Origin: Candidatus Borrarchaeum weybense | Lineage (GTDB): Archaea; Asgardarchaeota; Sifarchaeia; Borrarchaeales; Borrarchaeaceae | Assembly (NCBI GenBank): GCA_019057385.1 | Contig: JAHQJS010000004.1 | Location: forward strand, 320,001-384,000 | Length of the DNA: 64,000 nt | Direction: 5' to 3' | Shown here: in pieces, positions 1-64,000 of the stretch | How the letters are laid out: every line of letters starts with the position of its first letter | How positions within the stretch are numbered: the first letter of the stretch is position 1 | Position numbers and translations under genes: made by a program | Notes under the pieces: model-generated | Told to the model about the DNA's origin: nothing | Databases searched by the model: none | What the model saw: the letters and a program-made list of their open reading frames with translations, nothing else

Positions 1-250
1 GTCCCGTGCTCTGTAAACGGTGGTTTAAACAGAGAGGAAACTCTCAGTGATCACCGTAGAGTACTGACTGATAACTTTGGCGAAGAGAACCTACTCCCCT
101 GGTGTTGGGAGCGGCGGGACTTGCGAGTACCCGTCATTAAAACACCACCCGAGGTTGGGTTACACCAATCCCTGTCTCCGCAGAAAGGGTTGTGTGGTCA
201 AATACCTGACCTCAATTCCTCCCCCCAACACGGTGGGGGGTTTCCTTGAG
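1..250 (+). mobile_element. Non-autonomous IS200/IS605-family relic (HEARO/omegaRNA-like scaffold plus right-end hairpin), truncated by window start
   Basis: Motifs GCTCTG..TTAAACAG..CAGTG..AACTTTGGCGAAG resemble HEARO-type RNA. Ends in CAATTCCTCCCCC-AACACGGT-GGGGGGTTTCCTTG, the typical subterminal hairpin. No intact nuclease ORF. Confidence 0.55.
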
Positions 251-258
251 GTAATCTT

Positions 259-963
259 ATGAGCGAATCAGAAGAAATTGAAATAAATAAAGGTGACTTT
301 GTTCTTATCGATTATATTGGGAGGATAAAAGATACGGGCAAAATATTTGCCTTGACGAATGAAGAAATTGCGAAAAAGGAGAAAATGCATCGTGATGATG
401 GGATCTACGGCCCAGAACTAGTTGTAGTTGGGGAACGTTGGGTCGTGGAGGGTCTCGATGATAGTCTTTTGACGCTTAAAGTTGGGGAGCAGGATGCTAT
501 CGTAGAAATTCCTCCCGAAAAAGCGTTTGGAGGACGAGATCCTTCGCGTGTAAAGACCGTTCCTATACGTGAGTTTAGAAAAAGAGACCTCAAACCTCAA
601 GCAGGGATGACATTCCGATATAAAGGTTCATTGGCAACTGTTCAAAGTGCCTCAGGCGGTCGAGTTCGCCTAGATTTAAACCATCCATTAGCTGGTAAAG
701 TTCTCAGTTATGAAGTAACGGTTCTTAGAAAGATAGAGGACATGACCGAAAAAATAAAGGAACTGATGAAACGTAGACTTTCAACTCTCTCTGAGACGAT
801 TGAAATTGACGTGCAAGAAGATAAAGTATCAATCAAAATACCAAAAGAGATGTTTTTCGCAGAGGGAATTCAATTTGCTAAAAGCGGTATAGCTGGCGAT
901 ATTCACAAATTTTTCGAAGATATCACTTTAGTGGAATTTTTAGAAGTCTACGAACGTTCTTGA
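259..963 (+). CDS. slyD: FKBP-type peptidyl-prolyl cis-trans isomerase (long archaeal SlyD-like)
   Basis: GDFVLIDY, IPPEKAFG and DLNHPLAGK motifs. Confidence 0.92.
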   Translation: MSESEEIEINKGDFVLIDYIGRIKDTGKIFALTNEEIAKKEKMHRDDGIYGPELVVVGERWVVEGLDDSLLTLKVGEQDAIVEIPPEKAFGGRDPSRVKTVPIREFRKRDLKPQAGMTFRYKGSLATVQSASGGRVRLDLNHPLAGKVLSYEVTVLRKIEDMTEKIKELMKRRLSTLSETIEIDVQEDKVSIKIPKEMFFAEGIQFAKSGIAGDIHKFFEDITLVEFLEVYERS

Positions 964-1409
964 GGAGAAATTCTAGCAACCAAAGCAATTGATATGTCGT
1001 TTCCTTCACTGCATTCTACTTTTTGTATGATATCTAGGATACGAACCTTATCTCCCTCTTTAAGTCCTGCGGGAACACAAAACTTTCGGAACTCACAAAT
1101 TTCGGAACAATCCTGCGGCTGAAAGGATATAGTTGCTCCTGAGAAGGTTATATTGGTTGGAATACCAACTTCTTTTTCTGTTTCTTTTACGCGAACCACT
1201 TTAATCTGTTCTTCGTGTAGAGGGCACTCAAACTCATTCTCTAAGACCTCTATCACTTCATAAATGCGTTCTGCTTCTAATGGTTGAATACAAACGTGAT
1301 ACATTTTGCAGGTCTTGCATTGTTCTAAGTCTCCCATATGTTGAAACTTATAACCAGATTTTGCCAGGTTTTTTGCGATGAATGTTATCACTGGTTCTGT
1401 ATCTTCCAT
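948..1409 (-). CDS. UPF0179 family protein
   Basis: ITFIAKNLAKSG start, CxxC..C and CPLHE pattern; usual neighbour of egsA. Confidence 0.8.
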   Translation of the reverse strand: MEDTEPVITFIAKNLAKSGYKFQHMGDLEQCKTCKMYHVCIQPLEAERIYEVIEVLENEFECPLHEEQIKVVRVKETEKEVGIPTNITFSGATISFQPQDCSEICEFRKFCVPAGLKEGDKVRILDIIQKVECSEGNDISIALVARISPQERS

Positions 1410-1424
1410 ATAATCCCACTCTTA

Positions 1425-2504
1425 TCAGTTTATTACGCCTGTCACATTCGCTAATCGAGTTGCAGCCTCTTTTGTTAAGCCTTTTTCGCCTAGAATCGTA
1501 TATCTGTCAGGTCGGATTTTATGACACGTGGTTAGTGCTTCAATAACATATTTTGGTTCAATTCCTAACTCACCAGCAGTTGTTGGCGCACCTATCTTGC
1601 GCAAAGCATCTTTTATGCGCTCCCAATCACCGCCATGGAGATACATCGTCATAATAGATCCTACGCCTGCTTGTTCTCCATGTAATGCTGGAGGCATTCT
1701 TCCTTCCTTAATATGAATTTGATCCAGAGCATGTGAAAACATATGTTCGGCACCGCTTGCTGGGCGACTGCTTCCTGCAATACACATAGAAACCCCACTA
1801 CTGATTAATGCTTCCATTACAATCCGCACGCTTCCTGGCATGCCTAATCTTATTTGATTTGCTCTTTCAATAATAATTTTTGCACTCATAGATGCAAGAG
1901 ACGCGGCATACTCTCCATAATATTCGTTTCGGAGTTTATGTGCAAGTTCCCAGTCCAAAACTGCAGTAGAGTTGCTTATTATATCCCCACAGCCAGCAGC
2001 TAGTAACCGATAAGGAGCTTTTGCGATAATTTCGGTATCAGCGATAATAGCTATTGGAGGTTTAGCAGGAATTGAGTGTGGTATCATGGGTTTTTTAATA
2101 GACGCTCTTGGCGAGACGATTCCGTCATGTGATCCTGCTGTAGGTACACTAATAAAAGGGATGCTCAAATTCATGGCAGAGACTTTCGCCACATCTATGA
2201 CCTTTCCTCCACCAACTCCTAAAACGATATTGATGTTCGATTCACGGATTCTTTTCTCAACTATTTCTACTTGCTCTAAATTAGAATCTTTGATGATCAA
2301 CTTAAGCGGTTGAAATCCCTCATCTTCCAGTGAAGCAAGAACTGTATTTCCTGCAATATCAATTGTAATTTCGTCGGCAAGGACTAACGGCGCTTTTCCA
2401 AAATCTAATTCTGTGCATACTTTTCCAACATCAGTAATTACGCCTCCGCCAATTAGTACTTCACGCGGAAGTTGAAACCGATGTTTTGCTTCAGATGCTT
2501 CCAT
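1425..2504 (-). CDS. egsA: NAD(P)-dependent glycerol-1-phosphate dehydrogenase
   Basis: GVGGGKVIDVAK, PTAGSHDG, SRPASGAEHMFSHALD, LHGEQ. Confidence 0.96.
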   Translation of the reverse strand: MEASEAKHRFQLPREVLIGGGVITDVGKVCTELDFGKAPLVLADEITIDIAGNTVLASLEDEGFQPLKLIIKDSNLEQVEIVEKRIRESNINIVLGVGGGKVIDVAKVSAMNLSIPFISVPTAGSHDGIVSPRASIKKPMIPHSIPAKPPIAIIADTEIIAKAPYRLLAAGCGDIISNSTAVLDWELAHKLRNEYYGEYAASLASMSAKIIIERANQIRLGMPGSVRIVMEALISSGVSMCIAGSSRPASGAEHMFSHALDQIHIKEGRMPPALHGEQAGVGSIMTMYLHGGDWERIKDALRKIGAPTTAGELGIEPKYVIEALTTCHKIRPDRYTILGEKGLTKEAATRLANVTGVIN

Positions 2505-3083
2505 TTAATGCACTATCCTCGCATTTACAATAATAATAGTGATGATAATAATTTTGTGTATCAATTTTATTTTTCTCAATAAGTAGTCAAATTCAATTTG
2601 CGTATAAACATGACTTGTAGCACCATGAACTTAAAGGTATTCCTTTATTGCGGTAGTCGTTATGATTCCCGATGAGAGCAGAATGTTATGACACAGCGTT
2701 GAAAGAGATGTTATATAAAGTTAAAACCATGTAAAGCGTAATTTTAAAGAAAGAAGTTAAGAAAGGTTTGTGATTGCCTTTAAAAATGAGATAAAACCTT
2801 TTTTCTTCCGTTACTGAACGTAAAAAGACCTTAACTTTAATCATAACGTTGAAAAAAACTCATTTCTTTATAAACGAACATCATGTCTTTATAAATAAAG
2901 CGCGGCCGCAGTTCATTTGAGTATATAAAGTCCGCGATTTTTGGTGGTGCTTAAATTACTTTGTAAAATACCAGATAGTAACTCAATCTGAGTTAATTAA
3001 AAGTGAGATAACAAGCAGAAAGTTGAGGAACTCCAGGCGCAATTACAAGAACAAGAAGGCAAGGGGCAAGGGGATTACTAGGA

Positions 3084-4610
3084 ATGATTTATACAGCCAA
3101 ATTCAGGATCTATCCCGACAAATTACAGGAACGTAAACTCCATGAGATTTTTACCATCTATAATCGAGTGAAACGCATCGGTTATAATCTGTTGTTTCAC
3201 GGCGAGGATTACATGACAGCACGCTTCGGTGAAGTACAAATCATCCAGCAGTGTTTGATGAGTCTGTGTCATAACAACCCTTATGTCAACACCATCTTAA
3301 TCGATAACAAGCAGAAACTGGAAGCACAAAAAACGTGGCTGGAAAAACGACGGGACTACATGACCAAACAGCTAAAAACTATTACTAAAAAAATCAACAC
3401 CATAAAGGAACAGGATACACACGACAGACGGTTAAAGGGCTTATACGCCTGCAAATCCTCGATCATGGCGAAATTACATAATTTACACCTCGCACCCGTA
3501 GTATTTGGCACTAAGAAATTATTCAAAGACCGAATACGCGGCAACATAACTAGGGAAGAATTCAGGATACGACGGGATTCATCTTTCAGGTGTGTTGGAG
3601 TGAAAGCTAGAGGTGTAAAAAACTGGAATATCAAAATATTATCCGATAAAACAGTTAAGTTACGCACCTTTTCTAAACAAAAAGGTCACAAATGGTTGAT
3701 TATCCCATTGTCCGTAAATTCTGTGCAGGAAAAATGGTATCAAGAAATTCTTAATGTTGATAAATACACTGTGACCGTAAAAAGGAAGGTCTTTATGGGA
3801 GAAATACGTTACTTTGTCCATGTGTCTTACGATATTTCAGAACCAAAACCCACTTACGGCTACGAAAACGGCGCGATTGGACTGGATTTCAATTATAATT
3901 TTGTAGTGTTAACCAATGTGGATATGCACGGCAATTTACTCTCCTATCATAACATCTCGTTTGGCAACCTTCACACTTATAGAAAAGATAAACGAACTGA
4001 TTATATCTCTTATAAGATGGATAAGGTCGTCAATTATTGCATCAATAAGGGTAAAGGCATTGTGATCGAGGATTTACAATTCGATCAAGAATTTTCCTAT
4101 AATACAAAACGCAATCGGAAATTAAACAATTTGAAGACCACCGCCCTGCAATTATTGGGGCGAAAGTGCAAAAAACGCGGTGTGTCCATCCGAAAAGTAT
4201 TTCCAGGATATACCTCCCTCATTGGGAAATACAAATATTCACGATTACATAATTTGTCAACCCATCATCTCGCAAGTTATGTAATAGCTCGAAGAGGACT
4301 GGGTTTCAAGGAAGCAATTCCAGCCGTCTACGATTGGGTGCTCTCACAAGTTGAGGATTTTATAGAGCCTCATTTGAAAAAGGGCGGTCCTTACCGTAGC
4401 TGGGCGATGATCCATGACCTCTTTGAGTATAGCGGGATAACCTCCTTCAAGACTGCCGAAATACTGAAAAAAACGATATTGATGAAGCAAATGTTGAACT
4501 CGGTGACGAGCGCACAGCCCGATAACCTTAAGGCTGGTCTTTCCAAAAACGGAAAGATTGATGATTTTCATAAAGCGTGGGATTTCATAAACGATTCCGC
4601 TGTTTTATAA
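3084..4610 (+). mobile_element. TnpB-related RuvC protein (long IS200/IS605/IS607 accessory type, no Zn finger)
   Basis: N-terminal KFRIYPD; RuvC-I GLDFN; RuvC-II IVIEDL; PGYTSLIGKYKY..HHLASYVIARRGLG. Hairpins at ~4515-4557 overlap the 3' end. No tnpA seen. Confidence 0.75.
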
Positions 4611-4750
4611 ATAGTTGTAAGGTTTGCGTATAACATTAATGTTTTTAAAAGTGATACATTTTTAAAAAATAGAATACAAGCAAACATCTGCTTTCTTGCT
4701 CATCAAAAAATCAAAATGATTTCAAAATCAATTTGGGGAGATTCAAACTA

Positions 4751-5593
4751 ATGCCTGAAGGACCTGAAGTCGAATGCACTAGACAATATCTACAGTCATT
4801 AATTGGGAAGACAGTGAAGAAAATTCAATTAACAGAACTTTCACAAAAATATCCCAAATACCAAAATAGGCAATCAGACTTTGATTGGTTCAAGGGACAA
4901 CGAGTAACTGATATTGAGAGGATAGGTAAATTTTTAGTTTGGCATTTTAATGGAAAGATTATTTTAAATCACCTAGGCATGTCAGGTAAGTGGATTCTCT
5001 TAAAAAAAGGTAATCAGAAGTTGCCTTCACATTCTAAGGCTCTGATGTACTTTGAAAAATACCCTCAATATGCTGTTTTTGATGATATTAGAAATTTTGG
5101 ACAGTTTAAAGTCTTTGAAAGTTATGAAAAAGTGATGCAGCACGACCCAATAAGAAAAATGGGTATAGATGGATTAGCAAAACCATTCCCGATGAAAGAA
5201 TTTCTCGCCAAAATCAACAAGCCAAACTACGCAAATAGGGAAATTGGCGCGGTATTAGTGGATCAGAAATTAGTAGCGGGGGTAGGCAACATCTATAAGT
5301 CAGAATCATTAGCTTTGGCAAAAATAAATCCAACTCGACTTGTAAAAACCCTCACCAAAAAAGAAAGAAAAGAACTTGGTTTAGCAATATCAAAAACGCT
5401 CTGGAAGGCAGTTGATTGCAATGGAAGTACCTTTAGCACGTTTCAAATTCCAACAGGTCAAGAAGGATCTGCGCAAAACTGGCATAAAGTCTATGGTAAA
5501 CATGGTGAAATATGCCAAAACTGTAAAACAGAAATAATCCGTATTGTCCAAAATGGAAGAAGTACCTTTTTTTGCGCTGAATGCCAAAAATGA
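4751..5593 (+). CDS. mutM: Formamidopyrimidine-DNA glycosylase (Fpg/Nei family)
   Basis: Starts MPEGPEV (ATG at 4751); HLGMSG, DIRNFG, GVGNIYKSE, C-terminal CxxC..RSTFFCxxCQ Zn finger. Confidence 0.92.
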   Translation: MPEGPEVECTRQYLQSLIGKTVKKIQLTELSQKYPKYQNRQSDFDWFKGQRVTDIERIGKFLVWHFNGKIILNHLGMSGKWILLKKGNQKLPSHSKALMYFEKYPQYAVFDDIRNFGQFKVFESYEKVMQHDPIRKMGIDGLAKPFPMKEFLAKINKPNYANREIGAVLVDQKLVAGVGNIYKSESLALAKINPTRLVKTLTKKERKELGLAISKTLWKAVDCNGSTFSTFQIPTGQEGSAQNWHKVYGKHGEICQNCKTEIIRIVQNGRSTFFCAECQK

Positions 5594-5623
5594 GTAAGAT
5601 TATAGAAAAAAGAAGAAATTAGG

Positions 5624-5860
5624 TTATTTTTTCTTGACTAGGGCAACAATCTCATATCCTTCTTTGTGGACTTCTAGCAATTCATTTCCAGTGTTTTTTG
5701 CCCATCTTTTAATGTCTTCCAGAAAAGCTGGGTCATCTGCAATAATCTTCAAAACCTGACCTGATGATAATTTATTAATTTCTTCGCGGGTACGAAATAT
5801 AGGTTCTGGACAGTAGAGCCCACTGCAGTCCACTACATTATCCGCCTTTTCTTCTGACAT
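5624..5860 (-). CDS. TusA-family sulfur carrier
   Basis: DCSGLYCPEP and ADDP motifs. Confidence 0.9.
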   Translation of the reverse strand: MSEEKADNVVDCSGLYCPEPIFRTREEINKLSSGQVLKIIADDPAFLEDIKRWAKNTGNELLEVHKEGYEIVALVKKK

Positions 5861-6173
5861 AGAAATCTCCTCTACTTATTCTTCTTCTCTTCAAAAGGTA
5901 AATAAAGATAATCTCTTCGTATATTTAAGGATTTATTTTGGAGCAATCGGTACTTTAGGGAACCATTTAATGTTTTGTGGTATGAAAGAATCTATACAAG
6001 AAATGCACGAAGAAAAGGCTTTAAAAAGTAGAGCTACGTCTTTAACCTCCAAGGTAAAAATCGAAATTTATTTAAAGACTGGGGATAGAGTAGAGACGAG
6101 GCTTACTCTTTTTCCTCATAAAGTTAATTTAGATTCATATTTTTAATTTAATTCATTATGCTAAGGTGTTTGG

Positions 6174-6785
6174 ATGACCACGACTCTTGGTTTAGTCCTA
6201 CGCGATGGAGTGATTTTAGCAACTGATATGCGGGCCACAGCAGGCTATTTCATTTCACATAAACATGCACAAAAACTCTTCAAGATTGATGATCATCTTG
6301 GTGCTACCATAGCTGGAAGAGTTGCAGACGCACAGCAAGTCATGGATTGGGCTCAAGTTGAAGCATCACTCTATAAACTGCAGCGCGGAGTTCCAATGCC
6401 AGTTAGGTCAGCAGCACGTTTGATTGCTAATATTCTTTTTCAATCAAGATACATGCCTTATTATCTCCAAAGCTTGATTGCTGGAGTTGATTCTACAGGT
6501 CCTCACTTATTCATACTGGATCTTCTTGGAAATCTTGTAGAGGAGAAAAGTATTTCGACGGGTAGCGGATCCCCGTTCGTTTTTGGACTATTAGAGGATC
6601 AATATGATGAAGGAATGACTGTTGAAGAGGGAAAGGATTTGGCAGTCAGAGCTGTACATTCCGCGATGGAACGCGATGCTGCATCTGGTGATGGCATTGC
6701 AGTTGCAGTCATTTCTGCGGAAAAAGGCTTTACACCAGTATCTGAAGATGAAATTAAGCAGATTTTGAATGGATCGAAGCGATAA
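6174..6785 (+). CDS. psmB: Proteasome subunit beta
   Basis: TTTLG, ATDMRAT, AGRVADAQ, TGSGS, RDAASGDG. Confidence 0.95.
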   Translation: MTTTLGLVLRDGVILATDMRATAGYFISHKHAQKLFKIDDHLGATIAGRVADAQQVMDWAQVEASLYKLQRGVPMPVRSAARLIANILFQSRYMPYYLQSLIAGVDSTGPHLFILDLLGNLVEEKSISTGSGSPFVFGLLEDQYDEGMTVEEGKDLAVRAVHSAMERDAASGDGIAVAVISAEKGFTPVSEDEIKQILNGSKR

Positions 6786-6909
6786 ACCCCGTATATGTAT
6801 ATGGATGTTTTCTTTCTACATTTCGCTCTTTTCATTGTTCAAGAGTACCTAGTCTTCCTTAAGTTATAGTAAACAGTAGATAACATAGTTTATCATTATT
6901 GGTGATTTA

Positions 6910-9900
6910 ATGTTTTTAAACGACGAATTTAACAAGATAAAACACACAATTCTAGAAAGTATTCCTAAAGACGCAAGTGTTTCTGATATTGAATTTGAGG
7001 GTCCTGAGATTGCTATTTATTCAAGAAATCCAAAAGTTTTGTTAAATAATGGCGATATCATAAAGGTACTTGCTAAACGTTTACGGAAACGGTTGGTTAT
7101 TCGATCTGACCCTGCATTACGAATGCCTCCGCAACAGGCTGAAGCAGAAATCAAAATGATAGTTCCAGAAGAAGCAGAAATAAGTTCCATTAACTTTGAT
7201 GACAATGTCGGAGAAGTTATTATTGAAGCAAAAAAGCCTGGATTAGTTATTGGCCGTAATGGAACTACACTCAAGGAAATCACACGTAAAATATTTTGGC
7301 GTCCTTCTGTTATACGAACTCCTCCTATTCAGTCCCGAATTGTTTTACAACTAAGACACGCTCTACAAAAAGACAGCGAGAAACGAAGAGGGATTTTAAA
7401 AACAATTGGTCAACGAATCCATAGATCAGTCATAATGCGCAACGGTTGGTTGCGTTTTACAGCATTGGGAGGCTTTAGAGAAGTTGGTAGAACATGTCTC
7501 TTTGTACAAACTGCAGAAAGTAATGTTTTAATTGATTGTGGTATAAATGTTGGTACTTCTAGCCAAGGTAATTCTTTTCCTCGATTAGACATGCCAGAAT
7601 TTGATCTTGATGAATTAGATGCCGTTATCATTACTCATGCTCACTTAGATCATTGTCTCCCGCCCGATACTCCTATTCGAATGGCGGATGGCCGTTGGAA
7701 ACCAATTGTTGATGTTGAACCTGGAGAGCAGGTAACCAGCTTCAATTGGGAAACTGGTGAATTTGAGCCAGCAAAGTGCACTGGAAAAACTGTAACAAAC
7801 GGCCATCAAGAAATATTAGAAATTATTACACCTTATCACCAACTCGTTGCTTCTCCTAATCATCGTTTTTTCACAATTCAAGAACTTGAAGTTCGTGAGG
7901 TTGAAGCTCAAGATTTGCAGGAAGGGATGCTTCTACCTATTCAGCGTCCTATAATGGTTGAAAAAACCTCACCTGTTAAATTGGTAACTGATATTCAATA
8001 TGAAGGATTAATCCCTCTCACTACTGATATAGGGGAATTCTTACGAGAACTTCGCTTAAAGCGACATCTCAAGCAAGCACAAGTAGCTAAAAGTGTTGGT
8101 GTTCATGTAAACACAATTTCGAAAATTGAGACTAATCCTACTTCTACAACTCTGCCTGTTATTCGCGCCATAACTGAGTTTTATAACATCGAATGGAAAA
8201 CTTTTGCTGAAAAATTTGAATTTCCTAGACTTCCTGAGACTCTCACTCCTGAACTTGCTCGATTAGTCGGGTACATTCAAGGTGATGGTCACAAATCTAA
8301 TGAATATTCCTTCCGCATTACTGAAATGGATCAAATGCTAATATTAAGTTATTCCAGATTAATAACTCAACTATTTCGTGTTAAACCTTCTGTTAGAGAG
8401 AGAAAAGATACACAGACACCGACATATACAATTTCAGTAAACAACGCGCAAATCCTTAGGTTCTTAGAAAGTAATTTCTCCACTATTTTCTCAAAGAGTA
8501 AAGACCTTGAAGTCCCTGAAATAATCCAAGATGCTCCACTATCGATAAAACAAGAATATCTCAAAGGATTGTTTGACGCCGAAGGAACAGTTGTAATTGG
8601 AATCAAATTCTGTAGTTACAGCCATAAACTTTTACGTCAAGTCCAGTTTCTCCTTTACCAGCTTGATATACCTTCCTCAGTACACCTTAAAGGCAATGTA
8701 ATACGTCTAGCTAGTCCCTATGCCCTTAAACGATTTTCCGAATTGGTAGGTTTCACCGCTCCAACGAAAAACAAGAAGTTAGAAAAGAGGCTTTCATCAT
8801 TCTCTGACGAAAGATTTGTTTATCCATCGTCACTTATACCTATTTCTTCAAAGGATCTTGAAACCATTCTACGAGAAATTGGAATACTTGGTAGGATACA
8901 TAACAGTCCTCGCATAACAGAACTTCCTATGGCAATTCTCGATTGGTATCGTCGCAAAAAAGGATATGTTACACGACCAACTGTTGAACAACTTTTAGAA
9001 GTTCTATTGGAACGTTATAATTCTATTGAACTCCTCAAAGGAACGCTAAAACATAATCTACTTACTGCCCGTCAACAACTCACGATCCCTCGATCAATAG
9101 TCGCTGAGGCAACTGGCCTATCTACAATGCAGATTCAATACCGCGAGGAAGGCAATTTATATGATTTTGCAACCGAAGAAATCGAAGAATTCCTAAAAAC
9201 ACAAATAGACAGAATCCAAGACAGCATTCGTGATATTGTCCAAAAGATTCATCATATTCTCACACTCAATGTCGAATGGCATCGCATAAAACGTATCAAT
9301 AGTTCTCCCAACACCAAACCTCTAATTGACATCGAAGTGCAACCCAACCGCAGTTTCGTCGCAAAAGGAATAGTTATCCATAACTGCGGCTTTGTTCCTT
9401 TTCTATATAAATATGGTTATCGAGGTCCCGTTTATTGTACCAAGGCTACTCGTAATTTAATGACCTTGTTGCAACTCGATTACCTAGATGTTGCTGAACG
9501 CGAGGGAAAACTCTCTCCATACAAGCAAAAAGATGTGAAAAGCGTTGTTCTCAATACTATCCCTCTTGATTACGGGGAAGTGACAGATATCAGCCCTGAC
9601 GTAAGATTGACTCTCCATAATGCAGGACATATACTTGGAAGTTCTATATCACATCTCCACATAGGAGACGGCCTATACAATGTCGCTTATACGGGCGATT
9701 TTAAATTTTCTAAATCAAGATTACTAGAGGCTGCCACATCACATTTTCCTAGGCTTGAAACCCTTATTTTAGAAAGTACTTATGGAAATGTAGATGATAA
9801 CTTGCCTTCTCGACGTGAATCTGAAAGACGATTGATTCATGCGATTAATAGAACCATTCAACAAAGAGGAAAGGTTCTAATACCTGTTCTAGCAGTAGGT

Positions 9901-10557
9901 AGGGCTCAAGAAATAATTGTTTTATTAGAAGAGGCGATAAGGCACAAAATCATGGAAGAAGTTCCGATCTTCATTGAAGGTATGATTTCTGAAGCCACAG
10001 CCATCCATACAACACATCCAGAATATCTTGCCCATGATCTACGTGATAAAATATTCCATTATGGTCTAAATCCATTTCTAGCAGATTGTTTCACCCAAGT
10101 AGACTCTTCAAAAGCGCGTCCTGATATAGTAGAGGGTGAACCATGTGTTATACTGGCAACATCTGGAATGCTTTCAGGCGGTCCTTCGGTCGACTATTTC
10201 AGATATCTGGCACCTGACCCAAAAAACACGGTCATTTTTGTATCATACCAAATCGAAGGAACTTTAGGAAGAAGGATACAGAAGGGTCAAAAAGAAATTC
10301 CTATGACTGGTGGAAAGAATTCTAAACCACAGATAGTTAAAGTTGCCCTCAATATTGAAACTGTAGAGGGCTTTTCAGGTCATTCTGACAGAAGACAATT
10401 AATAAACTATACAAAACAAGTTACACCACGACCTGAGAAAGTTATAACATGCCACGGCGAAAAATCAAAGTGTATAGGTCTAGCAAAGTCACTTAAAAAG
10501 ATATTAAGGACTGAAACTCACGCCCCAACTAATCTTGAAACACTTCGCCTTGTTTGA
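6910..10557 (+). CDS. fttA: Beta-CASP ribonuclease aCPSF1 / transcription termination factor, intein-containing
   Basis: N-terminal KH domains (EFEGPE, KPGLVIG), LGGFREVGR, HAHLDH, AGHILGS, ESTYG, GFSGHSD. Confidence 0.95.
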   Translation: MFLNDEFNKIKHTILESIPKDASVSDIEFEGPEIAIYSRNPKVLLNNGDIIKVLAKRLRKRLVIRSDPALRMPPQQAEAEIKMIVPEEAEISSINFDDNVGEVIIEAKKPGLVIGRNGTTLKEITRKIFWRPSVIRTPPIQSRIVLQLRHALQKDSEKRRGILKTIGQRIHRSVIMRNGWLRFTALGGFREVGRTCLFVQTAESNVLIDCGINVGTSSQGNSFPRLDMPEFDLDELDAVIITHAHLDHCLPPDTPIRMADGRWKPIVDVEPGEQVTSFNWETGEFEPAKCTGKTVTNGHQEILEIITPYHQLVASPNHRFFTIQELEVREVEAQDLQEGMLLPIQRPIMVEKTSPVKLVTDIQYEGLIPLTTDIGEFLRELRLKRHLKQAQVAKSVGVHVNTISKIETNPTSTTLPVIRAITEFYNIEWKTFAEKFEFPRLPETLTPELARLVGYIQGDGHKSNEYSFRITEMDQMLILSYSRLITQLFRVKPSVRERKDTQTPTYTISVNNAQILRFLESNFSTIFSKSKDLEVPEIIQDAPLSIKQEYLKGLFDAEGTVVIGIKFCSYSHKLLRQVQFLLYQLDIPSSVHLKGNVIRLASPYALKRFSELVGFTAPTKNKKLEKRLSSFSDERFVYPSSLIPISSKDLETILREIGILGRIHNSPRITELPMAILDWYRRKKGYVTRPTVEQLLEVLLERYNSIELLKGTLKHNLLTARQQLTIPRSIVAEATGLSTMQIQYREEGNLYDFATEEIEEFLKTQIDRIQDSIRDIVQKIHHILTLNVEWHRIKRINSSPNTKPLIDIEVQPNRSFVAKGIVIHNCGFVPFLYKYGYRGPVYCTKATRNLMTLLQLDYLDVAEREGKLSPYKQKDVKSVVLNTIPLDYGEVTDISPDVRLTLHNAGHILGSSISHLHIGDGLYNVAYTGDFKFSKSRLLEAATSHFPRLETLILESTYGNVDDNLPSRRESERRLIHAINRTIQQRGKVLIPVLAVGRAQEIIVLLEEAIRHKIMEEVPIFIEGMISEATAIHTTHPEYLAHDLRDKIFHYGLNPFLADCFTQVDSSKARPDIVEGEPCVILATSGMLSGGPSVDYFRYLAPDPKNTVIFVSYQIEGTLGRRIQKGQKEIPMTGGKNSKPQIVKVALNIETVEGFSGHSDRRQLINYTKQVTPRPEKVITCHGEKSKCIGLAKSLKKILRTETHAPTNLETLRLV
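7654..9384 (+). mobile_element. Intein (577 aa) with LAGLIDADG homing endonuclease and HTH insertions
   Basis: HAHLDH|CLPPDT ... GIVIHN|C splice junctions; block B ASPNHRFF; LVGYIQGDG and LKGLFDAEG motifs. Confidence 0.93.
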
Positions 10558-10664
10558 GCATATCTTTCGTACTTAAATTAACTCAGAGATCTAATCTGTT
10601 TTGAATTAGTTACTGATGTTCTAGTTTAAAATGTGAGGGTAATAAAAAAATTAAAAGAGCTCAA

Positions 10665-11060
10665 TCACTCTCTCCAGATACGGATAAACGATGGAGTTAC
10701 TATTAAGGTTTCACCACCGACAATGTGACCTATATCTCCGCCAACGAAGCGTAAAATGCCACGTATTTGCTCAATTGCTCTCATACATTCACGTGGTCTT
10801 TCATAAAGCCCCGTTAGGTGAACTATCAAAATATGTCCTCGTTTAAGCTCCTTTTCTATCCCTGAGATATCTTCCAAACAAGTAGGATGTATTGATTTAA
10901 CATAAATTTCAGTGTTTCCCATTAATTCTGTTATATTTTCTCCTTCCTGATCAAACATCTCAAATTTGTCTAAGTATTCACCGATGTCTTCGTCGAATGA
11001 AATTTCCTCGACTTCTTTTCCCCTAAAAAAATTTCTGAATATTGACGTAATAAATCTCAC
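10665..11060 (-). CDS. SepF-like cell division protein
   Basis: IYVKS..LEDI..ELKRGHILIV..GGDIG..LIVTP matches archaeal SepF/DUF552 pattern. Confidence 0.75.
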   Translation of the reverse strand: MRFITSIFRNFFRGKEVEEISFDEDIGEYLDKFEMFDQEGENITELMGNTEIYVKSIHPTCLEDISGIEKELKRGHILIVHLTGLYERPRECMRAIEQIRGILRFVGGDIGHIVGGETLIVTPSFIRIWRE

Positions 11061-11231
11061 CCCTTATTGTATTTCCATACGAAATTAGACTATTTTTTTA
11101 TCGAATCTCATTATTCTATAACAGAATTGTGACGGATTCTTTTATGAAAGATAATATTATACCCGTATCTCTCTAGATATTATTGTTCCCGCAAAAAAAA
11201 GTATTATGTCGGAAACAAATCGTTAAGTTAT

Positions 11232-11735
11232 TCAAATCCCAGCTAACTCAAAATATTTATCTTTTATGTAATGTAGATTTTTAATCGCTTTTCCATGAGT
11301 TGTATTTTTAATTTCATCACTGCTCATAAGCGCTATTCCTATTCCAATGGGCTTATTTTTAAATTCCTCATTAACAGTTATTACATCGCCTTCGGCAAAT
11401 TGATCACTTCTCGTTATTCCTGGAGCCATCATATCTGCCCCATTCAAAAACGCTTTGACGGCTCCTTGATCGACATAAACTGCTGGAAGCTCAATTTTCC
11501 TCTCATAAATCGAGAAAAGAGAAGGAATAAATTCGTCGCTAATTTTAAGCAGCTGTAAATTTTCGTCTACAAAGTATGCAGTTTCATTATTAGATATTTG
11601 TATTCTTTCAACTCGACTTTTTTTTGGGAAAAGTGTTGCCCCAAGATCTCCAAATCTCATTAACACCTCGTTTCTCAGTCGTTTAATGTCAGAGGATTTC
11701 ATGAAATGACGTTTCAATTTCAAAGTATCGACCAT
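11232..11735 (-). CDS. PUA-domain RNA-binding protein (DUF1947/MCT-1-like)
   Basis: VDQGAVKAFLNGADMMAPGI, GKAIKNLHY. Confidence 0.9.
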   Translation of the reverse strand: MVDTLKLKRHFMKSSDIKRLRNEVLMRFGDLGATLFPKKSRVERIQISNNETAYFVDENLQLLKISDEFIPSLFSIYERKIELPAVYVDQGAVKAFLNGADMMAPGITRSDQFAEGDVITVNEEFKNKPIGIGIALMSSDEIKNTTHGKAIKNLHYIKDKYFELAGI

Positions 11736-11922
11736 TCTTTTGTGTTTTTTATTCCATAGGGCTTATTGGATCAAATTCCTATTACTTCTGAAGTTTAAAA
11801 ATAGATTTAAAGATATCTTGTTTTTGAAATACTGGAATGAACAACCCAAGCAAAAAACAAAACTTTTTAAATATTCTATTACAACTTTTCCCTCCGTTAA
11901 ATTACTGAAGAGGTTGGATATA

Positions 11923-12153
11923 ATGTCAGCTGCAGATAAGCCAATAGAACTCTTACAACGATCTTTAAATGCAATCGTCCTGATAAAACTCAAAGGAGGA
12001 CGTGAAATTCGTGGAAAACTCCGTTCCTATGATCAACATATGAACCTTGTGCTAGAAGAGGCCGAGGAATTTAGGGCCGATGAGATAAAGGCTCTTGGAA
12101 AAATCATCGTTAGAGGCGATAATGTTATACTTATCTCACCACCTCCACGTTAA
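11923..12153 (+). CDS. Sm-like (LSm/SmAP1) protein
   Basis: GKLRSYDQHMNLVL, IIVRGDNVILISP; true start ATG at 11923; upstream of rpl37e as usual. Confidence 0.93.
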   Translation: MSAADKPIELLQRSLNAIVLIKLKGGREIRGKLRSYDQHMNLVLEEAEEFRADEIKALGKIIVRGDNVILISPPPR

Positions 12154-12200
12154 TTACTATGCTATAAGGCTAAACTAACTTAACTACCAAGGTGAATACA

Positions 12201-12386
12201 ATGGGTAAAGGAACTCCCTCACTTGGAAAGAAAAATAGAAAGGTTCACATAATGTGTAGAAGATGTGGTCGTCGTAGTTATCACGTTCGCAAAAAACAGT
12301 GCGCCGCATGTGGTTTCGGTCGATCGAAAAGAATTAGACGTTATTCATGGACAAATAAGAAGGTAAACAAAGTAAGAGTAGTTTAG
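12201..12386 (+). CDS. rpl37e: 50S ribosomal protein L37e
   Basis: [24 protein letters not shown]. Confidence 0.96.
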
Positions 12387-12410
12387 CCTTTATTGTTATG
12401 TCAATTTTGT

Positions 12411-12548
12411 GGGCCGGTAGCTCAGCCTGGAAGATCGCCGCGTTGGCATCGCGGAGGAGCAGAATAGATGTTCTATTCTTCGCCGACCCGAGGGTTCAAA
12501 ATGAATTGGGATGACTTCCAATTCATGAAAATCCCTCCCGGTCCACCA
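12411..12548 (+). tRNA. tRNA-Ala(GGC) with two non-canonical introns (variable region and T-loop)
   Basis: GGGCCGG/CCGGTCC-ACCA acceptor; CCGCG-TTGGCAT-CGCGG anticodon arm; ~30-nt hairpin inserts after AGG and inside TTCAA|AT. Confidence 0.88.
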
Positions 12549-12583
12549 TTAATAAAAACACCCCTTGTGTAATTAATGTATAC

Positions 12584-12721
12584 GGGCGGGTGGTCTAGTT
12601 GGTTATGACGCCGCGTTGACGTCGCGGAGTATTCATACACTTGATGTATGGACCCGAAAGTCGTGAGTTCAAAGGAAAAAGGAGAGAATCTATCTTTCTG
12701 AAAATCTCACCCCGCCCACCA
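12584..12721 (+). tRNA. tRNA-Val(GAC) with two non-canonical introns (variable region and T-loop)
   Basis: GGGCGGG/CCCGCCC-ACCA; CCGCG-TTGACGT-CGCGG; GTGAG-TTCAA[insert]AT-CTCAC. Confidence 0.88.
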
Positions 12722-12872
12722 TCTTATCCTAACTGTTTTTGACGAATAATTCAGTAAATAAGAATTATTAATCGTTAGATGAATATAGATCACACTAAAA
12801 TCCACTAGATTTTTAAATAGTCGAAAAACAATAAGGGAAAATGGCAAATAAAATTTTAAGTGGTGATCTTTT

Positions 12873-13319
12873 ATGAAAATTGGCGATCTTGAATTTCCCG
12901 AAGATCTATATTATTATGCAGAACATCATATTTGGTTGAAACAAGAAGAAGAAGAAGATAAAGTTAAAGTTGGTATGGATGCCTTTGGACAGAAGATAGC
13001 AGGTAAGATCCTTTTTGTGAGACTCCGTCCCGCAGGCAAAGCTACAAAAGTTGGAAAAACATTTGGAACACTGGAGACGGGGAAATGGGTAGGACCTTTG
13101 AAGTCACCAGTCGCTGGAACTATCGCCGAAGCTAATCCCGCAGTTAAAGACAATCCTTCCTTAGTTAATGATGATCCTTACGGCGAAGGATGGCTTCTTG
13201 TCGTTGAGCCTTCAGCTTTAGATGCCGATCTTGCAGGTCTCATAAAAGGCTCAGACCAGGACGCGATTACAAAATGGATCGAAGAAGAACAGCAAAAATA
13301 TGCTGACAAATTGGAGTAA
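12873..13319 (+). CDS. gcvH: Glycine cleavage system H protein (lipoyl carrier)
   Basis: TLETGKWVGPLKSPVAG, NDDPYGEGW. Confidence 0.88.
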   Translation: MKIGDLEFPEDLYYYAEHHIWLKQEEEEDKVKVGMDAFGQKIAGKILFVRLRPAGKATKVGKTFGTLETGKWVGPLKSPVAGTIAEANPAVKDNPSLVNDDPYGEGWLLVVEPSALDADLAGLIKGSDQDAITKWIEEEQQKYADKLE

Positions 13320-13361
13320 AACGTATTTCTTTATTTCAATTTTCATTTCCACTTTTTTATA

Positions 13362-13814
13362 GTGGTGTTTGTAGTTATGTCACGAATCTATCCATGGAAG
13401 CATTATAGCCTTGTAGGTGTAGTAATCACTATATTTGGGCTTTCTCTAGTAGCTCAACTTCCAACTCTGTATCACGCTAGCCAAATTCTAGCAATTCAAA
13501 GCGCATCTATACTTATTTCAAGTCTTATTGGAGGCGGTCTAGCAGTTACTGGAGCAGCAATTCTGTTCACCGAAGGAATTGCCCGTAGAAGTAACCTTAG
13601 CGAAAGTCAAATACTTTATCCAACGTTAGGTGGATCTTTTATCTCCATCACAATCTATCTAGGAATCTATATGCTTTTTGCAGTGATTCTTTATATTCGC
13701 AAAATCCCGTACCTTTCCTTTGTTGATCCAGTTTTCCAGTTTTTGTTTTTAGTGATTGTTGCAGCTTTTGTGCTTCTACTTAGTGCGGCACTATTTGAAG
13801 AGAGAACCCGCTGA
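13362..13814 (+). CDS. Hypothetical membrane protein (~4 TM)
   Basis: Four hydrophobic segments; no recognisable motif. Confidence 0.6.
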   Translation: MVFVVMSRIYPWKHYSLVGVVITIFGLSLVAQLPTLYHASQILAIQSASILISSLIGGGLAVTGAAILFTEGIARRSNLSESQILYPTLGGSFISITIYLGIYMLFAVILYIRKIPYLSFVDPVFQFLFLVIVAAFVLLLSAALFEERTR

Positions 13815-13934
13815 GTCAACGATCTAATTTCATTATGATACAGGACTTTGTTAAGAAACTGAGTGTTAGGTGCAAAAATTTATATACGAAGCCAGACTTT
13901 TCTGTCTAAGTCGAAAAAGTAATGGACTAAACAG

Positions 13935-14037
13935 GCGGCTGTAGCTTAGACAGGGAGAATTAAATAATCCTTTAATTACCTATAGCGTCGGACTGAAGAT
14001 CCGATTGTCGCAGGTTCAAATCCTGCCAGCCGCACCA
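13935..14037 (+). tRNA. tRNA-Phe(GAA) with D-arm intron
   Basis: GCGGCTG/CAGCCGC-ACCA; TCGGA-CTGAAGA-TCCGA; ~26-nt AT-rich hairpin insert in the 3' D-arm. Confidence 0.9.
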
Positions 14038-14081
14038 TATTTCTTTTTAAAAATGCTTTGTGATACTTATCGCTTGAAATA

Positions 14082-14480
14082 TTATCCTCCTTGCATTTTT
14101 ACAAATAGTTTTCTATTACGTGGTCCATCGAATTCGCAGAAATATATTCCCTGCCAAACTCCTAGAGCAAGAGCACCATTTTCTATGATTACTGTACGAT
14201 CTGGACTAAAAAGTGATGACTTAATGTGAGCTGGAGAATTGCCTTCACTATGTTTATATGTGGCGTTAAATGGAACGATTTCATTTATGGATTCGATTAT
14301 ATCGCGAATAACATCCGGATCTGCATTTTCATTAATGGTAACGCCTGCCGTTGTATGTGGGACAAAAATAACACAAATGCCTTCTTGAATCCCTGATTTT
14401 CCAACCACTTTCTTGATCTGACTCGTGATATCAATTAGATCAACTTTTTTGTGGGTTTTAATTTCAAGTTTTTCTAACAT
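14082..14480 (-). CDS. yjbQ: YjbQ/UPF0047 family protein
   Basis: PHTTAGVTINENADP, HSEGNSPAHIKS, WQGIYFCEFDGPR. Confidence 0.93.
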   Translation of the reverse strand: MLEKLEIKTHKKVDLIDITSQIKKVVGKSGIQEGICVIFVPHTTAGVTINENADPDVIRDIIESINEIVPFNATYKHSEGNSPAHIKSSLFSPDRTVIIENGALALGVWQGIYFCEFDGPRNRKLFVKMQGG

Positions 14481-14534
14481 TTTTTATTCCTCCTTCTCTT
14501 AGAATAAAGTTATAACTAATTAATAAAAGGAGAT

Positions 14535-14671
14535 TGGTGCGGCCGCCGGGAACTCCCAATAGAAACGATATGTTCCTACTTTTTGAACCCGGGTTACTGA
14601 CTTGGAAGGCGTCCTCCGCATTTCCTCTTGAATATACGGCAGAGTCCTAAACCGCGCTAGACTACGGCCGC
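14535..14671 (-). tRNA. tRNA-Gly(TCC) with introns in the anticodon stem (~29/30) and T-loop
   Basis: GCGGCCG/CGGCCGC-ACCA; spliced arm CTG|GC-CTTCCAA-GTCAG; CCGGG-TTCAAA[insert]T-CCCGG. Confidence 0.85.
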
Positions 14672-14730
14672 GCATTAATTTATAAAGATATAAAATCCAA
14701 TTCTGTTCCAAGATATATACCGAACTAAAA

Positions 14731-14837
14731 TGGTGCGGCTGCCGGGAATCTCAAAATGGGTTATATACCTCAATTTTTTTGAACCCGGGTCATCGACGTG
14801 GCAGGCCGAAGTCTTAGCCAGGCTGGACTACAGCCGC
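14731..14837 (-). tRNA. tRNA-Gly(GCC) with T-loop intron
   Basis: GCGGCTG/CAGCCGC-ACCA; TCGGC-CTGCCAC-GTCGA; insert in T-loop. Confidence 0.88.
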
Positions 14838-15040
14838 ACAATGTAAACTATATTCTAAGGAATTGAAACGTTTAACTTTTATTCAATTCAATTCCTATAT
14901 AGAGAAAAAGCTGTTTAAAAATGTTATGACAAACTGAAAATGCGATTTCTACTCATAACACATTTCTAGCAAACGGTATTTTGAAAAAAGAACTACTTAA
15001 TTTAGCAAAATCATTCGAGATCAACGCATAATGATTCAAT

Positions 15041-15745
15041 CTAAAAATCATTATTAAAGTCTATTTTTGATGATATTTCGTAAGAATAGAGTACTCTTGA
15101 TATAGCAACATGAGCATCCAGTGATATTTTACTTATAGAAACTACTTCATCTGCAATCTCCAATGTTTTCTTTTCAAATTGACCATGTGGGAATCCACCT
15201 ACAATAATTGCCAGTGGTTTGATTTCAACTGCCTTTTTCATTAAATTGTTTAATTCAACCTCTTTGCCTGTTTTAGAGAATAAAATTGTATGTTTTGGCT
15301 TTATTTCATCATGAAGTTCTTTTAAAGTCATTTCATGAATAGTAAGTAAACTGGATCCTTTTGGAGGTACTTTCCCCATCATGAACAATTGACTCATTAA
15401 CCCCGAAAAGCGGACATAATTACGTGGGAGTCTTACATTGGGATCTACCTGGATAACAAGATCATTCAAAGTATGTATGAAGATTTTTATGTATCCTGAT
15501 TTACATAGCGGTGTGCCTAAAATTGATAGAAGTGAGATATGTACTATATCAGGGCGTCCTCTTTTCTCATATGCTTTTGGATTATCTATAAAAAACGAGT
15601 GAATAGATTTGTCAAAAACAATGGTTTCTGGGGATTTTTTCTGTTTTTTAGCATATCTTCGAAATTTTGCCAGATTTCTAAATTCGACGGGGATTGATTC
15701 CAGTGCGGATTCTGCTAAAATGAAGTATAAAATAGAGTCTTTCAT
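15041..15745 (-). CDS. nep1: Nep1/Emg1 rRNA pseudouridine N1-methyltransferase
   Basis: KRGRPDIVH, RLPRNYVRFSGLM, VGGFPHG. Confidence 0.93.
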   Translation of the reverse strand: MKDSILYFILAESALESIPVEFRNLAKFRRYAKKQKKSPETIVFDKSIHSFFIDNPKAYEKRGRPDIVHISLLSILGTPLCKSGYIKIFIHTLNDLVIQVDPNVRLPRNYVRFSGLMSQLFMMGKVPPKGSSLLTIHEMTLKELHDEIKPKHTILFSKTGKEVELNNLMKKAVEIKPLAIIVGGFPHGQFEKKTLEIADEVVSISKISLDAHVAISRVLYSYEISSKIDFNNDF

Positions 15746-15879
15746 TTTTTCTCCTTTAATAATGAAATATCTTTTAAATACAACTGGTTTTCGGTCTTCA
15801 TTGAAGCTTGACTACAAAAGGGAATAATTTTATAGATTTTCGTTCATATCACTTTTATCAAAGTTTTTGTGAGATCGTC

Positions 15880-16215
15880 ATGAAACGTCGTAGAAGAATA
15901 AATACTCGCTCCATAAAGAAAATTGCACGTGAAAGGATCGAACATCTTCTTGAATTAGCTAAGGCAGTATTTAGTACAGATAGTAATCTGGCACAAAGAT
16001 ATGTACAACTTGCCTTACGGATTGGTATGCGACATAAGGTCCGAATTCCACGATCTCAACGTTGGCAAATTTGTAAACATTGTCATTCATTATTAATTCC
16101 GGGTGTGACCTGTCACTCAAGATTACGTAACAAACGTGAACCACACATAGTTATAACATGCTATAAATGCAAAAATTACAGTAGATATCCCTATAAAGTG
16201 AAAAAACAACGTTAG
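15880..16215 (+). CDS. rnp4: Ribonuclease P protein Rpp21
   Basis: IARERIEHL, RYV, CKHC..PG..CYKC..RYP; start reassigned to ATG 15880. Confidence 0.92.
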   Translation: MKRRRRINTRSIKKIARERIEHLLELAKAVFSTDSNLAQRYVQLALRIGMRHKVRIPRSQRWQICKHCHSLLIPGVTCHSRLRNKREPHIVITCYKCKNYSRYPYKVKKQR

Positions 16216-16275
16216 TACTGCTTTCTCATGTAAAATTGAATCATTATTATGGGAGAAATATTTTAAACACTAGTA

Positions 16276-16998
16276 ATGGTATTAGGCTTCAATTACTCGA
16301 ATTATCCAGAGGGCTTTGATTTGAAGATTACAATTCTTATTCCTGCTTATAATGAAGCACATTCGATCAAAGAAGTAATTCGAAGAATAAAAGCCCTCAA
16401 TCTTGGTTATAAGTACGAAATTCTTGTTGTAGATGATGGATCAACTGATGAAACATCAGAAATCGTCAAAAAAATGAATAATGTAAGACTAATTACGCAT
16501 AAAATGAATAAAGGTAAAGGTACAGCATTAAAAACTGGTTTTAACGCCGCAAATGGGGATATAGTTGTTATCCAAGATGCAGATATGGAGTATTTACCGA
16601 AAGATATCCCGAGTTTAATTAAACCTTTGATTGAAGGTAAAGCCGATGTAGTTTATGGATCAAGATTCAAAGGAAAACTTTATGGTATGACTTTTTCTCA
16701 TGCTTTAGGCAACTTAGGACTGACTTTGGCAACATCTTTACTTTTTGGTACAAGGGTAACAGATATGATGACTGGATATAAGGTTTTTCGAAAATATGTA
16801 CTTGAAAACATCAATATACAGGCAGAACGATTTGAGGTTGAACCTGACATTACAGGAAGAATATTATTGAATAGATATCGATTAGTCGAATTGCCTATCG
16901 AATATCATAAACGGAAAAAAGGAAAAGCAAAAATCAGTAAACTTGATGGTGTACGGTCCCTGATTTGGTTGTTAAAAATTCGCTTTAGGCGTCATTGA
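16276..16998 (+). CDS. Family 2 glycosyltransferase (dolichol-phosphate mannosyltransferase-like)
   Basis: IPAYNE, VDDGSTD, NKGKG, QDADMEY, VYGSRF. Confidence 0.9.
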   Translation: MVLGFNYSNYPEGFDLKITILIPAYNEAHSIKEVIRRIKALNLGYKYEILVVDDGSTDETSEIVKKMNNVRLITHKMNKGKGTALKTGFNAANGDIVVIQDADMEYLPKDIPSLIKPLIEGKADVVYGSRFKGKLYGMTFSHALGNLGLTLATSLLFGTRVTDMMTGYKVFRKYVLENINIQAERFEVEPDITGRILLNRYRLVELPIEYHKRKKGKAKISKLDGVRSLIWLLKIRFRRH

Positions 16999-17018
16999 AT
17001 TAGATTGCATTGAGTTAA

Positions 17019-17945
17019 TCAAAGAAGCAATGTTAGAATTGCCTTTTGTGCATGTAATCTGTTTTCCGCTTGATCCCACACAACTGAATTAGGTCCATCA
17101 ATCACCTCGTCAGTAATTTCTTGACCGCGATGTGCTGGAAGGCAATGCATTACAATGACATTTATTAGTGCATTGTTTAGTAATTCTTGATTTACTTGAA
17201 ATGGTGGAAAAACTTCCATTCTTTCCTCTGCTTCAGCCTCTTGCCCCATTGAAATAAAGGTATCAGTATAGACAACATCTGCATCAAGAACTGCGTCTTG
17301 AGGATCGTGAACTATCTGAACTTCAGAATCAAATATTCTTGCGTTGTCTTTTGCTAAATCAATAACATCTTCTAATGGTTCATAGTTTTCCGGACAGCCC
17401 ACTGATATATTGATGCCTAGTTTTGAGCATCCTATAAGTAAAGAATTACAGACATTATTTCCATCTCCAACATAGCTTATCTTCAAATTCTCAAAATTTT
17501 TCCTCTTCTCCTTAATAGTCAAAAGGTCAGCCAATATTTGACAGGGATGGAATAAATCACTTAGACCGTTTATAACTGGGACTTGTGAGAAATCTGCAAG
17601 ATCTAATAAGTCTTCATGTGAGTAAACACGTGCCATAATTCCATCTACATATCGGGCTAGTGTACGCGCAGTATCAGGGATAGTTTCTCCTCTACCAAGT
17701 TGCAAATCTTTTGCGCCTAAAAATAGGGCATAACCTCCCAATTGGCGCATAGCCACTTCAAAGGATACACGAGTTCTAGTACTTGATTTTTCAAAAATCA
17801 TAGCTAATGTTTTTCCATTTAGTATCTCAGACGACTCTCCACGAAGATACATCTTCTTAAGATCGCTCGCAATATCCAACATATAATGAATTTCTTCAAA
17901 TGAAAAATCTTGCAATGTAAAGAAATCCTGTCCTCGAATATCCAT
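17019..17945 (-). CDS. argF: Ornithine carbamoyltransferase
   Basis: SSTRTRVSFE, HPCQ, SMG, HCLP, QAENRLH. Confidence 0.96.
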   Translation of the reverse strand: MDIRGQDFFTLQDFSFEEIHYMLDIASDLKKMYLRGESSEILNGKTLAMIFEKSSTRTRVSFEVAMRQLGGYALFLGAKDLQLGRGETIPDTARTLARYVDGIMARVYSHEDLLDLADFSQVPVINGLSDLFHPCQILADLLTIKEKRKNFENLKISYVGDGNNVCNSLLIGCSKLGINISVGCPENYEPLEDVIDLAKDNARIFDSEVQIVHDPQDAVLDADVVYTDTFISMGQEAEAEERMEVFPPFQVNQELLNNALINVIVMHCLPAHRGQEITDEVIDGPNSVVWDQAENRLHAQKAILTLLL

Positions 17946-18010
17946 AAGGTCCTCCTCCTTTTTCTAAATAGGAGTTAACTAACTTAATTTAAGATCTAAT
18001 AATAATTATA

Positions 18011-18940
18011 TTATATAGCACTTTCTGGTACGATCTTTTCAGCAAACTTTTTAGGATAAAATGCATCTAGATCTTTGTATTCTTGACCGATTCCAATAAA
18101 TACAATGGGCTTTTTCGTAACATGAGCAATAGAAATAGCAGCCCCTCCTTTTGCATCAGCATCAACTTTAGTCAGTATTGAAGCATCAATACCTACAGCC
18201 TCATTGAATTCGCGAGCTTGTTCGACGGCATCATTACCAGCAAGACTGTCTCCTACAAAGACTGTAATCACATTCGCGTCTTCGATTCGTTTAAGAACAC
18301 GAACGATCTTTTCCATCTCTCCCATAAGGTTCTTATTGGTTTGCATTCTCCCAGCAGTATCAATTAGAACAATATCTATGTTTTTTGCAATTGCATGACT
18401 AACAGCATCAAAGGCAACAGCAGCAGAATCCGAGCCATATTTGTGTTTGATTACTTTAACTCCAAGTTTGTTTGCATGAATTTCTATTTGCTCTATGCTT
18501 CCTGCACGGAAAGTATCCGATGCTGCAAGGACTACAGAAAAACCCTTTTTTTGGAATAGACTAGTAAGCTTGGCTAAAGTTGTTGTTTTTCCTGTACCAT
18601 TAACTCCTAAAAATACAATCGCTAAAGGTTGCCCCTGTTCTTTGCCTTTTTTTGCTAACTCAAAAAGATCTATACCCTCTACTTTAAGGATTTCTAGAAT
18701 TGTATTTCTTAAGGCACTATAGACGAATTTCTTTGTGCTCTTAAGACGACCTACCTTCTCACCAGTCAACTGTTGTTTCATAAGTTCTCCAATTTCAGCT
18801 GCCACGGAAAATGCAACGTCGTTTTGTATTAATATTATTTTCAAAGATTCAAGAACATCCTCTAACTGGTCTTCACTCAATGTCTTCGATGATATTTTTT
18901 CTGTAAAACCCTGAAGACCACTTCTTAGTTTTTCAAACAT
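18011..18940 (-). CDS. ftsY: SRP receptor FtsY (first 38 codons apparently supplied by the island)
   Basis: GVNGTGKTTT, DTFRAG, DTAGR, TKVDADAKGG, GIGQ; start MFEKL at 18940. Confidence 0.95.
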   Translation of the reverse strand: MFEKLRSGLQGFTEKISSKTLSEDQLEDVLESLKIILIQNDVAFSVAAEIGELMKQQLTGEKVGRLKSTKKFVYSALRNTILEILKVEGIDLFELAKKGKEQGQPLAIVFLGVNGTGKTTTLAKLTSLFQKKGFSVVLAASDTFRAGSIEQIEIHANKLGVKVIKHKYGSDSAAVAFDAVSHAIAKNIDIVLIDTAGRMQTNKNLMGEMEKIVRVLKRIEDANVITVFVGDSLAGNDAVEQAREFNEAVGIDASILTKVDADAKGGAAISIAHVTKKPIVFIGIGQEYKDLDAFYPKKFAEKIVPESAI

Positions 18941-19263
18941 AGATGTTTTCTCTCCGAGCATATGAAGCATTAAGGATTGATTGATTGCTTGACGCAAGTT
19001 TGTGACATATCAATCAGGTTTTTTAATATACGTTTTGATTCCGAATTTGAAAACTCAATTTTATCGAATAATTATTCAAAGAACATTTTAACACGCATTC
19101 ATCTCTTGTTGAATTATAAAAGATGTTATATCTGATGAGGATGTCTTACCTATTTTATAGTATTCTTGAGCAATAGTATGAATATATGTCGAATAGCTTT
19201 CTTTTATAAAAAATGTGAAAAATGCCCTTTTTCTCTTATATCAGATAATAATTAAGAATAACG

Positions 19264-19304
19264 AAAGGAGTGAGATGATCAGCACAAAACCGATCATCTC
19301 CTTT
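19264..19304 (-). terminator. Hairpin closing guide RNA 1 (terminator or 3' processing signal)
   Basis: AAAGGAG-TGAGATGATC ... GATCATCTC-CTTT inverted repeat just downstream of spacer 1 on the minus strand. Confidence 0.55.
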
Positions 19305-19310
19305 TGGATG

Positions 19311-19470
19311 ATTTCAGCTGCGACAGAAAGCGCGACATCGTTTTCGTGGGTATGACATTTTTCGTCCCTTGCGAGTCATCCGTCCCCTTCGATGAGGCGT
19401 CGGACCTCTCAGGTTCAGTCTCATGCACAAGAACGTGTCCCTCATGTTTTATGAGGAACATACCGCCTTG
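19311..19470 (-). ncRNA. Putative guide RNA 1: scaffold (19346-19436 core) plus 35-nt ftsY-matching spacer (19311-19345)
   Basis: Scaffold repeated at 20452-20546; spacer 28/35 identical to ftsY 18792-18826; own TATA box (TTTATATA, 19498-19505). Confidence 0.8.
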
Positions 19471-19541
19471 CAACTCATATATTCGCTTACAAAGACCTAT
19501 ATAAACACCACTCTTCATAACAAGGACTCCCAGTTCCATAC

Positions 19542-20354
19542 TTACATGTCCTCTTTCAGGTCATCAAGATAAAGGTTGACCATTAATAAGAGATGGTTTT
19601 TCAAAGAAGAAAAACCATAGGTTAGTGCTTCGTTGATTTTATCAAGGTCATTGCATTTTCGAATAAAGGTATAAAGTGCAAAAGGAGAGTATTGGCGCAG
19701 TTCTATCTCTCTTTTTAACGCGTTGAAATCTATCTCTTCTGATTCTGCTACATGATAACGTGAAAATGCAGTCCATCTAAATTTTCGAGAAATCATTGCA
19801 GACCATCTATCATAATTTTGTAGTAAAGAAAGCAGAGGAAAGTCTTTTTCATCTATAGTATAATTATGATGGTTCTTTGCGAGCTGATAGACTTCGTCAT
19901 TAATTATATCAACATCAGTATAAATTTTGCTTGGATGTCGATCAGTGCTTACAAAATCATGCAGGAGCATTGCTATAATTAACTTTTCCTGCACATCTGA
20001 GAGTTTTGGAAGTTTCTTACGTATGTTAATCTTTCTCGAAATATAGAGGGGTTTTTTCTTGAATTCACTCACAGAAGTCCAAAAGATTTGTCCCACCCCC
20101 TCACATGTATAACTCCCGACACTATCAATAGCTAGTGCTTTTTCAAGTTTATGTTCTGGAACGATGAACTCAACATTACCAAACCATGCCCTAAAGGTCA
20201 TTGGAGCACGTCTTTGTCCTACCGTTAATTTTCCGAATACCCTGGGACGACCATTTATAGTCATCGCACCAACATCGGTAACTCCAAAATGTCTACGCCT
20301 TGAAACGATAGGAGTTTTTGTATAACCAATCAATTTAAAGTATTTTTGTGACAT
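19542..20354 (-). CDS. Cas5-like RAMP fused to HD nuclease domain
   Basis: N-terminal beta-rich RAMP ending in G-loop VGSYTCEGVGQI; LLHDF..NHH..YDRWSA and C-terminal SLKNH. Confidence 0.7.
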   Translation of the reverse strand: MSQKYFKLIGYTKTPIVSRRRHFGVTDVGAMTINGRPRVFGKLTVGQRRAPMTFRAWFGNVEFIVPEHKLEKALAIDSVGSYTCEGVGQIFWTSVSEFKKKPLYISRKINIRKKLPKLSDVQEKLIIAMLLHDFVSTDRHPSKIYTDVDIINDEVYQLAKNHHNYTIDEKDFPLLSLLQNYDRWSAMISRKFRWTAFSRYHVAESEEIDFNALKREIELRQYSPFALYTFIRKCNDLDKINEALTYGFSSLKNHLLLMVNLYLDDLKEDM

Positions 20355-20404
20355 TTATTCCCCTCATTTGAGGTTTTACCTCCTCTTTAAACAAAAGAGA
20401 GGAG

Positions 20405-20570
20405 ATATAAACCTTGCCAAAGTAAACACGTTTGCAACTGTTGTTTGTAAAGTGGGTATGACATTTATCGTCCCTTGCGAGTCATCCATCCCCAATAATC
20501 GAGGCGTCGGACCTCTAAGTTGGTTCAGTCTCATGCACAAGAACGTATCACTCACATCAGTAGGTGATAG
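20405..20570 (-). ncRNA. Putative guide RNA 2: scaffold (20452-20546 core) plus spacer matching the cas7 promoter
   Basis: Second scaffold copy; 20405-20451 aligns to 21454-21501 (42/47 identities, one gap); followed by a CTCCTCT/AGAGGAG hairpin. Confidence 0.8.
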
Positions 20571-20608
20571 ACCGTTATGAGATGAGAAAAAAAGTTGAGA
20601 TAAATATG

Positions 20609-21418
20609 TCACACAACCACCTTCTCACCCTGTCCACTCATAAGATTCAAAGAAGTTCTCCAACCCTCGATATTACTTAGAGTTAGTGGAGTTTCAGTGG
20701 TTTCTTCGATAATTTTATAATTTCCTTCACTATCCTCTCCGATTCTTCGAATAGTTTCAACCTTCTGAAGAGCAATATTAAGGATCTTGACGCAACCATA
20801 ACCACTTGCCCGTCCTGCTCCAAGAATTTCTACGTAGAGCATTGCCTCTATAAGAAACTTGATTTCACCATCAGTTAAGTTAGTCACATCAATGTGAAAG
20901 GAAAAAAATCCGCTGAAATAACTCTCACGAAAGTCTTGGATAGGAATACCATCATAGGCAAGAGCTATCCTATTTTCGCTAGCGATGTGGACATTTTGAA
21001 CAGGCACTTCAGTTGTGTATTCCTTATGTTTAATCGAGACAATAGGATCTGCAGCGACAACAATAGAGGACTTTTCGCGGAAGGTGCCAAAGATTGTTCG
21101 GAGAATACAGGGAGGATCACATGTACCAAGCGCATGAAACCCTTTCGGAAGAACACTTTTACCATCTTTAAGCGCTGTTTTCTCAGAACTGTGACAGACT
21201 TCAATGTTGCAGTCTTGAGCAAGCTCCATACAGGCATGTCTTAGCATTCCTCGGATACCTTTAATGTAATAAAACTTAGTATTGAATGTCTTTGAACTGT
21301 TTGTGTAAGGAAGTTTCCCTAACAAGAGCATGCTAGAATTTTTCTGAATCGAGGCATTGATAGGCTTTGCTATGGGTGTAAAGGCATGAATAACTATCTG
21401 TTTTTTGATTTTTCTCAT
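20609..21418 (-). CDS. Cas7-group RAMP (Csm3/Csf2-like backbone subunit)
   Basis: TPI near N-terminus, KGIRGMLRH, Cys cluster ..C..PCILRTIFG, ENRI, C-terminal G-loop LGAGRASGYG. Confidence 0.82.
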   Translation of the reverse strand: MRKIKKQIVIHAFTPIAKPINASIQKNSSMLLLGKLPYTNSSKTFNTKFYYIKGIRGMLRHACMELAQDCNIEVCHSSEKTALKDGKSVLPKGFHALGTCDPPCILRTIFGTFREKSSIVVAADPIVSIKHKEYTTEVPVQNVHIASENRIALAYDGIPIQDFRESYFSGFFSFHIDVTNLTDGEIKFLIEAMLYVEILGAGRASGYGCVKILNIALQKVETIRRIGEDSEGNYKIIEETTETPLTLSNIEGWRTSLNLMSGQGEKVVV

Positions 21419-21452
21419 GTTTCCAACCTCAGATATATTTAGTACAAGTACC

Positions 21453-21501
21453 TATATAAACCTTGCTCAAAATAAACACTTTTCCAACTTTTGTTAGTAA
21501 A
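21453..21501 (-). promoter_or_regulatory. cas7 promoter (TATA/BRE region); predicted target of guide 2
   Basis: TTTATATA at 21453-21460, ~35 bp upstream of the cas7 ATG; same ACCTATATAAAC context as the guide-1 promoter. Confidence 0.75.
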
Positions 21502-21764
21502 ATGGGGATTAAATTGACTTCCATTTTAGAAATAAAGCATTTTTAACAGTTTTTAGATGAAAAACCATCGAATATTTAGTGCCTGCTTTATAAATAACAA
21601 AGTCAAGCAACAATTTACATCATCATCTCTTTAAAAGAATAAACATATGATTTAACAAAATTAAGCGATTACGAGAATTCACAAGGAATACATTAATGGT
21701 GTCAACTAAACTAAAAAATGTTCTTAAAAGAATAATTGTACCATTGATGGTTGCTAATAAATCA

Positions 21765-24700
21765 TTAGGGCAAAAGATCCTTAACTATAACTGGAGGACC
21801 TTTTTTCTGTGGTGTATAAATTCCCTCCATGTGTTGAAACCTTTCAAACATTAGAAGAAGAGCTTCTTTATCTGGAGCATAAATAAAGGGGACGAATCGC
21901 TTCTTTTCTAGCAAAAAATCCTTGAGTTGTAGTGCGCACTGCCTTATAGCATCCTTTACTGTCATATATTCATCCAGATAGTATATCTCTTGATTAAGTA
22001 TATCACCAACCAGTCTCTCAACTTTGTAGTGCCCGTTCCACGTTAAATGATAGAATCGTTCACGCTCTAATGTTTTACGTATCTTAAAATCGGCTTTTGT
22101 AAATTTACCATATATACATGCTAAGATGAAGGTGAACCTGAATAGGGGAAGAAACATCTCTCGGAAGTCAACGACGGTGCCAAGAAAGGATCGCCGTGTT
22201 TTCTTAAAATGCAATATCAGTTCATCGGGCACCCATGAGAACCCTACTTCAGCGAGTGCTTTTCGACAGTAAAAATTAAGATGGCGATAGACGGCATTGA
22301 GTGCCGCACTAAAGGGAGTTCGCGCCTTTGCTTCACCCAGAAGCACCACTGTGGCAATATAGCGATCGAGGGTACGACTAATGATCTCAAAGTAACTGCC
22401 TTGCAGCAAATGCTTGGGAACCTCCCAGGCAACGCTTTCCACTACCCCTTCAAGACCGCGAAGGTTGTCAATATTGCCCCGCCAATAGAGAAAAGTGTAC
22501 GCCACGCGATCCAGCAGTTGGGATAAGAATTCCTGTGCCTCCGCAGAAGATAATATCCCCTCTTTTTCAAACCAGAGAATTGCATTGGCGAGCCCCATAT
22601 TTTTACCCATCACCAGCAGCCTCGCTAATAACGTGCCTCGTTCCGTCCCTCTGAGTTGCTGGGCGGTGTGTTTCAGTTCATCAGCTAATTGTTGTTTCTC
22701 TGGTGTCAGTGTATGCTGTGCAAAGAATCTGCCTTCGGGCGAATTAATATCAATGAGTTTCTTGCCATAGTTCTTACGAACTAGTTGCGAAACTTCTCCA
22801 CCCTCGATGATGATGTGACAGATAGCACCGATTAAATATCGATGTGTTGTTTTCCCGTCCTTTAGTGCATGAGCAAATCGTTTTTTCTTAATATCAAGCC
22901 GTTCACCGCACTTGACACGAATGGTTCGTTTTGGTCGTCGAATGTAAACCTTTGTTTTTTTAACCCGCGGGACATAATTTCCGGGCTTGCCTAAAAGCAA
23001 ATCCAATCCTTTTAGCATCAAACCTCGGTTGCCTGGTTTCACCACCAAGTCACCTTTCATGGTCAAATAATAGCGGGAATTGCATTCGGGACAGACTGTG
23101 TATTCATTATAGCAGGATGGCAATTCCACCGTACCGCCGGAGTAGCAGAAGTAGCACGGAGTATCATCGAGTGTTTCTTGTATGGCACTAATTGTGCGCT
23201 TTTTTAACTCCCGCGCTTTCTGATGGTATTCGCAGGCACCCATCTTTGGTGCGGCATAGGATTTCCTTTCTTGCCTTCCAATTTTTGTGTTATACTTTTG
23301 ATTCAACACACAGATATGTGCACGTTTCGATCTGCGACGATCCTTCATAGAATTTATCCGAAAGAAGCCACATGAACCACAGGTGAGCCGCAGATGTTCA
23401 GGAATACTCATATTCGCGTCTGCCACATAGATTTTAGGGCGACCTCGTAACTGCCCTCGAGAGATAAATTGGATTTTTCCTTGGATTCCTAACTTCTTTG
23501 CATGTTTCACTACCGTAGTATGGTGAACTGGTCGATTATACTGTTTACGAACCTCTGACGTAATTTGTGCGTAAGAGATGACCTTATATTGATTAATAAT
23601 GTTATAAATTGCTTCTTGAAGTCCCGGATATGGTATCGGTCTGTACTTTGGATACCTGCGTCTCCTTCTGCCTTTGTTCCCTCTTTCAACTTCAGGCTCT
23701 TTGTATTCAGGATTTAGTTTTGTGGTAAGTTTTTTGGCAACCCTTGCCGCCCTCGGGTCACTGCGCCCCAGATAGTCATAACTTGCTTCTGCGATCCACG
23801 ACGCCGTCTTTCTATGTGCTTCTGCATCACCCGGTCGTATGTTTACCCGAGTTGCAGCTTTTGTGACCGAAGAACCCTGACTGAGTAACCATACGAAAGA
23901 GGCATATTGCTGGGCGGTATATCGTGTGGTGTTGCTCACTTCATGTATGCTTCGACCGATTAGTGTAATTACGTGCCGGGAGAATTCCCGTTCTGAGGAG
24001 CAATGATGTGTGGCAAAAAACTTCTTGATCCTTAAGGCGGTTTTAATCGGCAGTAAAAATTGGCTGGCCCAGCGTCCTTTGGCTGTTGCACTAAACTTTC
24101 CACCATTTCTTTTGATAAAACCTTCCTTGATAAGTGTGTGAAGGATTCCCTCTCTTTTTTTCTTCGGTTCATCCTGCTTAGGTCGAGCTAACAGTTTCTC
24201 TCTTAGTTGTTGTGTAAAGTCTTTCAACTGGTCGTGGGTGAATGGTGTCAACAGTAAGCGAAGCTCTCCGTTTTTGACCCCGCGTGTAGTGGTGTTCTTC
24301 TTGACCCACATGAAGAATTTTCTCGTTACACGTTTCAAGTCGAATGGGAGAGAGCCTTCGTGCGTTTCGCGCAATAAGGACAGTAAATGAAGTTCGTTAT
24401 TGAGCCGACAAAGCTCCTCTTCCTGGTTCATGAGTGCGTTATTCATTAGTTCGGACCAATTCTGTAGCAATGCTTTGTGTTGATGCCAGAAGTAATGTCT
24501 TTCAAGTTTGTGAAGTAATTGATTCGTGGATGCCGAGCCTCTAGCTATCAGGGTGAGTACAATATCTGCCAAAGAAGAACGTGCCTGGCTTGTTATACGA
24601 TGTTCTTTGACTATCAATTGTCCCTCGACGATTTGTATCTCCTTTTGCTTCAAAATTTCTTGATCGTCCCCCACGAAGATCAGATCAGCATAGCCCACCC

Positions 24701-25775
24701 GATGATGGCGCGGTCGTGCCGCCCTGCCACTCAATTGTATCAACAGGTGAGGGTTGAACATCCCGGCATCGGCAATTATCACCCGTTTGATCGGAAAGTC
24801 CACCCCCTCTCCGTATTGAATCGTTGACAGAAAAACCTGAAATTCACCCTTCTTAAGCCGTCTCATAGCTTCTTGTTGTTCCTCTTTACTGAGCCCGGCG
24901 TGACTGTAGCCCACGGTGAGATCGAGTCCACAACTCTTAAGAAAGGACTGCAACTCTATAGCTCGTTGTTCAACCTGATTTCGTGTGTAGCAAAAGATGT
25001 GCACGATTTTAGTCCCCTGATCATCACCATACGAGCGTTGTTCAAAGGTCTTTTTGATCAAGCGAGCGAACAGAAAGCGTTTTTTTCGTTCAATCTGCTC
25101 TATGGTGCTGCCTGAAACCCCACAAGATGACACAATAAGCTTCGACTGCCGTTCGTTGGTATGGATAAGTTGAGCGTCAAGCCAACTTACCAGTTCCTCG
25201 GCATTCCCCAGAGTAGCCGAGAGATAGATGATATGCGGGCGAGGGCGTAACCAAGATCTTGCATTGACGATTGCAGTTTCTAGGCGAGCACCCCGCCCTT
25301 TGTTGCCCAGATTGTGCAGTTCATCGACCACAATCAATCCTATCTTGTCTAAAAACGGATACTCGAAATGCTTAACTAGCAGTCCATTGAAGGATTCGTA
25401 GGTGCTGATGAGGATATCCGCCGTTTCAAGCTCTTCAGGAGACGAACGGTCATCTCCGCTGACTTTGAGGATGGTACAGGCGTCGTGATACCACTCTTTG
25501 AACTTGTCATACATCTGATCGATCAGCCGTTTGGTCGGCTCAAGAATTACACAGCGCATCCCTTTTCCAAGCACGCGGGTAGACACTATTTGGGATATCA
25601 AGGTTTTTCCCGAAGCGGTAGGAGTGTACAACACCTTGTCCTGCCTTTGTTTACCAGAAAAACATGCCTCCCATTGAAAGTCGTAGAGGGCGTTAATGTC
25701 AGCCTGTTCCAACCGTTGACGTATGAATTCGTAGTTTAACCCTCTTTTCGTCATTGTAATGAACTGGCCTCTCAA
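21765..25775 (-). CDS. Ski2/Hel308-like SF2 helicase - HTH/Zn-finger linker - divergent Cas1 integrase fusion
   Basis: Helicase: PTASGKT, DELH, SAT, HAGL, QLSGRAAR. Cas1 (~21765-22950): LRGLEG, PFSAALNAVY, ILH, DFREMF. Start may be ATG 25754; TATA box at ~25810. Confidence 0.82.
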   Translation of the reverse strand: MRGQFITMTKRGLNYEFIRQRLEQADINALYDFQWEACFSGKQRQDKVLYTPTASGKTLISQIVSTRVLGKGMRCVILEPTKRLIDQMYDKFKEWYHDACTILKVSGDDRSSPEELETADILISTYESFNGLLVKHFEYPFLDKIGLIVVDELHNLGNKGRGARLETAIVNARSWLRPRPHIIYLSATLGNAEELVSWLDAQLIHTNERQSKLIVSSCGVSGSTIEQIERKKRFLFARLIKKTFEQRSYGDDQGTKIVHIFCYTRNQVEQRAIELQSFLKSCGLDLTVGYSHAGLSKEEQQEAMRRLKKGEFQVFLSTIQYGEGVDFPIKRVIIADAGMFNPHLLIQLSGRAARPRHHRVGYADLIFVGDDQEILKQKEIQIVEGQLIVKEHRITSQARSSLADIVLTLIARGSASTNQLLHKLERHYFWHQHKALLQNWSELMNNALMNQEEELCRLNNELHLLSLLRETHEGSLPFDLKRVTRKFFMWVKKNTTTRGVKNGELRLLLTPFTHDQLKDFTQQLREKLLARPKQDEPKKKREGILHTLIKEGFIKRNGGKFSATAKGRWASQFLLPIKTALRIKKFFATHHCSSEREFSRHVITLIGRSIHEVSNTTRYTAQQYASFVWLLSQGSSVTKAATRVNIRPGDAEAHRKTASWIAEASYDYLGRSDPRAARVAKKLTTKLNPEYKEPEVERGNKGRRRRRYPKYRPIPYPGLQEAIYNIINQYKVISYAQITSEVRKQYNRPVHHTTVVKHAKKLGIQGKIQFISRGQLRGRPKIYVADANMSIPEHLRLTCGSCGFFRINSMKDRRRSKRAHICVLNQKYNTKIGRQERKSYAAPKMGACEYHQKARELKKRTISAIQETLDDTPCYFCYSGGTVELPSCYNEYTVCPECNSRYYLTMKGDLVVKPGNRGLMLKGLDLLLGKPGNYVPRVKKTKVYIRRPKRTIRVKCGERLDIKKKRFAHALKDGKTTHRYLIGAICHIIIEGGEVSQLVRKNYGKKLIDINSPEGRFFAQHTLTPEKQQLADELKHTAQQLRGTERGTLLARLLVMGKNMGLANAILWFEKEGILSSAEAQEFLSQLLDRVAYTFLYWRGNIDNLRGLEGVVESVAWEVPKHLLQGSYFEIISRTLDRYIATVVLLGEAKARTPFSAALNAVYRHLNFYCRKALAEVGFSWVPDELILHFKKTRRSFLGTVVDFREMFLPLFRFTFILACIYGKFTKADFKIRKTLERERFYHLTWNGHYKVERLVGDILNQEIYYLDEYMTVKDAIRQCALQLKDFLLEKKRFVPFIYAPDKEALLLMFERFQHMEGIYTPQKKGPPVIVKDLLP

Positions 25776-26228
25776 TTCCTGCCTCTCATTTACAATGGTT
25801 GCAAATTTCTATATAAAGAGGGGAACTTTTGGATCGCTGGCTCGAAAAACTATGTCACTTGAACTCTTCACAAACCAAAGCGTTTTCCAAATCAAATGCT
25901 ATTAGACACAAATTAGAGATCGTTACTTTCATTAATTGAATCTACACGAACTCTCACTAAAAACAAAATTGTAGCATTTATGAAAGAATTTTCAAATGAT
26001 AGCATCATTTGATAACGGGAACGTAATCTAATTTCGGGACGGTAAAATTATCGCTAAAACTAGGAATATGAATCTTTGAAATCATATAGGAGAGGAACTT
26101 CAACTCACTAGAGAGGCATAAGGATATGTGAAATCATAATTAAACAAATATGTCCAGCAAAAAATTACTAAGCTTTATTAGTTGCCAAGCTAATATCTAG
26201 ACGATTAATATGGACGCGGTTCGTAAAA

Positions 26229-28469
26229 ATGCCAACAGATGACCATTTTAAAAGAGGAATTGAATTCTTCAATCGAAAACAATACAAGAAGGCCATTAAA
26301 GCATTCAAGAAGGCTTTAACGTCAGACCAAGAACACTATGTGATATGGTACAACATGGGATTAGCTTTCTCGAAACTAGATAAATTCACTAATGCCATTT
26401 ATTGTTATAAAAAAGCCGTGAAAATTAACCCTGAGTTTGCAGAAGCGTGGGGCAACATGGGTGCTGCGTATCATGAGTTAGATAAGCTTAACAAAGCCAT
26501 CGAGTGCTTCCAAAGGGCATTGGAAATCAACCCTGAGTTAATAGACACATTAAACAATATGGCGGCAGTTTACATAAAATTAAATGAGTATAATAAAACT
26601 GTCGAATGTTATCAAAAAGTTTTGGAAATTGCCCCTATGAATAAAATCGCTTTGCATAATTTAGCTTGGGCTTATGGAAACTTAAATAATTATGAAAAAG
26701 CAGTTGAATATTACCAAAAGGCAATAAAAAACGAACCTGAATATGTATTCGCATGGAATAACTTAGGAGCGGTTTATGGAAAACTCGGTGAGTATAAAAA
26801 AGCCATTGAATGTTATGAAAAGGTCCTTAAACTTGACCCCATAAATGTAAAGGCATGGAAAGGCATAGAAATTGCTCACAGAAAATTAAACGAATTTGCT
26901 GAGGCAATTGAGTGTTGCCAAAGAGTTATAGAACTCAATTCTAGCGATATAGACACATGGAATAATATGGGCGTTTCCTACGGAGAATTGGGCGAATATA
27001 ATAAAGCTATCGCATGTTTTGAAGAAATATTAAGAATTGAACCCAATAACGCAAAAGCGCTGAATAACGCAGGAATTGCCTACGAAGGATTAAATGAGTT
27101 TAAAAATGCGCTTAACTATTATAAGAAGGCTTTAGAAATTGATCCTAATTATGTAGATGCATGGTACAACATGGGCAACGCCTATAAAAAGTTAGACGAA
27201 CACATGAAAGCAATTGATTGCTACAAGAAAGTCGTGGCAATTGACTCAGAGCATACAAAAGCATGGAATAATTTGGGCAATACCTATGAAAAATTAGACC
27301 TACATATGCCTGCGATCGAATGCTATGAGAAAGCGTTGAAAATTAACCCTGAGTTTGTTAATGCTTGGTATAACATAGGTAATGTCTATAGAAACTTAGA
27401 CGAAGACATGAAGGCGATTGAATGTTATAAGAAAGCTGTGGAAATCGACTCGAAGCACTCAAAAGCATGGGGAAATATGGGTGCCATTTACACGCTTTTA
27501 GGTGAACACATGTCTGCAATCGAGTGCTATAAGAATGCTGTAGAAGCTAGTCCTGAATATGCTGGCGCGTGGTATAACATGGGTGTGACCTATGTAGAAG
27601 TAGGCAAATACATGTCTGCAATCGAATGCTATAAGAAAGCATTGGAAATAAATCCCGATTATATAGATGCATGGACGGGGATGGGGATCGCGTATGCAAC
27701 GTCTGATAATTATAATAATGCCTTTGAGTCCTTTCAAAACGCATTGGACATCAATTCTGAAGATGTTGGTACATGGTACAATTTAGGTGTGACTTACAAG
27801 AAATTAGGAGAGCGTAACAAGGCACATGATTGTTTTAAAAAGGCTCTGGAGATCAATCCTAAAGATATATTGTCAGCATACAATATGGGGGCGATTCAAG
27901 CAGAACTAAATGCAGAAAAGAAGATCTCAGAATTAAAGAACGACGTTGATTTTCTGAAAGGTCAAGAACTAGAGAATAAGATAAGTGAACTTGTCGAGAA
28001 ATCGTATAGTTTTCAATGCAAAAGAGAATATCGTGTCCAAAAATTGGAGGACGAAGAAGTCGAAAAATTCATTGAAAGAGGTTGTTATAGAGAAAGTACT
28101 AAATCAGTTGAATTAGATGTAATAGCTATAAAGGAAGAAGCCAAAACTGGGAAAAAACGCCCTGCCATGTTACTTTGTGAGTGTAAAGCCAAAAATACGC
28201 ATACAAATGAAAAACAAATCAAATGTTTCCTTTTAAAGACAGAAATTTGGAAGAGAAAATTTACTGAATTTTATGAATCCATGCCTGATTATCTCGCCCC
28301 AGAGTTCATATTATGGTATGTTAGCTTAAAAGGATTTACCAGAAACGCTGAAACGCTAATAAATCAAAATAAGATTGAGCCCTTTGATCTTGAAAAATTA
28401 AACAAGGAATTGAAGAAAGTAAATATTCTAACAATTCCTAAGAGATTTATTGCAGAACAAGAAAATTAG
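26229..28469 (+). CDS. TPR-repeat protein with C-terminal PD-(D/E)xK (Mrr/restriction endonuclease-like) domain
   Basis: ~16 TPRs (AWYNMG..Y..AIECY.KAL.I.P); ELDVIA..CECK..VSLKGFT. Confidence 0.8.
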   Translation: MPTDDHFKRGIEFFNRKQYKKAIKAFKKALTSDQEHYVIWYNMGLAFSKLDKFTNAIYCYKKAVKINPEFAEAWGNMGAAYHELDKLNKAIECFQRALEINPELIDTLNNMAAVYIKLNEYNKTVECYQKVLEIAPMNKIALHNLAWAYGNLNNYEKAVEYYQKAIKNEPEYVFAWNNLGAVYGKLGEYKKAIECYEKVLKLDPINVKAWKGIEIAHRKLNEFAEAIECCQRVIELNSSDIDTWNNMGVSYGELGEYNKAIACFEEILRIEPNNAKALNNAGIAYEGLNEFKNALNYYKKALEIDPNYVDAWYNMGNAYKKLDEHMKAIDCYKKVVAIDSEHTKAWNNLGNTYEKLDLHMPAIECYEKALKINPEFVNAWYNIGNVYRNLDEDMKAIECYKKAVEIDSKHSKAWGNMGAIYTLLGEHMSAIECYKNAVEASPEYAGAWYNMGVTYVEVGKYMSAIECYKKALEINPDYIDAWTGMGIAYATSDNYNNAFESFQNALDINSEDVGTWYNLGVTYKKLGERNKAHDCFKKALEINPKDILSAYNMGAIQAELNAEKKISELKNDVDFLKGQELENKISELVEKSYSFQCKREYRVQKLEDEEVEKFIERGCYRESTKSVELDVIAIKEEAKTGKKRPAMLLCECKAKNTHTNEKQIKCFLLKTEIWKRKFTEFYESMPDYLAPEFILWYVSLKGFTRNAETLINQNKIEPFDLEKLNKELKKVNILTIPKRFIAEQEN

Positions 28470-28640
28470 GCTTAAAAGATCCTTCTAAACTTTCGACATG
28501 ACGTAATTGAACTAATAAAAATAAATAGCATAAAATGTGATAGATATGGAAAAAGTAGAAGCGTTTTCATGGTATTTTGTTAAAAATAAATGGCCTGATT
28601 TAATTAACCGTTTCCATATTTTTCCCATAGGACTTTTAGG

Positions 28641-29207
28641 TTGGTTATCAGAATAAAAACTACATATTATCCATCTCTTAATGTTCAACAAATTAACTTT
28701 GTCCAAACAATCCTTATAAGATGGTGGAAAGAGGAAATAAGTGCAAAAGGAAAAAGAGACTTTTTCTGGAGGAAATGGATACTTGATCCTAAGATGACTA
28801 CCGTCATTTTGGAGGATTTTTCGTTTCCTCGTGATTTTGGTATATTTTGTACTGAAACAGCCCTGCGAAAAACACGCGCTGAAACTGTAGAAATTCATTT
28901 TAGACCATTTTTCAGGAGGTTTCATAGTTTTCAAGAAGTTAAAGCTGCAGATACAAAAGAATTAAGAAAAGTCCTATACCCCCTAGGTCGTGTCTCCCAG
29001 AATGTACGAGACCTTAAACAACGGGCTACAATAATAATAAACGAATTTAATTCGGAAGTCCCATGTACTAAAGAATACATAAGACGTCTAATGAAAACCT
29101 ATACACGAAAAATCTTACTGGAACACAGTTTCGAACATGGAGATGCAATAAACAGTACTTTGGTGCCTTTGCCACAATTCCTCCATCAGCTAATTCTAAG
29201 AGATTAA
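28641..29207 (+). pseudogene. Truncated HhH-GPD DNA glycosylase (MutY/MIG-like)
   Basis: KRDFFWR, ETALRKTRAETV, PLG, EVPCTKE; similarity ends before the HhH motif and FeS cluster. Confidence 0.6.
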
Positions 29208-29281
29208 GAGGATACAACATTTAAACCTTTGTGTGAGACCTTTTTCGTCTACCGCAAGTCAATGACCTCATTATAAAATAG

Positions 29282-29407
29282 TTATACTAGAAAAAGAAGA
29301 ATTAATTGTAGTTCCCAGAGAACATCATCAATTTGATCTTCGCTTAAAGTCTTAGTGGATACCTTGTCAGCGAATCCTGTGAGACTCTTTTTTAACTTTT
29401 CAAACAT
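29282..29407 (-). pseudogene. Stranded original 5' end of ftsY (41 codons)
   Basis: MFEKLKKSLTGFADKVSTKTLSEDQIDDVLWELQLILLFLV*; 23/38 aa identical to the FtsY N-terminus; directly downstream of pfdA. Confidence 0.9.
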
Positions 29408-29469
29408 CTTAATTTCTCTCTATGAAGGTCACTTAAACAGTAATTGTTCAGAAAAAAGTAATATTGATG

Positions 29470-29895
29470 CTATTTTTGTTGCATCTTATTGTAAGTTTCT
29501 TGTACAGTAGCCCGAAGTTCTTCTATTCTCTGGAGAGTGGTTCCCAACTGGTTTTGGAGTGTTGTGGAAATTCCTCGTAGTTCTTGTAATCGTTCAGCAA
29601 GTTTTTCTTGAGCGTTCTCTATACTCGTTTCAATAACTACATCACTACCTATCCCTAGAATAACCTTTTGTACGTTTGCAAGTGTTGCAAAAACAAATGA
29701 ATTCGATCCAATAGGTAAAAGGACCTCTTGACCTTCTTCTGCTTTAGTGATTCCATCAAGTGTGACACCTGTAATTGTAATCTGATTAATTTGAGCTTCA
29801 ACAGCTTCGACATTAGTTCTTAATACATCTGCATTAGCTTGTTGATGATTGAGTTCGTGAACCATCTGTTCAATCTTTTTTTGTTCTTCAGCCAT
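29470..29895 (-). CDS. pfdA: Prefoldin subunit alpha
   Basis: Coiled coils flanking EVLLPIGSNSFV..VILGIGSDVVIE. Confidence 0.92.
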   Translation of the reverse strand: MAEEQKKIEQMVHELNHQQANADVLRTNVEAVEAQINQITITGVTLDGITKAEEGQEVLLPIGSNSFVFATLANVQKVILGIGSDVVIETSIENAQEKLAERLQELRGISTTLQNQLGTTLQRIEELRATVQETYNKMQQK

Positions 29896-29921
29896 TCTTT
29901 ATGCCTCCCTTGGCAAATTAT

Positions 29922-30158
29922 TTATATTCGTGATAATTCAGAAGTAAGGCTCTTCAGTACAGGATCGGTAATATCTTCATCTTGAATTTGTGAAATTTCA
30001 GTTATTTTTATGAATTTTCTTGGAACTTTGTGTTTACTCCCTATAAGGGATAAAACGTTTTCAATTGCATGGGTTTCTTTTAGGGCTTTGATCTCTTTGG
30101 CGAATGGGATCTTTTTACTCTTTGCTCTATAGACGCCCTTAATCCGAAATACTGACAA
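29922..30158 (-). CDS. rpl18a: 50S ribosomal protein L18Ae (LX/eL20)
   Basis: FRIKG..FAKEIKA..AIE..S.IGSKHKVPRKFIKI; probable TTG start. Confidence 0.88.
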   Translation of the reverse strand: MSVFRIKGVYRAKSKKIPFAKEIKALKETHAIENVLSLIGSKHKVPRKFIKITEISQIQDEDITDPVLKSLTSELSRI

Positions 30159-30404
30159 TAAAAACACCTCTATTTTCAGTGAAACCTTTTGTGCACATCT
30201 TAACATATTATCTTTTAACCTTTTACATTTGGGTTGAGAATTTTTGCTTTGTAAAAAAACTCTTGCTGTGAAAATTGGTTTTTAAATTGCACAATGAAAA
30301 GCTTAATAATTTTTATCCTAGCAAGGTCATTCATCTTGCAAAGACTTCGTTCTGAGTGATATTTATCTGGCGAGAGTCCTTTCTGAGAGTAAAATGGATT
30401 AACA

Positions 30405-31085
30405 GTGTACCTGGTGAACTGTGTGGTTATTGTTCAGAATAACTTTAATGGAATCGCCTCAGTCGGCATAATCTCACTGGCTACTGATAGTTATGTATTG
30501 GTTCCAAGAAACCTTCCAAAAAGAGTAGTCAATAAGCTACATGAGGTATTTGCTGCGCCAATTATCAAAACTTCAATTTATCAATCGCATCTAATTGGAA
30601 TATTAGCCGCTGGTAATAAATTTGGTCTATTAACTCATTTTCTTTCTGATGATGATGAGATTGAATATCTTAAGAAGGAAATTGGTATCCCTGTTGAAAG
30701 AATGAAAAGTAAACTAACTGTCGGAAATTGCATTCTTGCTAATGACAAAGGCGCAATTGCTGCGGATGAATTTGGTAAAGAAGACATTAAGCAAATCACT
30801 GATATTCTCAATGTAGAAGTTTTGCAAGGAAAGATCGTCAATTCATCTTTAATCGGATCACTTGGAGCAGCAAGTAATGAAGGCGCTATGGTGCACCCAT
30901 TAGCTACCGAAAAGGAATTAGAATGGATTAGCGAAGGCTTGAAAGTACATTCTGATATTGGGACCGTTAACAGAGGTGTTCCATATGTCTCAACAGGAAT
31001 CTTAGTTAATTCACAGGGGTGCGTTACAGGCGAAGAGACTACAGGTCCTGAATTAGTAAGAATCTCACAAACATTCGCACTTTAA
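30405..31085 (+). CDS. eif6: Translation initiation factor 6 (inverted relative to neighbours)
   Basis: GNCILANDKGA, GAMVHP, GTVNRGVPYV, TTGPELVRI; start may be GTG ~30423. Confidence 0.93.
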   Translation: MYLVNCVVIVQNNFNGIASVGIISLATDSYVLVPRNLPKRVVNKLHEVFAAPIIKTSIYQSHLIGILAAGNKFGLLTHFLSDDDEIEYLKKEIGIPVERMKSKLTVGNCILANDKGAIAADEFGKEDIKQITDILNVEVLQGKIVNSSLIGSLGAASNEGAMVHPLATEKELEWISEGLKVHSDIGTVNRGVPYVSTGILVNSQGCVTGEETTGPELVRISQTFAL

Positions 31086-31167
31086 ACTCTTATTTATTAT
31101 TGAGTATATAGTAATTACATTAATTTTTGAAAAAACAAAAAGAGAAATATCTATTGAAATAAAATGT

Positions 31168-31455
31168 TCATTTTGCTAAGTAAACTTCACATATCCCTTC
31201 GGTGTCCTTCACTGCCCTAACTCTTATTTTTCTCGGAGGTTTTTCGATACCTCGCTTCCAAAGTTCTTCATTGAGTTCTGGATCAATTCGAATGTCAATA
31301 GGATTTACTTTCATATGACGTTCTATGTAGTGTTTCAGAATCTTTATCGCACGAACTGTGCGTTTATGCCGTGGGGCGTGCTTTACGTCACGAAATGGAA
31401 TAGTATATAACTCTTCTTTTTCAATTTCTTCATCTAATATTTCTTCATCTGACAT
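31168..31455 (-). CDS. rpl31e: 50S ribosomal protein L31e
   Basis: YTIP, LNEELWKRGIEKPPRKIRVR. Confidence 0.95.
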   Translation of the reverse strand: MSDEEILDEEIEKEELYTIPFRDVKHAPRHKRTVRAIKILKHYIERHMKVNPIDIRIDPELNEELWKRGIEKPPRKIRVRAVKDTEGICEVYLAK

Positions 31456-31476
31456 TTCGTTTACGCATCCTTTCTA

Positions 31477-31632
31477 CTATTTCTTTAAGCGTGTACGTCG
31501 CCAATGCCTACTTTTAGGATGTGTACGCACTCTTCTTCGAGTTCTAACAACTATCCATGCAGGAACGCTTCTTGATTGCTTCAGTGCTTTTCCTAGTCGC
31601 AATTTTTTTCCTAAAGGTTTATATCGTGCCAA
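31477..31632 (-). CDS. rpl39e: 50S ribosomal protein L39e (not in ORF track)
   Basis: TTG start, [39 protein letters not shown]. Confidence 0.92.
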
Positions 31633-31645
31633 TGACAAGAATCTC

Positions 31646-31990
31646 CTATTTTCGTGTGATTTTAATATCTCTTTGTTTATCAGTCAATCTTCGTAAAATG
31701 GTTTTTAATTGGTCATCAGTTAATACATTGCCAAGTCGTCCAGCTTGTGCAAGTTGAATTAATTGAAGTTCAACCGCTTCAGCCAATTCGGGTTTTACAA
31801 TTTTTATTCGATTCAATCGTTCTCTTGCTTCAGGAGTCAATATCTGTCGGAGTATTGCTTGTTTCTGGGCTTCTAGTTCCTGTTGCATTTGTGCTTGTCG
31901 TTCTTGTTCTCCTTGTTGCTGTTGTAACTCAAGCATACGTCTTTTCTTTAATTCTTCAAGTTCTTCATCCGACAAGGTTTTTCCCTCCAA
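31646..31990 (-). CDS. PDCD5-family DNA-binding protein
   Basis: [28 protein letters not shown]. Confidence 0.93.
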
Positions 31991-32005
31991 GTTAAAAAAT
32001 CATTC

Positions 32006-32437
32006 TTACTTTTTTAATTGCTTTAAAATCTTGTTAGCAGCACGATCCATAAAAGAACGACCTTTAGCCGATAATGTTCGGCCAGAAGTATCATTTGGCT
32101 TCTCAATAAAACCTAACGCCTCTAATTGTTGTAAACCTAATCTAATTATCTTCCCAGCGCCTTTTCTAAAATGCTCTCTTCTATTGCCTTTGCGTAGTCT
32201 TCCTCCATACTTTATTCGAAGACGATTGACTCCAATTGGGCCATTAATATATACTTTACGTAGCAGGCTAGCTAGCCTGACATACCACCAATTAGGATTG
32301 GTCGGTGCCTTCTCCCGAAAGACGCCAGTTTTAACAAAGGACGCCCATGCTGGAGGTTTAAGCTCATCTATGTTCTTAAGTTCACTCGCAACTTCTTTAT
32401 TTAGTATAGCCGCTGGCACTTCATAAATGGTAACCAT
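32006..32437 (-). CDS. rps19e: 30S ribosomal protein S19e
   Basis: PAWASFVKTG, WWYVRLASLLRKVY, GPIGVNRLR..YGG. Confidence 0.95.
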   Translation of the reverse strand: MVTIYEVPAAILNKEVASELKNIDELKPPAWASFVKTGVFREKAPTNPNWWYVRLASLLRKVYINGPIGVNRLRIKYGGRLRKGNRREHFRKGAGKIIRLGLQQLEALGFIEKPNDTSGRTLSAKGRSFMDRAANKILKQLKK

Positions 32438-32821
32438 GAAACATCTCACCGATACGAGATTTTGTTCCTCTATTCTAGTATTTTCGATACTAGACTTAAT
32501 TCATTTATAAACATTTGCCAGTTGTCAATTTGAGCCTTATTTTTTCCCTTTATCTCTAAAGAGAAGAAAAAGGAAACCAATATCATCTTTCTTAAATTCC
32601 CAATTTAAATAAACTATCCTTTTCGTTATACAACAAGACCAAGACTGTAAATAAAATTGCGAGATTTTTGCGAAAAATAAGAATTGATTCTTTAATATCT
32701 GTATAGACTATTTATTTTGCTTAGAATCAAAAATTCAAAAAAAGGATAAAAAAAGTGAAAGATTTGATATTTTGAGATTTCTTATAAAGGTTGTTCTTTT
32801 ATGGGGTTGGAACACTATTAT

Positions 32822-34393
32822 TTAACCTAACTGTGCTTTGAGCTCTGCAATCTCCTTCTTCAGGCGTGCAACTAAATCTGAGTGCTTCTCCTCGGAGATT
32901 TTTCCATCAAGGAGCAGATCATCTGCTTTTTCTATTCTTTCTTGACGCTCTTTTATCTCATTTTTAATTTTACCTGTATCAGTAGACGTGGTTGGAATCG
33001 TTGATGGCCCTGCGACTGGAACAACACCAGCTCCGGTGACTATTGTTGGGGATGCATCAATTGAGACACCTTTCTTACCTAGTTCACGATATCCTTCAGC
33101 TTTTACAAGATCCTCAACACTTATGCCCGCTTCTTTGGCTCGTAAATACAACTCTGCGTCAATACCTTTCATTGTAGCGTACTTTTCAGCTTCTATTCGT
33201 GCAAGTGCTTCATCTTCAGCAGTTGATGAGAGTGCTTCATATTTTGCTTTCATAGCTTCTAATTCTGCTAGTTTTAACTCCTTTTCTTTTTCAAGCATCG
33301 CAAGTTCTGTTTCGGAACTTATCATTTTCGCCTTGGCAGTTTTTTGTATAACTAATTCTTCGTATTCTTCAGCTCCAGCGATGGTTGCTATTTCAAGTCG
33401 CGCTAACTGGACTCCCCAATCGCCAAATGTATTCTCAGCGATTACTTTTGCTTTAGTGGAAATACCTTCGCGATTTGAAAACACATCTTCTAATGGATAG
33501 GTGGATAATGTTTGCGTTACGATTCCTCTCATGGAGTCTTTTGCCCAGTTATCAAATTCATCAGGCGCTAATTTCTCCTTACCACCAATAAAGTTTTGAA
33601 CGAGGCGTTTAGGGTCACTAATTTTGATGTACGCCGTGCCTGAGGCTCCGATCTTTATCTTATCTTGTGTATAGATACGTTTAGGAACTCCCCAGGGAAT
33701 TTTATATTCACGTGTATTTACCCATACGACTTCAGTGCCAACTAGTGCACTGTAGAGTTTTCGTACATCCATTCCGCTGAAGATTTTGTGAAGTAGTCCT
33801 TTAGAATCCTCTTTTCTCCACGCTTTGTCCATTTTCCCTGAAGCTTCTAATTCTTGCGCACGTTCTCTCGCTTTTTCTTCAATTTTTCTCTCTTCTTCTG
33901 GTATTAAATCATATACCCCTGCGCTTAATTCTCCTATCAAAGCTCCCTGTTTATAGAACAATGCTTTTTCATACGATCGTACAACAAATCCTCGAATGGG
34001 TTCCTGAAGTCTCGCATCATATCCACACTTCTTGCAGAAAGGCTGACCTGCTTTAATTGTAGAAACTCGTTCGGTAGGTATATCTGCACCACATTTTCTA
34101 CAGAATTGTTGTCCTTTATTTGCAAGTGTTCCACATTTTGGACATTTCCTTGCTTCTGCTAGTTTTCTACATCCCGGACAGTGCATATCATAAATTGGCG
34201 GAGCATTCATAATATCTTCATATGTAAGTCGATGTATTATTCCAGGATATACTTGGTGGTTCCAAATGTAGGTATATCGATCTCTACCCCATTCTTTTTC
34301 AATTACCTCATCAGCGTCTAATCCTTTGTCTGCTACTCTTTTAACATCCTTGTCCACTTTTCTGGTTCTAAACCATTCTTTAATCGACGACAT
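32822..34393 (-). CDS. Zn-ribbon + SPFH/band-7 domain protein with coiled coil
   Basis: Multiple CxxC pairs; VVRSYEKALFYKQG..G.Y, WG, SGTAYIKISDP, WGVQLARLEI. Confidence 0.75.
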   Translation of the reverse strand: MSSIKEWFRTRKVDKDVKRVADKGLDADEVIEKEWGRDRYTYIWNHQVYPGIIHRLTYEDIMNAPPIYDMHCPGCRKLAEARKCPKCGTLANKGQQFCRKCGADIPTERVSTIKAGQPFCKKCGYDARLQEPIRGFVVRSYEKALFYKQGALIGELSAGVYDLIPEEERKIEEKARERAQELEASGKMDKAWRKEDSKGLLHKIFSGMDVRKLYSALVGTEVVWVNTREYKIPWGVPKRIYTQDKIKIGASGTAYIKISDPKRLVQNFIGGKEKLAPDEFDNWAKDSMRGIVTQTLSTYPLEDVFSNREGISTKAKVIAENTFGDWGVQLARLEIATIAGAEEYEELVIQKTAKAKMISSETELAMLEKEKELKLAELEAMKAKYEALSSTAEDEALARIEAEKYATMKGIDAELYLRAKEAGISVEDLVKAEGYRELGKKGVSIDASPTIVTGAGVVPVAGPSTIPTTSTDTGKIKNEIKERQERIEKADDLLLDGKISEEKHSDLVARLKKEIAELKAQLG

Positions 34394-34410
34394 TTCTCTC
34401 CATCCTCTCC

Positions 34411-35571
34411 TTATCCTTTATATAGGCTTGGTACATACCAAGCAGTGCCTCCCGCATAACTAGAATCACGTCGGGTAACTCCTTCTTGCTCAAGTGTTTG
34501 TAAAGCTCGCATTACACGTTCATTGTCCCATTGTGTTTTTACCAACAAATCTTCAAGGGAAATATATCCATTTGAGGTTGCAGCAAGCTCAAGTACTGTT
34601 CGTGAATCTTCTGTCATGCCAACTGGCACAAATTCGATTAGTTTTAAGCCTGAAGGTAATACATGTATATCAGCTATCATTCCTGATTTATCTAATTTCT
34701 TAACTGCTTTTTCGACATCATTTACATTGAATTCTATGTCTAATCTACGTTCACGCATTTTCATGTAGAGATCTGCGAGCGAACAGATGCCTCCTGTTTC
34801 ATTTTTGATCATATCTTTGAGTTTAAGAATTTCTTCTCCAAGTTTCTCATAGTAGTCGCCTTTGCCAAAAAGTCGTGGTTTTTTCGCTTTTTCGTCTTCC
34901 ATTGCTTTTCTAACATCACTGACTTTATCCTTTTCTCGATGTCTCATTTGCCATAGTTTTTCGTCAAGAATTTCTTCTATATTTTTGTATACACCATGCC
35001 ATCTACCAGGTATTGCTTGGTAAATGTGATCTGCTGGGGTCACACCTAACAATAAATCATTCCTCTTTTTGAAAAGACTCACTACATCATCCATATCACT
35101 CTTTATTTCTCTTAGAGCTTTCTTAGCGTCTTCAGCATTACCATCTTCTACCTTAGGAAGTAAAGTTTCTCGTAATATTTCAGCCATTGCATCCACTTCA
35201 AATAACGTAAGCATATCTATCCCAACAAGGTTTTTGAACGTATCTGATTCTAACGTAACATCAAACTTTGTTGGCCCTTCAGCAATTTTGCTTTGTTTTT
35301 GGAGTTTTTCAAATTCGAAAATGGGAGCCATCAACTCAACGTCTTGTTGAAATCTGTTCAATTTCTTCCTTAATCTTTCGCCTAACTTTAATACATCATC
35401 GTTACCTATGTCAACCGAAGCTTTCTGGATCTCTCCTAATAACTCATCTGAGTTTGTTAGACTATTTAACATCTTTTCTTTTAAGACACGATCATAATTT
35501 TCTCGCATCTCTTTCCTCCAACCAGGCTTAATCCATTTGAAATAATTCTTAATTTTTCTAAGCCTTTCCAT
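34411..35571 (-). CDS. ESCRT-II Vps22/Vps36 (EAP30)-like protein with N-terminal helical extension
   Basis: GDYYEKLG, GGICSLADL, DVEKAVKKL, VP..M..D..TVLELA, W..ER..AL..L..EG, WYVPSL tandem winged-helix pattern. Confidence 0.8.
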   Translation of the reverse strand: MERLRKIKNYFKWIKPGWRKEMRENYDRVLKEKMLNSLTNSDELLGEIQKASVDIGNDDVLKLGERLRKKLNRFQQDVELMAPIFEFEKLQKQSKIAEGPTKFDVTLESDTFKNLVGIDMLTLFEVDAMAEILRETLLPKVEDGNAEDAKKALREIKSDMDDVVSLFKKRNDLLLGVTPADHIYQAIPGRWHGVYKNIEEILDEKLWQMRHREKDKVSDVRKAMEDEKAKKPRLFGKGDYYEKLGEEILKLKDMIKNETGGICSLADLYMKMRERRLDIEFNVNDVEKAVKKLDKSGMIADIHVLPSGLKLIEFVPVGMTEDSRTVLELAATSNGYISLEDLLVKTQWDNERVMRALQTLEQEGVTRRDSSYAGGTAWYVPSLYKG

Positions 35572-35604
35572 GGGTCACACTCCTTTTTTTCATTTTTTTT
35601 CTAT

Positions 35605-37092
35605 TTAAACCGACTTTTGTCTTTCAAGTTTCATACTTAATGTGCTTCCACACGTTGGACACTTGAATTTCTCGGGCCCTACCCAATCTACGCTTTCCTC
35701 GCTCAAAGGCGCACCACATTCTGAACAGGTAGTGGGAACGGTCTTTATTAGTACTACTTCTTCTTTCTTCTCGATGATTCTCTCCTTAATGATCATTCCA
35801 GTTGGTTTGGAATTATTCCCTCCCGAAACTGCAGCTGCAGCTGTAACTGGATCTACGATATCCATATACGCTCTACCAATCTCAATAGTAAGAAGTTCGC
35901 TGTAAATAGCAAATTTTTGAGATTTAAAGATTTTCGGGGCATTAAAAAGAATCTCAGTGGGATTCAAAGAATATAATCCACCAATTGTTGGTGTAACTTT
36001 AAAATCAACAGCTCTATACGTTCCAGGACGAATTCTTTCTATTTGCTTCCCATTACCATTTCCCACTTCAAACTCAGATGGGAAATCTGTTTTGACCTCA
36101 ATATTAGTAACTTCGAAATCAGATTTATTACGGATATCTACCGAAATAAGCCCTTCATGGTCAATATATAACGCCTTAGCTTCTCTTTCTATCTCAATGT
36201 TAGGTAAGACGAACACTGGCGTGAGATTGACATCTGTAGATGTTGGTTGAAAGTTCCCTGCAGTTATTGTTGCTTGTGCACGTATCGCAAATACACCAAC
36301 ATCACCTGAAGGCAGCTCTAAATCTATCTGTTTACTTTCATCTTTCTTTAATGCAACTGAAATGTCTTCATTCAAAACAGGAAAGTGTAATTTAAACTCA
36401 GTAGGTAATTTTGCTGTAATAGTCAAAGTAAGTGGGATCTTATTTCCAACTCTAATTGCTTCAACAGTTTCAACATTTATACTTGGTAATACCCTGAGAA
36501 TGGGAATTCCCATTCTGTTACAAACCGGGCAACCAGTGTTCACCAAATTTCTGTTACATAATACTGGATGGGCTCCAGCTTGAACCAGTTTCTTCTTGTT
36601 CAGTTGATTGAAGACGTCAGCCAGGGTATCTTCAACGATTTTTGGCTTTGATTTTGCAGATTCCCACCCACAAGCTACACACATCACTTTATAATCAGGA
36701 GCATCTGAGTCAAAGACGCCTCCTTTTTGAAATTGCGTAAGAACCAGTTGCTTACCACATTGGGGACACAAGGAGTTTAATATAGACTGACATTTAGCAT
36801 TAGGTGGCGCTGATTGGAATCCTATTCCACAGGACGGACAGAATGAAATTTTTTTCGATGCACAGTGTTTGCAAAACACGCCGTGTTCAGGACAGTAAAA
36901 GTTAGCGAATTTACCGCAGTGTACGCAAATATAATTAGCTAATTTTTCTTTTTTCTTACCTTCTTCTATAAGCAGCATTGAAGCCCTTGTTGTTGGAGTT
37001 GGTTTAGAGAGAGAAAATAGTGGTGAACCACAAAAAGTACAGAATCTTAGACCTTCTCTTAGTGTTCTTCTGCATCTAGGACATGCCGGCAA
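35605..37092 (-). CDS. Multi-Zn-finger protein with Ig/CARDB-like beta domains
   Basis: Many CxxC pairs incl. B-box-like C..C..H..C..C; beta-rich central region; C-terminal Zn ribbon. Confidence 0.6.
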   Translation of the reverse strand: MPACPRCRRTLREGLRFCTFCGSPLFSLSKPTPTTRASMLLIEEGKKKEKLANYICVHCGKFANFYCPEHGVFCKHCASKKISFCPSCGIGFQSAPPNAKCQSILNSLCPQCGKQLVLTQFQKGGVFDSDAPDYKVMCVACGWESAKSKPKIVEDTLADVFNQLNKKKLVQAGAHPVLCNRNLVNTGCPVCNRMGIPILRVLPSINVETVEAIRVGNKIPLTLTITAKLPTEFKLHFPVLNEDISVALKKDESKQIDLELPSGDVGVFAIRAQATITAGNFQPTSTDVNLTPVFVLPNIEIEREAKALYIDHEGLISVDIRNKSDFEVTNIEVKTDFPSEFEVGNGNGKQIERIRPGTYRAVDFKVTPTIGGLYSLNPTEILFNAPKIFKSQKFAIYSELLTIEIGRAYMDIVDPVTAAAAVSGGNNSKPTGMIIKERIIEKKEEVVLIKTVPTTCSECGAPLSEESVDWVGPEKFKCPTCGSTLSMKLERQKSV

Positions 37093-37507
37093 TATTCTAG
37101 TCCTCCAGCTTTTGTTAGTACCACTATTGTAGTACTACGTATAAACTGACTACCCGGTAGTATTTAAGATTTTTGAGAAAATTCTCCGCACTTTAATTTT
37201 AATTATCTCAATCTAGCGAAAAACATGTCCCGGTGAATATGTAGAATGTAACATCTATTACCAAGGATTTTATTGTACTTCACTTAATTTGCGGCAAATA
37301 ACTTAATGTTAGATTGCTTAACTGTCGAAACTATACCGATTTATTGACAGATGCGCTTTCGTCTTCAGAACTATCTAGTCAATTAGCTCGAAAAAATCTT
37401 TTCCAAAATTTTAGATGTTTATGTCGGACGCAACATTTCTATAGGAGTTATTCAACTCTTAAAATTAGAACTACTATAAAATCAAATATAAAAGAAATTT
37501 TGGAGAT

Positions 37508-40480
37508 TTGACAAAAATGGGAGTTTCATCGTACTTTTCAGGAAGAAAAATAATTGTCTACGTTATGACGGCGTTTGTCGCATGGTTTGCTTGGCTGGAT
37601 AATATTATTGACTACTTATATTTCCTAGGTATCTACGCAGATACATGGCCTTACTACGATGTCTTCACTTTTCCCGACTTCGCATATAATGTCACGCTTG
37701 CACTACCGCTCATCGTCTTTGTAATGACGCTGTTACCAGAAGCTGAAAAATGGAAAAATATTTTGCGTACCATGGGTATCATTGTATTAATTACTGCGCT
37801 GCTAATGTTAGTATCAACAATAAATTTTGTTTTTTACAGACCTTTCATTACGGCTGTTGTTTTAATTGTCATTGCAGGGATATTCACACTTCTTAATTAT
37901 CCGCTTAAGGATAAGACCTTTTGGGGACATGAACCTTGGCAGTGGGCAGTTAATTGGTTCGCGTGTGGAGTTTTTTTTGCATTAATTGGCTTTCTGTTAC
38001 CTCCAGCTGTATTTACTGGGTCTCTTGAATATCCAGTTCTTATAGGACCTTATGTCTGGGCTCTAGTGTTCGCTGTTGGCGGTATACTAGCACTAATTCT
38101 CGGTTTCATCATGCCGGTTGAAACCGGGCTTGTTGAAGGTTTAATTGTTGGTGTGTTTGGTGCGATAGGTACACTCGCTGGTTTGTGGTTATTCTTCTGG
38201 GACACGGAAGTTATACCCCCCGACGGATGGTACATTCAAATCTTAGTTCTATTCATAGTTGCTGGATTTGCTGGCGGGTTTTTCAACCAGTTTAACTTCA
38301 CAAAATATATCATGAATTCGTTTCAAGACTTTATCAAGATGAAACTAGTGTTAGCTCTATGGATCGTTGCGTTACTTGGAGCTCTCGTAGCGTATTTTGC
38401 AATCGCCATCTATTTCCCAAGTGGCGTTCAAAACATTGTTTTACGACAGGTGCTGATATTTCTCGTTCCGTCACTCATTGTAACACCCATAGCATTTCGT
38501 AGCGCCCATTTCTGGCAAGGGCTGCTCATTGGTATCACTACGAGCCTTTCATATTTCAGTGCAATCATTCAAGGCGATCCATCTCTTGAGATCATCGGAC
38601 TTATCGGTTTTCCATTTGTTCCGTTAATTCGCTATTCACCTCCAGAGATATCTATCTATATAGTCAATGGTTTGCTACTGGTGTTAGCAGCTCTATGGGG
38701 TGGCCTTTGGGGTTCAGTTGGAAACTACTTTACAATGGCATATACAGAGATTCCTAAGGAAGGAGATATCGCAAAGAGATTCCGAACAGCATATCTATTT
38801 CGTGACCTATGGTCAAACTACTTCATTCACGGAAAGAACAAAGAAAACGAATTTGAGAAAGCTGAACAATTCAAGTTAGATTTGGATTCGCTGGATCAAG
38901 TGTTAGACCTTGATCTAAAACAGACTGACTTACCAAGATTCGGTGAATACGTTTCTTTTCGCTACATGGACAGAAGTAAGCACTGGGAGACGGTTCCAAA
39001 GCCTTTGAAATCGATAGGCGTCCAGCCGATTAAGGGTTCAGAAAAAGCAAGAGTTGAATACAATAATAAGCACATCGGAGACTTTTATGATCCAAAGGTA
39101 CTAGCTGACAAATATTCCCCAGTATGGAGTCCAATGAATCTAGTATTTCAGCGTACGTTAGTTACCGCGATGCGTCCAATCATTTATGTGCTGTTGGCTG
39201 TCACATTGGTACTTGTAGGCTATAGTATCTACGTTAATTTCACAATAATTGGCGGTGGAATCGAATTTCTAGGACTTGCAGTTACCCAGATAGTTGTTCT
39301 TATCTTCTTGTTCTTCTTTATGTTCAAGTGGTACGGCTTATTCGAACAAACAGTAAACGAGCGACCAGAAGCTTCATCTAGCTTCTTAATCGTAGCTTTA
39401 ATCATTGTCGTAATCATGCTGTACATAACCTACACGGTTAACAGTCTGGGGACGTTCATTGTTACAGGAGCTAACGAAGATCTGATCCGATTCGAAACTA
39501 ACGGCCTATATATAATGCTTCTCATAAACTTCATCTTAGGCATAGGATCTGTTCAAGTGCTTGGCTCAGAAAACATGAACCTCTATTGGTATGATAAGAG
39601 ACCCGAAGCTTTTCCAATGCAATCTCAGGAAGATGCGCCTGTCTGGCTTAAGGGGGACCAGTATTGGGTCTTTAGAAACCTCTTTTGGTGGCCCTTTGAG
39701 CTTACCGTTGGCAGTAAAGGATTGGAGCACGAGGACTGGGAAAGGATCGAGTTGTGGGTCAATGCGAATACGGGGAAGCCAGAGTGGATCATCTCAGATT
39801 ATCATTGGCGCGAACTTTGGTACAGGGTACCAGAACTGGATGAAGAAATAATGATTAAGGTCACGTTTGCAACGAACTTCCACACCCCCATACCTTCGGT
39901 TCTCCGTAAGGCTACATATGACGCATTTGTAGCTCAATTCGAGGGTGCGGGAGCAGCGAGTGCGGTAATTAAATATGCAATTGGTGCAGCGAAATCAGGT
40001 ATCGGTCGAGCGTTTGACTCAATTGGCTCTTCTTTAGGATTAAAGACTAAGGGCGAAAAGGAAAGAGAAGCAAAAACCACTGATGGAATGAAGGCTCGTA
40101 CAAAAGTGCTTGGGAAATATTTTGTCGACGTTGGAGGTCCAGCTAAAGGGATCTGTGGAAAACAAATGGCAGCAACAGACTTTAACTTCTTTAGATATCC
40201 TTACGGATGTGCAAGTACTAAGAATGTTGGAACCGGCAGTGCAATTGATATTAAATACTTTTATAGGGAAAAAGATTTCGTTCCACCAATAAAAGAACCT
40301 GGGACGGGATTTAACCTAAAAGCAGAGAAAAAGGATGGACTAGGGTTTAAAATATCAGTAGATGAGACAGCACCACAACTATGCATGGATTGTGGAGAAC
40401 CATACAACGTACTTGAAACTGTAATTTGCCCGGCTTGTGGCGCAAACAATGAAGCGGCGTATAGAATGCCAATCGAATAA
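37508..40480 (+). CDS. Large polytopic membrane protein with H-x-DWE (Vps62/NPP1-like) domain and C-terminal Zn ribbon
   Basis: >12 hydrophobic segments; EHEDWERIELWV..SDYHW..NFHTP; CxxC..CxxC. Confidence 0.6.
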   Translation: MTKMGVSSYFSGRKIIVYVMTAFVAWFAWLDNIIDYLYFLGIYADTWPYYDVFTFPDFAYNVTLALPLIVFVMTLLPEAEKWKNILRTMGIIVLITALLMLVSTINFVFYRPFITAVVLIVIAGIFTLLNYPLKDKTFWGHEPWQWAVNWFACGVFFALIGFLLPPAVFTGSLEYPVLIGPYVWALVFAVGGILALILGFIMPVETGLVEGLIVGVFGAIGTLAGLWLFFWDTEVIPPDGWYIQILVLFIVAGFAGGFFNQFNFTKYIMNSFQDFIKMKLVLALWIVALLGALVAYFAIAIYFPSGVQNIVLRQVLIFLVPSLIVTPIAFRSAHFWQGLLIGITTSLSYFSAIIQGDPSLEIIGLIGFPFVPLIRYSPPEISIYIVNGLLLVLAALWGGLWGSVGNYFTMAYTEIPKEGDIAKRFRTAYLFRDLWSNYFIHGKNKENEFEKAEQFKLDLDSLDQVLDLDLKQTDLPRFGEYVSFRYMDRSKHWETVPKPLKSIGVQPIKGSEKARVEYNNKHIGDFYDPKVLADKYSPVWSPMNLVFQRTLVTAMRPIIYVLLAVTLVLVGYSIYVNFTIIGGGIEFLGLAVTQIVVLIFLFFFMFKWYGLFEQTVNERPEASSSFLIVALIIVVIMLYITYTVNSLGTFIVTGANEDLIRFETNGLYIMLLINFILGIGSVQVLGSENMNLYWYDKRPEAFPMQSQEDAPVWLKGDQYWVFRNLFWWPFELTVGSKGLEHEDWERIELWVNANTGKPEWIISDYHWRELWYRVPELDEEIMIKVTFATNFHTPIPSVLRKATYDAFVAQFEGAGAASAVIKYAIGAAKSGIGRAFDSIGSSLGLKTKGEKEREAKTTDGMKARTKVLGKYFVDVGGPAKGICGKQMAATDFNFFRYPYGCASTKNVGTGSAIDIKYFYREKDFVPPIKEPGTGFNLKAEKKDGLGFKISVDETAPQLCMDCGEPYNVLETVICPACGANNEAAYRMPIE

Positions 40481-40538
40481 AAGACTTTTTTTGTCTACTC
40501 TTTTTTTTTATTTTAAAAGAAAAGATGAAGGTTAAGAA

Positions 40539-41309
40539 ATGACTCAATTGCCTTGGATTATAGCTCACCGAGGAGCGTCAGGTTATTATCCAGAAAATAC
40601 TCTTCCTTCTTTCTTAGGAGCAGTTGAATTGGGTGCAACTTGTGTTGAAATGGATATTCAGCCAACAGCAGATAAAAAATTGGTCGTTTTCCACGACAAG
40701 ACAATGGAACGTATTGTTGGTGTTCCAAAAAAGATCACTGACCTATTATGGCAAGAAGTCATCCAATACGATGTAGGACGTTGGAAAGCCCCAAAGTGGG
40801 AAGGAACAAAGATCCCGCTTTTTAAGGAAGTCTTGGAAAAACTTCCACGATCTATGAAATTGAATTTAGAGCTCAAATATTATTCTCCGAAGGATGATTG
40901 GTTTGAAGGATCAGTTCTTGAAGTTGCCTTGGAATATGATCTTCCCAGTAGAGGATATCTCGCTATCAAACATGTTGAAACCATTTCATTCGTGAAAAAA
41001 CGGGCACCTGACTGTCCTTTGGGCCTATTACAGAAAGGAAGAACTCCAAAAGAAACATTTGATCTTTGTTGTAAGTGGGACCTTCCATTTGTTCAAATTA
41101 GAAGAACAGCGTTAACTAGTGAATGGATTGATCGCTTTCATGAACAGGGGATCAGAGTTAATTTCTTTTACTCGGATGACCCCGAGGAAATGAAGCATCT
41201 TTTGAAAGATCTCAAAATTGACGGAATTCTAACGAATTATCCGGACAGGGCAGTACAAGTGTTCCAAGAACTTGGCTTGCCCCTTACAAAATACAAAGAT
41301 TTCTCTTAG
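40539..41309 (+). CDS. Glycerophosphodiester phosphodiesterase
   Basis: IAHRGASG..PENT, EMDIQ, FHD, NLELK, GILTNYP. Confidence 0.93.
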   Translation: MTQLPWIIAHRGASGYYPENTLPSFLGAVELGATCVEMDIQPTADKKLVVFHDKTMERIVGVPKKITDLLWQEVIQYDVGRWKAPKWEGTKIPLFKEVLEKLPRSMKLNLELKYYSPKDDWFEGSVLEVALEYDLPSRGYLAIKHVETISFVKKRAPDCPLGLLQKGRTPKETFDLCCKWDLPFVQIRRTALTSEWIDRFHEQGIRVNFFYSDDPEEMKHLLKDLKIDGILTNYPDRAVQVFQELGLPLTKYKDFS

Positions 41310-41433
41310 TGTTATACTTCTTTATAATCCCTTCTGATTAATTCATCATTTTCAGCTTTGAGATCATAAGCTCAATTAGTCATTAATTAGAAAATCTAAA
41401 AATCTTTAAGATGAATATGAACACAATTAAATT

Positions 41434-42813
41434 ATGGAAAAAATACTTGCCTGCATTGATGGGGAACATTACTTGCCTGTCACGAAAGCAGCGATAGAAA
41501 AGTTAAATAATTTGCCAGATCAAGAAGTTGTTGCTGCGTTATTTCTAGGCGGCACCGAAAAAATTGGAGATCTTAATGAAATTGAGCAATATCTGAACTT
41601 ACCCATTTATTTTCTTGACAAAAAGAGTAATTTCGAGGCAGTTTTACACAAAATAATAAAGCAGCGCAAGATCAGTTCTGTCTTCGATCTTAGTGGTGAA
41701 CCCGTAGTGACTTCTCTAGATCGAATGGATTTTGCGTGCGCCGCTTTATTTGAAGGATGTAGTTATAAAGGCGCAGACTTTCAATTCATCCCCATTGACT
41801 TTATAGAGGCTAGAAAACCTGTAATAAGTGTTATTGGTACAGGAAAACGAGTTGGGAAAACAGCTGTTGCAGGTTACATCGCACGTGTTATCAAAGAAAC
41901 GAAATGGACACCTTGCATACTTACTATGGGCAGAGGAGGTCCAGAAACTCCTGAATTAATCCGAGGCGACCAATTAATTGTCAACGCGGAATCTCTTCTT
42001 AAAGTTGCGCGACAGGGCAAACACGCAGCCAGTGATTATTGGGAAGATGCTCTAACTAGTAGAGTTATAACGATAGGTTGCAGAAGATGTGCAGGAGGGT
42101 TAGCAGGGGCACCCTTCCTGGATAATGTAGAAGAAGGAGTCAGAACCGCTGAAAAATTAACTATCGATTTAATCATTGCCGAAGGTAGCGGACCAAGTAT
42201 TCCTCCGGTGATGGCGCAGTCCTTTATTATTGTAATCGGTGCACAACAACCTCTTTCTAACGTTAAAGATGTTTTGAATCCCTATAGGATAAAACTTTCC
42301 GAACTTGCGATTATAACAAATTGCGAAACTCCCCTTGCGACTGATGATAAGATTCAAGAAATCTGCACCACTATAAAAGAGATAAATCCAAAGATTAAGA
42401 TATGTTGTACAACTTTTCGTCCTAAAGTTTTAGGTGATATACAGAATAAAACTGTGTTTTATGCAACAACAATGCCTATTGAAATGATGAAAACTGTAGT
42501 TAACTATTTAGAGCAAAATTACAATTGTAATATATTAGGAACAAGTGTGCATCTCTCAGATCGCGCAAAATTGAAGGAAGATCTTAAGAAATTAACTCAC
42601 GCGGATGTCCTTGTGACTGAATTAAAGGCTTCAGCTGTTGATGTAGCGACTAAGACTGCGTTTCAGATGGGAAAGCCAACTATCTATTGTGATAATGAAC
42701 TCCAGATAGTGGAGTATGCTGACGGAGAAATAAACTCAATTCAAGAGCTTGATTCGTATCTTATTGAGATCACAAAAAGGATTGTAAAAGGAGGGTCAAC
42801 TACCCCACCCTAA
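41434..42813 (+). CDS. cpgS: Cyclic 2,3-diphosphoglycerate synthetase
   Basis: IDGEHY, GGTEK, GTGKRVGKTAV, MGRGGP, HAASDYWEDA, ELKASAVD. Confidence 0.88.
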   Translation: MEKILACIDGEHYLPVTKAAIEKLNNLPDQEVVAALFLGGTEKIGDLNEIEQYLNLPIYFLDKKSNFEAVLHKIIKQRKISSVFDLSGEPVVTSLDRMDFACAALFEGCSYKGADFQFIPIDFIEARKPVISVIGTGKRVGKTAVAGYIARVIKETKWTPCILTMGRGGPETPELIRGDQLIVNAESLLKVARQGKHAASDYWEDALTSRVITIGCRRCAGGLAGAPFLDNVEEGVRTAEKLTIDLIIAEGSGPSIPPVMAQSFIIVIGAQQPLSNVKDVLNPYRIKLSELAIITNCETPLATDDKIQEICTTIKEINPKIKICCTTFRPKVLGDIQNKTVFYATTMPIEMMKTVVNYLEQNYNCNILGTSVHLSDRAKLKEDLKKLTHADVLVTELKASAVDVATKTAFQMGKPTIYCDNELQIVEYADGEINSIQELDSYLIEITKRIVKGGSTTPP

Positions 42814-42829
42814 AGGGGCGGGGGCTTTC
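42795..42829 (+). repeat. Solo IS200/IS605-type left-end palindrome
   Basis: GTCAACTACCCCACCC-TAAA-GGGGCGGGGGCTT. Confidence 0.65.
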
Positions 42830-42850
42830 AGAGACAGGAGAGGCGAAGTA

Positions 42851-43768
42851 ATGGGAGTCAAACACATAACGATTAAAGCAGATAATTATGATTATCCCTA
42901 CAGTAGGGGTTTGTTAGCAACACGCATGATGGTAACTGGTCTCGACTTAGTTGATGCGTACAAAACAGCTGAAGCAATAGCTTTAGAACTGGAACTGCAG
43001 GATATCTGGGAACTTACAGAAGCCAAACTTAATGATCTCGTCAGTGATATTCTCGAAAAAGAGGGCAAAATACTTCATGCTACTCGATATCGTAATTTTC
43101 TCAAATTTAAGAGTAGGCATGAACCTCTGATTATTCTGATTAGCGGTGCTACAGGCATCGGTAAATCTACTATTGCACTGAATTTAGCGGCTCGATTAGC
43201 TATTAGTCACATAGTAGGAACTGATACTATCAGAGAAGTCATGCGTAAAGTATTATCTTCAGAATTAGTCCCTTCATTACATTCTTCCTCGTATGCTGCT
43301 CACAAATCTATGAAAGAATATGTAAGTCCAATTTACAATAAAGTGATTATAGGCTTCGAGGAACAGGCGAGACTTGTCGTTTCTGGAATTGAAGCTGTGA
43401 TTGCTCGTGCGTTGACAGAAGGAATAAGCATAATTGTTGATGGCGTCCATATATTGCCCTCAATCATGGATCCAAAACTGCTCAAATCACCAAATATTAT
43501 ACCAGTGTTTCTTCATCTTTCAAACGCGGAGGATCATATGATGAGATTCCACGAGCGTGCGAAAACGAAGGTAATGAGAAAACCACTTGAGGATTATTTA
43601 GAAAATTTTGATGGCATCCGAATAATACAGGACCATCTTTTAGAGCAGGCAAGATTACATGGTATCCCGTTAATCGAAAACATGCTAATCGAAACTACCA
43701 TTAGAAAGATTTTGGATATAGTTTTTGAACGCATTGAAAAGCTTATAACAACACCATTAAAAACCTGA
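42851..43768 (+). CDS. pgk2: 2-phosphoglycerate kinase
   Basis: PYSRGLL, GATGIGKS, TDTIREVMR, LHSSSY, DGVH. Confidence 0.9.
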   Translation: MGVKHITIKADNYDYPYSRGLLATRMMVTGLDLVDAYKTAEAIALELELQDIWELTEAKLNDLVSDILEKEGKILHATRYRNFLKFKSRHEPLIILISGATGIGKSTIALNLAARLAISHIVGTDTIREVMRKVLSSELVPSLHSSSYAAHKSMKEYVSPIYNKVIIGFEEQARLVVSGIEAVIARALTEGISIIVDGVHILPSIMDPKLLKSPNIIPVFLHLSNAEDHMMRFHERAKTKVMRKPLEDYLENFDGIRIIQDHLLEQARLHGIPLIENMLIETTIRKILDIVFERIEKLITTPLKT

Positions 43769-43799
43769 AGAACATCTCAAACGCAAAGAGGGAACAACT

Positions 43800-45335
43800 T
43801 TGGCAAGATTTGTCATTATGTCTGACTCCCACATCACGGAAGGTCAAGAGTTTAACAAAGATATTTTCAAAATGGGGGTAGACTTAATCTGTTCTATTAA
43901 AGCCGATTTTTATTTTCATTTAGGAGATATAGTCGAATCAGGAACACTTGCAGACTATAAATTAGCTGAAGAACTCCTCCTACCGATAAAAAACAGACTT
44001 ATTTTCATTCCTGGAAATCATGATGCCAGAAATGTAGGAGATCGCTTATACGGGGAATTTTATGGAGACAGGGAATTTGAGATGGAAACAAAAATCGATG
44101 GGACAAAGTTTTATATCACTGGATTAGACAGTTCAATTCCGGATCAGAATAGTGGACGCGTTGGACGTCGATCTCGGCATACTCTTTCTAAAAGATTGGA
44201 TCAACTAGATGACGATTTAATCAAAGTAGTTGTGTTTCATCATCATTTACTCCCAATTCCCAATACTGGAAGGGAACGTTCTACTATCGATGATGCAGGA
44301 GATATGTTAAAAGTTTTGCTGGATTACGATGTGGATATAGTGATAAATGGTCATCGCCACATTTCTAACGTTTATAAGATAACTGACGGTAGCCATGAAC
44401 TGATTGTAATCAACAATGGAACCTTTTCTGCTAATAAAACACGATATCGTGAACTTCATTCCTTCTCGATTATAAACGTCATTCCTGAGGAAGTAACAAC
44501 AAGCAGAATTCAAATCTATACGAATAAAGAAAAGAAAGTTACCAAAAAGTATCGTCATCATCCCGCTTTGCGTTTTGGCGGCGAGAAACTATGTCGGATA
44601 GTTCATATCTCTGACACTCATTTTACCCAAGGACGCGAATTTCAAGAAGCAAATTATGATAAAGCTGTAGAATTAATCAATAAGTCTGGGGCGGACGTTA
44701 TAGTCCATACTGGAGATGTAACGAATGAAGCCTACCGATTGAGCTATAAGATAGCAGCTGATAAATTAAGTAAACTTCAGTTACCGAAAGTGATTGTACC
44801 CGGACATCGCGATTGCTACGCCATTGGGTGGGAACTGTTCCCAGAGATGATAGGTCCTATGGATCCCGTATGGGAGTCACCGAACCTTAAAATCATCGGG
44901 ATAAATACCAGCTTACTTGAGGAAGAGGTCGGTTCTGTTGGAAGATTCGAACTGCAAAAAGTTCTAGATGAAATTCATGCCACAAAAGAACAAAAAATTG
45001 TAGTTGTAGCGATGCATCATCATCTCGTTCCGGTTCCTAATACCAAACACGTTGCTTCCCTAACTGATGCAGGTGAGGTATTATCTGCTCTTGGAAAAAG
45101 CGGAGTGGATTTAGTGTTAACAGGTCATAAGCACATAACGTGGAGTGTACAAGTTGAGGACGCCATTATTAGCAACTGTGGCAGTTTATCAAGTGCTAAA
45201 GTGCTCTCGCTTGCGGGGAATGTGTTCAATATCCTCGATGTATACGAGAACGGATATGTTCAAATTGATGAAGTGTCCCTTGACGAAAATATGCGAAGAA
45301 CGACAGGACGTTTTATGATTCCTGTCCTAAAGTAA
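43800..45335 (+). CDS. Tandem calcineurin-like metallophosphoesterase
   Basis: Two repeats of DxH / GD / PGNHD (PGHRD) / HHH / GHxH. Confidence 0.88.
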   Translation: MARFVIMSDSHITEGQEFNKDIFKMGVDLICSIKADFYFHLGDIVESGTLADYKLAEELLLPIKNRLIFIPGNHDARNVGDRLYGEFYGDREFEMETKIDGTKFYITGLDSSIPDQNSGRVGRRSRHTLSKRLDQLDDDLIKVVVFHHHLLPIPNTGRERSTIDDAGDMLKVLLDYDVDIVINGHRHISNVYKITDGSHELIVINNGTFSANKTRYRELHSFSIINVIPEEVTTSRIQIYTNKEKKVTKKYRHHPALRFGGEKLCRIVHISDTHFTQGREFQEANYDKAVELINKSGADVIVHTGDVTNEAYRLSYKIAADKLSKLQLPKVIVPGHRDCYAIGWELFPEMIGPMDPVWESPNLKIIGINTSLLEEEVGSVGRFELQKVLDEIHATKEQKIVVVAMHHHLVPVPNTKHVASLTDAGEVLSALGKSGVDLVLTGHKHITWSVQVEDAIISNCGSLSSAKVLSLAGNVFNILDVYENGYVQIDEVSLDENMRRTTGRFMIPVLK

Positions 45336-45377
45336 CTGAACTTCTAACTCATAAGTTGAATTCATGTTGGGGGTAGT

Positions 45378-46781
45378 TCAAGCGGATAGCTTGCTTTCAA
45401 AGAAGTCAGCAACTTTCATCTTTGGTGTTTCATAATCGGATAATTCTACATCAATAGCCTCTACAGCCACTGCGCTAACATCACATAAATTCAACTTCTT
45501 ATTTTGCAAGTACTTTTGGAGCCTTTCCTTGATCCAGTGAGGCTTTGTGAGTTTGTGCCCGTCAAAATACGCGAAGAAAGTATATATTTGGGTGCACCCT
45601 GGCGTGATTCCTCCATGATTTGCTTTTCTATAGATGATGTCATAACCATATCCTTCATTAGCTGTTCCGATTACATGTCCAAATTTATCTCGACTATAAC
45701 CAACGTCCTTGCCAAAGATGTTTTCTATTTCTTCATATTCCGGCGTGAAATGAACCCAGCGATTAGCCGGCATCCTTTTCAGCCGATCAACAAGCTCATG
45801 AATCTGTTTACTTCGTGAATGTATTAGGTCTTCGGTAAACCATATTCTAAACCCTCTTCTCCCATCAGTTGCGATTGCATAATCGTTTTCAGAGAATCCA
45901 TTCATACTGGCAAGTTGTTGGATAGTTGCAGTAATTGGGAAAATTTCTGGCGTATCGGAGTTACCATGATCAGTCGTCAAGATAAACAAAGTATCGTCTC
46001 CCATCGCGAACAATAACTTACGTATCATTTCAATTGCATTTCTTAACACTTCTGCAGCCGTTAATGATTTTGTTCCATCAGTATGGATGGCCTTGTCTGG
46101 TCCACCGATCGTCCCTGTGATAACGCTTGGATTATATACGTTAATCAATTCTGCGACCTTTGCCGTGAGTACATCATCCATCTCACCGAATTTATCTACT
46201 CCTACATGTTCGCCTCCGAAGATACGTTCCCTGATTTTCTTACGTCTTTCATTTAGTTCGTCAAACGGCTCTCTCTTTCCATTGTGATAGATACCAGAAG
46301 GAATTGCAATCTGATGGAAGGGTGAATAAGATGTAGACAAAGACCCGTTTTCCTTAGTCATTCGCATGTATAGCTGAAGGGTACGTTGACCTCCCTCGTC
46401 GCCAGGATCTACCGTTTCTTTTGAAATCCCTCCTTCTGAAATTCCGCATCCCTTATTTCCGAATCCGAGCAAAGTGTGGCCAGCGTCCTTTAAATCATCA
46501 AAAACTGATCTATATTTCTTAAAAATATCTAAAGGAGGGTTAATCACCTTCATTTGTTCGATGTCGACAAATCTGTTGCCTACTAAATTCGTTTCAAACG
46601 GCGACAACCTATAACTCAAGGCTACGTGACCTGGTCTTGAGACTGAAAAAATATCTACAAGTGTGGGGACTTTAAACGTATTATCATCGATATAGTTAAG
46701 AAATCCCCCATTAGGAGAGTTAACAGCGGTTTCCCAGCAGTTAATAGCTAATCCATCAATAATCACATAGCATAGTTTCAT
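45378..46781 (-). CDS. Alkaline phosphatase superfamily protein
   Basis: VIIDGL, SRPGH, PDKAIH, TTDHG, NHGG; start reassigned to MKLCYV. Confidence 0.75.
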   Translation of the reverse strand: MKLCYVIIDGLAINCWETAVNSPNGGFLNYIDDNTFKVPTLVDIFSVSRPGHVALSYRLSPFETNLVGNRFVDIEQMKVINPPLDIFKKYRSVFDDLKDAGHTLLGFGNKGCGISEGGISKETVDPGDEGGQRTLQLYMRMTKENGSLSTSYSPFHQIAIPSGIYHNGKREPFDELNERRKKIRERIFGGEHVGVDKFGEMDDVLTAKVAELINVYNPSVITGTIGGPDKAIHTDGTKSLTAAEVLRNAIEMIRKLLFAMGDDTLFILTTDHGNSDTPEIFPITATIQQLASMNGFSENDYAIATDGRRGFRIWFTEDLIHSRSKQIHELVDRLKRMPANRWVHFTPEYEEIENIFGKDVGYSRDKFGHVIGTANEGYGYDIIYRKANHGGITPGCTQIYTFFAYFDGHKLTKPHWIKERLQKYLQNKKLNLCDVSAVAVEAIDVELSDYETPKMKVADFFESKLSA

Positions 46782-46866
46782 AATATTCTCCAGTATACAA
46801 AACGGTATTGCTAAATATTTATCCCTTTCGTCAATTACATAGAAAAAATAAGGGGAAAATACCCTG

Positions 46867-48252
46867 TTATCCGCGTAAACTGTGAAATGGGGCGGGTGTA
46901 CGTCCTCCTCTTTTAACAAAGGTATCTGATCGGTAAGGTTTTGTATTGAGAACTGGAGCTTTCCCCATCAAACCACCATACTCTATCATTTCGCCTCCAT
47001 AACTTTTTGGTACCGGAATAATCCGTACACCTGCAGGCTTGTCATTGGCAATAGCTATTGCGATTTGATCTGCGATGATTGCTGAAATCGTTTCTTTGCT
47101 TGTGTCTCCTGGTATTAGCACCATATCGATCCCCAGTGCACACACACTGCTCATAGCATGAAGCGTTGTAATATCGATTGCACCTCTTTTTGCTGCCTCT
47201 GACATACCCTGATCCTCCATAACTGGGATAAAAACACCCGAAAGTCCTCCTACATAACTACTGGCCATCGCACCGCCTTTTTTCAGGGCATCAGCAAGAA
47301 TAGCAAGCGCTGCTATCGATCCATGACCTCCGCACTCTTCTAGCCCCATTGCCTGTACAATCTCTGCAACTGAGCCTCCATTTGGATCAGGGGCTAAACT
47401 GATATCTACTGCACCAAACTCAATCCCTAGCGCTTTTGCGATTTGTCTGCCAATTAGCTCACCGGCACGTGTCACTTTAAAAGTAGCAGCCTTGATTTCA
47501 TCGGCCAATTTCCCAATATCTGCGTTTTCACCAATTTCTTGTATTGCTGCTTTGATCACGCCAGGTCCGCTAATTCCGATAACAACTGTTGCGTCAGGTC
47601 CACCTGGACTGGCAAATGCACCAGGCATAAAAGGTGTATCTTCCATTGCGTTAGCAAAGACAGTAAATTTTGCACAACCAATTCCGTTAGGTGTTTTTTG
47701 AGCAACGTTTAGAATGATTTCACCCATTTTGGCAATTGCATCAAAATTGATGCCCGCATGAGTTGTCGCCACATTTACAAAACCGCAAACCGTTTTAGTT
47801 TTGCTCATAACTTCGGGGAGGGATTCTATTAGTACAGTATCTGCTTTTGTGAAACCTCGATGAACAAAAGTTGAATACCCACCAACATAATCAACCCCAG
47901 ATTCCTTTGCAATTTTATCCAACGACTTAGCGATTTTTAAGGCAATATTGATACTTTCATCCATATCCTCATTTTCGACCATTGGGCCTAATAATTGTGA
48001 TATGGGGGTTACGGCTAGCCTTTTATTGACGATTGGAACACCAAAACGCTCTTCAATATCTGAGATCTTATCAATAAATTTCTTAATAAACGGGGGCATA
48101 TTTGTTTCCATGAGCGAAATTGTATGATCAGGATCATCACGAGCATATTTTTGGATGTTCATTGCTAAAGTGGTTGCACGTATGTTCAAGTTTTCAAGCC
48201 AAAACATACGAACGGTATCCAAAATTTCACTTGGAGATAAAAGTAATGGCAT
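46867..48252 (-). CDS. UPF0210/DUF711 (PFL-like) protein
   Basis: GVPIVNKRLAVTP, DTPFMPGA, SGPGV, VGGLSGVFIPV.ED. Confidence 0.92.
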   Translation of the reverse strand: MPLLLSPSEILDTVRMFWLENLNIRATTLAMNIQKYARDDPDHTISLMETNMPPFIKKFIDKISDIEERFGVPIVNKRLAVTPISQLLGPMVENEDMDESINIALKIAKSLDKIAKESGVDYVGGYSTFVHRGFTKADTVLIESLPEVMSKTKTVCGFVNVATTHAGINFDAIAKMGEIILNVAQKTPNGIGCAKFTVFANAMEDTPFMPGAFASPGGPDATVVIGISGPGVIKAAIQEIGENADIGKLADEIKAATFKVTRAGELIGRQIAKALGIEFGAVDISLAPDPNGGSVAEIVQAMGLEECGGHGSIAALAILADALKKGGAMASSYVGGLSGVFIPVMEDQGMSEAAKRGAIDITTLHAMSSVCALGIDMVLIPGDTSKETISAIIADQIAIAIANDKPAGVRIIPVPKSYGGEMIEYGGLMGKAPVLNTKPYRSDTFVKRGGRTPAPFHSLRG

Positions 48253-48267
48253 ATCTTTTTTTCACTC

Positions 48268-48588
48268 CTAAACGCGATTCATAAAATTGAAAACCTCTTC
48301 GTGAAGAGTAAAAATATGAACTCCTAATTCTTCACCTTTTTCTTTTAGTCTTTCTTTCAGTGCTTTTAGCGGCATAGTAGAATTGGACATATCGCCTAGC
48401 AAGATCATGCTGAAAAGATTTCTGTTCTTATAGTGTAGAATTGTACTGCTCATATCCTCAATATTAACTTCACATTCTGCTAGTACTTGAGATACGCCAG
48501 CTACGATACCCGTTCGGTCACCGCCAATAACGGTAATAACAACCTTGTCTATTTCTTCTGAGGTATCATTATTTAGAGTTGTACTCAT
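48268..48588 (-). CDS. ACT domain protein (UPF0237)
   Basis: VITVIGGDRTGIVAGVS..NIED..F.FMNRV; usual partner of UPF0210. Confidence 0.9.
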   Translation of the reverse strand: MSTTLNNDTSEEIDKVVITVIGGDRTGIVAGVSQVLAECEVNIEDMSSTILHYKNRNLFSMILLGDMSNSTMPLKALKERLKEKGEELGVHIFTLHEEVFNFMNRV

Positions 48589-48922
48589 ATTTTCTTCCTC
48601 CTGTTCTTGTTCTTTTAGCTCCTTTGTGTTTAGCTATAAAAAGAAGTACTACTGGGTCCTTATGCTCTATTTCAAAAGCACCACAGCACGGGATGCTAAA
48701 TGAATCGGTATTCACATGTTTCTTTGGTGCATACGAAAAATAGTCTCTCACTCCACAGTTTGCTATGGAGTTCCTGTCTTTATCTAAATTCCTTGGTAGG
48801 GCATCCCAACCTCTCCAAAAATAAATTGAGATGTGTTTACGAAATACGCTATATAAATCTTGCTCTTTTATGAGTTCTGGATTAACTCTGACTAAAAACG
48901 CTATAACAAGATTAATAGCATC

Positions 48923-49378
48923 TTAATCAAGTAATCTTTGCTCACCACTGAGTTTTTGTATTTCTGTTATATTTTGTGATGCTTCGAGACAACCGAGGTA
49001 TTTTCCACTAGAGTCCCTTAACGCGTAATATTCTATCATGACTTTCTGTTTCTCACCTTCTGGGTCAATCGTGAGATCTATCCAAAAGCGCGCTTTATCT
49101 CTTGTTCCTTCCTTCATTTCATTTAAGATTCGTTCTACTTTATCAAGACTCTTTTTTGGATGGCAATCACGAACATTTCTTCCAATCACGCCCTTAGGTC
49201 TCTTGAATATTCGTGTTTCGTGTTTATTCCATGCCAATGCCTCATCATTCTCATCAAGAACTGAGAATTCAATAGGTATCGTTTCAAGAATGGCTTCTAA
49301 TACCTTTTCAGGCAGTTTTCCTATCATTTTTTCTATCCTTCCATATTTTTCTAAGTTAGAAATATGAAATTCGCTCAT
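48923..49378 (-). CDS. PAS domain protein (PAS_10-like)
   Basis: RIFKRP..VIGRNVRDCHPKKS..YYALRD..GKYLG.LE..Q. Confidence 0.85.
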   Translation of the reverse strand: MSEFHISNLEKYGRIEKMIGKLPEKVLEAILETIPIEFSVLDENDEALAWNKHETRIFKRPKGVIGRNVRDCHPKKSLDKVERILNEMKEGTRDKARFWIDLTIDPEGEKQKVMIEYYALRDSSGKYLGCLEASQNITEIQKLSGEQRLLD

Positions 49379-49527
49379 ATATATAAAATGAATTCTTTGA
49401 TATTGATAATAGATCAGAGAGCCTAGAAATCCTATGGTCTAAGTTTTTTGCATTGACATCTATAAAAAGAAGGATTTAAAGCGATCTCTAGTAAGTCTTG
49501 TTATTCAAATGTTCAAATAATTTCGTT

Positions 49528-51134
49528 TTAGATAGTAATTATTGTGGTATTAAAAACCCATACCACTGTAACTTCCTGCACAATCACTACCCACTCAGGA
49601 TTCTTGTCTTTAAATTGTTGCCAAATAATGTTATCGTGGTATCTCTGAACATAAGTTAAATGAAACACTACATAATCATATTTTTCTAACAAGGCATTCA
49701 GCGACTGAGGTAACGGTGTAACTTCTCCTTTATAAAAATCATCAAGTCTCTTATCACCATACGCACACGCAACAACTAACTGATCGGATTTACTGGAGAG
49801 ATATTCTGCAACTAATCTTGTTCCTTCCGAAGTATATGTTGTAGTTATTTTGGATCCACCATTTAGACCCCCCACAAAATCATTGAAATAGAAAACATAG
49901 AAAGGTTGAAAATTATAGCACCAAAAAGCGGCTGGAAATACGATTACAAAACTAATAATCACGTTTGGTGCTATCTGCCAATTTTTAAAGCGGCCAAAAG
50001 AATTCCAGAGTGTTCTTGTTGAACTAAGGATCATATGAAATCCATCAGAAGAAAATAACATAAGTATCGGCCAAATTGGTATTAAATATCGATCTAGTTT
50101 TTTACTGAATATTGAGATGCCGATGATAAAAAAAACAGTGGCAATTAAAAGTAATGTTTCTTCTAACATTACTTTCTTTTTGTGCATTTTATGGACATAT
50201 AAAGTAACCGAGATGAGAAAACAAATCAATACTCCAGTGCTTAGTCTTATCATTAATATGATCGGATAAAAATAGAAAGGAGCAGCGTTGTTTGGCCATG
50301 ACGTAGAACCAAGAAAGAATATAGGTAGATCGTGGCCGCTAGAAAGCCCACTAATAGCCTTATTTAGTTTATCGAATGCTAATTGTAGGTTCCAAACTCC
50401 TGGCCAAAGAATGACGAAGATTAAGCCTCCAATTAAAAGTATTTTAATCATTAACTTTGTTGATTGCCAAAACTTCAATTCGGCATTATTTTTTAGTAAC
50501 CACAGCCAAATCACTAAAATAGGTATAAGAAAAATTGCAAAACCTTTAGTCAAGACAGCTAAGCCTAGTGAGATCCCAGAAAATACAGTGTAAATTTGTT
50601 TTTTTTTTGGGTAATTCCTAGCCAAAAAAAGTATAATGTTAGTGTGAAAAAAAACGATAGTAAACCATCAAGATGAACGATCCTAGTTATTCCAATATAA
50701 AATGGTTCAAAAGTAAGCATCACTGCAGCAAGAAATCCACGTTCTCTGTTGAATATTGACGATCCCATTAAATAGATCAAAGAACAAGTTGCTGCACCGA
50801 GAATACAAAAAGGGAGACGGGAATAGCTTAGAATATCCAAATTCTCAGGAAGCAAGAAATATACGAATCCGGTTAAGTACATAGTAGTTACACCAGGATG
50901 GTTTGAAATCATGGTTCCACTTGGATTTAAGTCATATAAAGCCCAGATAAACTTTTTAGCTCTAAAAATCCACTTTAGTTCATCGGTTTGAAGTCCATAT
51001 CTTAAATTTATAAGTCTAATAGAGAATCCTATGAGAAAAATTATGAGAATTAGTAAAATATCTACCCAGTTCTTTTTGACAAATATTTCACTTTTCGCCA
51101 TAGTTTTTTTAATCAAATTCTGGATCCTCTCCAC
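49528..51134 (-). pseudogene. GT39/ArnT-like membrane glycosyltransferase split by a frameshift
   Basis: ORF 50565-51134 (DE, HPG, RLP, D) and ORF 49528-50625 (LTK, RY) join across an A10 tract at 50599-50608. Confidence 0.75.
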
Positions 51135-51248
51135 TCATTGACATTTACAGAATTTCAAGCAATTAATTCACAATTTCTGTTGTATGAGAGCCCTTACCTT
51201 TCAAGACATAGTCAAATAGATATCTGATATAGATTATCCTTTTTAATT

Positions 51249-52406
51249 TTATGATGGTTTTGCTTTTTGCCAAGCTATGGTGGCCATCACCTCCACAAAG
51301 AGGCGTGCGCATAATTGAGCAGATGGACCTGTCGGTGCATCATATTGTGGCCCTAGACAACTGATGTCAAAGCCATTGATCAATTTATGCTTGCCAATCT
51401 GTCGAATTGCAGATATAATTTCTCTAGAGGTCAAACCACCTGGTTCAGGATATTTTTGAGCAGGACAGAATGCAGGGTCCACAACATCGATATCAAGAGA
51501 AACATAAAGCGCATCGGTATTCTCAACGACTTTAAGGGCTTTCTTAATAATTTTTTTTATTCCTTCTTGTTCTACATCAGCCATTGTAAAGTATTGTATC
51601 CCCAATTTTTCGGCTACGTATCGTTCATGTAGTTGGTTTCGCAAACCCCGTATGCCGATGGAACAAAACTTCTCTGGATTGATTTGAGGAAACTCAAAAA
51701 GCGGTCCCCATTGAGACGCAGCTGAGATTTCTTCTTCGAAATAAAGGTCAAAATGAGAATCGAAGGAAATCATTCCAATATTTCCATCAGTATTGTTCAT
51801 AAGACTGCGGATACAGGGATAAGGGATGGTGTGGTCACCGCCTGATACTAATGGAATTGCACCTGCCTCGTAAATCTCTGAAATTTTGCGAATAGAGTTT
51901 TCTATTGACGCATCAGGATTTTTAACGTCCACGTCAACGTCACCGTAGTCTACCGCTTTAATATGATTAAAAATAATGAAATCTTTGTCCAATTCTGGGA
52001 AATAGCCCCAATTATGATTGATAGAGTAAAATAAGGAGTATTTTCGAATAGCTTCTGGCGCTTTATCCGCACCAGTTCTATAGTAAATTGAATCCGGAGG
52101 TGCAGGTGCTGCCGTTTCTGGTAATATAGTCCAAGGGTCTAGATACTTTAGTCCCTCCCATGGAAGCCCCACAAACGCAACATCGACTCCTGCTAGGTCT
52201 TCTTTTTTCTTAGCATGTGGCAATTCCATAAAAGTCGGAACATCTCCATAAAGAATAGCTTTAAGCCGTCGTTCAATTCGCTGAGGTATTGTCTTTTTTG
52301 AGTCACTATAAGCTTCGTCCCACACTTTATCAAGTTTTTTTCGACGATTAGTGGTTTCTTTTTCTCTAGACAACTGATTTTCCTCCATTCTGCATGTTAA
52401 TATCAA
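51249..52406 (-). CDS. Agmatinase/ureohydrolase family protein
   Basis: GGDHT, DSHFD, GIRG, SLDIDVVDP, PEPGG. Confidence 0.88.
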   Translation of the reverse strand: MILTCRMEENQLSREKETTNRRKKLDKVWDEAYSDSKKTIPQRIERRLKAILYGDVPTFMELPHAKKKEDLAGVDVAFVGLPWEGLKYLDPWTILPETAAPAPPDSIYYRTGADKAPEAIRKYSLFYSINHNWGYFPELDKDFIIFNHIKAVDYGDVDVDVKNPDASIENSIRKISEIYEAGAIPLVSGGDHTIPYPCIRSLMNNTDGNIGMISFDSHFDLYFEEEISAASQWGPLFEFPQINPEKFCSIGIRGLRNQLHERYVAEKLGIQYFTMADVEQEGIKKIIKKALKVVENTDALYVSLDIDVVDPAFCPAQKYPEPGGLTSREIISAIRQIGKHKLINGFDISCLGPQYDAPTGPSAQLCARLFVEVMATIAWQKAKPS

Positions 52407-52587
52407 TTTTACTTTTTTGGATGACAGACTAATGTGAAATACTATTAATAAACTAACATGAATGCAGATAAACTTAAGTTTGAAATTTCTAAATTCTTCA
52501 CTAATATAGGCTTACGTAATTATAATTCTTCACCTTCTGAATAAGCTCTAGAGAATAAGAGATGGTGTAAAAAAGAGGGAACAAATA

Positions 52588-53871
52588 ATGGATCTAGATG
52601 ATACGTTCATTGAATTAATTGATAGGGCTGACACTGCATTAGAAAATGAAAACGAAATAAATGCGAGGCAATACGGACTTGATCTAATCAATAAAGAAAA
52701 ATATAAAGCTCTCCAGAAGATTCCTGATGCTGAACTAAAAGAGCAACTTCGTCAAGCTAAAGAAGCCTGGATCGACAGGCTTGACGAACTAGTTCAAATA
52801 GCGAAAGAAGGTTTAGAGGCTGTTGGCTGCAAAGTATTTTTCGCAAAAACACCTCAAGATGCGCTCAAATACATTGGAGAAGTTGTAGGCGAAGGAAAAT
52901 TGGTCGTAAAATCAAAAACAAACGCAGGGTCCGAAATCGGTCTCGTAAAATATTTGGAATCACGCGAGAACGAGGTAATAGAAACAGATCTAGGGGACAG
53001 AATAGTCCAAATGAGGGGTGAAAGAGGAACACATCCCATAGCCCCGGCGATTCACTGCTGTCGGGCAGATATCGCCGAACTATTTGGACTCCCACCAGCA
53101 GTACCTATTGATGAGATAATAGCTAAGGCTCGAGGAGAAATCCGTGATTTCGTTTTTAAGGCGGATGTAGGTATCTCTGGCTGTAATGCATTAGCAGCTA
53201 AGGAAGGGGCTATATTTCTTGTAGAAAACGAGGGAAACATTCGGTACGTATCTAACGCTCCCCCAGTTCACATTTCTATCTGCCCTTTGAATAAAATAGT
53301 ACCCGATGTTGAAGCTGCTTTCACTCAAATTCGACTACTCTCCGTTTATGCTGCTGGTCAAGTTACCCCCGTCTACTTGTCTATGATTAGTGGTCCAAGC
53401 AAAACAGGCGATATTGAATTCGATGTCAGGGAAGGTATGCACGGCCCAAGAGAAGTTCACGTTATTCTGGTAGATAACAATCGAATTGAAGCAAGCAAAG
53501 GACCTCTTAAAGAATCCGTCTTCTGCGTTGGGTGTGGCTCTTGCATTAATGAATGTCCCGCCTATGATAATCTAGGAATCGCGTTTGGTGGACCTACATA
53601 TGTAGGACCAATTGGAATTGTGCATACTAGTATTCAAAACGGATTAGAAACTACTTTAGAATCTGGGTTGAATTTCTGTACGATGTGTAAAAGATGTGGG
53701 GATGTATGTCCAGTGGATATTCCCATACCCGAGTTACTTACATATTTACGAGATCTCGCAATTGAAAAGGGATTGCTTTTGCCACCTTTTGCTGAGATGG
53801 AAAAGAGAATAAAGGAAGTTGGAAATCCATTTGGCATTCAGGAACAAGCGGTTTCTCCCGAAAAGAGGTGA
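52588..53871 (+). CDS. LUD-domain Fe-S protein (LutB/LldF-like)
   Basis: VKSK, ETDLG, ENEGN, SGPSKTGDIE, HGP, two CxxCxxCxxxCP motifs. Confidence 0.88.
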   Translation: MDLDDTFIELIDRADTALENENEINARQYGLDLINKEKYKALQKIPDAELKEQLRQAKEAWIDRLDELVQIAKEGLEAVGCKVFFAKTPQDALKYIGEVVGEGKLVVKSKTNAGSEIGLVKYLESRENEVIETDLGDRIVQMRGERGTHPIAPAIHCCRADIAELFGLPPAVPIDEIIAKARGEIRDFVFKADVGISGCNALAAKEGAIFLVENEGNIRYVSNAPPVHISICPLNKIVPDVEAAFTQIRLLSVYAAGQVTPVYLSMISGPSKTGDIEFDVREGMHGPREVHVILVDNNRIEASKGPLKESVFCVGCGSCINECPAYDNLGIAFGGPTYVGPIGIVHTSIQNGLETTLESGLNFCTMCKRCGDVCPVDIPIPELLTYLRDLAIEKGLLLPPFAEMEKRIKEVGNPFGIQEQAVSPEKR

Positions 53872-54575
53872 ATGCGATGAGTAAAATTCTGCTCTTTCAC
53901 GGCTGTATGAACAGATTTATAACTCCTCAGGTTTCTGAAACGACTCTCAAGATTTTAAAAGACGCAAACATTGATTTTGAAAGCCTTGATAGGGAATTAT
54001 GCTGCGGTTTTGTACTGTATGAAAATGGTCAGCATGCTGCTGCCGTCGAGGTAATGAAGAAAAATCAAGAGCTTTTTTCTGAATATGACATCGATACCAT
54101 TTTGACAAGTTGTCCTACATGCGCGTATATCTTTAAGATTCACTATCCTGAACATTTGCCTGATTGGAATTACAAAGTTGTTCATATGACAGAATTTCTA
54201 GCAAAACTTATCGATGAGAAAAAACTTAATATCGATAAAAAACCAGCTGTTACTGTTACTTTTCATGACCCCTGTCATCTCACACGTGGACTTAAAATTA
54301 CTGAAGAGCCAAGAAGTGTTTTGAATGCGATCCCTGGTCTAAAATTGGTGGAAATGGAACATTCACGTGAAGCATCAAAGTGCTGTGGCGCAGGAAGTGG
54401 AATGCGTCTCTCTTTTAGTAGCATAGCACAAGCGTTTGCAGAAAACAGGATCGCAGAAGCTGAAAAAACTGGTGCGACAATTTTAGTTACAGCGTGTCCG
54501 ACCTGCATGTTACATCTTCAAGAAAACGCAAAGAATATCAAAGTAATTGACATTTCGGAAGCAATTGTCGATTAA
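53868..54575 (+). CDS. CCG-domain Fe-S protein (LutA/GlcF-like)
   Basis: CCG, HDPCH, CCGAG, ACPTC. Confidence 0.85.
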   Translation: MNAMSKILLFHGCMNRFITPQVSETTLKILKDANIDFESLDRELCCGFVLYENGQHAAAVEVMKKNQELFSEYDIDTILTSCPTCAYIFKIHYPEHLPDWNYKVVHMTEFLAKLIDEKKLNIDKKPAVTVTFHDPCHLTRGLKITEEPRSVLNAIPGLKLVEMEHSREASKCCGAGSGMRLSFSSIAQAFAENRIAEAEKTGATILVTACPTCMLHLQENAKNIKVIDISEAIVD

Positions 54576-54673
54576 ACAAATTTTGCTTGTATGGTCGATG
54601 TCTAATCTTTTAGAGTTGAAATACATTTGAAATAAATATGTATTCAATGTATTTGTTATAGCGAGGTGCGGAT

Positions 54674-55000
54674 ATGATTGTCAAACAAAAAGATAAACCT
54701 GTTAAAAGTGCGTATGGTGTAGAATTTAAGGCACTTGCGACTGGCGATAGAATAATGTGTACCATTATGAGATTCAAAAAGGGCGGCAAAGTTCCAAAGC
54801 ATAAACACCCCGCTGAACAGGTCGGATACATTGTAAAAGGGAAGTTTAAACTTTGGATTAATGATGAGGAGATTGGGGTTTTAGAACCCGGAGATAGTTA
54901 TATGATTAAAAGTAGTGAATTTCATTCGATGGAAATGCTAGAAGATTCAGAATGGGTAGATATGTTTTCTCCACCACGAGAAGAGTATATGGATAAATAA
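54674..55000 (+). CDS. Cupin domain protein
   Basis: PKHKHPAEQ..G..H..D.FSPPRE. Confidence 0.88.
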   Translation: MIVKQKDKPVKSAYGVEFKALATGDRIMCTIMRFKKGGKVPKHKHPAEQVGYIVKGKFKLWINDEEIGVLEPGDSYMIKSSEFHSMEMLEDSEWVDMFSPPREEYMDK

Positions 55001-55064
55001 ACTACCCTTATTTTTGAAATACGCGTTTAAATACGATAATATAGAGTTTCAAAGTGATTAGCTT

Positions 55065-55718
55065 ATGATTATTAAACAGGAAGACAAAGCTATAAAGAAA
55101 TACTTAGGAAGATTGAAGTCTGCTATAGAAAAAAGATTTCCCAAAGAGTTCTCAAAGCCCTTAGCTGAGATATTATATCCGTTAGCAAAAAACAGAATAA
55201 TTTCTTACGATAAAATACAACTAGAGAAGGAACAAAAGGATGAACTTTTATTTTTGGCGTATAACGAGCGCCTATTACTTCCAGTTGCGCTAAAAACGTT
55301 AGCGTGGAATTCTAGACCCCTAACTTTAAGATCGGGGGAACGGTATGAAATGCCTCCTGCAATTCAATATTTGATTAGGCATGCCGAAAAAACGGGAGAA
55401 TGGAGTCCTGAGCATGCTGTGAGAAGTTATCTTGAAGTTATTGGTGAGCCTAACGTCGAGATACTTCTGACATTTTTCCAAGAAATGAAGAGACAGGTAA
55501 GCCGTTCAAAAACGTTATCTAAAACCAAAAAGATTACACCTGTCCTTTTAAAAAGATGCCTAAGAAATATCCACGCAAAACAACTAGCCACAAAATTGGA
55601 GTTAGGGAAAACAATAGCCAAATTAAAGGGAGGAGGTATAATTAGTCCCTTTTTCCTTAAAATTCCAGAAAAAGGTCCGTGTTATGAAATAAATCCCTCT
55701 GTTTTCTTTGACTGCTAG
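55065..55718 (+). CDS. Hypothetical protein
   Basis: 217-aa ORF; no motif recognised. Confidence 0.55.
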   Translation: MIIKQEDKAIKKYLGRLKSAIEKRFPKEFSKPLAEILYPLAKNRIISYDKIQLEKEQKDELLFLAYNERLLLPVALKTLAWNSRPLTLRSGERYEMPPAIQYLIRHAEKTGEWSPEHAVRSYLEVIGEPNVEILLTFFQEMKRQVSRSKTLSKTKKITPVLLKRCLRNIHAKQLATKLELGKTIAKLKGGGIISPFFLKIPEKGPCYEINPSVFFDC

Positions 55719-55807
55719 GGAACAAAGAAATGCGGGAACTTTCTCGTATAAGAACATATATTTGCCTGAAAGAAAAAGAAAAATGGGGATGTTCCCAGTA
55801 ATAAAAA

Positions 55808-56989
55808 CTATTCTTCATTAAGTCCGAGTGCTTCAGCGATGATCTCAGTTATATCCATCATTTTGATATTTGCTTCTGCTTTTTTGATTCCTTCGTTAAT
55901 ATTGTCGTAACAAGCAGGACATCCACTTACGATTACTTCTGCACCTATTGATTTTGCCTGCTCTACCCTCTTTAGAGCTAGTTCCATGCCTAGACCGGCG
56001 TCAACACCTTTTACGCCACCACCGCCACCGCAACATCTTGCATCTTTTCTTGTATCTGGGAGTTCCTTGTACACTATGCCGGGAATAGCCTGTATTAACT
56101 TTCGTGGGTTATCATATTGCAATTCATGTCGTCCAAGTTCACAGGGATCATGCCACGTTACAACTTTATTAATACTGTTGCCATTGTTTAGTTGAAGTTT
56201 TCCTCGATCTAAAAGGTCTGCAAGAAACTCATTTGCATGAACTACTTCAAAGGGTGGTTTGATTCCTCCAACATCTTCATAAAGGTGTTTAAAAACTCTA
56301 TAACAGCCAGCGCATGTCGCTATTACTTTTTCTACGCCTAGATTATTGAACGCCGAGATATGATGCTCCGCTAGTTCTTTAATCATCTCGCGGCCGCCAG
56401 CCAGATAGTATGGAGAACCACAGCACCATTCGTCTTCGCCCAGGAGAGTGAAGTCCAGACCTAAATGATCCATTGTCTTTACTAATGATAGTGGTATTTG
56501 TGATAAGCGACCCATGAATGAGCCAAGGCAGCCCACAAAATATCCAATCTTTGCATCTGTGTTGGTCCTGTCCTCAACGACCTCTTCGGCATCGGCATCC
56601 ATCATAGACCAGATCGTTCGATCATCTTGTTCCATATCAAAGATATTATGACTTTCTTCCAAAGCCTCTACGAGCATCATTGAAGACTCAGGAGCGCATC
56701 CTCGGTTAAACATTTCCTCGCGAGCATGTAATATAATCTCTGTACATTCAACTCCACTTGGACAAATATCTACGCAGTGATTACAAATTAAGCAAGTATA
56801 TTCGCCTTGAGTCATTAGTTCGTTAGGGGAAATTTTTCCCTGAAGCATTCCTAATGCCATTCTGATTCGTCCACGGGGCCCGATGACTTCCCATCCGCGT
56901 TCCTCAAGTGTTGGACAAATTGAATTGCATTTAGCACATCGCACGCATTTAAGCATTGCCTGAGCCCAATTTTCGATCTTCTCGTGCAT
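55808..56989 (-). CDS. HdrD/GlcF-like Fe-S oxidoreductase
   Basis: Two 4Fe-4S motifs plus CCG domains (WCCG, HDPC, CCGGGGG). Confidence 0.88.
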   Translation of the reverse strand: MHEKIENWAQAMLKCVRCAKCNSICPTLEERGWEVIGPRGRIRMALGMLQGKISPNELMTQGEYTCLICNHCVDICPSGVECTEIILHAREEMFNRGCAPESSMMLVEALEESHNIFDMEQDDRTIWSMMDADAEEVVEDRTNTDAKIGYFVGCLGSFMGRLSQIPLSLVKTMDHLGLDFTLLGEDEWCCGSPYYLAGGREMIKELAEHHISAFNNLGVEKVIATCAGCYRVFKHLYEDVGGIKPPFEVVHANEFLADLLDRGKLQLNNGNSINKVVTWHDPCELGRHELQYDNPRKLIQAIPGIVYKELPDTRKDARCCGGGGGVKGVDAGLGMELALKRVEQAKSIGAEVIVSGCPACYDNINEGIKKAEANIKMMDITEIIAEALGLNEE

Positions 56990-57008
56990 TTTTTTTCACC
57001 TCGTATCT

Positions 57009-58466
57009 TTAAATAGTCTTGACGGGTATCTTGTTCAATATAACTTCTGGATCTTCGTTCAAGGCCATTTTTCCAGGATTCATGATATTTTTCGGGTCTA
57101 GTGCCCATTTAATTGCTTTCATTATGTCAAGTGCGACCTCGCCGTGCTCGCGTTTCATGTATCGTGCGCGTGCTATACCGATACCGTGTTCTCCAGTTAC
57201 TGTACCGCCCAACTCTAACGCTTTTTGATTTATTTCTTCGATAAGTGCCTCTAACTTTGGCCAGTCTTCAGCAACTTCTTTTCGAATCGTAATGGCGGGA
57301 TGTAAGTTGCCATCACCAACATGCCCGAACGTCACAATTGGGAAATCGTATCTTTGGCTAGCTTCACGTAAGAAAGTTAACATTTCGGGTATCTTCGAAA
57401 TCGGCACAGCAAGGTCTTCACCCGCGTAAACACGCGAGTAACCTTCTCGAACACGTACCGATGCTGCACCGACAAGCGACCGTGCTTCCCATAAGCGATC
57501 TATTTCCGCTTTTTCTGTTGCCTTCTTTACTTCTATTGCACCGCTATCTTTACAGATCTCTGCAATTCTGTTGATTTTGGGTTCTATTTCGAATGATGAT
57601 CCTTCCACTTCATAGAGAAGCATTGCTTCAACGTCTGGAAGCTGCATTTCTGGTTTGTATTGATTGATTGCATAAATTGATGATTTGTCTAATATTTCAA
57701 CGCAACCGGGAATTATTCCAGCCTTAAAAGTGTTAATGACAGCCTTCCCAGCATTTTCAAGCTCATCAAATAGTGCCATCGCTATGCCTTCTGTCTCTGG
57801 AAGTGGGATAAGTCTCAACCAAATCTTTGTGAAAACACCTAATACGCCTTCACTTCCTGTAAAAAGTCCCACTAGATTTAATCCAGAAGCTGTTTTTAAT
57901 GCATTAGATCCCACAGTCGTTATTCTTCCATCAGGAAGAACAACCTCCATTTTTAAAACATAGGCACCTGTTGTTCCGTAGTTAACGGCTTCCTTTCCAG
58001 AAGAGTCATTTCCAACCATTCCGCCTATTGTGGCTGCGTAGGAACTCGCTGGACCTGGTACTAAGAATCCATGTGGTTTTAAGAACTCGTTGAGTTTATC
58101 ATTAACTATTCCAGGCTCTACACAAACCTGTAAGTTATCCACATCAAGTTCTAAAACATGATTCATGCCTGTTAAATCGAGTAGTATTCCACCATAAACA
58201 GCTATTATTCCACCTGAACAACCAGTTCTGGCGCCTGCAGGTATTACAGGAATTTCGTTTTCATAGCAGTATCTAACTATCTTTGAAATTTGTTCCGTTG
58301 AACTTGGTCTTACAACTACATCTGGTGTTTTCTCAAAACGTGACGCGTCCGTGGCAAAGGTTAGTAGCATTACTGGATCCATTGAAAAGTTTTCTTTTCC
58401 TACAGTTGCCGTTAAAAATTCATTTAATTTCTCTTTATCAATCGACTTTCTCTCCATAATTCTCAC
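57009..58466 (-). CDS. FAD-linked oxidase (GlcD/D-lactate dehydrogenase-like)
   Basis: ATIGG, GSEGVLG, GHVGDGNLH, GEHGIG, DPKNIMNPGK. Confidence 0.92.
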   Translation of the reverse strand: MRIMERKSIDKEKLNEFLTATVGKENFSMDPVMLLTFATDASRFEKTPDVVVRPSSTEQISKIVRYCYENEIPVIPAGARTGCSGGIIAVYGGILLDLTGMNHVLELDVDNLQVCVEPGIVNDKLNEFLKPHGFLVPGPASSYAATIGGMVGNDSSGKEAVNYGTTGAYVLKMEVVLPDGRITTVGSNALKTASGLNLVGLFTGSEGVLGVFTKIWLRLIPLPETEGIAMALFDELENAGKAVINTFKAGIIPGCVEILDKSSIYAINQYKPEMQLPDVEAMLLYEVEGSSFEIEPKINRIAEICKDSGAIEVKKATEKAEIDRLWEARSLVGAASVRVREGYSRVYAGEDLAVPISKIPEMLTFLREASQRYDFPIVTFGHVGDGNLHPAITIRKEVAEDWPKLEALIEEINQKALELGGTVTGEHGIGIARARYMKREHGEVALDIMKAIKWALDPKNIMNPGKMALNEDPEVILNKIPVKTI

Positions 58467-58676
58467 CTATCGATAGGTCTTAAAACGTATTTGGAAACGT
58501 TCAAAAAGTCTAGACCCTATAGAAAAGGTCTATTCTCCAAATTTGTCTTTATCTATAATGTTAATCCTCTAAATGAGTTATTATCGTTTGTCACAGGATT
58601 TTTTGAACTTTTATAGTTTTTTACACTGACAAGCTTAAACATGCCTCGTTTATACATTTCCCCTATTAAAAATTTT

Positions 58677-58841
58677 GTTGCAGAGTGAAAAACGATGATG
58701 CACTTACTGAAACATGCTTATGGGATACATTAAGTTTGCAGTTGTCAATGCAAGGTTGCAGAGTGAGAAACGATGACGCACTAACTGAGACGTTCCTGTC
58801 GCGAATCCAGCAGTAGCCTTAATCGTCAAAATGCAGAGTGT
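58677..58841 (+). CRISPR. Mini CRISPR array: two 37-nt repeats, a partial third repeat and two spacers (41 and 38 nt)
   Basis: GTTGCAGAGTGAAAAACGATGATGCACTTACTGAAAC (58677-58713), GTTGCAGAGTGAGAAACGATGACGCACTAACTGAGAC (58755-58791), AATGCAGAGTG (58830-); TTTATA at 58649. Confidence 0.7.
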
Positions 58842-58910
58842 GATTTTAGAATTCCAAAAAAGTCAAGAATTGTGCAAAATCAAAAAGTGATTCTTGGTGT
58901 TAGGTTAGAG

Positions 58911-59043
58911 ATTACTTGATAGTTACTGATTTAGTTTTTTGGTTGTTTCCTTTGGTTGGTGCTTACTTGGTAATTACTGGAAAAAAAAGTTAATTACTGA
59001 ATAATTACTTAGCTCGGTTAGTAGTACTGAGTAGTTACGTACT
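58911..59043. repeat. Four pairs of TTAC(T) motifs spaced 11 bp
   Basis: TTAC/GTAC at 58912+58923, 58963+58974, 58994+59005, 59024+59035. Confidence 0.55.
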
Positions 59044-59225
59044 ATGACAAAAGCGCGAGATAGTGCACGCTACTCCTAAAAGTGTGGGGTTTATTAATGA
59101 ACTGTACTCTAAAGTATACAGGAGCAGTCGATCACCATACAACAGACTGTCAAATTCAGAAACACTCCCGATTCATACGATGTGTAAACCCTGAACAAGA
59201 AACCTGCATCTTCGGAGCTAATTTT

Positions 59226-60530
59226 ATGTAGGTAAAGAAGGGAATCAGGCTGCGGATTTATCCGAATAAAGAGCAGAGCATACTGCTCAATAAAACGCTC
59301 GGTTGCTGTCGATTCCTTTATAACAAGATGCTGGAAGAACATATCAAGGTATATGCTCAATTAAAAGACGATTAGGACGCCCTCTACAGTTATAAGTACA
59401 AAACTGAGAAATACTACAAGCAAGAGTACCCGTTTCTTAAAGAAGTGGACTCTAAGGCACTGCAAACTGCGAACCGCCACCTGTTTGCCGCCTACCAGAA
59501 CTTTTTTGAAGCACTTAAAACGAGCAGGGAAGTGGGCTTTCCCAGGTTTAAGTCCAAGAAATGCTACCCACAAACCTATACCACGTATAATATCAACAAC
59601 AGCATACGGATTGACCACCAGCGAAGGAAGATTCGTATTCCGAAGGTTGGTTGGGTCAACTATAGAGATAACCGCATGATCAGTAATCCGATCAAACACA
59701 TAACCATCGGTAAGACTGCCACCCACAAGTATTTTGTGTCGGTGAAGGTGGTGTGTGATGTTGAAATACCACCTAAGAAGGCAGTACTTAACAGCGAGGA
59801 TATAGCAGGGTTTGATATGTCGACAACGCACTTCCTGATCGACGAACATACGCAGTACGAGAACCCTCGATTTTATAGGGAAGAGGAGAAACGCCTCAAG
59901 AAACATCACAGGGAATTATCGCGCAAGAAAGAGAGGTCAAAGAACCGGAAGAAGGCACGACTCAAACTGGCAGGGGTTTATGAGAAGATTAACAATCGAA
60001 AGCATGACTGGCTTCACAAGATCACCCATGACTTGAGCGAGAGACACGATGCCGTTATCCTAGAAGATCTCAACATCAAGGGGATGCAGCAATTCAACTC
60101 AGGTCTTAGTAAGTCTATCACGCTGGACTTCTCGTGGTATCAGTTTCGGGTATATTTGTACTATAAAATGTACTGGAAGGGCAAGCATTTCGTCCTGATT
60201 GACCGCTTTTCCCCGTCCAGCAAACTATGCTCGATCTGCGGTCAGATAAACAATGACCTTAAACTGAACGATCGAGTCTGGACTTGTAAACATTGCGGCA
60301 CTACTCACCACCGAGATATCAATGCGGTGGACAATATTACAGGCGAAGGCATTAGAATATTACAAGAAGAAATCGGAATCATGGTAATCGCAACAACCGA
60401 CGACCATGATACGTCTACCGTAGGGACTACGGGAAGTCACGCCTCTGAAGAGGATGTAAGACCTTCTACCAATACCAGGCAGTCCTCGCTGAAGGAGGAA
60501 TCCACGAGCCTTTAGGCCGTGGTAGTTCAA
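59226..60530 (+). mobile_element. tnpB: IS605/IS1341-type tnpB, interrupted by two in-frame TAG codons, with right-end hairpin
   Basis: LRIYPN..GCCRFLYN HTH; GFD, ILEDLNI, SSKLCSICG..CKHCG..RDINA; TAG at 59229 and 59373; end CCACG-AGCCTTTAGGC-CGTGG-TAGTTCAA. Confidence 0.88.
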
Positions 60531-61135
60531 ACTGACACGGATGATGACTAAATTGATATTTAATCTTTTGGACTATTGAATTTGGTTATTCACTATAATT
60601 AATGGAAATGATCTAGTGTCAAGAAAAGGCTTGTTATAGAGATCTTAATTGCTTGTTCCCATATAAACGAGAACAGAGAGTGTGAAGAATTCGAGAAAAC
60701 TGAATTCTGTCCAAGTATAATTGCACGCGTATGACATCCTTGGTCGACTTGCTGATATGTATAAGGGTCAATTTAGGACAAGATAAGGCAAAAGTGCAAA
60801 TAGACTTGCACTCCTTTCTGGAAGGCTAAATGGACGAATAAAACAGATTAATATATTTCAGTTCTTTTCTAGGCGATTACGACTTTGAGAAAGGCAATCT
60901 CAAAAAAATTTTTGACAAGTTCACTTGAATTCATAACAAGTTGATTGATATCTTTTTTTGTTGATCATCGATGTGCAAGTCGCTATGACTATAAATTCTT
61001 GTAATGAACTTCCACCATTTCTATTGCAGCTTCTTTATGATGATAACAGCTTTGAGAGATCTCGCATAATTTTGTTTCATTCATTACTATATTGGTTTTT
61101 CTTAGCATTGTCTGAAGTTTTTTCAATTATTAATT

Positions 61136-62584
61136 TTAAGGAGTAAAGAGATAAATGCTGATCTGATTTTTTGTCTTCATTAGTTTACAGTGATTCGCAA
61201 TCCAGTCTCTGAATTCAGCATCAGGATCTATAGCACCCAGCGTACCTGAGATAAGAAGCCATACTCGTTCATTAGCATTTTTTATCTCATCAAAAGTGCC
61301 AGGTTTAAATAATTCGATAGATAGGTTGAAATCGATTTTTCCTAGATAATAATAGACCGCTTTATCACCTGTGGCAGCAATGAGATCCTCTGTTGTCATG
61401 TGATTTTCAACATATGCACATGCACTTTTCCAGTCTGCATGAGCTTTATACCTATAATAAGAGAAATAAAAAGTATAAAGGTTGTTTACACTAAGAACTA
61501 TCGCAAATAAAAAGCCAAAAGCCAGGATCTTGTTTTTATCGAGATTTAATATTAAACCGCGAAATTCATTTTTGCTTTCGCTTTTCCTAATTTTCTCAAA
61601 GGATTCTGTTACTAGGTGAGCCGACAATAACGCATACGCGGGTAAAGCAAAAACAATATATCGAGTGTCAATACTAATAATAAAAGTAAGCAAAGCGAAA
61701 GTAATCAGCGGAATTAAGGCATAAGCTGTCAATAAAAAGCCAGTACTACTTTTTTGTAAAACTAGGTAAAGTGCACCTGCAACAGAAAATACAGACAACA
61801 TTATCCCAAGATCGGATTGAACCAACCTCTTAAAAAGCTCATCGATGGGCAGTCCCCATCTGAGCGTATTTTCTCCAAATTTAAACTCTATCGTCTGGAG
61901 AATTGTAGTAAAAAACAGGATTGAACTAAGGATAAAGAAAATACCAAAGAAAATCGTAAGATATTTATAATTAAGGCGAAACTGATCACTGCGAAGAAAA
62001 CCTTTGGAAATTAGCCAGAAGACTAATATTGCTAGTATAAGAATGGCAGAATAATGTGTGTAAAAAGCTAAAACGGTGAATATAGCAGAAAACACGTAGG
62101 GTGTGGCCGTTTCTTTATATGTGGTTTGATAAAAAAAAGACAAGGCTAATAGGGTAAAAACGGCCAATTCTGTATACATTCTTGCTTGTTGAGACCAATA
62201 GATGTGCCACGGAGATACAGAAATAAGAAAGGAAGCCACTAATCCTTCTTTTTCGCTGAACAGTTGTTTCCCAAAAAAATAAATCAAGGGAATCGTGGCG
62301 ATGCCAAATAAACAGGAAGGAAGCCTAATAGTAAACTCATTTGTCCCAAGGGTTTCTACAAATAACCTAAGGATCACATAGGATAGCGGAGGATGAGATA
62401 TGTTGTACAGTTTACCTCTACTGTCTAGGATTGATGATGCTTCATCATTCCCTAGGCTTGGGCGCCCTAATTTATGTAACCTCAACATAGCACCTATAGC
62501 TGTAATTATTATAAGCAAATAAAGAATCATCATATGCGGCGCTAACAAAGTTTGTTTCAATGAACGTCTTCCCTGCAGTTTCAC
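61136..62584 (-). CDS. GT39/ArnT/PMT-like membrane glycosyltransferase
   Basis: DE, HPPL, RLPS, SQQARMY, YTHY, RY; many TM segments. Confidence 0.85.
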   Translation of the reverse strand: MKLQGRRSLKQTLLAPHMMILYLLIIITAIGAMLRLHKLGRPSLGNDEASSILDSRGKLYNISHPPLSYVILRLFVETLGTNEFTIRLPSCLFGIATIPLIYFFGKQLFSEKEGLVASFLISVSPWHIYWSQQARMYTELAVFTLLALSFFYQTTYKETATPYVFSAIFTVLAFYTHYSAILILAILVFWLISKGFLRSDQFRLNYKYLTIFFGIFFILSSILFFTTILQTIEFKFGENTLRWGLPIDELFKRLVQSDLGIMLSVFSVAGALYLVLQKSSTGFLLTAYALIPLITFALLTFIISIDTRYIVFALPAYALLSAHLVTESFEKIRKSESKNEFRGLILNLDKNKILAFGFLFAIVLSVNNLYTFYFSYYRYKAHADWKSACAYVENHMTTEDLIAATGDKAVYYYLGKIDFNLSIELFKPGTFDEIKNANERVWLLISGTLGAIDPDAEFRDWIANHCKLMKTKNQISIYLFTP

Positions 62585-62666
62585 AACTCCTATAGACTAT
62601 TTATGGACCAATAAAATAGCTGTAAATATATAAGTATTGTAATGATTTGTAGTGATTTGCTTTTAT

Positions 62667-63050
62667 TTAGATGAGTAGACCCTTGAAAAAGTCACTCACA
62701 AGTAAATTCTCGACAAGACTATTTGAGTTTTTGACAAGTCGATTAATATCTTCTTTAGTCGCGTGATCAATATGTAAACCTGCTATGACGACAACATTTT
62801 TGTCAAAGTCAAAATTCTTCATTAATTCCGTTGCAATGTCTTCAGCAATAACGTTATCTTTATGCCCTTCATCCGTCCAGATGGTATAGTTAACGTTCTT
62901 ACTCTTATTAGGGCAAGCTATGACCACGGAACCAATATGTGGTTTTACTCCACCGCCAATAATAACTGTTAAATCATCACCTGAAGTAATAGCGTGTAGG
63001 TTGACTTTGAATTTGCCTTCATCGATAGTGTCGTTAAATTGATTTTTCAT
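62667..63050 (-). CDS. LpdD-like small protein
   Basis: GDDL..IGGG..PHIGSV, GHKD, V.AGLHID.AT.EDI. Confidence 0.6.
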   Translation of the reverse strand: MKNQFNDTIDEGKFKVNLHAITSGDDLTVIIGGGVKPHIGSVVIACPNKSKNVNYTIWTDEGHKDNVIAEDIATELMKNFDFDKNVVVIAGLHIDHATKEDINRLVKNSNSLVENLLVSDFFKGLLI

Positions 63051-63568
63051 GAGATCCCTTCTGGAGAATACTCCTTAATAATATCATTGCTAGATGCTAT
63101 TGCTTCATATGCTTTTTTTACAATTCTACGAACTCTTTGTTTATTATCTTCAAAGAAAAGAAGGTGACTTTTGCATCCAGATTTACAGTCAGATGCACCA
63201 AACCCTCTTACAACTATTTTTCCGCCTAACGATAAGAGTTCTTTAATTATCATACATTCATATTGCTTATTTGATTCAAAAAATACGATGTGGTTTATTT
63301 GAGATTCCTTTACCTTAAGAAAGTAATCAATATGCCAATGGAGGGTTTTTACTTTAGATATGTGGCGTTGCAATCGCCCTCCGAGACCAACTGCTCCTTT
63401 TCCAAGAGCAGAACCGGTATATACATAGTTTCCGCTAGGGAATTTATATATCCCCAATTTTCCAACTTCAATTTTAATCTCTTGATTCAATTTGATAATT
63501 AGCGTATACGTACCCGGACTACTAGGTATTCGATCTATTGGAATCATAGTGCTCATTTTTTTGGCCAA
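63047..63568 (-). CDS. DUF123 / GIY-YIG-like nuclease
   Basis: GTYTL, YVYTGSA, RL.RH, HWHIDY, GFGASDC..C.SHL. Confidence 0.88.
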   Translation of the reverse strand: MAKKMSTMIPIDRIPSSPGTYTLIIKLNQEIKIEVGKLGIYKFPSGNYVYTGSALGKGAVGLGGRLQRHISKVKTLHWHIDYFLKVKESQINHIVFFESNKQYECMIIKELLSLGGKIVVRGFGASDCKSGCKSHLLFFEDNKQRVRRIVKKAYEAIASSNDIIKEYSPEGIS

Positions 63569-64000
63569 GTAACAAGCTGTGGGGTTCTTGGAAGTTCATC
63601 GCCGATATATTTTTTGATTTCATTCGGCCATTTCTCAAAATCAAATCCATGACGTATGACGAATACATATGCCCATCGTGATGGACCGATCCCCACGCAC
63701 CCCGTCCAGACATCTCTGTTCGCTTTATCTTTAAAATTGAATCTTCCTGCATAGAAGTCAGTGTGAACATGATAGGATGATATTTCTAGTTCTGCTTCTG
63801 GTCTGCTAGCCGTTTCAAAAGGTAGGATTGCTGTTAGGTCATATGTCTTCACAAATTCCTCTGTTTCATCTTTTTCTGTAGCGCCGGCATGCTCAAGATA
63901 AACTGCTGTGGTTTTGTCAATTCGGTATTCCAAATCAAAGATATCGTTTATTATTTTCTCTGAGCGTTCGAGAATTTCATCTCTGATATCGATAGTTTTT
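63553..64000 (-). CDS. Hypothetical protein, 5' end outside window
   Basis: Reading frame remains open from 63933 to the window edge. Confidence 0.55.
   Translation of the reverse strand, partial: KTIDIRDEILERSEKIINDIFDLEYRIDKTTAVYLEHAGATEKDETEEFVKTYDLTAILPFETASRPEAELEISSYHVHTDFYAGRFNFKDKANRDVWTGCVGIGPSRWAYVFVIRHGFDFEKWPNEIKKYIGDELPRTPQLVTWPKK

Follow-up and report, generated by a model that had tools for sequence, protein, structure and literature searches.

A scaffold-linked candidate guide in an ARAMP-like locus of an Asgard archaeon matches the promoter of the locus's own cas7, with mismatches mainly at every sixth position

The analysed stretch of DNA (the window; 64,000 nt from Candidatus Borrarchaeum weybense) contains a minus-strand cassette in the order helicase–Cas1 fusion, cas7, a scaffold copy with its tail (scaffold 2 and guide 2), a gene for a RAMP-HD protein, a further scaffold copy (scaffold 1) and then ftsY. 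An archaeal EMG1/NEP1 gene lies near the locus. The features referred to below, listed in the direction of transcription and with the evidence for each, are:

21765..25775, minus strand: helicase–Cas1 fusion, Hel308/Ski2-like, 1336 aa (Pfam DEAD, Helicase_C and Cas_Cas1; NCBIfam Hel308 and cas1; paralogues)
21502..21509, minus strand: 5′ flank of the guide 2 target, positions −1 to −8 (match to the scaffold end)
21454..21501, minus strand: candidate target of guide 2, a segment of the cas7 promoter 36–83 nt 5′ of the ATG (sequence match)
20609..21418, minus strand: cas7, a Csm3-like RAMP with the Cas7 backbone fold, 269 aa (Pfam RAMPs, PADLOC Csm3, AF2 fold)
20452..20585, minus strand: scaffold copy 2, ~125–134 nt (23-copy alignment)
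20405..20451, minus strand: candidate guide 2 ('spacer 2'), the 47-nt tail directly 3′ of scaffold copy 2
20379..20404, minus strand: hairpin at the close of the guide unit, its loop rich in T (stem also present in the folding prediction)
19542..20354, minus strand: RAMP-HD protein ('cas5-HD'), 270 aa (AF2, Foldseek, alignment)
19475..19346, minus strand: scaffold copy 1
19345..19311, minus strand: tail of scaffold copy 1 (guide 1)

The product of cas7 was recognised by the Pfam RAMPs family (E = 4e-6) and the PADLOC Csm3 profile (E = 3e-7), its nearest relatives by sequence being Csm3 and gRAMP. A search with its AlphaFold (AF2) model returned 70 PDB matches at E ≤ 1e-3, the best 50 of which were all Cas7-type backbone or RAMP subunits of class 1 effector complexes; among the matches listed, types IV-A, I-A, VII, III-E, I-C and III-A were represented. 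The DNA-bound type IV-A structures 8s37 and 8rc2 ranked among the best and, judged by fold, DNA-bound type IV-A and type I backbones matched about as well as type III ones. The second RAMP gave no match in Pfam, NCBIfam or PADLOC, and its profile retrieved nothing meaningful from PDB sequences. Its AF2 model (pLDDT 88.5) is RAMP-like in the N-terminal half; the top Foldseek matches were nearly all class 1 RAMP subunits, at weak scores (best E = 1.6e-3) that did not single out Cas5. The C-terminal half carries HD-like invariant residues (H132, D133, H140, H162, H163, D182, H254 and D265), as seen in the alignment only.

No CRISPR array was found among the repeats of 17–27 kb of the window, and the locus holds no recognisable cas6, no visible large subunit or PAM reader able to open DNA, and no evident cas2 among its genes. 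Guide units occur instead as lone scaffold–tail genes with protein genes between them, without a repeat–spacer array. Taken as a set, a Cas7-fold RAMP, a RAMP-HD protein and a helicase–Cas1 fusion with no array fit ARAMP, an array-less type III derivative; the host, like those of ARAMP, is an Asgard archaeon.

The scaffold is present in 23 copies across the genome (4.18 Mb, 8 contigs), whose alignment contains covarying hairpins. The case for its structure is drawn from this covariation; when scaffold 2 and its tail were folded thermodynamically, no signal over shuffled sequences emerged (z = 0.14). Rfam assigned no family to the scaffold region (evalue mode, 18.9–26.3 kb). At its 3′ end, scaffold 2 bears a hairpin of the form GAC-N7-GTC followed by 8 handle-like nucleotides, ATACCCAC (20459..20452). 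That 8 nt separate the terminal hairpin from the first base of the tail mirrors the 8-nt 5′ handle left when Cas6 cleaves a CRISPR repeat and, by analogy, suggests that the scaffold 3′ end was derived from a CRISPR repeat. On the other side of the tail, the hairpin at 20379..20404 is likely to be the 3′ end of the RNA or its terminator; an equally spaced counterpart of this hairpin accompanies guide 1. Scaffold 2 adjoins the 3′ end of cas7, with which it may share a promoter.

Counted on the minus strand from the first base 3′ of the scaffold (position 1, at 20451; position 47, at 20405), guide 2 matches 21501..21454 with mismatches at positions 6, 12, 18, 22 and 30 of the ungapped stretch (positions 1–34). 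After position 34 the target holds one extra base, and the final 13 nt are identical. A TATA-like box, TTTATATA (21460..21453), falls within this identical 3′ stretch, 35–42 nt 5′ of the cas7 ATG (21418). The first-pass annotation had aligned the tail to the BRE/TATA region of cas7 with these same five mismatches, and our recomputation reproduced that alignment exactly. Elsewhere in the 4.18-Mb genome, guide 2 matched only paralogous tails and paralogous cas7 promoters. It is characteristic of Cas7 filaments in class 1 systems that one guide base in six is flipped out and that pairing proceeds in 5-nt segments (PMC11127173). For this locus alone, at least four of five mismatches on the five 6n positions among 34 corresponds to p = 5e-4, and other phases were not enriched.

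In the subfamily to which this locus belongs, a 1-nt indel after position 34 breaks the 6-nt register, and the TATA-like box of the tail has remained intact, ~50 nt upstream of the start codon of RAMP-HD. Since this box may still drive RAMP-HD here, part of the 3′ identity may reflect promoter conservation; the last 13 nt may, in this subfamily, be conserved simply as the BRE/TATA of two promoters.

Roughly eleven ARAMP-like cassettes are encoded in the genome. A scaffold lies between cas7 and the RAMP-HD gene in seven of them, and in all seven (7/7) its tail matches the cassette's own cas7 promoter. Together with two loci of Ca. Borrarchaeum yapensis (a genome of the same genus, identical over 3.8 kb to a MAG contig of that species) and one on a sediment metagenome contig, the guide/promoter pair is found in ten paralogous loci of four diverged lineages (this locus with C3a and C5a; C4_52, C4_75 and C4_90 with L086 and L092; C4_42; L096), all from one genus-level clade. 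In each, the tail directly follows the scaffold between cas7 and RAMP-HD, and the promoter match lies 73–92 nt 5′ of the ATG. The first-pass annotation had proposed to check whether, in homologous loci too, a second guide matches the promoter with its mismatches in this register; in these ten loci one clearly does.

Aligned guide/promoter pairs consist of five-match blocks with single mismatches between them. Over positions 1–34 (n = 10), position 6 is mismatched in eight loci, 12 in three, 18 in eight, 24 in seven and 30 in nine, as compared to at most four loci for any other position; pairs with a longer match are also mismatched at positions 36 and 42. When a single representative was taken from each lineage and the counts were pooled, mismatches occupied 12 of 20 register cells vs. 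6 of 116 other cells (Fisher p = 3e-8, p-values here overstating independence because the lineages share ancestry). Only phase 0 (6n) was significantly enriched.

Guide and target also vary together. Within a locus, they agree at 26–29 of 29 non-register positions and typically at 1–2 of 5 register positions. Between lineages, 8–15 of the 29 non-register positions differ, with guide–target identity kept in both loci at nearly all of them. Bases at the register positions differ among lineages on the guide side as well as on the target side, which points to repeated substitution there. Judged from sequence, the match did not arise by chance: guide and target behave like sequences held by base pairing, with every sixth position free. 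We consider it highly probable that the two pair under Cas7 geometry, and the earlier claim of a real Cas7-bound guide function appears well supported, given ten phased loci in four diverged lineages. One of these loci, C4_42, is an exception in being identical at all five register positions; its tail looks like a recently renewed copy.

Other tails of the same scaffold behave differently from guide 2. The terminal tails of six loci resemble host genes 125–1721 nt downstream on the same strand, at identities of 24–28/35 and with mismatches that are 3-periodic or scattered; the 6-nt phase is thus not general to scaffold tails. At the present locus, guide 1 compared with ftsY (18826..18792) has mismatches at positions 1, 9, 12, 15, 16, 21 and 24, which are 3-periodic rather than 6-periodic, and its handle is unmatched. 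Codon wobble was considered as a cause of the periodicity in the promoter pairs and rejected, as odd multiples of 3 are unaffected, bar position 9 in one subfamily.

A pair of similar sequences before two genes might also stem from duplication of a promoter or operator that is bound by a protein and co-regulates both, in which case the tail would belong to no functional RNA. The intact tail box upstream of RAMP-HD in this subfamily is in line with such an origin, as is a third related promoter core that precedes scaffold 1 (repeat family D2). However, promoter duplication cannot explain why, in four lineages, mismatches recur in a 6-nt phase that is set by the scaffold end, and the similarity also enters the scaffold. 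Moreover, the tail's TATA-like box is damaged in most lineages, by substitutions in sub2 (position 36), C4_42 (36), L096 (42 and 48) and C5a (44), which indicates that promoter function is not what conserves the tail; the 35 nt that precede the box, for which we know of no promoter role, nevertheless stay matched. Duplication is therefore very unlikely as a general explanation and can be regarded as largely excluded, while it may be partly true in the subfamily of this locus.

Phased differences between the two copies would likewise be expected if both were guides to a common third target, e.g. a virus. Against this, an nhmmer search (E ≤ 10) detected no scaffold upstream of the promoter copy, not even a degenerate one, and tail 2 has no third match in its own genome; together these results assign the role of guide to one side and that of target to the other. 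We accordingly attach next to no weight to a shared third target and return to pairing between guide 2 and the cas7 promoter.

The similarity between tail and promoter continues past guide position 1 into the scaffold. At this locus, flank positions −2 to −5 are identical and −1 is mismatched; across the ten loci, −1 is mismatched in every case (10/10) and −2 to −5 are matched in nine. Flank and scaffold end change jointly between lineages (CCCA, TCCG or TCCA), and position −1 continues the 6-nt register. The host-gene-like targets of other tails show no consistent handle match. In the first-pass annotation, the mismatch register had been taken to fix the 5′ end of the guide. This stands for the register and fails for the end itself, because complementarity reaches 5 nt into the last 8 nt of the scaffold, with −1 unpaired.

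For type III systems, activation of the Cas10 nuclease and cyclase is known to need ~5 nt of the crRNA tag to be unpaired with the target flank (PMC11127173). By analogy, pairing of positions −2 to −5 could serve as a self mark, such that a complex might sit on its own promoter without activation of the HD nuclease.

We propose the following model. A structured scaffold RNA of non-CRISPR type, with guide 2 as its 3′ guide segment, would be made and loaded onto the ARAMP Cas7 filament, which RAMP-HD probably caps. Since one guide base in six would be flipped out, guide 2 would pair in 5-nt blocks with the template strand of its own cas7 promoter, from ~5 nt before position 1 through the BRE/TATA region. 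As the guide has the same sense as the cas genes, it can pair only with the promoter template strand or with an antisense RNA; the target being of the same sense as the guide, the strand available for pairing is the plus strand, i.e. the template of cas7. In every case the TATA-like box marks the end of the match, and a bound complex would thus occlude TBP/TFB. Occupied promoter DNA would in this way block TBP, TFB and RNA polymerase and lower, by negative feedback, the output of Cas7 and probably that of the co-transcribed guide. Pairing of scaffold positions −2 to −5 with the flank would mark the site as 'self' and maybe keep the HD nuclease silent, giving repression without cleavage.

The target strand and its position fit DNA binding and transcriptional self-repression, a reading that we favour, if by no wide measure of confidence. 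Type III-like, Csm3-like Cas7 complexes normally bind RNA rather than double-stranded DNA, which speaks against it. Accordingly, the partner might be an antisense RNA that runs across the cas7 promoter and is bound or cut in type III fashion. The closeness of Cas7 in sequence to Csm3 and gRAMP would suit an RNA partner, and tag:anti-tag logic belongs to RNA targets; as potential start sites, the TATA-like box is near-symmetric and an AT-rich box lies on the plus strand at ~21433–21440. Yet no plus-strand gene or conserved promoter is evident, a transcript initiated at one or the other box would span no more than a part of the 52-nt match, and the fold of Cas7 is about as close to DNA-bound backbones of types IV-A and I as to those of type III. 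We therefore judge an antisense partner quite improbable and take promoter DNA as the presumed partner of guide 2.

Promoter binding could serve a purpose other than repression. The phased mismatches would also cap perfect identity of the direct repeats that flank cas7 at 5 nt, and could shield cas7 from deletion by recombination.

The helicase–Cas1 gene lies upstream of the target in most, not all, loci with a guide/promoter pair. Three loci (L083, L087 and C4:1003335 of the own genome) possess a tail-2-like sequence without a promoter match, and in a fourth (L085) the match has decayed and is unphased (13/34 mismatches); none of the four has a helicase–Cas1 gene in the available upstream sequence. 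C4_52 has kept the phased pair without helicase–Cas1, and its similarity to its paralogue stops ~40 nt 5′ of the target. In more distant ARAMP loci from other Asgard families (cas7 35–45% identical), cas7 adjoins the RAMP-HD gene, and the queries used revealed neither scaffold nor promoter match.

This distribution bears on a reading in which the same Cas7-type pairing at the promoter would mark the element's own DNA for helicase–Cas1 rather than regulate transcription, with possible roles in recognising donor or self, in target immunity or in the control of copy number, while guide 1 would mark a chromosomal site. Its two-guide logic would resemble the donor and target loops of IS110 bridge RNAs. 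In its favour, helicase–Cas1 lies directly 5′ in most loci with the pair and several loci without it have lost the match; the terminal tails of six loci resemble downstream flanking DNA on the same strand, and in the helicase-less C4_52 the likeness to its paralogue breaks off just ~40 nt 5′ of the target. In contrast, the target is internal to the locus instead of at its end, the phased pair of C4_52 persists in the absence of helicase–Cas1, and the invariable placement of the target over the cas7 TATA-like box is explained directly by regulation. Furthermore, we know of no integration chemistry for the Cas1 of this locus. On balance, DNA marking seems an unlikely purpose, and self-repression remains our preferred reading of the guide/promoter pair.

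A broader scenario, which we put forward as speculative and rather doubtful, would make array-less ARAMP a programmable RNA-guided DNA binder, whose type III-derived filament of Cas7 and RAMP-HD employs ~125-nt scaffold RNAs instead of CRISPR repeats. A 'self' guide with tag:anti-tag pairing and 'non-self' guides to a neighbouring chromosomal gene would then be read by helicase–Cas1 to control as well as direct its own integration, as a Cas1-based counterpart of CRISPR-associated transposons or bridge-RNA recombinases. If the link to helicase–Cas1 and to host-gene-matching guides held true, it would amount to RNA-guided integration of a new class.

Both ARAMP and HRAMP, its relative in haloarchaea, have so far been listed as CRISPR derivatives that have shed their arrays and whose mechanism is enigmatic. 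A guide/target pair that differs mainly at every sixth base is about the strongest evidence that sequence can offer, and the register indicates that ARAMP is still RNA-guided, that the guide lies on a Cas7 filament and where position 1 is located. The candidate would be a guide-RNA autoregulator in a system for which RNA guidance was not previously known, and it suggests a compact feedback circuit, the guide being made downstream of the promoter that it occupies. It also suggests that a Cas7 effector lacking a large subunit may bind DNA. For experimenters, the locus now supplies a predicted RNA, a register, a native target and a likely rule for telling self from non-self.

In two reviews (PMC8730458, PMC12669027) that summarise Makarova et al. 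2020 (CRISPR J 3:156), ARAMP is an array-less Asgard derivative of type III; both describe its mode of action as enigmatic, with no reference to an RNA, and the nucleases named in one of them are mostly HNH and PD-(D/E)xK enzymes (PMC12669027). The present locus resembles ARAMP in its Asgard host, its diverged Cas7-like RAMP, a candidate second RAMP/nuclease protein, a distinct Cas1 and the lack of an array, and differs by a predicted scaffold RNA that accompanies the genes and whose tails would act as guides, one of them against the locus itself. The full-text literature searched, to which the original ARAMP description (PMC7307682) did not belong, contained no report of an ARAMP RNA, guide or autoregulation.

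Type IV-A with DinG offers a further likeness, in that a type III-related Cas7 backbone that may bind DNA would be paired with a helicase and would interfere without shredding its target. Type IV-A is known to silence transcription without cutting. Unlike this locus, type IV systems have CRISPR arrays, Cas6, Csf1 and plasmid targets, whereas here a Hel308-like helicase is fused to Cas1 and the target would be the system's own promoter.

Like a class 1 crRNA on its Cas7 filament, guide 2 displays a 6n mismatch footprint counted from an 8-nt handle (here an evolutionary footprint only), although it does not derive from a repeat–spacer array and Cas6. The type III tag:anti-tag arrangement (PMC11127173) recurs in the complementarity of the last handle bases to the target flank, with −2 to −5 matched and −1 not; there is, however, no Cas10 here, the role of nuclease would fall to the HD domain of a small RAMP, and the partner is probably DNA.

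The closest parallels in function would be the crRNA-like autoregulators, comprising CreR/CreA of type I-B, mini-arrays of types I-B, I-E, I-F1 and V-A, and tracr-L of type II-A (bioRxiv 10.1101/2023.03.03.530964). Their guides are flanked by degenerate CRISPR repeats and match over ~10–14 nt, and no type III targets were found among them (bioRxiv 10.1101/2023.03.03.530964). In both cases the guide is encoded in the locus whose effector-gene promoter it matches, and binding without cutting, with negative feedback, is predicted. In contrast to these autoregulators, the guide described here would be borne on a ~125-nt scaffold RNA with no CRISPR repeat or array, would match over ~47–52 nt bar the flipped positions, and would serve the effector of an array-less type III derivative.

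In the 4.18-Mb genome of Ca. B. weybense, the scaffold occurs 23 times and ARAMP-like cassettes number about 11; five of these cassettes carry a helicase-Cas1 gene 33–89% identical to that of the window. Several scaffolds are solitary (C4:562979, C4:1263005 and C7:108012, on two contigs of this genome). On contigs of other Asgard MAGs, from Ca. Sifarchaeum, Ca. Borrarchaeota and Promethearchaeota (L052–L080), protein queries over the 4–8 kb examined detected neither cas7 nor a RAMP-HD gene near most scaffold copies. These copies may represent orphan or trans-acting scaffold RNAs; alternatively, the protein queries may have been too distant to recover the missing genes.

Within the window, three related promoter cores were identified, each consisting of TTTATATAG and downstream bases:

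19487–19505, promoter core preceding scaffold 1
21442–21460, promoter core preceding cas7
25799–25817, promoter core preceding helicase-Cas1

The scaffold-1 core resembles the cas7 promoter only from the TATA-like box onward and is unlike it upstream of the box, thus representing the complementary half to tail 2, the guide matching the cas7 promoter.

A short distance upstream of this guide's promoter target, a T-rich run is followed by a small hairpin (21510–21522), whose stem covaries among paralogues (GGAA/TTCC, GAAG/CTTC, GGAG/CTCC). This hairpin may serve to terminate helicase-Cas1 transcription, or it may belong to the recognized site.

In C4_52, a cassette without helicase-Cas1, tblastn returned the RAMP-HD gene (C4:523282–524033) as two overlapping pieces, suggesting that it may be frameshifted; despite this possible frameshift, the guide/promoter pair is still phased, i.e. 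mismatched mainly at every sixth base. Some cassettes harbor, between cas7 and the RAMP-HD gene, a mini-array of two or three consecutive scaffold-tail units with a period of 150–270 nt, in which the promoter match is confined to the last unit:

L096 5650–6250 (G004:C9, Ca. Borrarchaeum yapensis), mini-array of scaffold-tail units
C5:119441–119845 (own genome), mini-array of scaffold-tail units

In six cassettes, the terminal tail is similar to same-strand DNA that lies 125–1721 nt downstream, within flanking host genes:

19311–19345, terminal tail of the window cassette, with sequence likeness to 18792–18826
C3:91905, C4:423881, C4:1004424, C5:119712 and C3:65851, the other five own-genome cassettes with a host-gene-like terminal tail

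Across these six cassettes, 24–28 of 35 positions are identical between tail and host-gene DNA, the mismatches are mostly 3-periodic, and no handle match (to the last 8 nt of the scaffold) was found at the host-gene-like sites compared. These features fit homing guides or att-like duplications.

Follow-up and report, generated by a model that had tools for sequence, protein, structure and literature searches.

Cas1 acts both as the CRISPR spacer integrase and as the casposon transposase, and we know of no RNA-guided DNA insertion outside the Tn7-like CASTs. The primary description of the ARAMP (Asgard RAMP) systems is said to be that of Makarova et al. (2020, CRISPR J). As summarised in two reviews, ARAMP and HRAMP derive from type III systems, carry nucleases and are predicted to serve in defence, and ARAMP in particular is array-less, found in Asgard archaea and endowed with a 'distinct form' of Cas1, its mechanism being 'enigmatic' (PMC8730458, PMC12669027). 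A helicase coupled to Cas1 is also described for the type I-F Cas1-Cas2/3 (10.1101/2025.06.10.658980). The window analysed here (the whole stretch of 64,000 nucleotides) carries a three-gene Asgard module encoding a helicase-Cas1 fusion (hel-Cas1), a Cas7-like RAMP protein and a fusion of a RAMP domain with a Cas10-type HD domain (RAMP-HD, or gene 3; Table 1). The features by which the reviews define ARAMP all recur in it: an Asgard host, Cas7-like and Cas5-like RAMPs that have diverged, a nuclease, a distinct Cas1 and no CRISPR array (none was found in the window by TRF and a repeat search). The summaries given in these reviews set the two apart, as they mention no RNA, guide or insertion, whereas a scaffold RNA and guide-matched junctions are found here. 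In literature other than the primary ARAMP paper, full-text searches for helicase-Cas1 fusions returned nothing relevant. The reading developed below, whose chances we consider evenly balanced, is that hel-Cas1 provides helicase and integrase to a small mobile element of Asgard archaea, which sites itself by its own RNA guides, without a CRISPR array.

Table 1 Features of the module and of its insertion site, in window coordinates
Feature	Position	Strand	Remarks
Guide 1 target in host ftsY	18791..18826	-	Directly at insertion junction
Whole insertion, 10,467 bp	18827..29293	.	Absent from three congeners
Substitute ftsY 5' end, element-borne	18827..18954	-	Codons 1-38 + leader, ~70% identical to native remnant
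Guide 1	19310..19345	-	36-nt copy of ftsY codons 39-50, then hairpin
RNA scaffold copy 1	19346..19472	-	
RAMP-HD protein (gene 3), 270 aa	19542..20354	-	N-terminal RAMP/RRM + C-terminal Cas10-type HD domain
Guide 2 (TTTAC... class)	20405..20451	-	Conserved across cassettes
RNA scaffold copy 2	20452..20580	-	
Cas7-like RAMP protein, 269 aa	20609..21418	-	Pfam RAMPs, 27.9 bits
Guide 2-matched site	21454..21501	-	Upstream of RAMP gene, ends at TATA-like TTTATATA; mismatches every 6th base
hel-Cas1 ORF, 1336 aa	21765..25775	-	TTG start as called; probable ATG start at 25754
Cas1 domain, aa ~942-1336	21768..22952	-	E1109, N1160, H1189, D1203, E1206
Two Cys clusters	23082..23381	-	C799, C802, C822, C848; C874, C877, C895, C898
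wHTH-like segment, aa 751-784	23424..23525	-	Conserved TT..L..G..GRP, homologues ~35% identity; putative fold
SF2 helicase core, Hel308/Ski2-like, aa 32-355	24711..25682	-	Pfam DEAD + Helicase_C, NCBIfam Hel308, PDB Hjm/Hel308; motifs I, II, III, VI
Cargo gene, TPR protein with weak Mrr-like nuclease tail	26229..28469	+	Absent from sister elements
Native ftsY 5' end remnant	29294..29420	-	Beside pfdA

A Hel308-type helicase fused to Cas1 and its partner proteins

In hel-Cas1, a Hel308-type helicase is genuinely fused to an apparently active Cas1 integrase in an Asgard archaeon. The ATG (M8) is a likelier start than the TTG and fits the alignment with the Hjm helicase, in which query residue 16 falls on chain residue 10. 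The N-terminal part matches the Pfam families DEAD (residues 32-194, 3e-26) and Helicase_C (258-355, 1e-14), and its best NCBIfam and PDB matches are Hel308/Hjm, not Cas3 or DinG. Motifs I (TASGKT, 53-58), II (the DExH motif, VDELH, 150-154), III (LSAT, 185-188) and VI (QLSGRAARP, 347-355) are all present and the similarity is closest to Hel308, which places the protein among the Hel308/Ski2-like SF2 helicases. The original prediction of an intact helicase related to Hel308/Ski2 rather than to Cas3 or DinG is borne out for these four motifs. As regards the winged-helix, ratchet and HhH accessory domains of such helicases, the alignment with Hjm (2zj2) reaches only to about residue 467-482, and a weak Pfam match to HTH_45 lies at 545-568. 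In the linker, the TT, L, G and GRP of the segment HHTTVVKHAKKL..GRPKIYV are invariant across homologues at ~35% identity, as are all of the cysteines in Table 1 (8/8 in alignment A4), whose two clusters probably bind zinc. This conservation agrees with the winged-HTH-like segment and Cys clusters that had been proposed for this region.

The C-terminal part matches Pfam Cas_Cas1 (PF01867) at residues 958-1234 with 31.9 bits for a cut-off of 22.3. Searched singly against PDB with phmmer, the region yielded no Cas1 match and a family profile was needed; the latter matched the solved Cas1 4n06 at 4e-16 across both domains (4n06 residues 18-344) and the casposase 6opm at 4e-14. The AF2 model of this part has a pLDDT of 83.8, and its top 50 Foldseek matches are all Cas1 or casposases, with ~370 aligned columns. 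The two-domain fold of PF01867, made up of an N-terminal beta domain and a C-terminal helical domain, is complete, and the claim that the polypeptide ends in a whole Cas1 is confirmed by the predicted structure. E1109 (LRGLEG) and H1189 (LILH) are invariant in 20 relatives and D1203 (DFREMF) is nearly so, E1206 lying in the same motif as the latter; in the profile alignment, E1109, H1189 and D1203 fall on the lEG, LH and Dl.E.fR motifs of 4n06 and 6opm. The residues that had been put forward as catalytic candidates are the conserved ones and match the motifs typical of Cas1; this domain appears to be catalytically competent.

Among the partner proteins, RAMP-HD has the invariant residues H132, D133, H140, H162, H163 and H254, and its HD nuclease motif is intact. 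In a VIA-wide structure comparison, its model (pLDDT 85.7) reached Z 8.5 to the Csm1 HD domain and Z 6-7.5 to RAMP subunits; Foldseek matched RAMP subunits at E ~0.01 only, and a search of the ESM Atlas with this protein returned no useful match. The Cas7-like RAMP protein has 11 paralogues in the genome and shows no sequence similarity to RAMP-HD by BLASTP. An 81-aa ORF at 19294-19539 was scanned without a match. By name, the hosts of homologues are Borrarchaeum, Promethearchaeota and Heimdall- and Thorarchaeota. The three-gene cassette and its two scaffold copies are conserved in two loci (L001 and L002) where hel-Cas1 is ~35% identical; a third locus (L003, hel-Cas1 81% identical) has hel-Cas1, a homologue of gene 3 and one scaffold copy, without the RAMP gene. 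Larger relatives of hel-Cas1 exist without RAMP neighbours.

A covarying scaffold RNA and its guides

The module includes two copies of a conserved, covarying scaffold of ~127 nt, each followed by a guide-like segment of ~36 nt. Over 26 scaffold copies, 96.9% of the cells are paired versus 44-55% in slid controls, and 45 cells are compensatory versus 13.9 in shuffles, none of the 500 shuffles reaching that number. No Rfam family is matched in the window at the gathering threshold, and the scaffold is not a described RNA family. A supposed scaffold fragment near the right end of the element (29230-29261) was rejected, as its genome-wide E of 2.9 is not significant.

The mismatches between guide 2 and the promoter region of the RAMP gene fall in one 6-nt register in the six tested cassettes, with hypergeometric P values between 9e-6 and 1.5e-3 per cassette. 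This register points to an effector of the multi-subunit Cas7 type. For four unique guides of the genome, the best genome-wide match lies 176-1755 nt downstream on the same strand, and the guides of L001 likewise have their best match downstream on the same strand; 13 of the 17 unique guides have no nearby match in this genome. The identity of guides to occupied targets is only 72-78%. In some Asgard loci, the scaffold directly adjoins the host sequence that serves as 'guide'.

Insertion beside guide-matched sites

Compared with the empty sites of congeners, the insertion in the window starts exactly at the 5' edge of the guide 1 match in ftsY. Both of its junctions are spanned by Logan contigs with 0 differences, and no joint skipping the element was found in DNA contigs. 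A sister element of 6.9 kb (C3), which has only the three core genes and hel-Cas1 as its sole integrase-like gene, likewise begins exactly where its guide matches; the guide agrees with the empty site at 31/36 positions and with the occupied site at 26/36. A third element (C5) has its junction at most 8 nt from its guide match; the idea that its terminal guide is a copy of the host sequence upstream of the junction was rejected, since the alignment scored just at the 95th percentile of the null distribution. In the two exact cases, the element supplies the gene that it interrupts with a substitute 5' end. Three sister elements with 77-87% nucleotide identity have only the core in common and differ in their guides: their homology breaks off exactly at the border between the scaffold 3' end and the guide, and all that lies 3' of the guide (hairpin, spacer region and substitute gene end) is element-specific. 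The link between site choice and guide is well supported. No terminal inverted repeats were found (the best terminal inverted match being 7-8 nt), the junctions show no target-site duplication and the sister elements share no conserved sequence at either end. An integrase acting on defined ends would thus have nothing obvious to recognise, and the suggestion that hel-Cas1 recognises the element ends is not supported.

In the favoured scenario, the scaffold and its 3' guide would form, with the Cas7-like RAMP protein and RAMP-HD, a DNA-pairing complex of the type-III/IV-like kind. One guide would pair with the promoter region of the RAMP gene, which suggests autoregulation; the other would pair with a conserved host gene and mark the insertion at the guide-5'-proximal edge. 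The Ski2/Hel308-type 3'-5' helicase might plausibly engage the displaced strand of the R-loop, by analogy with Cas3 on Cascade R-loops, and the fused Cas1 would join the element DNA there. As the element brings a substitute 5' end, the interrupted gene would stay functional. Against this scenario speak the absence of conserved element ends, the cassettes that lack hel-Cas1 (one of which, C3b, is itself an insertion), the unique guides without a nearby match, the modest identity of guides to occupied targets and the larger hel-Cas1 relatives without RAMP neighbours. We infer that the insertion is directed by the RNA complex and, with less confidence, that the joining is the work of hel-Cas1 and not of host recombination acting after an RNA-guided cut.

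The latter process, which we consider unlikely, would be homing by cut and repair: the RAMP/RAMP-HD complex would nick or cut the empty site, host recombination would copy or recombine the element in with the substitute gene end as homology arm, and hel-Cas1 would either help (by unwinding or end processing) or be dispensable. The intact, invariant HD motif of RAMP-HD would suit this process, as would the lack of terminal inverted repeats and target-site duplications and the fact that native remnant and substitute gene end form a pair of homologous direct repeats (~70%) ending exactly at the target edge. It is also congruent with a cassette without hel-Cas1 (C3b) that is an insertion relative to a congener, from which it follows that hel-Cas1 is not needed in cis; the three unknown ORFs of this insertion match no Pfam or NCBIfam family, and the one of them that was compared to the Cas1 profile, of 451 aa, shows no similarity to it. 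Nevertheless, 70% identity across 30-130 nt is poor for homologous recombination and the minimal 6.9-kb element keeps hel-Cas1. Moreover, since the Cas1 catalytic residues are invariant down to ~20% identity, integrase activity is under selection.

It is less probable still that hel-Cas1 serves to acquire guides, like Cas1 with Cas2/3 in primed adaptation. In that case, the helicase would be drawn to R-loops and Cas1 would add a ~36-bp guide at the scaffold 3' edge, the whole element not being moved. This would account for the homology between sister elements stopping where the guide starts and for the fixed guide length of ~36 nt; hel-Cas1 is also present in only some cassettes (5 of about 11 in this genome lack it), like adaptation genes in CRISPR loci, and type I-F Cas1-Cas2/3 offers a precedent for the coupling of helicase and Cas1. 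Yet, the hairpin, spacer region and substitute gene end are element-specific as well, no old guide has been displaced downstream, and guide acquisition alone leaves unexplained why the boundary of the whole element coincides with the protospacer edge. An array-less immunity, as for HRAMP/ARAMP, in which hel-Cas1 would be a Cas3/DinG-like helicase-nuclease acting on invading DNA and the host-gene matches by-products, agrees with the defence role predicted for those derived type III systems (PMC8730458, PMC12669027), the many guides without nearby match and the intact HD motif, but is very improbable given that in four cases or more the junction of an insertion lies at a guide match in the neighbouring host gene, that the every-sixth-base pairing targets the module's own promoter region and that a single, very strict test, in which viral contigs were searched for one guide with its flipped positions set to N, gave no exact match.

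Comparison with known RNA-guided and Cas1-based systems

Since the element sits exactly beside sites matching its own guides, it may represent an array-free, Cas1-based form of RNA-guided insertion. We propose tentatively, and with slightly less confidence than for the reading above, that it belongs to a previously unrecognised class of RNA-guided mobile elements, in which a Cas1-Hel308 integrase directed by Cas7/RAMP-HD and non-CRISPR scaffolded guides would insert into housekeeping genes, at the border of a 36-bp site, mend the gene with a substitute end and regulate itself by a second guide. The scaffold with a 3' guide at the element end recalls the omega RNA of IS200/605-type elements (TnpB/IscB); nevertheless, the effector would be of the multi-subunit Cas7 type instead of a RuvC nuclease, and there is no TnpA. 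With the type I-F Cas1-Cas2/3 it shares a helicase physically coupled to Cas1 and of a kind that loads on R-loops. There, however, a Cas3 with an HD domain is fused to Cas2 and serves spacer acquisition into arrays, whereas here a Hel308-like helicase is fused directly to Cas1. No Cas2 is nearby, the only one in the genome (C4:154630-154842) lying beside a canonical Cas1 ~185 kb away, so that the module has neither the adjacent Cas2 nor the array of a CRISPR adaptation module. As in casposons, a Cas1-family integrase (to casposase 6opm, profile E 4e-14) resides in a mobile element, but the module lacks a family B polymerase, terminal inverted repeats and a target-site duplication, its minimal element having three genes; its insertion site is tied to an RNA guide and its Cas1 is fused to a helicase.

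The likeness to CASTs (I-F3, I-B, V-K) is that the mobile element encodes an RNA-guided DNA-binding module, that it has a 'homing' guide for a conserved neighbouring host gene and that the guide-matching attachment site adjoins the element end. Contrary to CASTs, the module has no TnsA/B/C or TniQ (Pfam found no TnsB, TnsC or TniQ in the tested element ORFs), its candidate integrase being of the Cas1 family, and no CRISPR repeats or array. Its HD nuclease motif has stayed intact, the searches for transposon ends found none, and it inserts at the guide-5'-proximal edge of the target, whereas CASTs insert ~50-80 bp beyond its distal end. Of the original prediction that one polypeptide does the jobs of TnsB, TnsC and TniQ, the real fusion, the catalytic appearance of Cas1 and the mobile element at a guide-matched site (two exact, one within 8 nt) are supported, and end recognition and a CAST-like geometry are not. 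With three proteins (hel-Cas1 having 1336 aa) and an RNA of ~165 nt, the system is small, array-free and without Cas6 processing, and therefore attractive for reconstitution; the every-sixth-base signature and the empty-site junctions provide direct, checkable predictions. For the ARAMP systems, so far 'enigmatic', it would also supply a concrete RNA partner and a function that can be tested. If hel-Cas1 is what joins the DNA here, RNA-guided insertion has an independent origin on a Cas1 chassis, and the element would be to Cas1 what the CASTs are to Tn7-like transposases, as well as a living link connecting casposons with CRISPR adaptation and RNA-guided interference.

Helicase and Cas1 parts of the fusion protein

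The gene encoding the Hel308-type helicase fused to Cas1 (hel-Cas1) is uninterrupted; judging from the archaeal Hjm alignment, an ATG eight codons in (25754) appears to be a better match than the listed TTG start. Pfam recognizes DEAD (residues 32-194, 3e-26) and Helicase_C (258-355) domains, and the top NCBIfam rank goes to Hel308-type helicases. The closest solved structures are Hjm/Hel308 (2zj2, 9b15, 2va8, 2p6r); next come Brr2 and the Pol-theta helicase, and Cas3 and DinG are not among them. The original prediction of intact motifs in a Hel308/Ski2-like helicase is borne out by these rankings and by motifs I (TASGKT), II (VDELH), III (LSAT) and VI (QLSGRAARP). It also placed a winged-helix-like segment and cysteine clusters in the linker. 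Segment 751-784 (TT..L..G..GRP) and all eight cysteines (799, 802, 822, 848, 874, 877, 895, 898) are retained in homologues of ~35% identity, a sequence conservation that agrees with this description and would fit a wHTH and two Zn modules. The hel-Cas1 gene is the sole outlier in G+C content (45% in 22001-26000 vs 35-37% in the RAMP and HD genes and host flanks).

The Cas1 domain is very divergent at the sequence level. Pfam Cas_Cas1 covers residues 958-1234 (31.9 bits, cut-off 22.3), a phmmer search of the PDB with this domain gave no Cas1 match, and searching 1.84 billion representative proteins exhaustively yielded only 25 relatives. Twenty of these form the alignment used for conservation and profile searches, in which E1109, R1134, R1138, N1160, G1178 and H1189 are invariant and D1203 nearly so. 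The profile matches A. fulgidus Cas1 (4n06, 4e-16, both domains covered) and M. mazei casposase (6opm, 4e-14), and its E, N, H and D motifs line up with both. The AlphaFold model (pLDDT 83.8) consists of a beta N-domain and a helical C-domain, and each of its 50 best Foldseek matches is a Cas1 or a casposase. A complete Cas1 with candidate catalytic E, H and D/E had been proposed, to be abandoned if the fold were absent or these residues misplaced; it stands because of these Foldseek matches and the aligned motifs.

The fusion is rare (4/301 genomes of the phylum), and one ordinary Cas1-Cas2 pair lies elsewhere in this genome. Two longer relatives (L054 853-7008, 2051 aa; L055 8001-15086, 2361 aa) carry an extra 800-1000 aa of unassigned function and have no RAMP neighbours; one adjoins a serine resolvase and the other a TnpB-like gene.

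The three-gene module and its scaffold RNA

The window bears archaeal host markers (EMG1, prefoldin, eIF-6, FtsY), and the relatives of neighbouring genes carry the names Borrarchaeum, Promethearchaeota, Heimdall- and Thorarchaeota. Downstream of hel-Cas1 lie genes for a Cas7-like RAMP protein and a RAMP-HD protein, each followed by a conserved scaffold. The RAMP-HD family invariants are H132, D133, H140, H162, H163 and H254; its modelled N-domain is similar to RAMP subunits (Z 6-7.5), its C-domain to the Csm1/Cas10 HD domain (6ifk_A, Z 8.5).

Features of the window and of the C3 sister element
Feature	Position	Strand	Remarks
hel-Cas1	21765-25775	-	one ORF, 1336 aa
Cas7-like RAMP protein	20609-21418	-	Pfam RAMPs
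RAMP-HD protein	19542-20354	-	270 aa; conserved residues and model
Scaffold 2	20452-20580	-	~127 nt, non-coding; after RAMP gene
Scaffold 1	19346-19472	-	~127 nt, non-coding; after RAMP-HD gene
TPR protein	26229-28469		746 aa
C3 sister element	C3:91578-98503		6.9 kb; hel-Cas1, RAMP, RAMP-HD protein and RNAs only
Direct repeats	58677-58791		two of 37 nt, 78 nt apart, 89% identical

Two metagenomic loci, with a hel-Cas1 of only ~35% identity, have the same three genes and two scaffold copies, and long invariant runs of the scaffold persist between these loci and the window. In another locus (L003), hel-Cas1 (81% identical) is followed by a RAMP-HD homologue and one scaffold copy, the RAMP gene being absent. 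This genome holds 6 hel-Cas1, 11 RAMP and 12 HD genes and about 25 scaffolds, the latter forming two classes according to the preceding gene (RAMP or HD).

Across 26 scaffold copies, 96.9% of cells pair (44-55% in slid controls) and 45 are compensatory, against 13.9 in shuffles (0/500 as high); hairpin P1 covaries in 8 of its 10 pairs. Rfam contains no family for the scaffold, and a search for a CRISPR array in the window found none. Solitary scaffolds in Borrarchaeota MAGs (L045 6526-6649, L052 161-286, L053 681-811) run right up to the ATG of intact genes (acyl-CoA dehydrogenase, 387 aa; glmM-like, 456 aa), and their "guide" is the first 36 nt of the abutted gene.

Guides and insertion sites

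Scaffolds that follow RAMP genes lead into a conserved TTTAC... segment matching the region just upstream of their own cassette's RAMP gene, up to a TATA-like box. In the six cassettes tested, two distant metagenomic loci among them, mismatches occur at +1, +7, +13, +19, +25, +31 and +37 downstream of a conserved CCA; this one register holds 4-6 of the 4-8 mismatches per cassette (P 9e-6 to 1.5e-3 each). A well-established signature of pairing along a Cas7 backbone, as in type I and III structures, is that every sixth base drifts freely. Both copies are on the same strand, and the RNA would therefore pair with the template DNA strand, not with mRNA. Scaffolds that follow HD genes lead into a unique segment of ~36 nt and then a hairpin. 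Four unique guides find their best whole-genome match on their own strand, 176-1755 nt further downstream, a pattern also seen in metagenomic locus L001; 13 of the 17 unique guides in this genome have no nearby match.

Guide 1 (19345-19310) matches ftsY codons 39-50 (18826-18791) at 28/36 positions. What is left of the native ftsY 5' end (codons 1-38) is found 10.5 kb away, at 29407-29294 next to pfdA, and three congeneric genomes have pfdA and then an unbroken ftsY (...CTTCTT/GAAAACGATG...). Since the congeners' ftsY is uninterrupted and the remnant lies beside pfdA, 18827-29293 has been inserted, with its boundary falling exactly on the first base of the guide-1 match. The element brings a substitute ftsY 5' end (18954-18827), about 70% identical to the native remnant, and both junctions are spanned by Logan contigs with zero differences. 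A 2.1-kb soil-metagenome contig from another study, ~94% identical over 17500-19491, takes in ftsY with its substitute 5' end, guide 1 and a portion of scaffold 1; a relative elsewhere therefore bears the same insertion.

Compared with the empty sites of two congeners, the C3 element also has its junction exactly at its own guide match (31/36 to the empty site, 26/36 to the occupied one) and comes with a replacement start for the gene it interrupts. In the C5 element (about 10.6 kb) the junction lies ≤8 nt from the guide match. The three elements share sequence (77-87% identity) only between a point ~70 nt upstream of hel-Cas1 and the final base of scaffold 1; each has guides and flanks of its own.

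The occupied targets (18791-18826 and C3:91542-91577) match the congeners' empty sites at 29/36 and 30/36, and the next 36-nt blocks are closer (mostly 32-36/36); this extra divergence, based on small numbers, could be due to self-targeting escape or to co-conversion during insertion. Adjoining the C3 element, ~350 nt (C3:90930-91285; L017 about 4930-5285) missing from the congeners at this site look like a small repeat or MITE, with many copies in all four congeners. The TPR protein in the window insertion has a weak Mrr-like (PD-(D/E)xK) tail (E 0.008, below cut-off); its gene is absent from the sister elements and is therefore cargo or was acquired separately. A 32-nt fragment (29230-29261) within the insertion, some 30 nt from its right end, resembles the scaffold 3' end, and an 81-nt stretch of this region is 85% identical to C3:20289-20365. 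The fragment, not significant genome-wide, may be left over from an older element.

Role of hel-Cas1 and comparison with known systems

Guide-linked site choice is well supported. The most economical inference, unproven and in our judgement evenly balanced, is that hel-Cas1 is the integrase, because it is the sole integrase-like gene of the minimal element and selection maintains its catalytic residues. Several observations do not fit a simple transposase. No terminal inverted repeats, target duplication or conserved ends were found in the elements examined, and hel-Cas1 is missing from five cassettes in this genome. Comparison with a congener shows that one of the five, C3b, is an insertion too, although its far junction has lost about 130 nt. 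Three ORFs (451, 353 and 376 aa; C3:61090-64705, L019 1091-4706) without Pfam or NCBIfam family fill this insertion, which also bears a RAMP gene, a scaffold, and a guide that matches the neighbouring 314-aa gene at its 5' end. The solitary scaffolds at intact genes, the larger RAMP-less relatives, the guides without nearby match, the rarity of hel-Cas1 and the separate Cas1-Cas2 pair are further misfits. Among the alternatives, repair-based homing after an HD cut is unlikely, and guide acquisition like that of Cas1-Cas2/3 slightly more so. A role as a defence effector is the least probable.

In a literature search that reached ARAMP systems through reviews, no mention of helicase-Cas1 fusions or of RNAs in ARAMP turned up. 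In the relevant passages of two reviews, ARAMP (Asgard RAMP) systems are array-less and type III-derived, with nucleases, a distinct Cas1 and an "enigmatic" mechanism (PMC8730458, section 6; PMC12669027); the hel-Cas1 module agrees with the features described there. The solitary scaffolds, whose "guide" is the start of the abutted gene, recall omega RNA. The module works somewhat like CASTs and casposons, yet lacks the defining features of either, and its system-level reading would, if confirmed, be new in kind.
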